This document shows, piece by piece, positions 1 to 64,000 of a stretch of 64,000 nucleotides of DNA. A model generated the notes under the pieces. It was not told the DNA's origin and ran no database searches. It was given only the letters and a program-made list of their open reading frames with translations. The stretch's first letter is position 1; each line of letters starts with the position of its first letter. Origin of the DNA: Gekko japonicus (lineage: Eukaryota); contig NW_015167563.1 in assembly GCF_001447785.1 (NCBI RefSeq), positions 303,297 through 367,296 on the forward strand. Direction: 5' to 3'. The position numbers and the translations under genes are program-made.

Positions 1-231
1 TGAATTACAACATCTAAAAGATAAAATATATTTAAAAGGCTAATGGAGTAAATAAAAGCCAATATAATAGCAAAGATAAAAAATCAATAATATACAAATT
101 ACCTTCCAATTTAGGTCCAGAAAGCACCTGTGTGGCTGTCTAAGTCAGAGCTAGAGTGTCCTCAAGCAAATAGCAGTGTGGTGTGGTTAACCTTTATAGT
201 TTGGTGCTGGATGATGCAATCCTAGTAAAAT

Positions 232-272
232 GCTTCTGAAGAAGGCCCCAATAGATCAGAAATGCATCAGGT
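232..272 (+). ncRNA. Degenerate minimal type I hammerhead ribozyme motif (Penelope pseudo-LTR type)
   Basis: CTGAAGA-aggccc...-GAAA-tgca-TC-agg layout; stem II pairing eroded. Confidence 0.4.
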
Positions 273-975
273 CATGTGTATTGGCCCTTGTGTTTAGGTC
301 ACCTTTACTTTTTTATGAAGCTTTCATTGGGCCCTTATATGTTTTTAACTGTTTTTCTAATAAATGCATGTATTTTTGTATATTATAAGTTTCAACTAGG
401 TTTTTAATATTGGCCCTTTATTAGATTTCTTTCTTACCCTTGTGGGCATATGAGCAGGCCAGCCAAATATGCTAGCTTCCTTCTTTTCATTAATGCAGTG
501 GTTCTTAAAGTGAGGGCCAGGACCCCGGAGTTGGTCACTACTATCTGCAGGTTACCCTTACAGAATTAAAAAGTGACTGTTTATAGTGTGAGGCCAGAAC
601 TAGACACTTCTGCTTCAGTTACCAAGACTAGGATGGCCTTTCAGCTGCCATGACACAAATCACAGGCTGACTGGATTGCTCAGTCCTTTTGTATCTCTGG
701 TGTTCATATCAGTGACCCAATGGAATCAAATGACCATTTTATAGGCTGCTTCCATATAGTGATCTCCATGCTGTCATATTTCTGTGTGATTCCCCCCCAC
801 CATGTACCACTATAAGACAGATAAGCAAAATCCAGAAGTTCCTTAGGGTGGATTCATATATACATTTGGGGTCTGTCTTCAAGTAACATACATTGTAATG
901 CCAGCTAAAATCAGCCATGGAGTTGAGGTAATGGTAGGGTAGACATTGCTGCTCTGATATTCAGATATGTGTTCC

Positions 976-1225
976 TATGGTTGTCAGGTCTCCCCTGGCT
1001 ACCAGTGGGAGATGAAGGGAGGGGTACAGTTGCCAAATTCGGGTTGGAAAACTCCTGGAGATTTGAGGATGGAGTCTGGGGAGGGCAGGGACCTCAGTGG
1101 AGCACAATGGATAGAGTCCACCCTCCAAAGCATCCATTTTCTCCCTGAGAACTTATCTCTGTAGTTTGCTGATGAGCTGTAATTCTGGGAGATCCCCAGG
1201 TCCCACCTGGAGGCTGGCATCCCTA
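976..1225. mobile_element. Non-autonomous hAT-like MITE (TAGGG(T/A)TGCCA TIR family)
   Basis: Ends ...tggcatcccta; body homologous to copies at 7570, 7839 and 12939; degenerate TSD tgtgttcc/aacgttcc. Confidence 0.7.
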
Positions 1226-3204
1226 AACGTTCCTCAAAACAATGTTGCAATTCCTTCAATTATTCATCTCTTTCTGTGGGACGCAGCACAGTTTTATCCT
1301 GAGAAAGAAAAGCCTGTTATGCATGGATAACATTTTCTTTACCATCTCATGATATCTACTTAAGGAGAATTACAAATTAACATGATATCTACTGGATGAA
1401 CATTACAAATCATAATCCTTGCATTTTAGGCCTGATTTAACCATGTCACTGACAGACAAAAAACATTTAGCCCTGTGGCTTTGCACTTGCACAGCGACTT
1501 GTTTAAACTGCTGCAAAACAACTAGGCGTGTTTAATTAGCATGCCAGTGCAACACCTGCTCAGGCTGCAGACCACTGCCGTGCTAATTTAGCAGTCCACT
1601 TTCAATGAGACACAGAGTCAATGCAAAGTTGCACAGGTAAGTGCTTTTCCTCCCTTCTCGGCATCATATTTACATCAGCTCTCAGCCAGAGCCTAATGCA
1701 TGAGTTAACACTTTGCAAAAATGGCGTGTTTCCTGATATAAGAAGGCAACAGGATTCCAAATCTATGATAACTTCATCCCATGATAATCAGCCACACCGC
1801 TGTTATGAATAGGGAACTGCTTGCAGGAGACAGAATTGCTAAAACCATCATTAGACTTGGGATGATTAATGTGGAATGAGTGATCTAGAGAAATCAAAGT
1901 CTCCCACTAAGCACTCCAGAGTAAGATGTGGGTTTGGAGGTGTGGGTTTGTTATAGACATATATCATGATCACGGAGCACTTAATATATTCCTAAGGAAC
2001 AGAAATGATGACTCAGTAACTAAATGCCAAAACCACTATATCTAACAGGTTATCGTCTGGCTCCTATGTGGATAATGAAAAGCAGCAAACCTGGGCCATT
2101 CAAACATGAGGTAGGAGTAGTTATTCGTTCAGGTGAATCCACAGGTATGCAGAAAAGTATGACTTTGTAAATTAACTAAAAGGGGAGGGGACTGATGGGG
2201 ACTGTGTACCAGAAAGGATAAAGTACTGAAAGCAATTGAGAGACAATTAAAGGGAGGGAAGGAGGAGGGTGAAAGCAGACTGTGCCAGGCACTGCGAGCT
2301 TAGAGAATCCAGGAGGGGGAGATTTGTTCCACCTCATGATTCCTTGAAGTTCTACTGTGTGTCATTTTATATTTGTAAAAAAGGAGGCTTACTGATGCTA
2401 TAGGGATGTTTTGTGCTCTTATCTCCCTTAATATCTAGAGGTTAGATTGAACATTACTTTGGTCAGCATCACATACTTTGATAGAGCCACTGAACATATT
2501 ATCACTAGACTTTCTGGGCCAGGAGATATTTTGGCTCAGTGAGCAATGCATAATAATCAGTTTGGTATCCACGAGTAGTGGCTATCTAACTTAGTCTACA
2601 GTCCCGACATATGCTTATGAAGGAGTAAGCCTCATAAAAGTCAGTGGGGTATTTCTAAGATATACTTACAATTTTACACTTAGCCTGATTAGTTGTAACT
2701 GAGTTGTATACAATGTTGAAAGAAAATCATAGTCTGCTCTGTAGAACATGGATATACTTAGCATTAATAGTATTGTTTCATTAAAAGGGTTTCCATGTTT
2801 TTACTTGCCCTTTTTCTAACCATTTATGCTATTAGTATTTCTTACTGATTTCAGTAGGACTTGCTGTAAAATTAACATGCCTGGGATTGCAGCCTGGAAG
2901 AGTGAAGATCGTTCCAAATTTAACCCTATAACAAATTGCAAATGCTAGTCTAAAGTTCATTTCTCAGTTATACATCAGTGTCTGGTTTGCAAAAAGATCT
3001 TGCTGTGCTTCTGCATTGCCTAAAAATACCATTTTTAGGTTACAAAGATCAAAAGCTTTAGCTTAGATATTTGTCATTTAACCAAGATATTTGTCATTTA
3101 CAACGAGCTTACTAATTTTCTCTTCCCTTCAAAACTATTTTTGAAAATATACAACAGTTTCTACAATTTTGCTTGAAAATGTTCATCTCTAGAGAAACAT
3201 TTCC

Positions 3205-4986
3205 TTTCTTTTCTTTTTTTTTTAGCCCCCCGGAGGGGATTTTTTATTGCATTTTTAATATACAAACTACAACGAAAAATTAGGAAGGGGTAACTACATC
3301 TAGGGAGAAAGGAAAGAAAACCACTAATAACTAAAAACCTAAGAATAGGAGATTATAACAACAGCTTACATAAATGTTAATCTTAAATTGCTAGTGTTAC
3401 TTTGAACATAGTCGGTTATGCTAAATTATTTATCTTGTTATCCATTGATTTAACTGTTTAAGAGAACCCCAAGAGCATCCAATAATAAAACCAAAATTTT
3501 AAGGCACATTTCAGAGTCCCTCAGCCTTAATTTTGTTTTATATTTTCTCATCCTCGATATGCACATTTGGGGGCAGCCGCCCCTTTATCGGAAGCAGAAT
3601 CCTCGTCAGAAGACACCGAGTCCAATTCACCACTGGATTTGCTGTGATCTTCTTCCTTAGTGACCTCGTCTGTCTCTTGCAACTGCAATCTCAGGAACTC
3701 ACGTGCTTTAAGGACAGAGTCAATCTTTTCTTTTTTATCGTGTAGTTTGAAAATGACGTCTTCTGGAATTAACCATCTGTAGGCAGTGCTGTTTGTTTGT
3801 AAAAAAAGGATTAAGTCTTTATATTTCTTTCTCTTTTGCCTTATTTCAAATGGGATGTCTTTTAGAATCCTGATGATGTTGTCCCTGATTTTCAAAAGTG
3901 TTCCTGTAGTTGCTTTCAGGATTAAATCCCTCACATGCCTCTTCGAGAATCTGACCACTTTCTCCCCAGGCAGATTATTCTTAATGACACATCCATTTCA
4001 TTTGCAAGATATTCCGCTTTCAAATCTGTAACTGGAGCTAATGCTTCACTCAAGAGTTGCTTTAGATTCTCGTCTTTTAATTCTGGGACCCCTTGAAACC
4101 AGAGGACCAAATTTGCTTTCTCCATTTGCAGCTGTAAATGTTGAGATTCTTCCGAAGCTTGCTTCTTTTCCAGCTTTTGCACCTTTTTCTTAACTTTTTT
4201 AGTGTTGGTGTCCATTTCCTTCACCTTCTCAGCTGTTTGCTTCATCATTTTTAAAGTTTCAGTCAGTTGGAGCTGCTGAGTTGCAAGGTTCTGATTTAAA
4301 GTTGTCAGCTGTTGTTTGATGTTAGTCATCTGGTCCAGCAGAGGGCGCAAGGAATCTGCCAACATTTTGGAGAACTCAGTGACCTCTTCCGGTCGAGGGC
4401 TCATGCTCCCCGCTGGTTTCACTTTTGCTAGTTTGTCTTTCTCTGCCTTCTTCCCCGCCATCTTTATGGATTTACTTTTGTAAGAACTTGCTAAAGTCTC
4501 TGAAACTCGCCCATACTCTTATCTGCACTCTGATAAGTCTCTCAAAACAGATTTCAATGCTTTTTCTTCCACTCCCCCCCTTGGTATATCGTTTTTAAGT
4601 TCATGCGCATGGGAGGGGCCCCTCCCCTGCTCACTTTTCTTACCGTTCCCGGGGGGGGGGCTTTCTTTTTAAATTCCCATATTCACTTTAACCCGACTCA
4701 CTATTCATTGTTGGTCATATGACCTTGCTTGAAACACATTTACAGTGCTCTAGATCCATATGGACACTCAGCGGCAGGACCGTCGGGGCGGAGGAGCACC
4801 TCAATTCCCTAGCATCGCACTGGTGAAGAGGTCGCCCCTCATAAGCTCCATGGCTAGGAGCCTTTTGCCAAGGCTCCGGGGGGGATGGCGACCCGTTGCC
4901 CCCCCTCCTATCTGCTGGTGCACAGATCACATCCCCGGGAGGTCTGGGAGATGCGTCCGCCAGTGTGTCGCCATAAACCAGAAGTC
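3205..4986 (-). mobile_element. Full-length ORF1-only L1 derivative (HAL1-like)
   Basis: 18-bp TSD ctctagagaaacatttcc (3187-3204, 4987-5004); poly(A) at ~3205-3223 with AATAAA ~20 nt upstream; L1-like 5' end GACTTCTGGTTTATGGCG; no ORF2. Confidence 0.85.
3548..4461 (-). pseudogene. L1 ORF1p-like protein (coiled coil, RRM, CTD), one frameshift near 3950
   Basis: ORFs 3931..4461 and 3548..3958: heptad-rich N-terminus, then LWFQGVPE...ENL, RILKDIPFEIRQKRKKY and YRWLIPE motifs typical of L1 ORF1p. Confidence 0.8.
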
Positions 4987-5138
4987 CTCTAGAGAAACAT
5001 TTCCAAAAGGCAGGCCAGATTTTGGAAACCAGACCCCATTAGAAGGCCATTCTAACTGATGATGAGCCAAAGGTTATAGTTTGAAGCTTTGAAATGTTAA
5101 ATAGTCATACATCCAACAGGTCTTCAAAAAGATAAGTC

Positions 5139-5420
5139 CATAGAATCATAGCATCACAGAGATGGAAGGGACCATAGATGCCATCTAGTCCAATCCCCTG
5201 CTCAGTGCAGGATCAGCCTAGAGTATCCCTGACAAGTGTTTGTCCAGCCGCTGCTTAAAGACTGCCAGTGAGGGGGAGCTCACCACCTCCCTAGGCAGCT
5301 GATTCCACTGTGGCACAACTCTTACTGTAAAAAAGTTTTTCCTAAGATCTAGCCGATACCTTCCCACCCTTAATTTAAACCCATTAATGTGAGTCCTATC
5401 CTCTGATGACAACAGGAACA
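5139..5420 (-). mobile_element. CR1 LINE 3' fragment
   Basis: RLDLRKNFFTVRVVPQWNQLPREVVSSPSLAVFKQRLDKHL; (ATTCTATG)-type 3' tail. Confidence 0.9.
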
Positions 5421-6194
5421 GTTCGTATATTATACAGAACATGTCAGATACGTTAGCGTGAAAGGGATAGAATCTAATAATATCTTATAATAATATAATA
5501 TACATATAAAATATGTTAGCAAGAGGGAGATCTGTCTAATGCAACCTTTAATTAAGGTATTTATTAAGGTATTTATTGAGAATACAACATGGTATCTTTA
5601 ATGCATAAAGGGTACAGCAACTTCGTATGTGATAATGTACATTTGGCTAGAACTGTTTTTAACCTTTCTTTTTTTAAAAAAGTAATTATAACAACAGGTT
5701 TTACCTGTGGATAAATGCTGACCTGTACATCTCTGACTCTGTATGCCAAGTCTTGTACATTTTTTCCTGAGTCTTGTATTTTGTAATGCTAAATGTTGTA
5801 ACCCACTGTGATTCACATAAAAACACACTTTGAAAGACATCTTAAAAGTGAAAGAACTCTCATATGATAAGAAAGGAAGTTTACAAAGGAATCATTTCAA
5901 AGCATCAGGGTTGTCTAGAGAGTAGGTATGGATGCTGCACAGAGTCTTGTTTCATGTGACTCTGAAGATGGAACTCCCCTGGCTAATAGGTGTTGACAGA
6001 ATTATTTCCCACAAATTTAGTTTTGTATAAAATAAAGGATTTCATGGTGAGATTTTCTACATCTAAGTGGGTAAGATGGAAGATGGTAGTGACTTCCTGT
6101 GCTCCCCTGCTAAGATGATCAAGTGAAAAAATATTGCATAAAATGGGGGGGGGGGAGCACAAGATGAGACAGAGAGACCAAAGAGTAATTAACA

Positions 6195-6495
6195 TGCAGA
6201 ATTCACTGCCTCAAGAAGTGGTGGCAGTTACAAGCATACAAAGATTCAAGAAAGGACTGGATAAACATATGGAGCAGAGGTCCATCAGTGACTATTAGCC
6301 ACAAGATATAGATGGAACACTATGTCAGGAGCTGTGATGCTCTGTATTCTTGGTACTTGGGGGGGCAACAGTGTGAGGGCTTCTGGAGTTCTGATCTTGC
6401 TGGTGAACCTCCTGATGGCACCTGGGTTTTGCCAACTGTGTTGGACTGGATGGGTTATTGGCCTGATCCAACATGGCTTCTTTTATATTCTTATT
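6195..6495 (+). mobile_element. CR1-group LINE 3' fragment
   Basis: NSLPQEVVAV...RFKKGLDKHM coding end followed by 3' UTR ending in ttcttat repeats. Confidence 0.7.
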
Positions 6496-7329
6496 TTTAT
6501 AGCTGGTGGTCAATGCTAAACTTATTCATTGGAAGTCATTACATGCCAATTTGTGTTTAAAGTTACAGACAAAGACATAGGTGTATACAGATATTTAATC
6601 TCTGTCATCAGTTTTGCATACTTTGGGGGTTGTCCATACAGTACTTCCAGCTGAAAACGTAAGAAATATGTGACCGCTGTATGTTATGGTAACATCACTG
6701 TGTGTATTTAAGTATAGTAATTGACTATTGTATTATTGAGTGATAAAAATGAAAGCAAAATGATATTATTCTCTGTTTACTAAGGTGATACGTTGTACTT
6801 CTATAAACTGTTATTCATAATAAAAAATTAAAAATGTAAGGACCAATAAAATTTACACTATAAAATCTGTCTTTTCAGAACTGAATGTGAAATTACTGTT
6901 GACTTTCAGTGAAGACAAAAGTCTCATACAACTTGAGGGAGTCTCCTTAAAATTGTCACGAGTTTCACATTCTAAACATCCTTCCTTGACAGGTTAGTCT
7001 GTCACCCGCTGCCATTCATCTCTGGCTGTGAAGCTTCTTGAGGTGATCTTATCATTTCCTACTTGGTCTGCCATGGAGCTGAGCTGGGAATCAAACAAAG
7101 GAGAAAACAGACTCAACCCAAAATATACCAAGAATGCTACAAAGGTCAAGATACAGCAAATAAATTTATATCAAAAGAAATATTTATTACAAGGTGTACA
7201 CACAAATGTAATTAAAAACATAGGGCCTGGATATCAGGCTACATTAAGAATCATCTAGACTAGAACAAGCTTTACATAAGCTGTAATAATTTCCCATACA
7301 AAGTTGAAAATGTCAAATGACCAACACAA

Positions 7330-7370
7330 GACCATACGTGTTTCAGCCACAAAGGCCTTCCTCAGTGGTC
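7330..7370 (-). ncRNA. Minimal type I hammerhead ribozyme
   Basis: Minus strand gacca-CTGAGGA-aggcc tttgt ggct-GAAA-cacg-TA-tggtc. Confidence 0.75.
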
Positions 7371-7569
7371 ATTTTGATTTCATTTGCTGATTGATGACAC
7401 ACACATCTAGAAATATTTTAAACTTTATACCAGATTATTATATCAATGAAGATTCATGTGTGAGTACAGTTACCATGTGAAAGGATCCACTGTCTGCTTT
7501 ATAAGCTTTCATCAAACCACACAATATATGAGATAATAACACCCGTTTAGGATTGATTTATTTTCTGGA

Positions 7570-7771
7570 TAAGAGTGCCAGATCCAGATTGGGAGATTCC
7601 TGGAGATTTGAGGACAGACCCTGGGAAGGACAGGGACCTCAGTGGGGTATAATGCCATGGAGTCCATCCTCCAAAGCAGACATTTTCTCCAGGGGGACTG
7701 ATTTCTGTAGTCTGGAGATGAGATATAGTTCCAGGGTATCCTCAGGTCCTACCTGGAGACTGGCATCCCTA
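7570..7771. mobile_element. hAT-like MITE
   Basis: 8-bp TSD tttctgga; TIR ...tggcatcccta. Confidence 0.8.
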
Positions 7772-7838
7772 TTTCTGGATGTGTTTCTAAATACCATGTT
7801 ACGTATTAATGACCAATGAAGGCCTTTTGGGGGCAAAA

Positions 7839-8056
7839 TAGGATTGCCAGTCTCCAGGTGGGACCTGGAGATCTCCTGGGATTACAGTTGATCTCCAGAC
7901 AACAAAGATCAGTTCCCCTGGAGAAAATGGCTGCTTTGGAGGGTGGATTCTATGTAAATATACCCTGCTGAGGTCCCTCCCCTCTACAAACCCCGCCCTC
8001 TCCAGCCTCCACCCCCAAATCTCCAGGTATTTCCCAGTCTGGAGCTGCCAACCCTA
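7839..8056. mobile_element. hAT-like MITE inserted into a hammerhead motif
   Basis: TIRs taggattgcca / tgccaacccta; degenerate TSD gggcaaaa/ggccaaat. Confidence 0.75.
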
Positions 8057-9108
8057 GGCCAAATTGCGTACGGTCTTGTGTTGGTCATTTAACATTTTCA
8101 TCAACTTTGTATGGGAAATAACTCTGGTTTATGTAAAGCTTGTTCTAGATTATTCTTAATGTAGCCTGATGTTAATGTTAATCTTAATGTAGCCCTATGT
8201 TTTTAATTACACTGTTGAGCTAGGAAACAACATGGAGTTTGGCATTACAGCTGTACTCAGTGGACTCTAATTGAGGACTTCAGTTCTGATTTTCAGCCTC
8301 TTCCTAGCAAAACTTCAGGATGGAGAGGCTGGAAGACTATAACAAATAAAACCATCATATAGCATGCCTGGTTTCCCACTCAGAAGCCCAGTGCAGATAG
8401 AACATTACTTGAAAATTAAATCAAATTCAAGGATGCACTGGAACGCTTACCTCATTAAATGAAACCTAAAATGAGGGTTTCTCTGCGTGTCAACTATCTT
8501 TCTTCTACCATTAAAAATAACACTGTAACAGGGTTCTCAAGTTCTTATCTTCAACTGATAAACTTAAAGACATATCATCCCTATTTATATATCTGGACAT
8601 GTTCATCTTTGAACTTTTTTTTAGGGTATAGCACTTATATAGCACTTGATGCTGATGACCAGCTCAATTTACCTTAGACAACAAGGATAAGACCCATATG
8701 TTATTAGCTATTCCACTGCTGTAATCCTTTGCTTCCTGGATTTTTGTGTCTGAAAAGGCAATGCAAGAGAAGAGAAATGCTTACAAAAGCTCAATATTGA
8801 ACAACGTGGATTTTACCAATGTCTGTACAGGCCTCACTCACACAAAAGGTCGAGAACAATTGGCTGCTTGAAGTACAACTGTATGAAGATTGCTCCACTT
8901 GAAAGCTGTTCATATGCAATGACTATCCACACACCACCATATCTCAGACAGTTTTGCATGGCCAACCAGTCACTGGACACAAAAGGCTTGCCAAGTAGCC
9001 TGGACTCTATGAGTTGTATTGAAGGCATCTTCCACAACTGTTTGTTTGTATGCTTCTATTACTCACCTTAGGCAGGTTTTTGTGGTAGAGGATCAATATG
9101 GTTACTCC

Positions 9109-9421
9109 CAGGGGTCTTGTTGTAGAAAAAGAGCTGCCGGAGCTCATTAGCATAACTCATTAGCATAACTTATTTGCATATGCCACGCCCCCTGACATCA
9201 CCGGAAGTGACAGAAGGCCACACCCCCTGACATCACCGGAAGTGTGTCAGAAGGCCCGGCTACTTACCCTCCTGCTTCATCCTCATTCCCAAACGGAATG
9301 AGGATCGAAGCAGAGGGCGGGGTAAAGAAGGGGGCGGGGCTTCACCACGTGACCGCCCCGCCCCCTAGAGGTTCTCTTCCGGAGCTCCGTACCTGAGAGC
9401 TCCCCCCCGACTAGAGCCCTG
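9109..9421. mobile_element. hAT-like MITE (CAGGG termini)
   Basis: Perfect 8-bp TSD gttactcc; internal repeat of ccccctgacatcaccggaagtg. Confidence 0.8.
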
Positions 9422-10569
9422 GTTACTCCAAGAACAAACATCAAAACCAAATGAGAGGGGACAAATGACACAGTTATGTTGCAAACCAGGGCTTTCCTCT
9501 CCCTGGGTGATCACTGTATTCTAATTTTACCACAGCATGAAATGAAGACAATTTGAACCAATAGATTTTAGGGTTGCTTCAGACCAAACGATTTTGTTGT
9601 TGTATACCATATCAGAATTGGACTTACATGTATTTTCAGCCTCTTGTCTCTTCAGAATACAACACGGGGAGGCGAGATCCTTTTTCAGTTACCCACTGAT
9701 GTGCATTTTAAAGAAACAAACATCTAGGAATATACATATGCAGCTCAAATCTGAGGCACTATAATAGGAAAGTACAAAAAAGTCTCACTGTATAGAAAAG
9801 TCCCTGTATAGAAATTAGCATACCTTGATTTTAGGAATACACACCAAAAAAAACCCCACTGCTGGGTCAGACCAATTTTTTTCACAATGATTATCTAGAT
9901 GCTCCTAGAAAGTATTCAAACAAGGCACAGACACCAATCCTCTTTGAATTAAAAAAGACACTGCCTCTGAATATGGAAGTTTTTAATTTTAATTTTATTT
10001 ATTAGATTTCTATTCTGCCCTTTCCCAAAGCCTCAGGGTGGATAACAACAATAGGTTCCATTGGTTTTCTCAGGAAACCAACAATATTTCTCCCTCTGAC
10101 ATTCTCTAGGTTCCTTCCTTTAGGGATCGACCTCTCTTTATTGTAATCTGCCTCATTCTTGCTTTGCCAAAGATTCCCATTTAAAGTCCAGTTTGCTACA
10201 CTGAGAGTCAGCAAGATAGGATGGGGTCAGGTATAGAGGAAGTGAGAGTGAGAGCATGGTGAATCCTGCTCTTTTTATACATTATTTGCACTTGGGGGTG
10301 GGCTTCACTGGCCACTTTCCTTGTCATGTCCTCAGGAAGTTGCTTAAGCAAAAACTAGTTGCAGGAGGATGGGGGCTTAATAGTTGGGCAATATTGATTC
10401 CATTACTACTAACAGTGGCACCTTTAGAAGACAATAGCAGAAGCAGCCAGGATCGCTAGTCTTGATGGCTCAATAATCGCTCTGGCCGATGGGCTTGCCA
10501 GGTACGAGTCAGTTGGCTAATCCCTTTATGCAAATAGATCTTTTGTCATACTGGGCAGCATACCTGCAG

Positions 10570-10880
10570 TGAAAAGTACTGAGAAGCGTTGAGTGATTTC
10601 AGCAAAGTACTTTTATTAAGCAGGAACAAGACAAAGGCAAGCCGGCTCGCAGGCCGGCTTATATGCTCAAAAACCCACCACCTAAAACACATCCACTAAG
10701 GTCCTATAGGCTATTTACAGTGGCCAAGAGTCCCATAGGCTCTCGGCCGCGGACCTGGCCCTCTGATAGGTGCGGGCTAGGATCCGCTGGACTATTGTTC
10801 TCTTGGGAGCGAAGCTCTGCCGTTTGGCCTGACCGCATGGCCCAACGGTCGCGCACGTGGTCATGGCGGAGTACATTACA
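10570..10880 (-). mobile_element. Solo LTR (Gypsy-type)
   Basis: TG...CA termini, 5-bp TSD tgcag, minus-strand AATAAA; layout similar to the LTR at 56677-56928. Confidence 0.8.
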
Positions 10881-11369
10881 TGCAGTATCTGGTGAAGTTG
10901 GGGGGGTGTGCCTGTGTGCTGACAGGGGTTTCTGCTCATGGAGTCTCTGTGGAGATGTTCAGGTCTCCCAGCATTACATGGCGTTCCTCTACAGCATGCT
11001 TTTACTGGCTTATGTGTGCTGTTTGCGGCCAGGGTGCTTGGCTCATCTCTGCTGCGTTGCAGGTGAGAGGTGGCTGGTAACCCATGGATCCATTCTTGGT
11101 CTGGCCCATCGTCCCAGAGGGAGGCTTCCCTCATCTGGGTGTGTGTTCACAGTCCAGGGAGTTGGCATCAGCTTGGGGTCACCACACATTCCACTTCCCT
11201 TGGCACACTTATTGCACAGTTCAGTTATTAGTTATGGCTCATAAGTCCATAAGAGCGTTATAAGCTCCTTGCAGGGCAACACACTGTACAGTATGGATTA
11301 TTTTATTGTGATGAATAAAGTAACCACTGCCACCATCCCTAATGAAATAGTTTACAACTAGGTAGCACT

Positions 11370-11493
11370 TTATGTTTTGAATTGTTTTTAGATGGTTTTA
11401 TCTATGTCATAATTGTTTTTCTGTATTCTTGTAAGCCGCCCTGAGCCTGCTCCAGCAGGGAGGGTGGGGTATAAATCAAATAAATAAATAAAT
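11370..11493 (+). mobile_element. L2/SINE 3' tail
   Basis: gtaagccgccctgagcc...gggtataaat followed by (AAAT)n. Confidence 0.55.
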
Positions 11494-12197
11494 ATGAACT
11501 TTTAAAACTTTGCTTCACTAGCCCTTCCCTGTCTCCTGACAGAACTTCCACAGTCTCACCTTAGGCAGCTGAAAAGGAGAAGTACAGCTGGATGTCCTCA
11601 GACAGTCTCCCAGACAGTCTCAAGTAAACATTAAACAGCATGGGAGGCAAAGAAAAACTTCTGAAGCACCAATCAATTGTCCCTTAACACCACTCGCTGG
11701 TACCAGTACACTAAAGAAGAACCAGAAGCATGTTTAGGTAAAGTTATGAAAAACAAAATGAGGGCAGTTAACATTCCTTCTACAAACATGATTTGGCAAG
11801 AACAAAAAGGCATTTGTCACTATGGCTTTGCAAGATACACAGGCTCATCTTCCTGTTTTGTATTCCATCGTGGCTTATTTCTCAAAGATTTTTCTAATGC
11901 TCACAAGCTATTTTTTCCCCTTAGTGCTTTATTTTGCACTAACGTCTTCCATTGCCAATACTGAGGTATCTTTATCCCCATGTTAGTAGAGTGGCACAAG
12001 GTAGCCTTGTTGTCAGTGAAGCAGCATTGCCTTGTAATAATGATGCAAAAAATCAGAAAAGGAGCTAAATAAATAGCCTACTTAGTGGCAAAACCATTCC
12101 TAGCAAAAATGATGAGTTCCAAATATCACAATCTGCATGATGGAATACACCACCAATACTGGAAAATCCTGGCTTTTGTAGAATACAGAGAGTCCAT

Positions 12198-12790
12198 TTT
12201 ATTAGTTGTTGTAGATTTTCTGGGCTGTATGGCTGTGGTCTTGGCATTGTAGGACCTGACATTTCACCAGCAGCTGTGACTGGCATCCTCAGAGGTATAA
12301 CACAGAAAGATGGAGTACTCTCTGTGTCAAGGTGAGAAGAAAAGTGGTAGGCAGGTAATTTATATCTACTCAGGAAGGTGGGGTAGGGCTGAGTCATTAT
12401 CTTGTAGGGGTTCCCCAGGCTGTGACATGCTAATGGAGGAGCTTTCCTGAGGAGGTTCTTTTGCATATGGATTGGCTGTTGAAATTCTAATCTTATCTGT
12501 AGTGCTATTGTAAGATGTAGAGCATTTTGTGTTTTTCAGGACAGGAAACCATGCCCTATTTTGTGTTTTTCAGCATTTTGTGTTTTTCAGGACAGGAAAC
12601 CATGCCCTTCTTTCCTGTTGAAATTGTGTTTATGTTTATGAATTTCAATGGTTTCCCTGTGTAATCTGACATGGTAATTGGATGTGTTGTCCAGACTTTC
12701 AGTGTCTTGGAATAAGATACTGTGTCCTGTTTGAGTTAGGCTATGTTCAGCCACTGCTAATTTTTCAGTTTGGCCCAGTCTGCAGAATAA
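12198..12790 (-). mobile_element. Penelope-like (Poseidon-type) element 3' part: GIY-YIG C-terminus plus pseudo-LTR with hammerhead
   Basis: Minus strand AVAEHSLTQTGHSILFQDTE...RLHRETIEIHKHKHNFNR; cct-CTGAGGA-tgccag...ctggt-GAAA-tgTC-agg at ~12256-12295. Confidence 0.8.
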
Positions 12791-12938
12791 CAGAAAAGCT
12801 GAACATTAGGTCCCATTTCGATATGAGATATACATTCCCATCCTCCAGCTTTATATGTTTTGGTCTAGATCCAACACTGAATCAAGCATGTTTAAACCCC
12901 AGCAATCTCATTGGGACTGTATTAGGCCTAATCCATGC

Positions 12939-13158
12939 TAGGGATGCCAGCCTCCAGGTGGGATCTGGGGATTTCCCCCCTGAAATTACAACTATCTCCA
13001 GACTACAGAGATCAGTTCCCCGGGAGAAAATGGATGCTTTGGAGAGTGGCCTCTATGGCTTTATGCCCCAGTGAGGTCCCAGTCCTCCCCAGCTCCAAAT
13101 CTCCAGGAGTTACCCTACCTATCCCCCACCAGTGACCAGGGGGGACCTGGCAACCCTA
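12939..13158. mobile_element. hAT-like MITE
   Basis: TIRs tagggatgcca/tggcaacccta; perfect TSD atccatgc. Confidence 0.85.
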
Positions 13159-13534
13159 ATCCATGCATACAGTTGAAAGAGCTTTTTAACCTTTCTCCTC
13201 TTATTGATGTGCATGTGTAAGGAACAGAAAGGAAAGGTGATTCTAAATGTAAGAGTTTTATTTTTAGACATGTGAAAAAGGCAACTTTTAAATATTGCAG
13301 CAGGTTTCTGAATCAATTGATTGTAGAGTTGCCAATCATCTGGAGGGAAAGTGTTCTTAACTGAGTTTAATGGGATGTTATTTACCACCTGTTAATCTTC
13401 TGTTAAAGGAACAGGGCATTTTGATCTGGTGTTGGTCAGGAAGAAGGTGAACTGAAGGTGGGTGAACTAAAGATGGTCCCCTTGTCATGGATAGATGACT
13501 ACTTGCTAGGGTTTGCACAATCAACCTAAAGCAC

Positions 13535-14020
13535 CCCTGACAAGTGTTAATCCAGTTGCTGCTTATAGAGTGACGGTAAGGGGGAGCTCACCACCTTCCA
13601 AGTCAGCTGGTTCCACTGCTGAACTACTCTTACTGGAAAAAAGAAATTTCCTACTATCCATCTTGTAACTTTCTGCCCGTAATTTAAACCCATTATTGCA
13701 AGTCTATCCTCTACTGCCAACAGGAACAGCTCCCTGCCCTCCTCTAAGTGACAGCCCTTCAGATACTTAAAGAAAACAATCCTGTCCCCCCTCAACCTCC
13801 TCTTCTCCAGACTGAGCATTCCATTCAGCCTTTCCTCATAGGGCTTGGTCTTCAGCCCCTGATCATCCTTGTCACTCTCTTCTATACTCACTCCATTCTG
13901 CCCACATCTTTTTTTGAAATGAGGCCTCCAGAACTACACACAGTACTCCAGGTGTGGCCTGACCAATGCCGTGTACAGTGGGACTATGACATCTTGCAAT
14001 CTGGATATTATGCCTCTGTC
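13535..14020 (-). mobile_element. CR1 LINE ORF2 3' fragment
   Basis: [16 protein letters not shown]; YEERL...SLEKRRLRGD...FKYLKG. Confidence 0.9.
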
Positions 14021-14287
14021 CATACACTTCATAGGACTTCCTTTATATTCCATTTGCTGAAAGGGACAGAAAATAAAGCTGTGTTCTATAGCACCCTTAG
14101 TGTTCATGGCAGTTTGCAAAGTAATATAAGCAAAAGACAGATCCTTGTCCCAAGGAGCTTACTGTCTAGACTTAAATGTGGAGGCTGGAAACAGAGGAAG
14201 CAGAGAGGGGGAGAAAGGCAACAAAAAACATCAGCTCTAAGAAGCATATTAGACTCATGGATAGCCTTCCATAGCAAAGAAAGTGTT

Positions 14288-14780
14288 TTGTTGTTGTTGT
14301 TCAGTCGCATGGTCGAGTCCAACTCTTCGCGACCTCATGGACCAGATCACGCCAGGCCTTCCGGTCTTCCGCCGTCCTCTGAAGTTTGCTCAACTTCATG
14401 TTTGTTGCATCTATGACACTGTCTAACCATCTCATCCTTTGCCGTCCCCGTCTTCTTTGACCTTCAATCTTTCCCAGCATCAGGGTCTTCTCCAGTGAGT
14501 GCTCCTTTCTCATTTGGTGGCCAAAGTATTTGAGCTTCAGTTTCATTATCTGGCCTTCCAGGGAACAGTCAGGGTTGATTTCTTTTAGGATTGACTGATT
14601 TGATCTTCTTGCAGTCCAAGGGACTCTCAAGAGTCTTCTCCAGCACCATAGTTCAAAAGAATCTATTCTTCGACGCTCGGCCTTCCTTATAGTCCAACTC
14701 TCGCAGCCATACATGACTACTGGGAATACCATTGCTTTGACCATGCGGACTTTTGTTGGCAGGGTAATGTCTCTACTTTT
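14288..14780 (-). mobile_element. RTE-BovB LINE 3' fragment
   Basis: VKAMVFPVVMYGCESWTIRKAERRRIDSFELWCWRRLLRVPWTARRSNQSILKEI...; (CAA)n tail. Confidence 0.95.
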
Positions 14781-15519
14781 TATTTTTATTTTATTTATTT
14801 TTAGCGTTAGGACTAGAGAAAAGAGGGTTATTTTAAGCCTTTGTTTTCATCTAAGGAGTTGGGTTGTAAATCCGCTTGGTTTTTGGAGAAGCACTTCAGC
14901 TATCTGATTGGTAGCATTTGCTCCACAAAGTTGAGACATATATTATTGTTCTCTTGTGTCTACTCAGTCACACTATTTAGACTTTCTTCAAAGCTAATGA
15001 CACTGACACTTCCAGAGTCTTGGAATATTATAATAGTGAACCTGTAACCAGGTTATCCAGAGTGTTACACAGGCCTCAGCTTAACATCATTACTCCAGAG
15101 GATAACTAGCATTCTCACAAGTACTTTTGTGAGGGTGCGTGTCTCCAGTAAAAAGCACCGTGGATTCAATTCTTCTTCATACACCTTTCAGTTCAATGAA
15201 ATTATACATATGATCCCAGATACATGTATGATGTAGTTCTCTGAAGGCGAAAATTTGAATCACATCTTTCCTTGACTAAGAATCTTACAGCATGTCTGTG
15301 TGAAGAACTCAGAAGGGGGTCAGTTATCTATTACATACCCAACCCTCGCAAACTTACTCCTAGTATGAGCACATCAATCCCTGCCGGTTTCCTGTTCATT
15401 CACAATGCAGATTGAGGCAAAATACAGAACCAATGTGGCCAAAGTAGTTTGCCTGGAAAGTATTGAACAAGAAGAAAACGAACGTCCTTTAGAGCACATA
15501 TCCAACTAGTTCTCTATCA

Positions 15520-16146
15520 GCTGCACTGGCTACAGATTGAAGACCGGATCAAGTTCACGGTTCTGGTGCCGACCTTTAAAGCCCTAAATGGTCAGGGACC
15601 AGCATACCTTCAGGACCACCTTTCCTGGTATGTCCCCTAAAGACCAATACACTCACGTGATCAAAATCTGTTCGTGGTCCTCAGCCCAAAGAGCGTCTCG
15701 CTGTCCTTAACCAGGGCCAGGGCCTTTTTGGTCACATCTCTAGCCTGGTGGAACACTCTTCTGGGAGAGATCAGTGCCCTGCGGGCCCTGGTACAATTCC
15801 CCAGGGCCTGCAAAACCGTTGTTCTGCCGGGCTTATGGTTGAGAGCAGCAATGGGCTCCCTTCTGATAGGTTCATCTAGGATTGGCCTCCCCCTCCTTCT
15901 CCTCTTTCCCCCTCACTTCGCCCCTTTTCCTTCTTATCAGATGATTATATACTGCCCCTCCATATGAGTATAGTAGTTGTATTTTATTGATTTTATTATA
16001 TTTATTGTAATTATTTAATTGTTAATATATTTATTGTATTCATTATAATGTTTTAGATTGTATGATTCATAAATGTTGTTACTCACTATGAGCCACTTTC
16101 GGGGAGAACAGGATATAAAGCTAATAAAATAAATAAATAAATAAAT
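15520..16146 (+). mobile_element. L2 LINE 3' fragment
   Basis: LHWL...RIKF.VLV.TFKALNGQGPAYL.D.LS; (TAAA)n tail at ~16125-16146. Confidence 0.75.
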
Positions 16147-17868
16147 ACTTTCTTGGTTCTTCTTTCCACTTTCATAGTCCAGCACAGAACATGATATAAT
16201 GCCATATAGAGACACTGGATAGGATCCTGGATTGCACTGATATTAAGGGGATACTGCAAGACAGAGTAAGCAAGCCTCTGTTTCCCATAGAAATCATAGA
16301 GAGAAAATAAGGGTCTTGGTGCTTTCATAACCTGAAAATTAGATTTTCCGATCAAGCACTCATTTAGCCACTTGAACTGCTGTTCTGCTTTTAGCACAAC
16401 AGTAGTTAATTGGATTTTTGTTTGTGGTGACATATAAGGCATTCATACTGCAGCTGCTAATTCGATTTCTTGAAGGGTAAGAGACACACACAAAACAGTT
16501 CAGTATTCCTGAAAACTGAATTTGATGCTACGAAATACGGTTTGTCACAGGAGTTTGTCCTTGGGTTACTAGACATTCAGGATAATGCAAAGCTGGGTGA
16601 CCTCAGTTACCGATTCCTGTAGTTTTCTGAACTTATGTCAACACAACTCACACCTACTAATTTTACTGCTCGGCATGTTTTGCAGGCTACAAATTCAATT
16701 TTTCCTCAGATGTCTGACTTCATGCCCAGTTTTTGCCCAGCTACACTATTATGTCATATTTTGATAGAATTTGACAGCCATTTTCTCCTCATCTCCTGGC
16801 CTAGTCCCCTGTAAGGAGATTTCAGCTGTAAACCCGACTGTGTGCAGAATGACTACAAAATTAAGACAAAACATTTTTAAATGAGAATTTAGGGGTCCAT
16901 AACTAGCTTGAAATCTTTACCAGACATGTCACTTTTGTGTGTGGAGAGACAAAAAGGATAGGAATGGAGGTAATGGTCAGGAAAACCTTTCTAATAAATC
17001 TGTCAGAGCCCCTGGTGTAGTGGTTGGGGACACATCCCTATCATTTAACATTTTCCACTGACTTGTCTCTTCTGGTAGCTCAACAAGAACATGAGGTTCC
17101 AGAGTTACCACGAGTTAACAGTCTTTTCTAAAACTCCAGTTAATGATAAAAGCTGCATTAAAGCACAGTATACCATTTGTATACCAGGGCTGTTAATAGG
17201 TTGGGGGGGGGGTGAGAGGGGTTTCATTGTACTGGGTATGTTTTTCAGTTTGGAATTGTAAGCTACTTTAAACAACAAGAGAAAGGTGGGGTATAAAAAT
17301 TTGAATTAATTGACTTTTTTTGTTTTGTTCTTTAGTCTGTTAATGTCCAAATGCACATCCCTATATTTTTGTGTTTCTCAGGGAATTTGCTGATTAACTC
17401 TTTGCAATAAAAAAGCCCCTATATTGCTATAAAATACATGTTATTAGTATTAGTCATGAAAACTATGGATTTCTAGTTTAGAATGTCTTTCCAGCATGGT
17501 TCTTGGTGATTACCCCCCAAACAGTTTTATTAAAAACCCTTACACATATTGCAATCAGGATATTCTTTTCTACCCAAAGCCAAATTCCAGTGTATCTTGG
17601 GGTGGAAAAACCAATAATGTTTGTGGTGGTAGAAGTCATTGAGTTTGACAAAATATCCAGAGCTTAAAAACACACTTTCAGATAAGGCAGAATTTTTCAT
17701 TAGATCATATGCACCTTTCCCCTTCAGCTTGTTGGACAACTCACTCCAGTTTTACTCCTTTATAAAGCTGTAATTTTTATTTGCAGTTTGAACAAAAAAA
17801 AGCAACATTCTTACCTTGTTCTAAACCCATTAGAAAACTAGCATAAACTACCATACTTTTTTTTTTTT

Positions 17869-18602
17869 CTCAACAATTTTTTATTGAAGTCTTGCAATTC
17901 ATACAACCATTAAGATAAGTTATAACTACTTCAATTTTAACAGAAAATTGAAAGATTGGTTAGATTCACAATTAATACAGTATTTGTTATGAACATTTGA
18001 ATAACTACTATTTTTCTAATCTCAAAAACTTGCTGAAAGCCATAGGATTTTGGGATATGAGGGGTATAACCTTGAATTCATGTAGCGTTAGAAGATTAGA
18101 AAATCGAAGAATAATACATTCCTTAGTGAAGGTTTCGTTATGTTAAGGCGAGTGTTAACTGCACTGTGCTGTGTCTTTATATCTTGACTAACTCAGTATC
18201 TATCTTTTGTCTACCTTCAGAACCATTTTGTGTATTCCTCCCAGGACGACAGTATAAATTTTTCCGCTTCTAAAAAGGTAAGTATAGGAAACCACTTTGC
18301 ACTAAATTTCAGATCTGGCTGGTTTGTTCTGGCTGTATTGCATCTCCCGGTGATGCTTTCCATTATGTATTGGTCCCAGAGTTTTTGGAACCAGTCTTGT
18401 ATAGTGGGTGGGTTAGGATTTTTCCATTTTGAGGCTATTGAGGTTCTTGCTGCGTAGAGCATTGTTTTGAGTATGCTTTTGTGGTGGTGTTGATCGATAC
18501 TTTCTGGCCAGATATCCAACATTAAGTTTTCAGGAGTGCAGGTAAGATCTATGCCAAGGATTTGTTTGATTTTCTGCAGTATCTCCATCCAGAAAGGGCA
18601 AA
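17869..18602 (-). mobile_element. 5'-truncated L1/Tx1 LINE (ORF2 C-terminus, 3' UTR, poly(A))
   Basis: AARTSIASKWKNPNPPTIQDW motif; TSD catac(t)n at ~17852 and ~18603. Confidence 0.8.
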
Positions 18603-19470
18603 CATACTTTTTTTTTTTAATCTAAGTTAGCCCTAGCATTGTTTGCATCTGGGATATTTTTTCTCTCCTAATAATGGGCACTGTCACACATGCTAAATAA
18701 TGCAAAATTTAATCCACTTCAGCGGCCGTTTGCAAGTGGATTTTGCCATTTCACACAGTAAAATCCAGAAAATGGATTGAAAGTTTATTATTTAGTGTGT
18801 ACAAGTGGGGACCCGCAAGAAACTTGTGGGAAGGAGGCATTCCCTCACCTTTGCTTCCTTCCCTCTCCCCCCTCTCCCTCTTTCTTTCTCTCCCCAAGCC
18901 AATCCCGCCTTTTTCTTTACAACCCTCTACCAAGTTTATCCCTCTTTGTCAATCCCCCTTCTTTCTCTCCCCCCCCAAGCAAATACTCCCATCTTTCCCT
19001 TTCTCTCTCTCTCCCCCAAGCCTATCCCCCTCTTCTTTCTCCTTCCCTAACTTTGAGCCCAGCAGCGGTGACAGTGCCTGGGAGGCCGAGCCATTGCAGG
19101 CTCTGCCACAAAGCCACCCGCTGCTTTCCATCCCTCTTCACTTCCCGGCTTCCCAAAAGCAGAAAAGCCTGCAAAGGTCTTGTCACTAGGAAAGCCGTTG
19201 CTAAGGGCAGTCACATGCTGAAAACAGTTGCTTTCCAAGGAGAGGGAGGGAGGGGGAGAGAATGCTCCTTGTCATTGGTAAGTCCATTCTCTGCGCATGA
19301 GCAGAAAAAACTGTTGTACTTTTGAGGAGATTTAAATATCCCTGTATCCTTTTAAAAAGTTTTTAGATTTTTTCTGCACACCTGGGGAGTGCCACAAGTG
19401 TGCAGGATAATCTCGTTTCCCTCCATGTGCCCCCAATCTGCGGAAATAAGTATCCGCATGCAGGGGGCCA

Positions 19471-19970
19471 TGTTGGGAATTAGATATATAGATTGTTACC
19501 CAAAGAGGCAGTTTCCTAATTAGTTGGGAGACTTAGCTTTAAGAGACAGAGTGAGAGGAGGTTACTGGGATATCCACCTATGTTTACACGGATTTTTCGT
19601 TTAAGAGAACTCTCAAATAAACCAAGCAGATTGTCAACCAGAAAGGTTTTTATTAAAAAGAAAATAGAAACGGACAAAAGTGCATACACAAACACATACA
19701 CACTAAAAACACATATAAGAGCTAAGAGGAAATCAGGATGGAAAGAGGGAAACCTTTTTTGGGGAAGAGGGAGGGTGATAATTACCAATCTTGAAGATGC
19801 CTGTGGAAGCAGCAACTTGAAGAGCAAAATGGCCAGCATTTTGTTCTGTGCAGGAGAGAAAAAGAAACCCACAAAGTGGGAGTGTATGTGGTCACACAAT
19901 ACACATGCACACTGCAAGGAAACAGGGTGCTCCAGATATAGGGCAAAACATACCCTCAGGTGGATATGAT
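19471..19970 (-). mobile_element. Possible LTR fragment
   Basis: TG terminus at 19471, minus-strand AATAAA near 19650; other end lost at the L2 junction. Confidence 0.3.
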
Positions 19971-19974
19971 GCAT

Positions 19975-20270
19975 TTGCTAGAAAAATGTGCAGCCTTGAT
20001 CCGTGCCCTTCATGGCTTATAAAAGCTGGCCGTGAGGGGTTGCGAGGTGCCCTCAGAGATATCATCAACAAGTCCTTTGTTGAGGGACTGTTCCCGGGGG
20101 AACTCAAGGAAGTGATGGTCCACCCTCTCTTGAAAAAACCATCTTTGGATCCGGCCAAATTAGCTAACTACCGGCCGGTTTCCAATTTGCCCTATTTGGG
20201 CAAATCACTTGAAAGAGCAACGGTGATTCAGTTGCAGAGCTTTATGGATGACACTTCCATGCTAGACCAC
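19975..20270 (+). mobile_element. L2 ORF2 internal fragment
   Basis: CSLDPCPSWLIK...PLLKKPSLDP..LANYRPVSNLPYLGK. Confidence 0.85.
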
Positions 20271-20299
20271 GCTTGTCCCAGTCAGCAGCACTCATACCA

Positions 20300-20525
20300 T
20301 GCGGTCACTCAGCGGCAGGACCTTCAGGGCGGAGGGGCGCCTCAATTCTCCGGCTTTTGGGCATCGAAGAGGTCGCCCCTCAAAAGCCCCCTGCCTGGGA
20401 GCCTTTTACCAAGGCTCTGGGGGGTCGCGACCCGTTGGACCCCCTCCCACACACCGGTCTGCAGTTTACATCCCCGGGACATTCGGGAGATGTGTCTGCC
20501 TGCGTGTCGCCATAAATCGGAAACC
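20300..20525 (-). mobile_element. L1/HAL1 5' UTR fragment
   Basis: Clearly homologous to 4785-4985 (cactcagcggcaggac...gaagaggtcgcccctc...gtgtcgccataaa). Confidence 0.75.
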
Positions 20526-20559
20526 AACAGCAACCACTTCTTGATGTTCTACTTGTTGA

Positions 20560-21800
20560 AGTAGAAACTTCTCCGGGTACTTGTGGTACAGTGTATCCTA
20601 GACAAGCTAGAGATTACTTGATGTGCTGCTTGAGCCTGGGCATTTTTTCTCCAGATTTACAAGGAATATGTGCCTTTTCTGACCTGAATACTTCTTCACC
20701 CATAAAATGGATCTTCACCCATAAATATAAGTGGCAATGGCAGCAACATCTAACATACTGAAGGGCAGTACAATTGGCCACCTTGCTTTTCCACTGGCAT
20801 ATATAATTTGCAACAAAATAGTCAAGATTATCCACCTCACTTTTTCTTTTTGCATTGTAATGTGTAATTATTTCTTGTTTCCTTTTTTCACCCTGTACAA
20901 CAAAGTCATGATGCATGGTAGAAAGTAGAAGTACAATTTTGCCTTTCTTGGGGATATATGAAACCAGTGCATATTTTTTGTCAAAACCAAATACTGATTA
21001 CTGTGATTCCCTGGATAGATGTTGACATCATTTCAGGGTGGTGTGGGGATGTATCCTTGTTTTGCCTAGTTGTGCCAACAAATGTCAGGCTTCTAGTTAG
21101 CAAAGCTTCTGCCACCTCTAGACTTGTGAAAAAAGGTGATCCCCCACTACATTTCTCCCACTGTGGTTCCAAGGTCTGACCAGTGTTATTGCCATATGGT
21201 ACGACAGCTGGGATTCACACAGTGTTCCAGGCTGCCTGCCCAGGTAAACTTCTCCTGTGAGAGGACATGATGTCTCAACTTCACAACAGCACCATAATTT
21301 TAGTTCATATTTGCCATGGTTTATATTGCTGGAATGGAGAAGGACATCTGAACCTAACCACCTCTTCATGTATGGTAAGGTCCATTTCTGATGTGTACCA
21401 CTTTGGAAGCTGCTCAATAAACACAGCCTTTCAGATGTCACAGAAGGCAGCTAATTTATCTACAGATCTAAGCTCCTGTCTTGTATATTTGTTGTCAAAT
21501 CTCGCGTACTTTGTAATGGCATGAAATCTCTCCAGGCTTCTTGGATGACCACAGGCACAAGATCTACCTCTTTCATGTGTCTCTGGCAGCCTTTCTGAAA
21601 GTTGCTCCTTGTCTGTGGATGAACTTGAGTTCGAGGGATGCTCTGAAGGGGTATAGTCTTCTGGTTATGAACAGCATTCTGTTTGTGCCACATAATCTTT
21701 ACTTTGCGATCCTGTGCATCACTTTCAGAGTCACTGCTCAAGACCATCATGAGAGCCTCTTCAGGACTCAAAGATGCATGTTCAATGGCACCTCCATTCT
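20560..21800 (-). pseudogene. Decayed piggyBac transposase
   Basis: Frameshifted motifs LTIHEEVVRFR, KYELKLWCCCE..T, LTFVGTTRQNK, EIITHYN....VDNLD resembling the piggyBac DDD core. Confidence 0.75.
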
Positions 21801-21989
21801 GCAATGCGAATATAATACCACCATAGACTGGAATACTGAATGTTACTCAATCCCTACTTGTGCCACCACCACCCATAGGAGGCTGAAGTTGGTTCCTTAT
21901 TCGCACTTCCGTATTCATTCCTTATTTGTTTCTTATTCGTGTAGTCATTCAGAAACACTAAGGAGAGTGAGTTGGAAAGCTCTGAACCC

Positions 21990-22537
21990 CAAAATAAGAT
22001 CTGGACCACCACATATCATATACCCCCACATTCACAGGACTTTCCCCTTCGAGGGGACATATGCTGTATCCTGGTCCAAAGCACGGTTCTGGTGTCAGCT
22101 GCTCCAAAGTGCAGTGCCCCTAGGACAATCACACAAGCAGACACTGGGGCCAGGCTGCACCCCAAAATAATCTTTGGACAAACCCAAAGGACCCATCCCC
22201 ACGCTCTGGAGACTGTGCCCTGCAAGGTGACATACAGTGATGCCCGGTCCAAACACCGGTTCTGATGCCACGAGCTTCTGTTCGCAGGGCTTCTCCGAGG
22301 CCTGCATTCCAAAGCAGATTTGAATAAGAAAGTGCCCCCTGCACCCGAAATAAGGTCTCCACCCCCACAATTCATACACCCCCATCTTCAGCGGACCCTC
22401 CCCTTCGAGGGGACACATTCTGTGTGCTGGTTCAAAGCACGGTTCCGGTGCCAGTAGCTCCAAAGCGTGGTTCCCCCAGGACAAACATACAGGCAGACAT
22501 TGGGGCCAGACTGCCCCTCCAAAAAATATTTGGACCA
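21990..22537. repeat. Diverged ~178-bp tandem repeat, three units in A-B-A' order
   Basis: ccccttcgaggggaca recurs at a 356-bp spacing; the middle unit shares ggtccaaa-cac-ggttctg motifs. Confidence 0.7.
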
Positions 22538-22544
22538 TGAATAC

Positions 22545-23480
22545 TAATAACAATAACAATAATAAAGTGCTTTCTGTAAACAAGGCGGTCTTGGGTGGTT
22601 TTGATGGCGTCCTCAATCCTCCCCATTGGGGTTGCACTGTCCAGCAGATAGTTCGAGCCAATCCCACATGCAATTTATGGTGGAACTTCCAAGGGCGATT
22701 GCTAATCCCGATGGTATCGCCACCGTTGGTGGTGGTGGCAGCGGCGGCCCCTATGCGAAAGCCTGGCGGAAGAGCTCCGTCTTGCAGGCCCTGCGGAACT
22801 GCATAAGGTCCCGCAGGGCCCTGATCTCCTCTGGGAGCTCGTTCCACCAGGTAGAGCCGCCACTGAAAAGGATCTAGCCCTGGTCGCAGCAAGCTTTACC
22901 TCCCAGGGGCCTGGGATGACCAGGCGGTGTTGGGTCCCCGACCAAAGTGCTCTTGGGGGTATATAAGGGGAAAGGCGGTCCCTCAGGTAAGTCGGACCCT
23001 GGCCATGTAGGGCTTTAAAGGTGAGTACCAGCACTTTGAAGCGGATTCGGTATGCTATTGGCAGCCAGTGCAGCGCTTTCAACCCAGGCCGGATGTGCTC
23101 CCACTTGGGGAGACCCATCAGCAGCCTGGCCGCCGCATTCTGCACTAGCTGCAGCTTCCGGATCTGCGACAAAGGCAGTCCCATGTAGAGAGTGTTACAG
23201 TAGTCTAGCCTTGAGGTGACCATCGCATGGATCACTGTAGCCAGGTCATCGCGTTCGAGGAAGGGGGCCAACTGCAGAATCTGCCTCAGATGGTACAATG
23301 CAGATCTGGCACTGGCTGCCACCTGGGCCTCCATAGTTAAGGAGGGATCCCAAACTCCTAACCTCTGATGCTGGCACCAAAGGCACCCCATCGAAGGACG
23401 GGAGAGGGAGCCCCAACCCCGAACCGTTCCGGCTCAGGCACAGGACCTCCGTCTTCGCTGGGTTTAGTTTCAGCCGGTTT
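22545..23480 (-). mobile_element. L2 LINE 3' portion
   Basis: NRLKLNPAKTEVL; IHAMVTSRLDYCN; KLQLVQNAAARLL; LHWLPIAYRIRFK. Confidence 0.92.
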
Positions 23481-23509
23481 GGGTTGTTGTTTGTTTGTTT
23501 GCTGCAATC

Positions 23510-23780
23510 TAAGAGGGTCAAGCTACAGGTAAATTAACATAAAAATATACAAACGTTTATTAGGGTGTACACATAAATAGAACATTAAAAAGGTTAAAAG
23601 AAATAGTCTAAATATCAGACTCAAAGAACATATTTCGTTCAGAAATGATTGTTATACATATCCAATAGATGGGTAAAACATTTGACCTAAGGACCATACG
23701 CATTTCGGCCCCTTTGGGCCTTCCTCAGTGGTCAGTATTCCTTATTTTACAATGACACACATCCAGAAATACATACATAA
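23510..23780 (-). mobile_element. Penelope-derived pseudo-LTR (same family as 7130-8212)
   Basis: Shared motifs ggtcaag.tacag, ggtgtacaca and gacacacatc.agaaata; contains a hammerhead. Confidence 0.6.
23692..23733 (-). ncRNA. Minimal type I hammerhead ribozyme with intact core
   Basis: gacca-CTGAGGA-aggccc aaag gggcc-GAAA-tgcg-TA-tggtc; stems I and II pair. Confidence 0.8.
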
Positions 23781-24962
23781 AGAATTATATATATATATAT
23801 ATAGGAAGTAGGTGATAGTGTTATTTTTAATTTATTTAAAATATTGGTATCCCACCTTTCAGTCTGAAAATACCACAAAGGGGGAGGGCAGGGTATAAGT
23901 TTGAGGAAATAAATAAATAAATAACTCTAGCACCACAGAGCATCCAACACACTAGATACAAGTATCATTCCATGTTCCAGTTGGGTTCAGTCATAATGAT
24001 TTGTCTCAAAAAACACAAACCAGTGTAGTGGTCTACTTCTGTAGTTTTACAATGTGACAAGACAGAGTGTTTCTGGTATCATGCTGGTCATCAAAATAGT
24101 GCTTTCTGATGAATGGGGAAACTGCTTTCTTGACATCCTACTCTGTCAATACTGCTGAGAAACAGCAGAAGGGTCAAAACCTCAGGTGGTCTGTACAAAT
24201 GTTGGCCTTTGCATGTTACAATGGTTGGTGTAAAAAAAATTTTTTTAGGCAGGACAAAATGGGAAACTTTGTATTTCAGGTTTTAGTGGACAATACACAA
24301 ACAAACATTTCTGCATAAGCCAATGGACTGATTTTCCAAAGTATTTCAAAGGCTGATCTAAAGAAAGCACTCTTTTGAAGAACTGAAGAGTTCAAATTCT
24401 CTTTTTAAGAAAGTGTCCTTTTTTTTTTTAAATTAACTGCAACAATACCCAGATTCCTTCTCAATAAAGCTCAATAATTTGAACCCCAGGAACACTTTTA
24501 CAGTTTCTTTCATTCCAGCTACTAGCCTCCCCCTCTCCCCTCAATTATTGCTTTTCCTGCAAAAAATTAAGTGGGACACTGTGACAGTATTGGCAGAGTG
24601 GCAAGACAGTAAAGACTTTAACGCTATTTGTTAAAGACCCAGGCAGCACTTGGGCAAAAACAGGCAGCTTAAATGTCACCTGAATGGGGCCACCGGGGGG
24701 GGGGGGCAAAATTTCCAGGGCCCAAGTCAGGTGGGGGCCCCCTGAAGCCAGCATGATGCTGCAGTCATGGAAAGCATTTACTGGGGGCACAGGAAAGGCA
24801 GAGCACAGTAAACAGGAGTTGTTCTGACTCTGCTAGTCAGGCCTTTCTGCAACATTTACTAAGAGGCTAAGGGAAACCATTGCTTCTCAGATCCTGCTAA
24901 ATCCATCAGCCAAGCCAGCACTGGAGCAAGGCAAGAGCAGACAGGAAAAGCTACAGTCATTG

Positions 24963-25349
24963 TAGGGTTGCCAGCCCTCAGGTGGGAGCAGGGGATCGCC
25001 TGATTTTGTGGGCTCCTGTCTGCTGCCGGCCAGCTAGTCAGCAGGAGGAAAGCCCCACCCCCAACAGCCACGACCTGGCGTGATGTCCCCAACATAAAGA
25101 CATCATGCAGAAGTGACATTATCACACTGGGGGCTTCGCACAGCGACGCTCTGGTATTTTGGGCAAAACTCGCTGGTAACCATAGAGTTTTGCCCAAAAT
25201 ACCAGAGTGTTGGCACACAACATCCCTGGCATAATGATGTCACTTCCATGTGATGTCATCATGTCAGAAATGTCACATGCTGTGACATCACCTCAACTTC
25301 CACTCTCTCCCAACCCCTGCTGGTGAGGAGGTAAGACCTGGCAACCCTA
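24963..25349. mobile_element. hAT-like MITE
   Basis: TIRs tagggttgcca/tggcaacccta; TSD agtcattg. Confidence 0.85.
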
Positions 25350-25539
25350 AGTCATTGCCAGGATGCAGCTTCCTAATAAGGTCAATATCTCCATCAGTCT
25401 ATGCTTTCTGTCTTCCATTAGTTCCACCCAGCTCCATAGCTTTGCACTACCAGATCTCACAAAGGGGCAGCCCTGTTAGTGTGTGGTAGCAAACAAATAA
25501 CCTTTTGATGTCTTTTCCCCAATTTCTTTCACTCTTTTC

Positions 25540-25745
25540 CAATGTTCCCTCTAAGCTGTGGAGTCTCGTGAACAATTATTCTGCTTTGTGAGCTCCTGGC
25601 ATTAAAGTTGTGAGCCAGCGATTTGGCTACTGCATAAATTAGTTTGCTCTGGAGCCATCCTTCCTGAGCTAAGACAAAAATGTGTGAGCTGGAGGCTAAA
25701 AAACTGTGAGCTGGCTCACACTAACTCAGCTTAGAGGGAACACTG
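25540..25745. mobile_element. hAT-like MITE (CAGTGTTCCCTCTAAGCTG TIR)
   Basis: ~19-bp TIRs; TSD ctcttttc; second copy at 59857. Confidence 0.85.
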
Positions 25746-25776
25746 CTCTTTTCCACTTTTTCCTCCTTTGGCAACT

Positions 25777-28457
25777 CCATGGCAACTCCCCTAGTCTGCG
25801 TGTCAAGTTTTAGAAGATGTTTTGGTATAATGTAAACACAACTGATGGATAAATGTAGTAATTTGAGAATGCAGAAAAGATAAGCTTAGTAAAATAGATA
25901 ATGAATTTAGAAATTTAATAAGCAGAAGGAGTGATAAAAGTCTCTTGCTATATGTTATATGTTGTTGGGGGTAGTTGTGTGTTGTTTGTATGTATGTCTG
26001 TAGTATATAATGGGTACTTAAAAAATACAAGAACCATGAAATTATAACTATGGAAGTTCAATACTTCAATAATTTCTTATTATAATGCATATGTCTCTAT
26101 AACAGTACATATCTTAATCACAATGAACAATTCATTATCACTATCAATAGTCCATTCTAATGATGAATGAAAGTACCTGTAAGTGTTCTTTCCAAGATTA
26201 AAGTCCTTGTGCTGTAGTAAACAGTCCTATGTCCTTTGTTCTTTCAAATCCAGTAATTGTGGGTGATTAATGGAAGTTCTAATGGAGCCTCTGATGGATT
26301 TGTCAACCTTTAGTTCCGTTTCTTCTCAGCTTTCTCAAAGAAGCAACAGAACAAAATCCATACATCAAAATATCTATAACACATAACATAACTACTTGTA
26401 ACCACAATTGCACTTAGCACAGCAATGATATATAAATAATATTTATGCACTTACCATTCAAAGACAGAGAAGCACCACTTTCACAGAAGGAAAGATTTAA
26501 ACTGCCTTCATGACAACATACATTATAATAATCTATAGCAGTGTAAATTAACAACACCTGTGAAGTTCCTTAAACCAATGCTCCTTTAAAGCAACAATCC
26601 CTATAAGGAAATTAACAGAACATAAACCTTCCAATATACAATTATACTCATAAAAAACAGGAATAATCAATATGAGAATGAAGACCAGAAAGGGCCAGTG
26701 CATTTAATATATGTATCCAGAAAGTTTCTTCTTGTAACAATGCCTTGTGTATATTTATGCTCACATCAGGATCACCCTTATATTTATATATGACACAAGT
26801 TTCATGTCATCCATTGTATGACTGAATTCTACAAAATGTTCAGTGAAAGCCGCTTCCATAATTACATTCTTTATGTGGGAACGATGTTCCAAAATTCAAA
26901 CCTTAAGAGGACAGGTAGCACTTCCAACATAATTTTTTTGACATGAGCAGGTCATCACATAGATCACATTTCAGGAATTACAATTACTAAAGAATTTAAA
27001 TGGTATTGAAAACCCCATGCCAAGTGGGGTAAATTCTAATGCCAGGAACATACCAAACATCTATCACATCAATAATGTCCAACAGTCTGAGCTGTCTCCA
27101 GCTCCATGGTTCCTTACACATGCCAGACTGCACTATGAGATCCTTAATATTTCTTGAGCATCTGAAGCCTATAAAAGGTAAGGAATCACACCTTGAGATT
27201 TCACTTAATAAGTGACAATGTTTTAGCACTATTTTTCTAATGGATTTTGAAAAGGGCGTAAAATCAAAGGCACATGTAATTCTGTTATCCTTTGATTTTT
27301 CTGATGTTGTAAATAAGGCTAAATGTGCCACCTTATCTGCCTGATCTCTAGCTTGTTGTATGACTGTGGCAGGGTATCCATGTGATCTAAACTGTCATGA
27401 TTCTACAATCACATAATTTTCTCTTTCAGTTGAATTTCTCTTAATTCTTAGAAATTGGCTATACAGAAGATTTTTCCTAAGGTGTACTGGATGAAATGAT
27501 CTAAAATGTAAATAGGAACTCCTATCAGTGTCAGGGGTTTGGTATACCACCATATCAAGAAACAGAATAAAATACTTGTCAGCTTCCTCAGTGAACTTGA
27601 TATTTTCATTAATACAATTAATCCATTTCAAAAATGGTTCAAAATATTAAAAGTTACTAAGGATCACAAAGAGTTCATCTATATATCTCTTAAAGACTAA
27701 CATATGTTCAAAAAAAGTGTTCCTCTCCTTATGACAGATGACTTCTGTTTCCAAATTAGCCACACGGCAGGGGAGAAAAGATGGCTGAAATGCGGCTAAT
27801 CTGAGCCGCACCAAAGTTGAGATGCCGCGGCGGGATCCCACGGATCCCCCGAGCTGCGGCGCGGCGCTCCCCGGCACGATCAGGTGCCGGGGAGGAAGAG
27901 TCGGATGGGAGGGGGAGTCTGCCGAACTGCGCATGCTCGAGCATGCGCAGTACGGCCAGGGGGCGGGATGCGCCGGCACAAGGACACGCCGGCCGATCCC
28001 ATGGCCCAGCTTGAGGTGCTCTACTGGAAAGAACCACCTAGGTAGTTAGTTCTTTTTTAGTGCGCGTTTTCGGCGGTAGGGACGGATCAGGGACGGGCAG
28101 GCAACGATTCCCAGATGTTGCCGTGGGATCGCGCCCGTTTGCTCCACCCCCGTTCCATCCCCCTCCCGGCCCAAAACGCCTCATATGAACAGGGACAGAG
28201 ATTGGCTACACTGGGTGCAAAAAATTGTCCATGGCAACTCTCCTAGTCTGCGTGTCAAGTTTTAGAAGATGTTTTGGACAAGTGTGCTGATTCTAATCCA
28301 CCTACATTTTTTCTTTTGGAATTAATAGATATTATTTTTGAAAATAATTATTTTAAATTTGAGGAAGATTTTTTTTCCTGCAGACTAGGGGAGTTGCCAT
28401 GGGCAGTTGTTTTGCACCCAGTGTAGCCAATCTCTTTATGGCTAATTTGGAAACAGG
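25777..28457 (-). mobile_element. Penelope-like element (RT plus GIY-YIG remnants) with 5' inversion
   Basis: QTRGVAMGSCFAPSVANLFM (motif B'), FKRYIDE, FLDMVV, YLHFRSFHP...YSQFLRIKRN; GIY-YIG-like VIYVMTCSC...YVG at ~26900-26970. Confidence 0.85.
27762..28196. mobile_element. CpG-rich Harbinger-like MITE nested in the Penelope RT
   Basis: Splits the SVANL/ANLE coding sequence; related to 38336-38700 and 42521-42938. Confidence 0.6.
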
Positions 28458-29619
28458 GAGAGGAACCCTTTTTTCCCTAGAGCTTCCAGACTCTGTGGAT
28501 CTACTACCTCACATACAGAAGAGTCTCGTTTCTCATCTATGAAATGGTGGGTATGTCTCTGCTATTTTGTTTTTGTTTGTTTGTTTTATTTTGTTTTTCT
28601 CTCCCCAACCCATCAGATTATCCAGTGTGGCCCCTTATTCACTGCTGGACAAAGACAGAGGCATAAAAAGTTGCCCCATTCTGTCAGATCTCCTGTTAAA
28701 AGTATACTACCCTCAAATCCTAGTAATTTTCAACAAAGGAAGAGTATTGTGATGTGTGGCACTAGTTGAAATATTTCATCCTTGATAGCAAGTCTCACAG
28801 ATAACTGTGCTCATTTTCTTTTTTCCCTGGCAATTCCTTTTCCTCCCCACTGAAGGACTTGGCAGAACCTGACCCCACCTACATTTGGAATTAGAGTGAT
28901 AAATTGCCGATTAAGAAGGTTTAACTTACCACCTCTCACCCCAGAAAAAGGACCTTCTAATAAATTATACTTACTTTGTAATATTGTTTTTCATTGTTTC
29001 TAGTTTTCATGCCTCCATTTTAATTCCTATACAACCACTGGTAACTCACTAACTACACGACTCAGCCAGGCTCAGCAGGGGCTGCCAGGGGAGGAAAAAA
29101 CGTTGGGTAGGGTATATAGGAGAAAATGAGATCTCCCCTCTCAAGTCCTTTCAGGTCACCTGCTTGTGTATATGTATAATGGTTTCATTCTTCTAATTAG
29201 GTTGACATTTGTTATAAAAGGAGAGACATTCTTCTGTCAATTGTGTCCAGAATGCCTAAACAAAAATAGAATGATAGAAGGTACTTGTTACCAGAAACTT
29301 ACTGGGTTCTTAGAACATTCAGGAAGAGGAGACATTTTCAGGAACTGCTTCATTTACCAGCTGTAGAAAGAACAGTGATGTTTTAACTAAGTAAACAGTA
29401 TCAGAGCAACAGCATGGCTATACTTAGCAGCAAGCAACTTGTAGGTTATTAACACCCTTCATTCCATTGATATATTCATGCTGCCATCTAGCACATACTG
29501 CTACATATCACCGATCATCTAAACTGTTCAAGCAAAGGCAGGTGAGTGCTTTCTGCATCTCAGTGAAGGTGAAGCACTATCGCACACATGCTCTAAGTGC
29601 ATCTCTACCATACCCAAGG

Positions 29620-29743
29620 GAGCTTTCACACATACTGGATAATGTACTTTCAATCCACTTTCAATGAAACAGCAAGATCTACTTGCAAATGACGCCATTG
29701 AAAGTGGACTGAACGTGCATTATTAAGTAAGTGTGAAAGCACC
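29620..29743. mobile_element. Hairpin MITE
   Basis: gctttcacaca...atccactttcaatg / cattgaaagtggac...gtgtgaaagc long imperfect inverted repeat. Confidence 0.6.
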
Positions 29744-31089
29744 TTAATCTGGTTTCATAAGCATTCCTACTCAGAAATGTACAGCAGAAATGTAGGTCAG
29801 GACTTTATATGTAAAAGGGTATTTTTGACACTTTACTAAACTACAATTCATAGTTAAATGAGTATCAAACTTTTACAGGTCTGTAGTTCAGATATACCCT
29901 CACCTGCTGCCTCCAGACCCATAGCCAAGATGTCACACAATAGTTTTTTGTTAACAGCTGGGTAACAAGCACACATTCAGCAAGTGACATTTCTTCCAGT
30001 CAGCCTATCCATGCTGGGAAAAGTTTCATTTGCTTGATCTGCTCCTCCAGCAGCTGTCAAGAGTCACAGGAATTTTGCCAGAAACGTGTTACAACCCTGC
30101 CCTGCAGTGTGCTTTTAAAAAATATTTCTAAAGTATTTTGAATTAATAAAAGAAAGCAGTCCCAGAACTCAGCTTGCCAGTTATCTTCCCCAGAGTCTTC
30201 TCTGTGAATCAATATTTGCATTGTGTCCCATTAATAGAAGTCTCATGGGATGTTGTGTGCCCCCTTTGTGCCATGAAAAGCTTCAACTGCCGATTTCCTT
30301 ATATTAAGTTTTTGTTAAAGGGGCAAGGCATTTTTTCACCAGGTTGTTGGAAAACCCTCCTCCCATCAATATAAGGACATAAGGAACTGCCAGTTTAATG
30401 TATGTGCCTTTAGCCTATTTTAACAGACAGCTTTTCCCAAGAAGATTATCTTCTTGAAGTTTCTATCCAGGCACTAGGTTTCGTATGATATGCCACAAAA
30501 ACTCAGCATCTTAGCCAAAATGCATGTTATTGTATATTAAAAGCATACAGCTACTTTCTATAATAAACTAGACCAGCTGTCAGGCGTTGCTGAAATAGAC
30601 TATCTGGCATTTCTGCTTACGACTCTCCTGACTTCATTGCTGCAGTGCAAGCAGCAAGCCTTTCCTCTCCTGATGATCACACAAGAAATATCTGTAGCTT
30701 ACTTTCTAGCTTGGTTGAACAACAACTCTGCCTTTGAGGTAAGGTGTTTAGATTCATATAGCTTGTCTTTCCTTTATGAAGTCAACTCCTAATTCTCCAT
30801 ACTTTGACAGCTCCTTTTCAGGGTGACTAGATATTGGATAAAGCAAACATTCTTTAGCTATTAACTAACGAACCTCTTAATCAAGTCTTGCTTTTGTTCA
30901 AGATTACTCCTCCATGACTTGAAAGATGTGATTGTCTAAAAACGTATGTCAAGTTGTTCCTAAGTATACTTACTAAAATCTGTTTGGTATCCACATCTTA
31001 TTAGGTTTACCACCAAACCTGGAGAAAAATGTTCTGACCCTTTAAAATAGATTTAATGGGATGTTATTTACCAGGTGGGGAGGGAAGGC

Positions 31090-31270
31090 GGCATGGTATA
31101 GCCTGATCTCATCAGATCTGGAAGCTAAGTGGGGTCGATACCAAGGAAGGCTCTGCAGAGGAAGGCCATGGCCAACCACCTCTGCTTCTCACTTGCCTCG
31201 AAAGCCCCTTGCTGGGGTCACCGTAAGTCAGCTGTGACTTGATAGCGCTTTATACACACACACACAAACA
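31090..31270 (+). mobile_element. 5S rRNA-derived SINE with BovB/Sauria-type tail
   Basis: gcctgatctcatcagatctggaagctaag (5S-like head); ggggtcaccgtaagtcagctgtgacttga tail. Confidence 0.7.
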
Positions 31271-32766
31271 CTTCCAGATGATGTTAATTACTTCCATACC
31301 ATGGAGAGCTTCAGGTACTCATTTCCACACTTGACTTGACGCCTCTATTTCTCCAGGCTTATTGACAACCATACACCCATGTCTTCTGTAATTAACACAT
31401 ATGTAAAATCCACACCATTGATAGAGACTTGTTCTTTAAATGCCCACACTATGAGGTGGCACGTAGAGAGATTATCACTCCACTGATAGGAAAAAACCCT
31501 CAGGTCTGCCAGAAAAAACTAAACCTGAATTTCTTTTAATTGACAAACATCCCAAGATTACTCATCAAGTAGCCAGGTTCTGTAAGGTGATACTTAGGTC
31601 ACGGAAAATGTTTAGTGGTTAGTTGTAAGTGTAACTTTTATGCTAGTCTCGGATGCATTTTACTTGGAAGCATTTTATTTTATATTTTAAAAAATTTATA
31701 TTAGTTTTTAAATTTTCTGGAATGCTTTATCTTTAATACATACATACATACATATATATATATATATATGTAAGCATATCTGGTCTAAGGACTGTAATAG
31801 ACTGTAATTCAACAACCCTCGGCTTTGGCCGTTGGGCCGGGGGACGGTTTTGCCGCCCAGAATAGAGAGGCAGGCCAGCAGTTTGGGTGTGAAGAAGCCC
31901 ATACGGGGATTTGAGGGAGGAGGGGCCAGAGAGAATAAAAGGCTGGCCCCTCCTAGCCTCGTCAGCAGTCCCGGTTAGTTGTCGACGCGGAGGAGCTCGT
32001 CGGCGAGGTCGGGATTTTTAGGGCCTGCCTGCCGGTTGCACGCTGCAGAGCTCCTCTGCAGTCCAACGCATGGTTCTGGTTTGTGCTGGCTGCCCGGCAG
32101 CGTTAGGGGTGTGGCAGCGCAGCGAGCGAGGATCGGTGGAGGCCACTGGGCAGTTGGGCTGCCAAACAAGCATGCGCATCGCAGTGCAGCGGCAGCTCGA
32201 GGCCACGAGGGGTGGCTTGGCGGCGTTGGATCGAATCAAGGTGGCGCCTGTGCGGGGGCCGCCTCGCGACAATGGGTTTGCAGGCCGTTGGCCCAGCGTG
32301 GTATTTGATAGTGGGATGGTGAGGTCGGATGCTGGAAGGCCCTGCTGATTGCTTCGGGGGTGTTGAGGGAGCTTAGGTGTGTTGCGGCCATACACTGGGG
32401 AGCTGGGCAGGACGCCTACCTCAGGTGCTCGTTGAGGCCAGGGTTTTTCTGGCTTGAGCCCCAACCCACCAACCCCCCTCCCGCACGATAGCGAATTCCT
32501 GAGAACTCTGGGTGAGCGTGTTAGGGTTTTGGCTTCTGGGATCTGTGGTTTTTCGGAGGGCACGCAGTGGTTTTCATTTAGTGGCCATCTGGGGAGTGTA
32601 GGGGCCCAGTCATGTGGCACCCGGGGCAGCCATTTTGTGCAATGGGTCCGGGTGGCCATTTTGTCTTGCCAGGTGGTGCGGTTTCACTTTTGTTTTTTGA
32701 GCTTGAAAATTGTGAATAGTAGGATGTGGCCTGCTCTACTGGCAGTGAGTAGCCAGCAGGAACACT

Positions 32767-33980
32767 ATGGCTCCCAAAAAAGGTACCGGTCGGTCAAAAG
32801 GGAAGCAGCCTGCCCCTAAGCCACCTCCAAAGCATCCAGCTCCGGCACCTTCTTCGTCTGATGACGAAGCTTATGGGGTCCAGCAGGCCATCTGGGACCG
32901 TTTGCAGGCAGTGGAGACGGCTGCAGGCTTGTCCACGCCATTATCAAGGCCTGTGGGTGGGGCAACGGGCAGAAAGGAGACGCGTTCTGCTGCCAATAAG
33001 AGATTTCAGGCCGAAGTGTTGACTTGTTTATCTCTTGTAGAAGGGCGTACTGTTGCAGCTGCAGCCAGGGAGGATGGGGCCTCTGGATCTCAGGATGGCA
33101 GAGGCCGTGGCTGGCCCTTCTTCTTTGTTGGCTGGTAAGTGCTGCACACACCACCCAGGATTCAATTGGCCCTGGGGCCGCCTGGCACAGGTAGGTTTGG
33201 TGGCTAATCTCAGCACAATGGCATGCGGTCATGGCTGCGGTGGTTCTGCCCCGCCCAGTGCCTCTCAAGTAGCTTTCAATACAACACCACTGCAGGGCAA
33301 CACCCCTAGTACACCTTGGTGGGGAGGGCCCTCGCCCTGCGGCGTGTCTTATTCACAGGCCCCAGCTGCCACTCTCCCTTTTGGCAACCTGGCCCTACCG
33401 CTGGGTAATCATCCTCTCCCTGCCACCAGAGATAGGATTTGCAGGGGGGAATATGTAGATGTTTTTAGCCTTTTGTACAGGGAACTTGAAAAAAAGGAGA
33501 AGGAGGATCTCGAGGACCGTGATAAAGAGAAGTATAAGAGGATGAAAGTCGATAAAACCTGGGCCAATTGGGTGGCAGGATTTGTAGTATATGCAGGGGT
33601 GCTATCCAAGGCTCAGCCTCCTTGTTTCAGTATTTTGATATTGTTTACAAGGGATACACAGGCTTCACTGGCCCCACCTGGCTCCAGTATGACAAGGAGT
33701 TCAGGATGCTCACTGCTATGAACACTTCGTTAAGATGGGATCAGATCCACCCTCATCTCTGGTTGCAAGTCATGGTGTCCTCTAGACCAAATACTGGGGA
33801 TAGATCCCATAGTGGACATTTGGTGGAGCGTTTGTCTGCCCCATTTAGTCCCTGCCTTCAGGCGGGGCGGGTGGTTCAACACCGCCAGATTTGCTGGGAA
33901 TTTCGGGCCCAGGGAGTGTGTAATCGGAAGGCTTGCCCATATAGGCATGAGTGACCCCTCTGCGCCAGCCCGCACCCCTT
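32767..33980 (+). pseudogene. Ngaro ORF1 (gag-like) with C-terminal Cys/His zinc-finger motifs; frameshifted
   Basis: RICRGEYVDVFSLL; W..W...F..Y; WLQYDKEFR; ICWEFRAQGVCNRKACPYRHE*PLCASPH. Confidence 0.8.
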
Positions 33981-35588
33981 CTCTGCTTGCTTCCGGGGAA
34001 AATCCCGATGGGGGCGACGGCGACCGGAGGGGGGCAGTCCCAGCCAGGCTCCTGGAAAGGGGGCCAACGCCCATACATTTGAAAGTGCTTGAGGGTTTGT
34101 TACGGGGTTATCCTAGGCAAGTGGACAATTTATATTTGTTGAATGGTTTTTCACAGGGTTTCCATATTTCTTTCCAAGGGGTGAGGGCTCCATTTATGGT
34201 GAATAACCTCAAATCTTTATGGGGTTTGGAGCATGAGGTCAAGAAAAAGATTGATAAGGAATTGAGGGAAGGTAGGGTCCTGGGGCCTTTCCCTTCCCCC
34301 CCTTGCCCTAACCTTCAGGTTTCCCCTCTAGGTATTGTGCCCAAGAAAGCACCCAGGGAGTTCAGGCTTATACATCACCTGTCATATCCAAAGGGGGGCT
34401 CTGTTAATGATGCCATCCCGGAGGAATTGTGCTCAGTTAGGTACACGTCATTTGATCAAGCTGTGCACATTGTACACCGCTGTGGCAGGGGTGTTGAAAT
34501 GGCAAAATGCGACATCAAGTCGGCATTTTGCCTCCTACCTGTGCACCCGGATGACTTCGAGCTCCTTGGTTTTTGCTTTGAGGGTCAGTTTTACTTAGAC
34601 AGGGCCTTGCCCATGGGCTGCTCAGTTTCTTGCGCCACTTTCAAGCATTTTAGTTCATTTTTTGAGTGGGGGGTTTGCATGCGCTCGGGTTTAGGCTGGT
34701 TAGTGCATTATTTAGATGATTTTTTGTTTGTAGGCCAACGTGGGTCTGGGCAGTGTGAGCAGTTAATGCATTCCTTTTTTACACCGGCTGATGAGTTAGG
34801 CGTGCCTTTAGTGCACGAGAAGACTGAGGGTCCTGCTCAGGGGCTTACCTTCCTGGGGGTGGAACTAGATTCAGTGGCCCAGACTTCCCAGCTGCCCGCT
34901 AAGAAATTGGAGAAGCTGTGTGGTCGTATTCGGGATTTTTTGGGCAAGCGAAAGGCCACTTTGCGGGAGCTGCAGCAACTGGTGGGTCATCTGAATTTCG
35001 CGTGTAAGGTGGTGGCACCTGGCCGTGCCTTTTTGCACAGGCTGTGTGCGGCAATGGCTGGGCTGTGGCTCCCACACCATAGGGTCCGGATTACGGCTGA
35101 TATCCATCAAGATTTGGAGATGTGGCTGGAGTGTCTTACTTCTTTCAATGGCATTTCCTTTTGGAGGGATGATCTCCGATTGGAGGCGGAACTCCAGGTT
35201 CACTCCGACGCGGCAGGCTCAGTGGGTTTCGGGGTATACTTCTGGGGGCACTGGTGTGCCGAGCCTTGGCCTGTGGACTGACAGCCAACCTGACCTTCCT
35301 GGAATTTTTTCCTATTTTGGCAGCGGTCTACCTGTGGGGGGGGAGTTGGCTAACCACACGGTACATTTTTGGTCCGATAACCTCGCGGTTGTGCAAATCA
35401 TCAATTCCCTTTCATCCAGGTCTTCCCGTGTCATGCAATTGGTCAGGGCCTTTACACTTCGTTGCCTTCAGCTAAACATATTGTTTTTCGCCAGGCACGT
35501 ACCAGGGGTGGACAATGGGGTGGCTGACGCTCTCTCTCGTAAACAGATGGAGAGGTTTCGTCAGCTGGCCCCAGACGCCGACTTGTAA
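33812..35588 (+). pseudogene. Ngaro reverse transcriptase / RNase H
   Basis: FRLIHHLSYP, KCDIKSAF, LPMGCSVS, HYLDDFL; RNase H HSDAAGSVGFG, FWSDN, DNGVADALSR. Confidence 0.92.
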
Positions 35589-35611
35589 CCGGTGCGGATG
35601 CCCACAAGGCT

Positions 35612-36794
35612 GTGGTTGGCTGGAGGGCAGAAGTGCGCAGGGCAATAGGACTAGCCATAGCACCAAACACCAAGGGAGCTTATGACCGTGCAGTCATGCA
35701 GTTTACGGAATTTAGATGGGAGGTAGGGTATCCGGACGCATGGCCCATCCCACTGAACCATCTATTACATTTTTGTGTGGCGGCAAAAGGTAAGGGTATG
35801 GCAGTGAGCTCGATCAGAGGTTTGTTATCTGCATTGGCTTATACTAGCCGGGCGCGCGGATTGGAGGACCAGATCAGGGACTTTCAAACACGTAAGATGT
35901 TGGACGGTTGGGCATGTGAGGCAGGACATCAGGGGGACCCCAGGCAACCCATTTCTCCCAAAGTGCTGCACGGCCTGCAGGCGGTGTGGAGGGATGTTTG
36001 CTCTTCCGNNNNNNNNNNNNNNNNNNNNNNNNNNNNNNNNNNNNNNNNNNNNNNNNNNNNNNNNNNNNNNNNNNNNNNNNNNNNNNNNNNNNNNNNNNNN
36101 NNNNNNNNNNNNNNNNNNNNNNNNNNNNNNNNNNNNNNNNNNNNNNNNNNNNNNNNNNNNNNNNNNNNNNNNNNNNNNNNNNNNNNNNNNNNNNNNNNNN
36201 NNNNNNNNNNNNNNNNNNNNNNNNNNNNNNNNNNNNNNNNNNNNNNNNNNNNNNNNNGATGTTTGCTCTTCCGAGGCTGAGGCCACCCTGTTCCACGCAG
36301 CCGCGCTGGTTGCCTTTTTCGGGGCTTTCCGCATTGGTGAACTGGTTGCTCAAACAAAAAAGGATGATTCTGGCAGGGCGTTATTGTTGCAAGATGTAAA
36401 GCTAGGTGTGCTTAAGGCTTCCATTACACTGCGGCAATCAAAAACTGATCAGCGCCGGCGAGGCATGGTGGTTGAGCTGGGCACTTGCGCGGAGAAGCAG
36501 CTGTGCCCGGTGACAGCTTTAGCCTCCTACCTGGCAGTGAGGGGAGTAGGTGAAGGTCTGCTGTTTCGGCACAGTGATGGCACACCTTTGACAAAACACC
36601 AGTTTTGGTCTATTACAAATAAGGCATTAGCGAGATTGGGGCTAGCAGGAAGGAGATTTTGTAACCATTCTTTTCAGATCAGCGCTGCTTCTGCGGCAGT
36701 GGCTATGGGATACACAGCAGGTAATATCCAGAGGCTGAGGCGATGGCGATCTGGGGCCAACAAGGGCTATGTTTGTCCATTGTTGGGACGCTAG
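35612..36794 (+). pseudogene. Tyrosine recombinase (spans an assembly gap)
   Basis: AFFGAFRIGEL, SKTDQ, LCPV, HSFQI (HxxR altered), RWRS...Y. Confidence 0.9.
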
Positions 36795-36851
36795 TAGCCG
36801 GTCGTCATAGTTCAATTCCAATGCCTCGCTTAACTGTTTTTTCTGTTCTAG

Positions 36852-37410
36852 GTTTGATTGCTTGGCAGGAGAGGAAGATGGTTTTAATCTGCAGGCACAG
36901 TTTTGTTTTTTGGGCGGCTCACCGCGCCAGATGAGCGCCGATTGGCACACAGCTGGGCCTCAGCCAGTGGGCAGATGTTGAGTGGCGTGGGCACCGGGGT
37001 TTGCAGTGGCCGGGCCTTCTGCAGTTGTTGTTCCAGGAAAGGTCGGCCCTCCGCCACAGGTTTTAGTTATCCATTTAGGAGGAAACGATTTGGGCTTAGA
37101 AAAAGGGAAGGCGTTTATCCTGCAAGCCCGTGACGATTTTCAGCTGATCCGCAGGCAATGACCGGATACCCTCATTGTGTGGTTGGCAATCATGCCGCGT
37201 AGAGTCTGGCGTGGAGCTATGAGTCAGTTGGCAATCAACAAGGCATGCTGGAAGGCAAACCGAGAGTTGCAGAGGATTCTTGAGGGCGGTTTGGGCATCT
37301 TTTTGCCCACCCGGCTATCCATGCAGGGCGGGCTGAGCTGTATTGGCAGGACGGGATCCACCTGTCGGAAATGGGCATGGACATCTTCCTGGATGACCTG
37401 CAGCAAGGGC
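36852..37410 (+). pseudogene. SGNH/GDSL hydrolase ORF of the Ngaro element
   Basis: Block I ICRHSFVFW, block II WRGHRG, block III IHLGGNDL (~37066-37092), block V DGIHLS (~37350-37367), across frameshifts. Confidence 0.85.
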
Positions 37411-38335
37411 TTCGGGGGGCCTTGGGCCTCCCGTTGGGTGCGAAGGCCTACAGCAGAGGCTTGGCCTTGGTGGTGGCCGGGTTATAGGCGGTATATAGCT
37501 TGCGGTACGGTGAGCACCAGCCGACACCCATTATTTGGGTTGAAGGAGTCATGTGAGTACAGTCTTTGTGCCTTGTGGCACGGTGGCGGTGAAAACAGAC
37601 TGCCTTTGGGACCACCCCATTTGGGCCCTCCCTTTGAGCCTAGCAGCTCGGGGATTGGGCCTACGGGGTTATCCCGCAATGGTTAGCCGGCCGGGTGCGA
37701 GCCACTGATGTTGGCTACCACCTGGGGCAGGGTGGCTCACCCTAATTCATGAGTTAAAGAGGGGTCATGGACCCCTGGCCTTGACCATACCGCAGAAACT
37801 GTTTTGCCTTTGCCGTTGGTTCCAGAGAAGTTGTAGTTAATAAAGTGGCCCAATGTTTAAATCCAGCAATGTGTCTGCCTCGTTATTCCATCTTAGGGGG
37901 CAAATAAACTGAAACTGAATCCACACCATAGCTGTACTTGTTTTGAGCTAGGTTATCAGATATTTCATATAAACATACAAAGCTGCCTTATTCCTACTAT
38001 GTCTATCTAACAATGCTGGAGTGGATCCTATCCCTGTTCCACTTTGTTTGTTGTTTATTATAATATGAGTGCCCCTTTCCTTTTTGGCTTGGGTCTGAAG
38101 TCTTCCTCCAGATTAAGTGTTTCTTCCATTGGAGGAAGAGCCACTTACACTAGAGGGAAACTCCTTAGGATAGAGGGAGGCTTCTTGGAAGATGGCTGGG
38201 TCCATCCCATCATCAACTGGAAGCAGCTTTCTATGATCTGGGGTTGAGATTTTTCAAGAGACAGGACTATTTTTACTTCAGGCCTTTTGGGCAACCTTAC
38301 CTAGGAGTGGTATTTTCATTAAGTTGGTTAATCAG

Positions 38336-38700
38336 GCCCCCGTCACACGGGAGGTTTAGCCCCGCAAGAGGGACGGATCGGGGGCACAGCAAATGAGTGC
38401 GATCACACCGCAACATCTGGGAAGCGGCGCCCACCTATCCCCGATCTGTCCCTGAAGGCCGATAACACGGAGCAAAAAAGAACCTACAAAAGAGCAGTAC
38501 CTACCTGAAACGCCGCAGCAAGTGCGGCCATGGGATCGCCGGTGCGCCCATCTTCAGGAGCATTCGAGGCTCCCGGCAGAACTGTGCATGCGCACACATG
38601 TGCAGCTGGGTGCCTCACTCTCCCTTCCGTGGCTTCCCCCCGCCCGGCATCTGATCGTGCCGGGGAGCAACTGCGCGGCGGCTCAGGGGATCTGAGGGAG
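38336..38700. mobile_element. Harbinger-like MITE fragment
   Basis: ggccccgtcacacg terminus; reverse-complement similarity to 27762-28196. Confidence 0.55.
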
Positions 38701-38996
38701 GGAGAGGTTAAACCCTGTCAACTGTGTGGATCAGTTTGGGTCAGGTACTGCCGCCATCTACACTGCATGTCCTAAGTGCCGAAATATTTTAATACCTAGG
38801 ATAAGATCCATATGGAGATGCCTTAAGAGACAAAACACATGATCTGAAGGGTCATGTGGTACAGCTTCTATAGTACTCAGATTAGGCTTCAGATGGGGGA
38901 ATAATAGCATCTTTTAACTGCTCCCGTGTAATAAAAGAAAATTTCAGCATACTGAAAATGAGGATTTTAGGGAGATTTTAGCCTAATGTTCTCTCT

Positions 38997-41261
38997 CTCT
39001 TTTTTTTATTTAAACTTTTATTATCGGGATATTACAATCCATCTTAAACAATCACACATTTTATCAAATAGTTCAAATATCCCATTTTCTATTACACCCC
39101 CATATCCACCCCCTTGCTTGGCTTCCCGCAATGCTTATATCCAGTTATCTATTTACTCTTAACATATTCCATCTTTATTTTTCTGTTAATCACTTTCTTA
39201 AAACTTTTATTTTTTACTCACTATATTCTATATCTTATATCTTATCATCAGGTAACCTCATTCTATTTGACTATAGATTACTTAATTTCTAATACTCTTC
39301 AAAACACAATAAGTTGTTTGTAACATTCCAGTTGGTCTCCAAGTATTGTTTAAAGTCTTTCCATTCTACAAAAAAGTTTTCGTCCTCTTGATTGTTTAGC
39401 TTTCTTGTGATTCTGTCCATTTCAGCCATAAACACAACTTTTTTAATCCAATCCCATTTTTCTGGTATTTTATCTTGTTTCCAATATTGCGCATAAGTCA
39501 TTCTCACAGTAGTAATCAAATACCAAAATAAAGTTCTTTTGGTAACATTCAATTCTTCCATTTTCAAACCCAACAGCATTATTTCAGGCTCTTTTTTAAA
39601 AGTACATTTTAAAATACACTGCATTTCATTATGGACCTCCGTCCAAAAGTTATTCGCTTTTTCGCAACTCCACCACATATGATAAAATGAACCTTCCTGT
39701 TTCTTACATTTCCAACATTTACTAGACATATTATCATTCATATTTGCAATCTTTTTCGGTGTCATATACCATCTATACATCATTTTAAAACAATTCTCCC
39801 TTAAATTATTACAAGTCAAAATTTTAATGGATTTTTTCCACAACCACTCCCATGATGACATTGTAATTTCTTTGTTCATATTAACTGCCCATTTTAGCAT
39901 TTGCTCTTTTACTGTTTCATCCTCAGTATACCATGTTAACAAAATCTTGTAAATCTTAGATATCATTTTACTCCCATTTTCCTCCCATACCCCCTCCATC
40001 TCATTATTTTTCTCTCTAAAACCATATTTTTTCTTGTCACTCTCATATAAGTAATAGATCTGCCAGTAATTGAACCAGTCATATTCAAAGTCTAATTCTT
40101 CTTTCTTCTTTATTTCAAAATTCTTTCCTTCTTTTTTCAAAATGTCTCTATACATAAGCCAATCTTCACCTTTTTGTTTTGAAAGTGGATTTATAACTTC
40201 CGCCGGTACAATCCAAAGTGGTCTCTCTCCGAAGAAATTTTTTTTATATTTATTCCATGTGTCAAATAACGATCTTCTTATGTAATGGTGTTTAAAAAGA
40301 TTGTCCATTTTTTCTTTACCATACCATAAATATGCATGCCATCCAAATCTACAATTAAATCCTTCTAATGCCAATATTTTACTGTTGTCTAAACTTATCC
40401 ATTGTTTTATCCACGTTAGGCATACTGCCTCATGATAAAGCCTCAGATTCGGTAATTGTAATCCTCTTTCTTTTGCATCGCATAGAATCTTCCTTTTGAT
40501 CCTCAGTTTTCGTCCCGCCCACACGAATCTCGATATTTCCTTTTGCCACATGTTAAATGTCTTTACTTCTTTTACAATCGGTATTGTTTGAAACAAAAAC
40601 ATTAAACGGGGCAGGATATTCATTTTCACTGCTGCTATTCTCCCCAGCAATGACAGATTTAAGGTGTCCCATTTTTAAATGTCTTGTTGTATTTCATTCC
40701 ATAACTCTTCATAATTATTTTTTTTAAAAGGTCAATATTCTTCATTATTAATTCAATTCCTAGCTACTTTACTTTCTTTACAACCTCACATTTTATTTTT
40801 TCTTGTAACTTTGTTTGCCTTTCTTTTGTCATATTTTTACAGAGCATCTTAGTCTTATTTTTATTAACATAAAATCCAGCCAAATCTCCAAATTCATTTA
40901 TTGTTTCCATTAACACCGACATGTTAGCCATTGGTTCTTCTATTACAAACATCACATCGTCTGCAAAGACCCTATACTTATAGTTTTTCTTGTAACTTTG
41001 TTTGCCTTTCTTTTGTCATATTTTTACAGAGCATCTTAGTCTTATTTTTATTAACATAAAATCCAGCCAAATCTCCAAATTCATTTATTGTTTCCATTAA
41101 CACCGACATGTTAGCCATTGGTTCTTCTATTACAAACATCACATCGTCTGCAAAGACCCTATACTTATAGGAAAAATTTCTTATCTTCAATCCTATAATG
41201 TTGTTATCTTCTCTTACCTTCGTCAGCAGAATTTCCAAAATCCATATAAACAACAATTGTC
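38997..41261 (-). mobile_element. 5'-truncated L1/Tx1 LINE ORF2
   Basis: FADDV RT motif, 453-aa ORF with CWKC...YHMWWSC; 16-bp TSD gcctaatgttctctct (38981-38996, 41262-41277). Confidence 0.92.
40797..41170. repeat. Apparently identical 187-bp tandem duplication within the L1
   Basis: Identical translated segment in ORFs 40764..40955 and 40978..41256; 187-bp offset. Confidence 0.9.
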
Positions 41262-41414
41262 GCCTAATGTTCTCTCTTGATCTGCCAGTTTTCCATATGG
41301 GAAAACTTTCTTAAATGGGGCTGTGGGGTGCGTGGGTAGCCATTGAATCACATCCTCCCCCACCCTAATCTAAATGTTTTTTTTTGGGGGGGAGTTGTTG
41401 CACAATATGACTTG

Positions 41415-41630
41415 CCTGACCTGGATAGCCCAAGCTAGCTGGATCTCATCAGATCTCAGAAGTTAAGCAGGGGCAGCCCTGACCAGTATTTGGATGGGAG
41501 ACCTCCAAGGAATACCAGGGTCATGACTTGGAAGCAGGCAATGACAAAACGCCTCTGAATATCTCTTGCCTTGTAAACCCTATGGGGTTGCCATAAGTCA
41601 GCTGTGACTTGATGGCACTTTCCACCACCA
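41415..41630 (+). mobile_element. 5S rRNA-derived SINE with BovB/Sauria-type tail
   Basis: gatctcatcagatctcagaagttaagcaggg...ttggatgggagacc..ggaatacc; ggggttgccataagtcag tail. Confidence 0.8.
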
Positions 41631-42520
41631 CAGTGTAACTCTTCTGTATATTTCAGCTCTAATGCAATGTTTTGTACACTTAGGAGGAAGTAACTCTACT
41701 TATCTCAATGGGATTTACTTCCGTTTAAATTTAGGATTGGACTGAGTGTCTCATTGCAGAAAGCTGTTTCCAGTTCACATAGTTCTTGACGTAATCCTTC
41801 ATATTGGGGAAAACGAATCCAAAGCACATTGACGGCACTTCCATTTGAACTTTTCCTTAGTCACAGCACACTTGTGGATAGCATACCTTAGTGATGGTGT
41901 GGACTTTGATACAGCCATTAAATGCAGTGAAGATATACAGACTATATGGCATTTAAGTGATGTTTGCTTAATTATTCATAATAGGAAATCATTCTTAATA
42001 CCAGCTGGTTGATATACACAGACAATGAAAAAACAAGTAACAGAGATATGCTAGAACCTTTGCTCACTAAACAGAGGAGCTATATCTACTTGTTTTTTCA
42101 TCCCACTCATGAAATAGCCAAATGCTTCTTTTTAAAGTCAAAGGCCAGTTAATTTGTTCAGAGCCATTTTATGGAGTAACCATGAAATTCAGTTGTAATG
42201 ACAAAGAATATCACCAACAGAGTAACACCCTTTCATTATTTACACAGTCTGCCATTCCAGAGGCTCATAGCATGTACTATTTAGGAACAAAGCTATTTTA
42301 TTCTTTATTATTTGCAACATTAAAAGAAAGTTCTGAAATGAAATTATTATTTTATTATTGCGTACCTGGTATTCTCATAGTACTTGTAAAAGTAGGTTTA
42401 CACAATTTTAGGAAGTTCTTTCAAGACATTTGCTATCTTTTTTATTTCATCAAAAACTGAATCATTGGGAAGTTTTTCAGTGGACTCAGAAATTTAAAAG
42501 AGAGATTTCTGTATTACTTA

Positions 42521-42938
42521 GGCCCTGGTCACATGGAATGATTTGCCCCGCAAAATGGACGGGTTGAAGGCGCATCAAATGGGTGCAATCATACCGCAAC
42601 ATCTTGGAAGCATCCCGTCCCCGATCCATCCCTTTGGCCCGAAAACGCGCATTGAAAAGGTACCGGCAACAGAGCACTACCTTCCGGATGACGCGTGGCA
42701 ACTCCAGGCATCTGATCAGGGAAGCGCTGGTAGCCCATCGCAGCCAGCGCTGTTCCCCGTCCCACACATGCGCAGAAACGTGCAACGTCCGTTTTGCCAC
42801 ACTACGTGTGATCGCCTGCCGAAGGCCGGAGCACGGAACCACAGGGGCACGTCGGATCACGCTACCATGGTTCTTTTTGCTCCGGCTCTAATTTGCCTCC
42901 CTTCAGCGGCGCAGTATCCCGCTCATGTGACAGGGACC
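42521..42938. mobile_element. PIF/Harbinger-like MITE
   Basis: TIRs ggccctggtcacatg / catgtgacagggacc; TTA TSD. Confidence 0.8.
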
Positions 42939-43464
42939 TTAGATGATTTGATGGATAGCAACAGATCATATAATCAAGTTTTTAATTTCCACCTTTATGC
43001 AACTCCCTGACAAGCAAAATGGGATGACAAATGTTTTGTGTGCCACAACTGAGTCACTACTGCCAAATCCCTGCAAAGCAGGAGGGGAGTTTTAAATTGC
43101 TGTATGGCCAGGCAAGAGTGGGGGGAGTAGGTTATACTCCAACCACCAGCTCTTCCCCACTGCCCCCAGTTTTTATGCTTTTCAGGGTGGGATGAGAATG
43201 TATGAGATGCTCTTTGTCTTCCAATAGGGCTCTATGACCAGAAATAACCCTTTCTGGGAGAAAAATGGGTGGAAGAATAGTTCAGCTTTCTTCGTTTCAG
43301 TGTTAAAGCAAAGTTTATTGCTCTGTCCAAGGTTTTCACAATATCCTGTGTAGTTATCTGTTTTTCTAATTCTGATTACTTGTTAAATTGGACTACGTGC
43401 TTCAGAACACAAAGGTGTTTAAAGGACCATCTGTCTTGTATATTTTTAGGCCAACCCTACAGTA

Positions 43465-45680
43465 GTTTAGTTTAGTTTTGTTTCAGTTTTTTTAAGGTTT
43501 AGTAGCCCATAGGCCATACACCATTTTTAAAAATTAGGAATTTAAAAGAACAGTAAAACAGAAATTTGCCACATTCACGATGCAATTTTGGCAGAGGCTG
43601 CTCAGAAATAGTCTTAATCTTGATGCATCAGGAAAAGATGAATATTTCGACAGACATTTTCTTAAGAACCTTTCTCTTGCTGTTGCATGTTTTGGACAAT
43701 AGAAGAAAACATGACACAGCGAGTCAAGTTTTATCAGAGGACAGTCACAATAGTGCTGGTCCAGAGGGGTCTTGAGAAAATGGCCCTTCATCTGGGCTCT
43801 TGGAAATGCATTGCAGTGTGCAATCATATATGACCGCCTCAATTTTGGAATGGTCAACATGTTTAAGCAGAGAGGCAGGTCAAATTTAGTGGAATATTTA
43901 ATTCCTAGATGAAGTGGGGAGCATTTTCATCTAGCATCTGTTTGAAGGGCATCCCAATCATTTTGGAGCAACTTTTCTGTGAGTAGCGTTTGTCTTCTTT
44001 TAGTTAAATTCTCTGTCTTCCTTAAGCCCAGTTGTCTTATTTTCGCATCTACAGCATCATTCCATTTTGACCAGCAATGTTCATGTTCTGTCAGTATGGT
44101 AAAGGTTGGAAGGCTTTCAGCATTTAACAGTCGATATTTGTAACTAACTATGGCCCTCCAGATCAGAGTTGAGATTCTTGGGAGGCCTAACTCAAGCCTT
44201 ACAACTGCAGAAGCGATGCATGGTGGTAAAGTTAATAATTTACGGAAGAAGGCTTGCTGTAGTTTTTCGAGTTGCTCTGTTGAACCTAAGAACCAGATTT
44301 GGGAAACGTATAGTATGTGCAGTAGTATTAAGGTCTTAGATGCTTTCAGGAGCGCTGGCACATATTGTGTTCCTTGGATGTAGAAAAACGTCTTCAAGGC
44401 TAGTAAGGCTAGGTCAGCTTTCTGTTTAAGATATTAAATGTGCTTGAACCATGATAGGTTTGGCTGGAAAACAATTCCTAGATATCTGAATTCATTGACC
44501 TGTTGTAATTTGTACCTTCCTATTTTCCATCTTTTTTTTTCTATCTTCTTGTTGATTTTGTGAAAACCATAATTTTGGACTTATCCTCATTTATCTCCAA
44601 TAGCTCTTCATTACAGTAGGAAATAAATGCATTAATGGCACATTTTAGGCCAATCAGAGTTCTCGATAATAAGACAAGGTCATCAGCATACAGCAGGGCA
44701 GGCACTGGTCGGTTTCCCACACATGGTGCATGAGTGGGTATGTTTTGCAAACCTGGGACGAAGTCGTTTAGATATAAATTGAATAGATGTGGTGCAAGAA
44801 CACATCCTTCATGAACACCTCTTTGGGTAGATATAGGGTTGGATAACTGCCCCCATTGTTTATTTTAACACGCAGTGAGTTTCCTGAATAAAGATTCATT
44901 ATTAACTTCAATAATCTTTTAGGCAGGCTTGTAGTATTTAGTTTGTTCCATAGGCGTGTGTGCGACACAGAGTCAAAGGCAGCCCTTGGATCAATGAAGG
45001 CTGCGTATAAGGAGCCTGGTGCATCTAGTGCATATTTGCTTGTCAGCGAGGCCAGTGTGAAACAATCATCTACACAAGAGTAGCCCTTTCTGAAGCCTGC
45101 TTCTTTGTCACCTAGTTTCTTCTCTTCGTCTATCCAGCACTACAGCTTTTTCTGTAGCTAAGATGTGTAGATCTTGCCAATCACTGCGAGAAGGCTAATT
45201 GGTCGGTAGTTATTTGGGTCAGCTTCGTCTCCTTTTTTGTATATAGGAGTGACCAGTGATGTTTTCCATGAATCTGGAATGATTCCGTCCTTATTAATGA
45301 GTATAAATATGGGTTCAAGCACTTGAGCCCACCAGTCAGGAGCTATTTTTAGTAGTTCTGCAGGAAATGCATCAAGACCAGGAGATTTTCTCAGTTTTAA
45401 ATTTTTAATCAATTTAATTATCTCAGGACATGTGACAGGTTTCCATTTTGGAGTTTGTTTAAGGTTGATTTCAAAGGTTAGGTCTGGTTCAAGGTTATGC
45501 TTCCTATAAAGCTTTTCGAAATTCTTTTCCCAGACTGTTGCTGATATGGGAGTTGCAGTGTTTCTTCTTGGCTTCAGCACTGGAGTAATTAGGTGCCAGA
45601 GAGAAGTACTAGGTTTCTCTTTAGCAGCTGTGATTATCTTATCCCATAGTAATATTCATGACTTTTCTGACTGTCACATA
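43465..45680 (-). mobile_element. Non-LTR retrotransposon ORF2 remnant (RTE-X-like)
   Basis: KSPGLD, NYRPISLL, FIDPRAAFDSV, LLYADDLVLLS, C-terminal CDC...H....C; (ACTAA)n-like tail. Confidence 0.75.
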
Positions 45681-46560
45681 CCTTTTAGTATGTACTGACT
45701 GCAACCGCACAACGTGAAGGAGAAATGCTTTGGCCAATGCTTTCGCCGTGGGCAGGGAAGCAAACGGAATGAAATGGGCTTGCTTGGAAAACAAGTCCAC
45801 CACCACCCAAATAACAGTCATCAATTTACTTAGTGGAAGATCTGTAATGAAATCCATGGAAATTACTTCCCAGGGCCTGCTCAGGGTAGGAAGGGGGTGT
45901 AACACCCCCGGGGGGTTTCCCCGGTCGAGGCTTACTCATGGCACAGATCTGGCAGGATTTTACAAAAGAGGATAAATCCTTTCGCATTTGCGGCCACCAA
46001 AACTGCTGTTGCAAGAGCTGAAGGGACTTAACGAAATCCGGGTATCCTGACAGTTTAGAGCCATGCACAGCTTGTAACACTTTTCCCTTGAGGGAAAGGG
46101 GAACTAACAGTTTATGCCCTCGATACCAACAGCCGTCTGCCCTTAGCTTGAAATCCCCTTCTGCTTCAAGAACCACTTTGTTGCCCTCTGAGAAGGCGGA
46201 GGCGAACTTACTGTGCCAAGTCCCCCCCCCCCTGGGAAGGTCTGTGTCCCACGTCACAGGGGGTGGAGAGGTGGGGTGTGTCTGGCTGCGGGTCGTCACC
46301 ACTCCGCCCAGATGAGAAGGCATGAACACCGAGTCCAAAATCACCTCCCGTTGGCTATCGTGTTGGGGTAGGCGTGACAGGGCGTCAGGCAAAGAGCTCA
46401 TGGAGCCGGGGAAGTGGTGCAGGGTGTATTGGAATTTGGAAAAGAAATCTGCCCACCTTAGCTGTTTAGCATTAAGACACCGGGGTGTTTTGAGCGTTTC
46501 CAAGTTCTTATGATCAGTCCACACCTCGAACGGGACTCGTGCCCCCTCCAACCAATGTCT
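45680..46560 (-). mobile_element. Gypsy (chromovirus/Tf2-like) pol fragment: RNase H and integrase
   Basis: RHWLEGA..PFEVWTDHKNLE, DALSR, FWWPQM...CQIC, WEVISMDFITDLP, VVVDLFSKQAHFIP. Confidence 0.85.
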
Positions 46561-46574
46561 CCCTGTGGATAAGG

Positions 46575-46845
46575 CGAGTTTGGTGTAGTGGTTAGGAGCG
46601 CAGACTCTAATCTGGGAGAACCAGGTTTGATTCCCCACGTCTCCACATGCAGCTGCTGGGTGATCTTGGGCAAGCCACAGTTCTCTCAGAGCTGTTATCT
46701 CAAGAGCAGTTCTCAAAGAGCTCTCTCAGTCCCTCCTACCTCACAGGGTGTCTGTTGTGGGGAGAGGAAGGGAAGGAGATAGTAAGCCACTCTGAGACTC
46801 CAAGTGAAGGGTGGGGTATAAATCCAATCTCTTCTTCTTTTCTTC
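46575..46845 (+). mobile_element. tRNA-derived SINE with L2-like tail
   Basis: A box tggtgtagtgg, B box ggtttgattcc, (CTT)n end; second copy at 61740-61987. Confidence 0.8.
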
Positions 46846-47579
46846 AGAGAATGGTGGAGCTGATCTGGAAGTGCCCTCCTTGCAACCAGGGCTCTTCCTC
46901 TCCAGGGGTCAAACTTTTCAACAACAAAGAGAGCACTGTTCCTTTGTAGTGGAAGGCAACTAAGCATGGTACCAATAGCCTACCCACCCCCCAGGCCAAG
47001 GAGACTTCTCTCTCAGTTCCCAGAGCAGTTTTTCACTTTCAAACAAAGCTTCCCTTTTAAGTCATAAGTTAATAGGCAAGCTGGCTCTCAGAAGCATGCA
47101 GGAGGGACAAGGGGAGCTAGCATTTGTTCTGTCCAGTACAGGCTTCTGTCATTCCATGGGATCACACCATGGCTGAAAGACATGCCGTGAACTCTCTTTT
47201 TCTATTACACTCTTCTACTCCTGAAAAGATGGATTTGTTTTTACCTTTTTGTGGAAAGACTGTGGAGGTTTTGGGGTTTTTTTGGAGGGGGGTTTCAAAA
47301 TTTTATTTAATTAAAACAATACAAACATGCATACCGAAAGATATACTACATTGTGTTTTCAATCAATTTCAACTCAGTATCTGTACGTTGCACATAACTA
47401 GCCTTATACTCAGTCTAATCTACTTTTCACATCTAATACCTATATGATGAGAGCTCAGACTAAACAACTCTGAATCAAAAATGTATCCATTCCAAATAGT
47501 TACGGTTTGAGGGGGTTTTATCACTACACTCAACATGAAATATTGCTCAGTGTGCTCAGAATACTGATGTTTACAGAGT

Positions 47580-47830
47580 AGGGCTCCACATTCTTGAAGA
47601 GCCGCCTCTCCCCATATGAGCCCAAGGGGGACCTTCCAATCTTCCCATGAGGACCTGCTTTCTGCTCCCTCTTTAAGCGGGGTTGAGGCAGCCTCAGACT
47701 GGGTAAGAATCTTTTCTGTGTCAGCTCCATCTCAATGGAATTGGCTGCCAAGTACCATCCCTTCAGATGGAGGAAGGCAAAGCTCCTTGGTTCTCTTAAT
47801 GGTTTTTAGGATGTCTGTTTTAATTATTTA
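47580..47830 (+). mobile_element. L2 3' fragment
   Basis: LKSRLSPY...FSVSAPSQWNWLP. Confidence 0.55.
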
Positions 47831-49103
47831 TTATATTTGTGCATGTATGTCAAGCTTATTTTAGGAAAAGCTCTATATATGTAAGTGTGAGAGAGAATGA
47901 GAACCAGCGTCATAATTGTGATTACAGTCTTAAAGGAGAGTTATGCTGAAATTCCTACGCTGCCATATAGCCTATTGTGCCAGTCAGCCTCCCTCACTAT
48001 TAGGGAAAGGAGGAGACTCTGAGCTCCTGGAGAAAGAGTGGAATAAAGATAAATAAAATATTAGAGCTGAAAGTAACACTGAAATGTCATTTACTTCACT
48101 TATTTTGGAAAAGAATTGTGATATAGAAGGCTTGAACCACCAATGCAATGAGACTTCTTTGGGTGCATCTGTGAAATAGGAATGGGCTATAGCAGGACCT
48201 GCAATTGCCAGGCAAGGTGGACGTGTGGATTAGCCAGGCTTGGAACAAATATTAGGAACCTGGTCTTCTACTTTTGGCTGTTCAACAGAGCAGTACCTTC
48301 TCTTTGATGCATTCTTCCAACTTAGGCAACTGATCATGACTTAGAATGGGCCCCCTCCAGGTCTAGATTTCAATGCCTCAGCCAAGTGTTGATACATTTT
48401 CTGTATAGTTAGTAGCTTTTGTAATCAATAGTTGGAAGCAATCATCATAGGTTTGGTGTAATGCTATGACAACAGTGAAGCTCTGCATTTAGCAATGTTT
48501 CAGAGACTTTTCTTTTGATCTCCACTCTCTAGATATATGTTTTATGCTACTAGGAATTAAGTTTTTTTTCTAAATTAAGTCACCCTGTATAATAACCTTG
48601 AGATGCTCATGAAGAACATTTCTGTATGCCATAGAATGCTATAGAGTGGAGTTATCTCATGCCCAAGCCAGAGAGACATTTCTGGCATTAGGAAGAAGGA
48701 ATCATAGATGTGAATTCTGTCTGCATAAATTCTTATTTTTGGGGAAAGTCATGGTGAGCTATAATCACAAGTGAAATAACTACGTAGACTCCCTTTGAGC
48801 ATTTGAGAATTCATAGTAAATCTTTTAGGGGGTTGCTTTTAAAAAAAAAACATTTACACAGTATGAAGCCATTTCAATGATCTGGAAAGTGACTGATTTT
48901 TCATACAACTTTGTTGCTTGCAGGCAGGTCTCTCAGTGGGCTACCAACACTTCCAGATGAGAAAAAAAGGTGATGTAACCAATCAATACACTTTAATTGC
49001 CCAAGAATGCTCCAGGACAGGAGGCTAAATATTCTTAATCATACTTCCCCAGTATTGTTGTTCTGCCCTTGAAGGCAAGGAGTTATAAACTCCATGATAC
49101 TCT

Positions 49104-49305
49104 ATTAGTTGCTGTAGATTTTCCGTGTTGTGTGGCCACGGTCTTGGCATTGTAGGACCTGACGTTTCGCCAGTAGCTGTGACTAGCATCCTCAGAGGCA
49201 TAACACAGAAAGATGGAGTACTCTCTGTGTCAAGGTGAGAAGAAAAACGGTAGGCAGGTAATTTATATCTACTCAGGAAGGTATGGCTGAGTCATTATCT
49301 TGTAG
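49104..49305 (-). mobile_element. Penelope pseudo-LTR with intact hammerhead
   Basis: cct-CTGAGGA-tgctag...ctggc-GAAA-cgTC-agg at ~49158-49198; homologous to 12198-12405. Confidence 0.8.
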
Positions 49306-50784
49306 GAACCCAGTGGCAATGAGCCCAGTGTCTCACGTACTCTCACCCCTCCTTCTGTCTCTACTACCTTGAGAAATGGTGTTGCATGATGTGGAAGAGG
49401 GAAATGGAAAACAAGGTTTGCTGGGAAAGCAACCAATAGATGCCAACAATCAAATGAATATATGAGACAAAGCAAGCTAGGCAAAATGTTCTCAATCAGA
49501 AAGTTACCTTAATGAGAGCATATAGAACTACACTGGGGTGGGAGGATTCTTCTGCCGCTTTTCCTAAGCCTGTCCTACTGCTGTAGCCCCAATAGGACCC
49601 TTGGTTCCATGGGTAAAGTCTGGTAGGAGGAGAGGGGACAAATCATGGGTTAGACCTCTTAAGAGACTATAAAGGTCTAATAATCATGAATCCATTTTTC
49701 CATGGGCTTCTGTGACTATGGTTATCTGGAGTGGGAGACTTGGGTTCTAGTTCTTTTCCATATACAATTATTGTTACTTACAGGACATCCAAAAGGTTAG
49801 CTTTGCATTGTGAAGGTCACAGCTTCTTCTGTACATGGGAATGAAATCCACCTTTCCTGTATCCCATTGCAATGTTCTTCACTGAGCTACAAACCAGGTC
49901 ATGGCTGCACTGTTGCAATTTCTTCTCTTCCTTGCAGAATGCAGATTACCATCACAGATGCCAATTCAAATGTACTGTGTGCAGCTTCCCAGATGTTGCT
50001 TTTGCAGCCAGCACAGTGCGACTTGAACTTTTCTTCACAGATCCCTATAGCCCTTGATTCAGATTTCCTGGCTCCTGGGATCTGAAGGCCTGCAATGAAG
50101 GATGGTCTACGCATTATTCAGCCCATTTGTGCATTGTATGTAGAAGAGGATGAGGGATGGGTTCCTTGAAGTCATCCTAGTATATCTTTACTGATTAATG
50201 CCTTCCTTGCTGGCCTACTGTGGGGGCTTTGCTGATCAGAGACCATCAACATAGTTGCCAGGAGCACTGCAGGACTCTTGGTTTTGTTATGTTAGCTTTT
50301 GTTTCTACTGCTGCTCTTTTGTGGCCGAAGCTGAAGGGGGGCTCTTTTAACCACTACAAAGGCGGGACTGTGAGGAGCTATTGGAAGTTCTTTCAGTCCA
50401 GAGTCAAGGAGGATACTCCTCTCTCCGTGGAACTAGCTGACACAGAAGGGCAGGAGAATGGAGAGTCGCAATAGGAGGAGGTGACCCCTCCCCTGTTCAG
50501 TCTGAGGCCTCTGCAAGGGTGGAGGGTGAACTTGACGTGCCCTCTGGTGGCCTCATGTCTGAGGAAGTGGGTGTGCAGCACCTTTGCTCAACTACCTGTC
50601 TGCCATGGATTATTGGATGGACTTTCCTTTGTACTGCTAGCACCAGCCCACCTCCTCAACATTGTGCTTTGGTTTTTCTGCTGGAGGAAGCATAGGATCA
50701 TGGCATGGCAGTCGCTTGCTTAGCAGGACCATGGTACTGGGCTTTCAGAAGATCAATACTATCTTCCCAAGTAAGAATTTGATT

Positions 50785-50960
50785 TAAAAATAGAGAGCAT
50801 GTTTATCAGATTTGTGGATGAAAATAAAACTGGTAGGGAGTGCATATGTTTTATTGGACTGACTAAATTAATCAATGTGATCTTAATAAACCAGAGAGCT
50901 TGCCAGATAGCAAGAAAATTGAATTCTACCATGGCAGATATGAAGTACTACATATAGGAA
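50785..50960 (+). mobile_element. Old CR1 RT fragment
   Basis: FIRFVDENK resembles the KFADDTK RT motif; later aagtactacatatagg (KVLH.G). Confidence 0.4.
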
Positions 50961-51287
50961 AGCGGAGCCCTGACACAATTTTACCATAGGTAATAACCAG
51001 GCAAAGTAACAGGACACATACCATCAATAATATAACAATGCAGTGGTATCAATTAGCAGGAACAATAATGATGATGACAATGATACATTATAAAGTGCCT
51101 CAAAACTAGACACTGTATGATGATTTACAGTGAGCAAGACAGGAAGAGTAACAGTGCTCTAGTCCACATTTAAAACATATCAGAGAAGAACAAAAGTAAT
51201 AAATAATGATTTGAGAGCAATTCAGATAATACGGATACATCCTTTCCCCCCATCCTGACACTGTGTAATTATTATCTTAATGGCTGC

Positions 51288-51289
<2 letters not shown>

Positions 51290-51318
<29 letters not shown>
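51290..51318. repeat. (CA)n microsatellite
   Basis: Direct observation. Confidence 0.9.
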
Positions 51319-51321
<3 letters not shown>

Positions 51322-51915
51322 TGTCGACTGAATTCTCACTTAACACATGATGTAGTAATGCATAACCTGCAAAGCAGACCTTTTTTGTCATACCTGTGAT
51401 TGTTTATTCAGACACGCGAGCCACCACTTGATGTAATTATCCAGTGATAAACCTGCATGTGTGAATAAGACACTCAAACCAATAGAATGTAAGGAAATAA
51501 AGAAATATGCTTTTAATGGGGCTTAGGCACGGTTAACTTTCACTTGAATGTGTTTTCGGTATTTATATAGCAATTTCTTAAGTGCTCAATATAATCCATA
51601 TGCATTATCTCAGTAACGTAAAGTAGACCTGGTATTATTATCTCTGTATTTATTCTAAGGATGAGAAACAGTCCATTATCAAGGTGAGATTTTATCCAGT
51701 TCATGCTGTGAATTAAATTCTAGATACCAAATGGTATAAGAGAACCTGGATAGCCAAGAAAAATGAAAATATGAAATGGATACATGAAAATAACTATTGG
51801 AGGCTGACCAGTTCCTAGATAATTAAACCGTTTTGGAAGGGTGGATGTGTATCCACATTGATATATCTGTAATCTATTTTGCTAAAGAAAAGATTCCAGG
51901 ACAGATGTGACCAAA

Positions 51916-52631
51916 CAGGCCCATAGCTACTGCGGGGGCCCTTGGGGGGGCTCTAACCTGCCCTGCCCCCTAATCTTCCCTGGCCTTTTGTTAGTCCCTT
52001 GTAGGCTCGCGCATCCCCTGCCTCCTGCCCGCATAAGTGGAAGGCACATCTCTCTGCCGTTGGAGCTCTGAGCCAGCAGGAGGGTAGCCGAGCCATGGGT
52101 GGCTCCTCCCAGGTGGATCACAAGCACAAAGCCTGGGCAAGATGCATTGCCAGATGCTAGGGAGCTGCTAGGTGCTGTGGGTCACCACTGGGCTGGTGCT
52201 GCTGTGACAGCGGGGGTGACAGAGCGGACAGCCCTCCACAACACTCACAGGCTCTGCTGCACTACGCAGTGCCTGGCGTGTGGCCTGCCACTCCAGGAAG
52301 AGGCTCTCTCCTACCCTGCACTTCTTGGTGGGGGGTAGGGGGCCCAGATAAAGGGCTGGGGGGAATCTTCTGCATGCTTTCTGAGCATGTGTCGCAACCC
52401 TTGCTGAGACAGCGGGCTTGGCACTCAGCGAGGTACCATACAGCCCCAAGCACAATTCTTCCTGTGGCAGCCCGAGACTTGAAGCCTTGAAAGGCCACTT
52501 TGGGACAGGGAGGAGAGAAGGGGCAGCCAGTAGAGAGCCCTCCACGTGCCTACATCACTTCTGGAAGCAATAGTGATGTAAGCATGTGGAGGCAGTGCCC
52601 CTCTACCAAAAATTGTCTCGCTATGGGGCTG
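51916..52631. mobile_element. hAT-like non-autonomous element
   Basis: TIRs caggcccatagc / gctatggggctg; perfect TSD tgaccaaa. Confidence 0.8.
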
Positions 52632-52689
52632 TGACCAAAACTTAATTTTTCCTTTTCTGCACCATTCTTTCATTTTAATCTTTTAAGAC

Positions 52690-53345
52690 AGAGATTCAGC
52701 CGTGTTGGTCTGATGCAACAGAACAAAGTTTGAGTCCTGTGACACCTTTAAGACCAGCAAAGTTTAATTCTGGTTGTAAACTTTTCTGTGCATGCATACT
52801 TCTTCAGATACATTGAAACAGTTTTCCTCAAGCTTTACATATAGGCGTAGGGGGGTAGTTGCCATGAAGGTCTAGTTAGAGTCAAGATGCATAAGTAATT
52901 AGGTGATATTTGTATTTGTATGCTAATTTGCTGACATTCACAGGTCTTACCAACTGCTTTAATCCAGTCTCTGCTATACTTATTGCCCAGTTACTTATGC
53001 ATCTTAACTCTAACTATCACTTCCTGGCAACTACCCCCACACATTAGGGCTGCCAAGTCCCCCCAGGGGGCAGATTTCCCCCCGCTTTGGAGGCCCGATT
53101 TCCGTCGCCGTGGAAAACCCCACTCCAGAGGTGACGTGATGACGCCGGGCACGCTGGGGGCGGGGCCACAGCCATCTGAGGGGAAAACAGACACTGTCCG
53201 GGAGCCCCCCGCCACGGGGCGAAAACGACTTGGCAACCCTACCACACACACACACCCCTACCTATACGTAAGGCTTGAGGAAAACTTTTTCAATGCATCT
53301 AGAAGTGTGGATGCACATAAAAGCTTATATCCAGAATTAAACTTC
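52690..53345. mobile_element. Penelope-derived inverted pseudo-LTR pair with decayed hammerheads
   Basis: ~52760-52857 is inverted relative to ~53253-53345; minus-strand CTGAAGA-agt...-GAAAag at ~52780-52808. Confidence 0.55.
53045..53241. mobile_element. hAT-like MITE
   Basis: TIRs tagggctgcca/tggcaacccta; TSD ccacacat/ccacacac. Confidence 0.8.
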
Positions 53346-56314
53346 TAAGTTACTTCCAGACAACACTGAGATCAGCTATAGTGGAGTGTAAACAGGAAGT
53401 ATTTTGTTGAAGCACTTCCTGTCTGGGGGGGCTTTACAATTACTATTAGTGTGGGGGGAAGAAGGTCTTCGTCCTCTGCCAAGCCTACAGAATATGACTG
53501 GCGACAAACAAAACAGGTGCCATGTAAGCAACTGACATGCTGGTTTACCACACTGATCTCCCATATATGCATTTGTATGGAAGATCCCTTAGCTCCGTCT
53601 TCTCTGCCTACCTCTGCATCCTTTCTTGTTTAGCTTTTTTAATTCTTAATTTTTTGCTGTCCAAGAACTAACCTGGAATTCTACCAGGTTTTGTCCCCAT
53701 TAGGTAAAAAAATGAGTTCCCGCAAATCCTACCATAATGAGAGGCATGCCTCTCACTGTTTGAGGAGATCAGAGTTCCAAGATCTCTCATATGAATTCCA
53801 GACTTCCTCATTCTGTACCTTCTAATTGTGAACATGAGAAGATATTAAACAGAAGCTGTCATATTTCCAAACCCACCAAGCTCTTAACAATAACAAGCTG
53901 CTTTTACGAATGCAGAACTGAGGGTATGTTCCATTTGGGAAAGTTGATACAGTGAATTCTAAATAATTCCTCATTATGAGATTATTTACAGTTTTCCATC
54001 TTTTCAAGCATTTCAGTTACCTTTATGCTTAATGTACTTTTGTTTTGCATGCTGAGAGTATCCACTGCCTGTATGCCTCCAGGATGAAAAATTTCCAATC
54101 TTTTTGAGAAGCATGAATTTACATAAAATATGAGCCAACTCTACAAAGATGCTCCTTAAAACCCTTCCAGTTAACATTTCAAAGAAAGTAATTAACTGTG
54201 TTGAGAGAAATCTCAGCATTATGTCAAAACAATTGCCTTCCTCATTACAGACATTGGCAGGCACTTTAATTATTTAGTGAGGTGATCCGTGCTACAAGGA
54301 TCAGTGACCACAGTCCTTTTTCCTGAGGGGATGTGTGTAAATGTTCCTGGATGGAGTATCGGTATCCAACGGAACAGATAATCAGCAAATGGCCAAGAGT
54401 TTCCCCATGAACACCAGTTACCAGGACTATGCAAGCAAAGTCATATTCACATTGTCATTTCAAAAACTTGTGCTGGATCCCATACTATCAAAAGAAATGT
54501 GCATGCTTGAAAATCCATCCAATGGTTGTTTTCATTGGCATGGGAAACATGTCCCTACTGGGGCAAAATTTTCTGGGCTTTAACCTTGACCCAAAGTATC
54601 ATTACTGCTATTTTAGGGAGATAAAAGAAAGCATTTAGAGGCATTTAAAATTTGCACTTTCCAAGCACCATATTTTGAGTGAGCTTTTCACTCCTTTCCC
54701 AAGTGGAGTATGGTTGGTGGTCAATTTTTTTGGGGGGGAAATTGAGTATAGAGGTGATGAAAGCTAAATCCTGTATTCAAGCACAATTGGCATTCTAGTG
54801 ACATCCCCCCCAAAAAACCCAGGGTCTGGTGCTAATATCAGAAGTCATCTGGGCTGTGGGGAAATAAACACGGTATAAATACCAGACTAGGACTGGGAAA
54901 TCCGCTCAGCCATGAAGTTCACCATGTGATGTTGAACCAGATACCATCTTTCAGCCTAATCTACCCCCATGGAGTTCTTGTGAGGATAAAAAGGAAGATG
55001 GAGAAGCAGGGCCAGCCTATCCTTTCCCAGGCCAGTTCTGCCCGTTGATAGTTGTGGCACCTCAGCTAGACCCAGCCCCAGTGAGGGTGGTGTATGGGCA
55101 GCTTCCCCATGGTACGGGGGGGGGGAAGGGGGCAGCAATGGCTTCCCTGAAATGCAGGAGGGGCATGAAGTCATTCACCTAGGCTAGGGCACCCAAAATC
55201 CTTGGGCCAGCTCTGGGGAGAACCATGAGCCTAGCCAGCTCCCATAACCTACATGCTGCAGTTTTATCCCAAAGTACCCCACTTTCTTTACACATAAAGT
55301 AAAGAATTGCTTGTCTTTCTCGCATACTAAAGCTAATAGAGACTGACAGGGGAATTTGTGTTGGGGAAATGTAAGGCTGCCTAATGCCTTTACATACAAT
55401 TAATTCCCGCACCTGAGAGATCTCAGATCCTGAATCAGCAGTTCTTCTTACACAGAGAAATAATCTGATTCTTTCTTGTCACTAACTTATTGCATGTTTT
55501 CTGGGGGTTGGGGGGGGGGAGGTGTTTATTGGGGGAGCAAAGCCTTACTCTCTGCCTCTGTCTGTCTGCAGGGCAAGTGAGCTGTCTATTGCCAGTGGGG
55601 ACAAAGCCTGGGCCTCTGCATCTACAATCTCCCCCCCACCCCCGGATCTGTGTAGTAGTTGTGCCTGCTTGCCAGCTAATATAAGCAACGCTTTTCCCTC
55701 TGTCTACTGTATTAGATGCAGACTCTAGGCCTTTCTTCCTCGCTGCCTCTCTGCCAGTATGTCGAAACAAGCCATACTTTCCCTTTCAGGGCAGGTGGGC
55801 TGCCTGGCACTCTCTACCTATTACAGGGGCAGGTCCTAACTTCTGCCACAGCTTTCCCTAGCTTTGCTTTCAGCAGGTAAGCAAGGCTTTTTCCTGGGCT
55901 GCCTTACACATGTGCAGCCCAGATAGCTCAGGCAAATAATATAGAATCAGAAACTTCTCCCAAAGCCTATGAAATGATGCAGTGATTGGCAGAAAGAGGA
56001 AATGCTATGCATAGAAATACCTGTTTGGCAAAAGTGAAGAGACCGCTGTTCTGGGTGGACTTCATTTTTGTCACTTAGTAGCCGCCTGCTGAGTGATCCC
56101 TCATCTCATTACCCTTCCCACTACCTAGGAAACTGAAACCAGAATAATGATCAGATTGGAAAGTTTCTGCCTGCTCCAAAATATTCAGATTCTGGAACAT
56201 GTATCACATTCACAGTGTCTAGTGGGGCGTGGTTTGAGTGAGATTGCAGTGATTAAAATTCAAATTGTACATGCTTAAGTGCTTAGCAGGGCTGGAAACA
56301 GTTTCATACACATC

Positions 56315-56442
56315 AGCTGTTGTAGATTTTCTGGGTTGTATGGCTGTGGTCTTGGCATTGTAGGACCTGACGTTTCGCCAATAGCGGTGACTGGTATTCT
56401 CAGAGGTATAACACAGAAAGATGGAGTACTCTCTGTGTCAAG
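56315..56442 (-). mobile_element. Penelope pseudo-LTR; hammerhead core mutated (CTGAGAA)
   Basis: Homologous to the copies at 12198 and 49104. Confidence 0.75.
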
Positions 56443-56676
56443 TACTCTCTGTGTCATACACACATCAAGCTTTTGCTGTATTGTGATTTCCAGGATTGTA
56501 GCAATGTCCTTTTCATTTAGGTTGCTTGTATATGCACCCAGTCATGTTGTTCCATGTTACAAGGCAATCCATAACTGATCCAGCAGACAGATGCAGCATA
56601 ACATGAAATGAATTCTGGCCCCTTGTACATCAGACAGAATATCTCAGTCACCTGGTGTTAAATACTGGGTTCAAGA

Positions 56677-59600
56677 TGTGTTACAGTGAACAGCTCTACT
56701 TTATTAAGTGATTTCAGGAACACTACAAGACAAACTCCAGGGCTGCTGCCCTGTTTAAATAGCATGCAAGCACCACACCCAAACACACTCCAGTCCCAAT
56801 GATAGGCTATTTACATAACACTACTTCCCCATTGGTCCCCTCCAGAATCCTGGCAAGCTATTGTTCCTGAGAAACAAGCTCAGCCAGTCTCGGATACTAG
56901 CTCAGGGATGACCCCTGCTCAATACACAATACCTCTCCCCCCCCTAAGTTCCTAAGCACCTTAACACACAAAGTATCTCAGGTACGCCACTTTGCGCCGT
57001 TCCCAGGATGAACGTCAAAGCTCTCTCTGAGGAGACGCAGTCTCTGGACCCTGGTCCGATGTTGCAGGAACAGCACTGGCAGGTGGTGGCGGCGGTGGCA
57101 TCACATCTGGGAAGTCCATGGCCGCCTGGTCAGGTGTTTTGCCCTCTAGGCAGTCAGGCGGTGCACTGTCAAGCGGGAACTCCCTTGCGGTCTCTGGTTC
57201 CTATAGTTGCAGCGAGCCCACCTCGTTGTCTCCCACAACTGTTGATGGTGGCTCCTGCTCCACAGGAAGGAGACAGCGGCGGAGCTGGTCAATGTGTCTT
57301 CGAAGGACCTGCCCATCATCAGTCGATACCTCATATGACAGAGGTCTGGTGACTCTGATGACCTTGGCAGGGACCCAGGTAGGACTGCTGGAACAGTTCC
57401 TTGTGTAGATGGAGTCACCAGGGAAAAACCCTCTGGGCACTTCCTGGCTCTCCGGCAACGGGTGATGCTCGGGAGCTCAACCTGGGTGCAGTCTGTCCAG
57501 TCAGGTGGTTAGGCGCCTGCCCATGAGGAGTTCAGCTGGACTGTGGCCTGTGATAGTGCTCGGGGTCACCCGGTGGCTGAAAAGGAAGGCCACGAGTCTG
57601 TGGTCCCAGTCTCCGTGGATGATACACCTGAGGGACTCTTTTGTGGTCTGCACCATCCTCTCTGTTTGTCTGTTGGTGGCCAAGTGAAAGGGTGCGAAGA
57701 CTACACAACAGATGAGGTAGCAACCAAAAAACTCCTGGAACTCCCTTGAGGTGAAGGCTGTCCCATTGTCCATCACCACCACGTCGGGAAGGCCATGTGT
57801 GCTGAAGATCCATCTGAGGGCCCGGATTGCCACTTTGGAGGAGGTGGAGGCAACAGGCATGACCTCCAGCCATTTGGTGTATGAGTCCACCAGAATGAAG
57901 AATATATGTCCTTGGAAGGGGCTAGCAAAGTCCAAATGTACCTGGGACCAAGGGTTGTGGGTGGACTCCCACTGTTGCACGGGTGCCCGGGGCAGTTCCG
58001 GTCGGGTTTTTTGGCAGGCCTGGCAGCACTTGACCCAGGCCTCTATCTCGTTATCTAAACCTGGCCACCACACATAACTCCGGGTGAATGCCTTCATCTG
58101 CACAATCCCGGGATGAGTCTCATGCAGGGCCGACAGCACTTGCTGGCGTAAGGGAGCGGGGACCACCACCCAGCTCTCCCACATTAGGCATCCCTTGTGG
58201 GCTGATAACTCATCCCAGTGGGATGAGAAAGCTGTAAATTCCGGGCCCACCCAGCTGGTGGGCTAGCCCCTCCCCACCCAGTCCAAAACACAGGAGAGGA
58301 TCTGGTCCCTCACAGTGTAGTGGGAAACATCTGCAGCTTGCAGAGCGCAGTCCAGAAGCTCTTCCATGAGTAGGATCTGGTGCGCGTGAGCCAGGTCAGG
58401 ATTGACAGAGCAGAGCGGCAGGTGGCTGAGGGCATTGGCATGCTCCATCACCCTTCCTGGATGGTAGAGGAGGCAGTATTGGTACCCCGCCAGGAAGGTG
58501 GACCAGCGCAGTACCTGAGGTGAGAGCATCTGGGGAGTCTGGCGATCCGGAGCCAGCAGACCCAGCAGGGGCTTGTGGTCTGTCACAATGGTGAACGGCT
58601 GCCCGTAGAGGTAATCATGGAATTTCTTCACCACTGTGATGATCGCCAGTGCCTCTTTATCAATTTGCGCATAGTTGTGCTCAGCTGAAGACAGGGTGCA
58701 GGAGTAATAAGCCATGGGGACATCCCTGCCGTCCGGCAGCTGGTGTCCAAGGGCAGCACCAACACCATATGGAGAAGTGTCACAAGCATGGATGATGGGC
58801 AGCGACTCATTGAAGTGGGCTAGGACTGCATTGGACGTGAGCAGCTCCTTGATGGCCCTGAACACCGCAGCTTGTTTGTGGCCCCAGACCCACGGGGCCT
58901 TCCTGTCGAGGAGGCAGTGAAGCAGTTCTACAAGCGCAGCTTTGTGGGGCAGGAAAAAGTGCTAAAAGAATCCCTGAAGTTCCTGCTTGGAGGTTGGTGT
59001 GGGAGCGTCAACGATGGCGCACACTTTGTCTGGGGCCGGATGGATGCCATTGGGGTCCATGGAGAACCCTAGGAACTCGACCCGTGGAACACACAGGAGG
59101 CACTTCTCCTGCTTCACCTTGAGACCGGCCACCTGGAATCACTGCAGGACAGTGTGCAGCCTGCTGGCGAAGTCCTCTTCCATGGTAGCAGCAATCAGAA
59201 CATTGTCAAAGAAGGGCTAGACCCTGGGAATTCTTTTAAAAAGAGAGTCCATGAGATTTTGGAAGATCTCCAGAGCCACACTAACCCCAAACTGCAGCCA
59301 CCGCACGCTGAATGCATCCCGGTGCGTTATGATAGTCTGGGCCTCTGCAGTCGTATCATCCACAGGAAGCTGCTGGTAGACCTTGGTCAAGTCTAACTTT
59401 CCAAATACCTTGGCAACCGCCAGAGAGACCAAGACATGGCTGACTACCAGGACTGGGTAGGAGTGGTCCTGCAGCGCTTTATTGATGGTGCATTTGTAGT
59501 CTGCGCAGATGCAGATGTCCCCTTTGGGCTTAACGGGTGTCACAATTGGGGTTTCCCAGAGGGCGTGTAGAACTAGCTCTAAGACTCTTTGACCCACCAG

Positions 59601-60820
59601 GCGATCCAGCTCCTTGTCTATTTTTGGCTTCAATGTGAACGGGACATGCCTTCAGCTGTATGGGCCACAGCTCTAGGCTGAGCTGGAGTGAGACAGGGGG
59701 CCTGGTGTAGCGACCGAGCGTCCCATTGAAGATGGTCGGGAACTCATTGCACAATTTCTGAAAGTTTTTTGTGGCAATGTGGTGCACCCCAGTGACTCAA
59801 AGCCCCAGGGGCACAAACCAGGCTAGTCCTAGGAGACTCGTGCGACTGCTCCCCACCAGTGTTCCCTCTAAGCTGAGTTAGTGTGAGCTAGCTCACAGTT
59901 TTTTAGCCTCCGGCGCACACATTTTTCTCTTAGCTCGGGAAGGAGGGCTTCAGAGCAAACTCATTTAGGCAGCAGCCAAATCACTCACTCACAACTTTAA
60001 TGCCAGTTGCTCACAAAGTAGGATTTTTGCTCACAAGACTCCACAGCTTAGAGGGAGCATTGCCCCCCACCACCAGCAAGTCCAAAAGTCCATAAAAATT
60101 CTGGTACTGCACCCGGAACTTCCCCACCCTCTCACAGTCACCTCATTTTGTTGGAAGTCCCATAGGGTGAAACTGGCCGGTCTAAGGTGAGGGGCCCCCC
60201 TTGGGCAGAGCCTCCTAAAGGTATCCTCTGAGATTATTGAAATGGAGGACCCCCATGTCTAGTGCCATCCTGAAGGGGGCTCCCTCGATCAAGACAGTTA
60301 CTTTAATTTTATCGGGCGTGTCCTGGGGCAAGTTCAGTACCTGTTGCTGCTGGACGGAGGTAGTGTGTGGTTCCATTGTGTGCGCAGAAGGAGGTGCGGT
60401 TGGTCACCGCCGGTTTCCCTTGGAACAGCAGGCCCAGGTGATGTGGCCTACCTTTCCACAGCTCCTGCACGTGGCATCTCAGAAATAGCAGGACCGCCTC
60501 TCGTGGGGCTCCCCACAGCTAGCGCATGATGTTGATGTGGCAGGGTCAATGGCACGTGCTGAAGCTGATGAGCAAGCGCCAAGATGGGCTGGCCAATGTA
60601 GTTGCAATACCTCTTCATCCTCGGAGGTGTCCACGTGGTGTGCCACGGTGGTTGGTCTCTGCAAAGATGGTGGGCTCTGTGTCTATTGGACTTCCGCTGT
60701 GAACTGGTCAGCGGCTTCTGCAGCGAGGGCTTCTTCCATTGTTTCCTTGAATTTGGGGTCTCGCTTGGCAATGAGCCTCCGTTGGATTCGCTCATCTCGC
60801 AGTTTGCACACCAGCTGGGA
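56677..60820 (-). mobile_element. Mag-like Gypsy LTR retrotransposon, 5'-truncated (gag end, protease, RT, RNase H, integrase, PPT, 3' LTR)
   Basis: Zinc knuckles CASCGEPH...CRSCGKVGH; ICADYK; ACDTSPYGVGA; TDHKPL; HETHPG, VHLDFA, DNGTAF; PPT at ~56930-56946; LTR 56677-56928. Confidence 0.9.
59857..60062. mobile_element. hAT-like MITE nested in the Gypsy element
   Basis: Same TIRs as the 25540 copy, opposite orientation; TSD ctccccac/ccccccac. Confidence 0.85.
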
Positions 60821-61739
60821 TGGCAAAGTAAGAGAGGAAGGCACAGAGGATACAAGATTAGACTGAATGAGAAGGAGCTTGCTCGTTTTTGTTATGATCA
60901 ATACACCCAGAAGAAAGATGCTTGATAGATCAGATAGATACTGCTCTCAAAAGTGCATTACTGCAAACTTAATTCACCTTAATGGGAATTCACAGAAGAA
61001 TTAGAACAAGCTGTATTTGAAATGAAGCAAATTAATAGCCATATACAGATTCCTCAGTGGGTTAAACTATTGTATTAGGGGTGAATCACACAGTACGCTT
61101 TTTGTCCATCAGCAATCTCAAATGTTACTCCATATTCCTACATGTGGATAAATACGCTGAGTTGGATTCATTGTCCTACTGGCAATGGTTTTCTCCACTG
61201 CAATGAGCCTTGTGCTTTCCAAGTTACTGACTACAAATGAGGCTTGGATACTATCACTGTTCAGCACTAAAATATGTCTGTTGCTTTGGAAGGTTGTAGA
61301 ATCCTTTTCTTCAAAGTCAGAAAGAAATGTTTGGACAGATGTCTCCCAGAGATGTTGTTTGTTGTCTGCTTAAAGGCTTGGTTCCATGGGGCTCATGCAA
61401 GTTTGTGATTTTATGGCTGAGATCAGATATATTCTTAATCATAAAACAATGGGACTTAGTCCTGAGTAAACATGCATAGGATCATCATGTCAGTAACTTT
61501 TATTTACTGCTAACAGGGTATTAGGCTTCATCACCAATGCTGCCAACTTTTTTTGGGCCCTGCTCCTGTGCCTTTCAGCCACCCAGATTGCTTCATNNNN
61601 NNNNNNNNNNNNNNNNNNNNNNNNNNNNNNNNNNNNNNNNNNNNNNNNNNNNNNNNNNNNNNNNNNNNNNNNNNNNNNNNNNNNNNNNNNNNNNNNNNNN
61701 NNNNNNNNNNNNNNNNNNNNNNNNNNNNNNNNNNNNNNN

Positions 61740-61987
61740 CGCTTTTCACTACCCAAGGGAGTCTCAGAGTGGCTTACAAACTCCTTTCCCTTCCGCTCCC
61801 CACAACAGGCACCCTGTGAGGTAGGTGGGGCTGAGAGAGCTCTGACAGAAACTGCTCTTTTTCAAGAATAGCTCTTATCAGAACTACGGCTTGCCCAAGG
61901 TCATCCAGCCAGGTGCAAGTGGAGGAATGGGGAATCAAACCCGGTTCTCCCAGATTAGAGTCCGCACACTTAACCACTACACCAAAC
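61740..61987 (-). mobile_element. tRNA-derived SINE
   Basis: Reverse-complement homologue of 46575-46845. Confidence 0.8.
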
Positions 61988-63884
61988 CACTATACCAAAG
62001 GGACAAGAGTCAAGTTAGTAAAACAAAAAAGGCAACAACCCTACCTACTCATTGCAGGGCTCACCAAAAAGAAAAAAAAATCCTCTAAAAGCAGAAGGGA
62101 AAACACTAACTTTGCAGCTACTACCCAGTGGTGTGCAAAAATGGTCAGAGCACTCCCGGAGTCATTTAATCTAAACAACATTAGTACTGTTGATGAAAAG
62201 GAAAATATTTTAGAGAACCCTTTGACAGGAGCAGTACATTTAGAAAGTGGCATACTAGAGGGAGAATTTAAAAGCATGAGTGCTTTTGTCTTCCCCATCA
62301 TTTCTGTCACTGGGAATAAAAACAGTACTTGCTTATAAGGAAATNNNNNNNNNNNNNNNNNNNNNNNNNNNNNNNNNNNNNNNNNNNNNNNNNNNNNNNN
62401 NNNNNNAGTTTCTGATTAGCATCTTCAAAGTTGGAGCAAGTCACTGAAAGTTATACTCAGAGTTGCTTTTTATCTTGTATAACTGCTCAGCTCAGTTATT
62501 TCCCATGAGAAGGCTTTGAAGAACACAAAATTAGTTTCCAAGCTGTCAAAACCACTGGTGATGTCCAACCAGCGGGCATCAGTGTTATCAGAGATTTCAA
62601 AGGTCTTTTTATGTCCTGCTATGACAGCCCTGTCCACTTCCCTCTCTCAGAGGTAAGATTTTCCCTCCCATTCTATTCCGGTTTTCTGACTGAGCTGCCC
62701 TAGTAATGTGTTTTCTTCTTTGCTGAAGAACTCTGGCTGTCCCACCCTGTCATAGTACAATATTTTGGCTGTTGGCTCAGCCCAGGAACCTGAGGAAAGG
62801 ATCAGGAGCCCGCTTAACAACTTACGGTAATAACTTAACAACTTAAATGGTACTCGAGGTGTTTTGAAATTAAAAAATAACAAAATATTTTATTTAACAT
62901 AGAGGGGAAAGGTCAGGTGAAATCACGGGTAAAATTTCTGAGGTAACACAAATAACTTTGATGTAAAGCAGTATATGCACAGACTGTAGTTCATATGCTT
63001 TTCAGGCTACCGAGAGTTTCATAAGTTTTTCCCAGTCCTTAGGAACTTTGTGAGAGGCTTTTTTTCTAGTATTTCCCAAACGCTTCAGTATACTTTCTTT
63101 GAGTATTCACAGATAAATTAGAGAGGTACTGAATATGCACATAATAGAGAAGCAGCCTCGTAAAAGAAGACCTAAATATTAAAAAGAGCCAGAAGAATCA
63201 GGGCTACCAACTGGGCAGAGGAAAATTTCACAGCTATGGCTCTTTTCACAGTATATAGCAGCTGTATAATTAATTTGACAGGAACTACAGGTGTCCAACT
63301 TTTGCCTGCTAGGCAGCTACTTAACTTACAGGAATTCTGTTTGGATCAGTAATTGTCAGCCTTCCTTCGTAACATAACCATCACCCTCTCCATCTTCCAA
63401 TTTGCCTCTTAAGTCCTATTGACTACATCATTTCCCGCTTGCGGGGAGGGCGGGGTAAAAATGTCTAAATAAAATAAATAAAATTTCTTTAACTCCTTGC
63501 CATCTTTACTATGTTACTTGTATCCCCCTTGTTAGTCCCTTTCCATGCCTTATTATTAAATATTTGTTTATTCATTTCAATATACTATCCTTAAGATGCC
63601 CTAAAGATTCTAGAAATGGGTAATAATTTCTGCGCATGCAGTGCATTATCAACTCAGGAAGTATGAATTCTAAGGAAAGTACAAAGTGTAAGTGCTCTAA
63701 AGAGGGAACTCTGAGGGGACCCCATTCAATCATTTTGGACATTCCATGTCCACATGTAATAAGAGAAGGTAAAAAGAAGGGGAAAGAAGAATTTGGTTGA
63801 GCCTTGTGGAGCAGTTAATAGCAATAGATGGAAATTTGCTGCCACCTGCTGTTGGAACATAAGGGTAGAATTGAGTTCTGCCGC

Positions 63885-64000
63885 TCTTATTAGATCGCAT
63901 GAAGCTATGCAGGGTTGGCTCCAGCTTGTATTCGGATGGGAGATTACCAAGGAAGTCCAGGGTTGCTACACAGAGGCAAGCAATGGCAAACCACCTGTGA
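63885..64000 (+). mobile_element. 5S-derived SINE, cut by the window edge
   Basis: gaagctatgcaggg...ggatgggagattaccaaggaa...gcaatggcaaaccacct. Confidence 0.6.

Follow-up and report, generated by a model that had tools for sequence, protein, structure and literature searches.

Conserved, phase-matched splice sites suggest that squamate Ngaro elements join an ORF1 leader to their SGNH hydrolase and probably to their recombinase

The window analyzed here, a stretch of 64,000 nucleotides from the gecko Gekko japonicus, contains a decayed copy of a Ngaro-like tyrosine recombinase (YR) retrotransposon, in which the following features could be placed.

31808..37903, plus strand: the whole element, a YR retrotransposon copy of Ngaro-like type, decayed; the alignment of sister copies begins at about 31808 and ends at 37903-37906, and the arrangement is A1 ... 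B1, without the A2-B2 tail
31808..32028, plus strand: 5' A repeat, seen again after B1 in copies L047, L051, L063 and L064
32767..33134, plus strand: coding part of the ORF1 leader, the putative shared first exon, with a basic, Pro-rich N-terminus, two predicted helices and a linker
33135..33140, plus strand: GTAAGT, the predicted splice donor, which intact copies have in phase 1
33135..33954, plus strand: Gag-like core of ORF1, frameshifted in the window copy, with a Cys/His motif at its end
33734..35588, plus strand: RT / RNase H ORF2, frameshifted in the window copy (PF00078, E 1.9e-8; RVT_3 only at E 0.17)
35523..35546, plus strand: candidate second acceptor, gctgac...ctctctctcgtaaacag|A, whose exon would begin at 35547, in phase 1 of the YR frame
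35547..36794, plus strand: tyrosine recombinase ORF, broken by an N run at 36009-36257
35790..35795, plus strand: internal donor-like site, 243 nt past the YR acceptor, the possible end of a cassette exon
36829..36851, plus strand: predicted SGNH acceptor, with a branch-point-like cttaac, a pyrimidine tract and AG
36852..37451, plus strand: SGNH hydrolase exon, 199 codons past the split codon in intact copies, broken in the window copy
37474..37903, plus strand: 3' B repeat, with AATAAA at 37839-37844

The copy of the element in this window is dead. Its leader has suffered a 41-nt deletion near 33098-33100 relative to copy L032 (368 versus 409 nt), and a preliminary description of this DNA had reported a frameshift before the donor; the Gag and RT frames are also shifted, and the SGNH frame carries RHS in place of GHS, two in-frame stops and two 1-nt deletions. 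The N run within the recombinase frame adds length that sister copies lack, and the sequences flanking it share a 16-nt overlap. In intact copies, the read-through product of ORF1 is 455-469 aa long. The Gag-like core gave no Pfam match above the cut-off, and the recombinase of this broken copy matched PF02899 (E 0.0075) and PF00589 (E 0.0013) below it, with PF00589 annotated in homologues. No DDE integrase was matched among the 12 window pieces scanned and no methyltransferase domain in the ORF pieces scanned, where the RNase H frame ends at 35588. The window copy consists of A1 and B1 only; A2 directly follows B1 in 3 of 36 close copies, and A2/B2 pieces occur in 4. The closest named protein relatives of the element are gecko proteins.

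The preliminary description proposed that the start of ORF1 is spliced onto the hydrolase, from a donor CTG|GTAAGT at 33134/33135 to an acceptor cttaac-tgttttttctgttctag|G (also written cttaactgttttttctgttctag|G) that opens an exon at 36852. Both sites are indeed present. They are also both in phase 1, as claimed, when read in the 33041/33053 Gag frame and the hydrolase frame, but the donor falls in phase 2 when counted from the real ORF1 ATG at 32767, because of the 41-nt deletion. The element holds nine GTRAG[T/G] sites and 13 acceptor-like sites, but 33135 and 36852 are kept at homologous, in-phase positions throughout the family, which goes beyond a chance occurrence.

Conservation was measured on 96 other SGNH-bearing copies fetched from the same genome for the main count (97 with the window copy); these counts describe a sample, since scoring in the family searches was confined to the best 40 of 497 and the best 150 of 5349 candidates, and they are not independent trials, since the copies are related. 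Among the 36 closest copies, 34 retain the acceptor AG. The donor GT is kept in all 21 close copies with an aligned donor region, 19 of them having GTAAG, and 15 others have no credible donor alignment. Five of the 97 copies were dropped from acceptor scoring for N or an absent N-terminal match; among the remaining 92, 83 have their best acceptor 41 nt ahead of the G of the catalytic GHS, and 86 have it in phase 1. On the donor side, the length from ATG to donor gives phase 1 in 15 of 18 copies, the three exceptions being frameshifted copies with stops, and a phase-1 GTRAG lies 376-427 nt from the ATG in every one of the 33 copies that are free of N and possess an ATG and 150 open codons. Clustering at 85% gave 24 subfamily groups, across which both sites and their phase hold, down to 56% nucleotide identity: the acceptor is found in 23 of the 24, and in the cluster scan, 30 of the 31 copies whose leader is open had a phase-1 donor, as did all 14 clusters with an open leader. 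At the donor, 32 of 34 G-K pairs use GGT for Gly, as compared with 17 of 94 in the rest of ORF1, arguing that constraint acts on the nucleotides. The pair therefore shows the features of a GT-AG intron, namely a conserved donor, a pyrimidine tract, an AG and matched phase.

The hydrolase frame belongs to the SGNH/GDSL fold, as judged from both profile and structure searches. A profile match was obtained with copy L048 (PF13472, E 8.3e-8, above the cut-off), and the best Foldseek matches are SGNH enzymes (E 4e-7). In an AlphaFold model of the homologue P0002, the SGNH domain is predicted with confidence, the leader shows two helices of moderate confidence (residues 35-54 and 72-95, pLDDT about 57-72), and the linkers are disordered; a prediction of the leader as a dimer scored 0.03. 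The first 28 leader residues contain 7-10 K/R and 0-1 D/E in the six models checked. A PDB sequence search returned weak SGNH matches only, amid antibody noise, and an ESM Atlas search with the leader gave no usable match. Of 69 open frames, 68 retain the catalytic S, 64 the GxND and 65 the DxxH; the frame of the window copy is broken. The same frames tend to lack a start of their own: 47 of 69 intact SGNH frames have no upstream in-frame Met and 22 have one. An ATG near 36878, which had been offered as a direct start for the hydrolase, is polymorphic; Met precedes GHS within the exon in just 18 of 92 copies, the window copy included, and this ATG was accordingly rejected as the family start.

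Further evidence comes from genomic copies in which the intervening stretch is missing. When the genome was searched with the natural fusion model P0030, 141 of 144 matches began at or after the junction (residue >=132) and three crossed it. In those three loci (L225-L227), the leader end continues in frame into the SGNH exon without Gag core, RT or YR, just the segments that the proposed splice would skip. A DNA search found five joined loci among 40 scored matches, namely L225-L227, L234 and L236, all of a sister subfamily. The full-length relative L230 has gtaagc and ctaattacag exactly at the joined points, 3.4 kb apart, and parent-type copies retain GT at the junction point in L230 and L238 and AG in L230, L237 and L240. 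Exact joins at GT and AG without the 3.4-kb interior fit reverse transcription of a spliced RNA, and we infer such an origin for these loci. They count as one event because they have a common chimeric 5' part from another subfamily (seen in four of the five; L236 starts at a contig end), and they probably reflect one retroposition followed by amplification. Precise intron removal is thus seen in one lineage of five loci; a pattern search for intron-less SGNH copies of the window's own subfamily gave no match. In the fetched loci, the long open frames beside SGNH matches turned out to be N runs rather than fusions.

Protein searches recovered 21 gene models of leader-SGNH fusions from 9 other squamate species, mostly RefSeq entries labeled 'uncharacterized', and 9 leader-YR models from 5 species; all of these gene models are automatic predictions and may rest on the same splice signals. 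The predicted leader-G-SGNH join has its counterpart in lizard models such as P0030, which reads '...APPSA-G-LVARQ' there. Three species offer an SGNH model and a YR model with nearly or fully identical leaders: Elgaria (P0028/P0068, 141 of 144 residues), Eublepharis (P0019/P0103, 137 of 138) and Anolis sagrei (P0056/P0108, 167 of 167). The members of each pair diverge exactly 14 residues before GHS, the position given by the 41-nt spacing. Other models join SGNH to a YR fragment (P0017), Gag core (P0027), YR (P0171) or other sequence (P0014), Elgaria X1 isoforms insert a 50-aa YR-derived cassette with the leader still at the start, and several database proteins consist of SGNH alone.

The preliminary description missed a second phase-1 acceptor, at 35547, that probably puts the same leader on the recombinase. 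This candidate acceptor is in phase 1 and reads CAG in 62 of the 64 copies with the anchor motif (64 of 106 had the motif). Its conservation is weaker evidence than that of the SGNH acceptor because it sits within RNase H coding sequence, where Gln is written CAG in 196 of 264 cases. Upstream of the acceptor, the YR frame closes within 0-7 codons, and it has no fixed Met. It was to window position 35547 that the leader-YR gene models pointed. A donor-like site lies at +243 from the acceptor in 34 of 64 copies, and in 19 of 28 in an alignment scan. A scan of 28 full-length copies turned up no in-phase RT acceptor, and a pattern search for an intron-less YR join gave one match, unrelated to the element. 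That the leader switches to SGNH or YR at the same residue in three species, in agreement with the acceptor at 35547, makes it likely that one donor serves two acceptors.

The RNA survey covered 3-12% of each of three raw runs, plus one contig set, aligned to the window at 80%. The runs gave 467, 21 and 216 matching reads and the contig set 65 contigs, almost all from diverged relatives; one of the 704 reads was 99% alike. The 33134-36852 joint was absent among the 13 joints found in this sample, a search with little power because the donor side was barely covered (donor-bin depth <=0.08). Reads pass from B into A at 37903, and reads of related families end at 37861-37867. The 3' RNA signal was traced to a different, non-coding family with the same B repeat.

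The reading that we favor, with a probability of roughly 0.85, is that squamate Ngaro elements use alternative splicing of one ORF1 donor to an SGNH acceptor and probably also to a recombinase acceptor. The matched splice signals, together with five copies that lack exactly the stretch between them, make it likely that the esterase is made by splicing onto the start of Gag. Judged from genomic sequence and gene models, the SGNH splice very probably occurs and the YR splice quite probably does, so that fusion proteins would be made. The earlier proposal that the hydrolase comes from a subgenomic spliced mRNA as a fusion with the ORF1 leader thus gains support from site conservation, the non-conserved ATG, the intron-less copies and the gene models.

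The most plausible departure from this reading, itself unlikely, concerns which sites are paired: the SGNH acceptor might be served chiefly by another donor, either within YR (e.g. 35790) or in host exons, or the recombinase might be reached by frameshifting. The YR-internal donor at +243 is conserved, the Elgaria X1 isoforms carry the YR-derived cassette, P0017 and P0014 join other sequence to SGNH, and the YR ORF has been called frameshifted in the part of PMC3783388 available. Against these points, the intron-less copies used the ORF1 donor, the cassette isoforms still begin with the leader, and the YR frame becomes open no earlier than 0-7 codons ahead of its acceptor. The splice could also be real and act mainly as a brake, belonging to the element or exploited by the host, which diverts RNA to a non-replicating form and leaves the fusion protein of little consequence. 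Spliced RNA would indeed lack RT and YR, the spliced form has been retroposed only inside a chimera, and the family is weakly expressed in the RNA runs examined; a brake, however, would need neither phase 1 at both sites nor the SGNH catalytic residues, and both have been kept, which leaves this possibility very improbable.

Less probable still is that SGNH is translated alone, be it from an internal promoter, by re-initiation or with a start that is internal or not AUG, the splice-like sites being incidental. The minority of copies with a suitable Met (22 of 69 frames upstream; 18 of 92 before GHS) and the SGNH-only database proteins would fit, but no start is conserved, and upstream the non-coding sequence converges to a pyrimidine tract with AG at a fixed, in-phase distance; intron-less copies and reciprocal gene-model pairs are likewise at odds with it. 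We give the least credence to the idea that a DNA deletion at a short GGT microhomology, rather than spliced RNA, gave rise to the intron-less loci. The junction does have 2-3 nt of shared sequence and reflects a single event, yet the breakpoints coincide with both independently predicted sites over 3.4 kb and keep the frame. Moreover, G|GT is the normal splice-site consensus.

Under the favored splicing model, a single phase-1 donor follows about 125-142 ORF1 codons in squamate Ngaro elements, and phase-1 acceptors stand before the SGNH and recombinase frames. Unspliced RNA would provide Gag and the genome, and spliced RNA would encode a leader-SGNH protein of about 335 aa and probably a leader-recombinase of about 465 aa. 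The shared leader, with its basic tail and two helices, might tie each enzyme to the Gag/RNA particle, and membranes might be where the esterase acts, an idea put forward for ZfL2-1 ORF1p; the role of the leader as a targeting tag is a tentative suggestion to which we give somewhat less than even odds. We lean slightly towards a broader scheme that resembles the programme of a complex retrovirus, with one gag donor and several in-phase acceptors, in which Gag, recombinase and esterase share a particle-targeting leader and leader-SGNH converges on the ZfL2-1 ORF1p design for membrane-linked steps. These findings bear on the expression of overlapping, start-less ORFs in the DIRS order and on the identity of the Ngaro SGNH ORF, and exact junctions are now predicted. 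If correct, the splicing programme would account for the expression of such ORFs in YR retrotransposons. Functional assays would then best be run on the leader fusions and not on YR or SGNH ORFs by themselves, and the recurring 'uncharacterized' reptile gene models of 330-470 aa would be transposon splice products, not host genes.

Splicing is known to serve in the expression of foamy-virus pol and copia gag. For Ngaro elements, a literature search, with the main reviews, Repbase and supplements outside its scope, found no published report of it, in line with the earlier remark that the fusion was not known to have been described; splice-based expression would thus be new for a known type of element. 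The SGNH domain in Ngaro is itself known, as the preliminary description had said of some elements, with its function unproven (PMC9210276; also PMC7192593 and PMC6681497, as far as their accessible text goes). The Xenopus elements DIRS-53_XT and DIRS-54_XT, as described in the accessible part of PMC9210276, are alike in having a Gag-like ORF, RT/RH, YR and then SGNH, and no methyltransferase, and the split direct repeats are probably shared as well. SGNH is treated there as a separate overlapping ORF, whereas in the squamate element both SGNH and YR are probably exons joined by splicing to an ORF1 leader; neither 'splic' nor 'intron' occurs in the available text of that paper, nor is splicing of the element mentioned in the available portions of PMC8547959, PMC3266345 and PMC9341512.

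The closest likeness in protein layout is to ORF1p of the LINE ZfL2-1, which has a basic motif, a coiled coil and an esterase that binds phospholipids, according to the sections of PMC3905857 available. Leader-SGNH resembles it (PDB 4c1b) in its basic N-terminal peptide, helical segment, poorly conserved linker and SGNH domain, with a weak sequence match (E 0.31). ZfL2-1 ORF1p, however, is encoded by a single unspliced ORF1 in a non-LTR element and has a solved coiled-coil dimer, whereas the Ngaro layout would arise through splicing. In mRNA logic, the likeness is instead to the ORF3 or env of LTR retrotransposons and retroviruses, where a 3' ORF is likewise read from a spliced, subgenomic RNA without pol; ORF3 messages of LTR elements are spliced, and the ORF3 of bdelloid elements can be a GDSL esterase (PMC5408684, in its accessible part). 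The squamate Ngaro differs from those systems in being a YR element, in keeping about 135 Gag residues in frame and in having a donor that probably also serves the integrating enzyme. The analogy with retroviral env drawn in the preliminary description therefore applies to the mRNA but not to the product, which is no envelope glycoprotein; it is an SGNH-fold fusion with a disordered leader, nearer in layout to ZfL2-1 ORF1p.

The element and a second family of loci in the same genome (L186-L205) have the B repeat in common, with 107 exact motif matches. This family retains the split direct repeats; no matches to RT, YR or Gag were found in it, and SGNH is present only as traces, in 4 of the 20 loci. 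Two of its members, L187 and L189, are separate loci that share 99.985% identity across 6485 nt. The family is young, and it probably consists of non-autonomous Ngaro derivatives that are still mobile. The RNA reads at the 3' side of the element agree with the motif of this family.

The intron-less loci that join the leader to SGNH (L225-L227, L234 and L236) are chimeras of two subfamilies. Their 5' part is decayed and matches the L229-type subfamily, and the switch runs from near the SGNH start of that part to about codon 77 of the leader of a different subfamily. This switch suggests that they arose by template switching between subfamilies. Young subfamilies with near-identical copies and open SGNH frames (L134-L137; L040/L041) could serve as read-mapping references.

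Most of the 36 close copies (L031-L066), like the window copy, stop at B1 (…GGGCAA), and A2 lies immediately 3' of B1 in only three. The N run at 36009-36257 adds length that sister copies do not have, and the sequences on either side of it share a 16-nt overlap. Two neighbouring features were recorded:

39289-40674, minus strand: 461-aa open frame, presumably resembling the 3' portion of an ORF2 of LINE-1 type
40791-41164: 187-nt tandem duplication, close to that frame

A donor-like site (ACG|gtgagc) occurs at 37511 in the B repeat, a short way past the SGNH stop, and is retained in 21 of 28 full-length copies. Another donor-like site, in phase, lies inside YR at 35790. In the predicted Elgaria isoforms P0051 and P0052, a 50-aa YR-derived cassette is placed between leader and SGNH.
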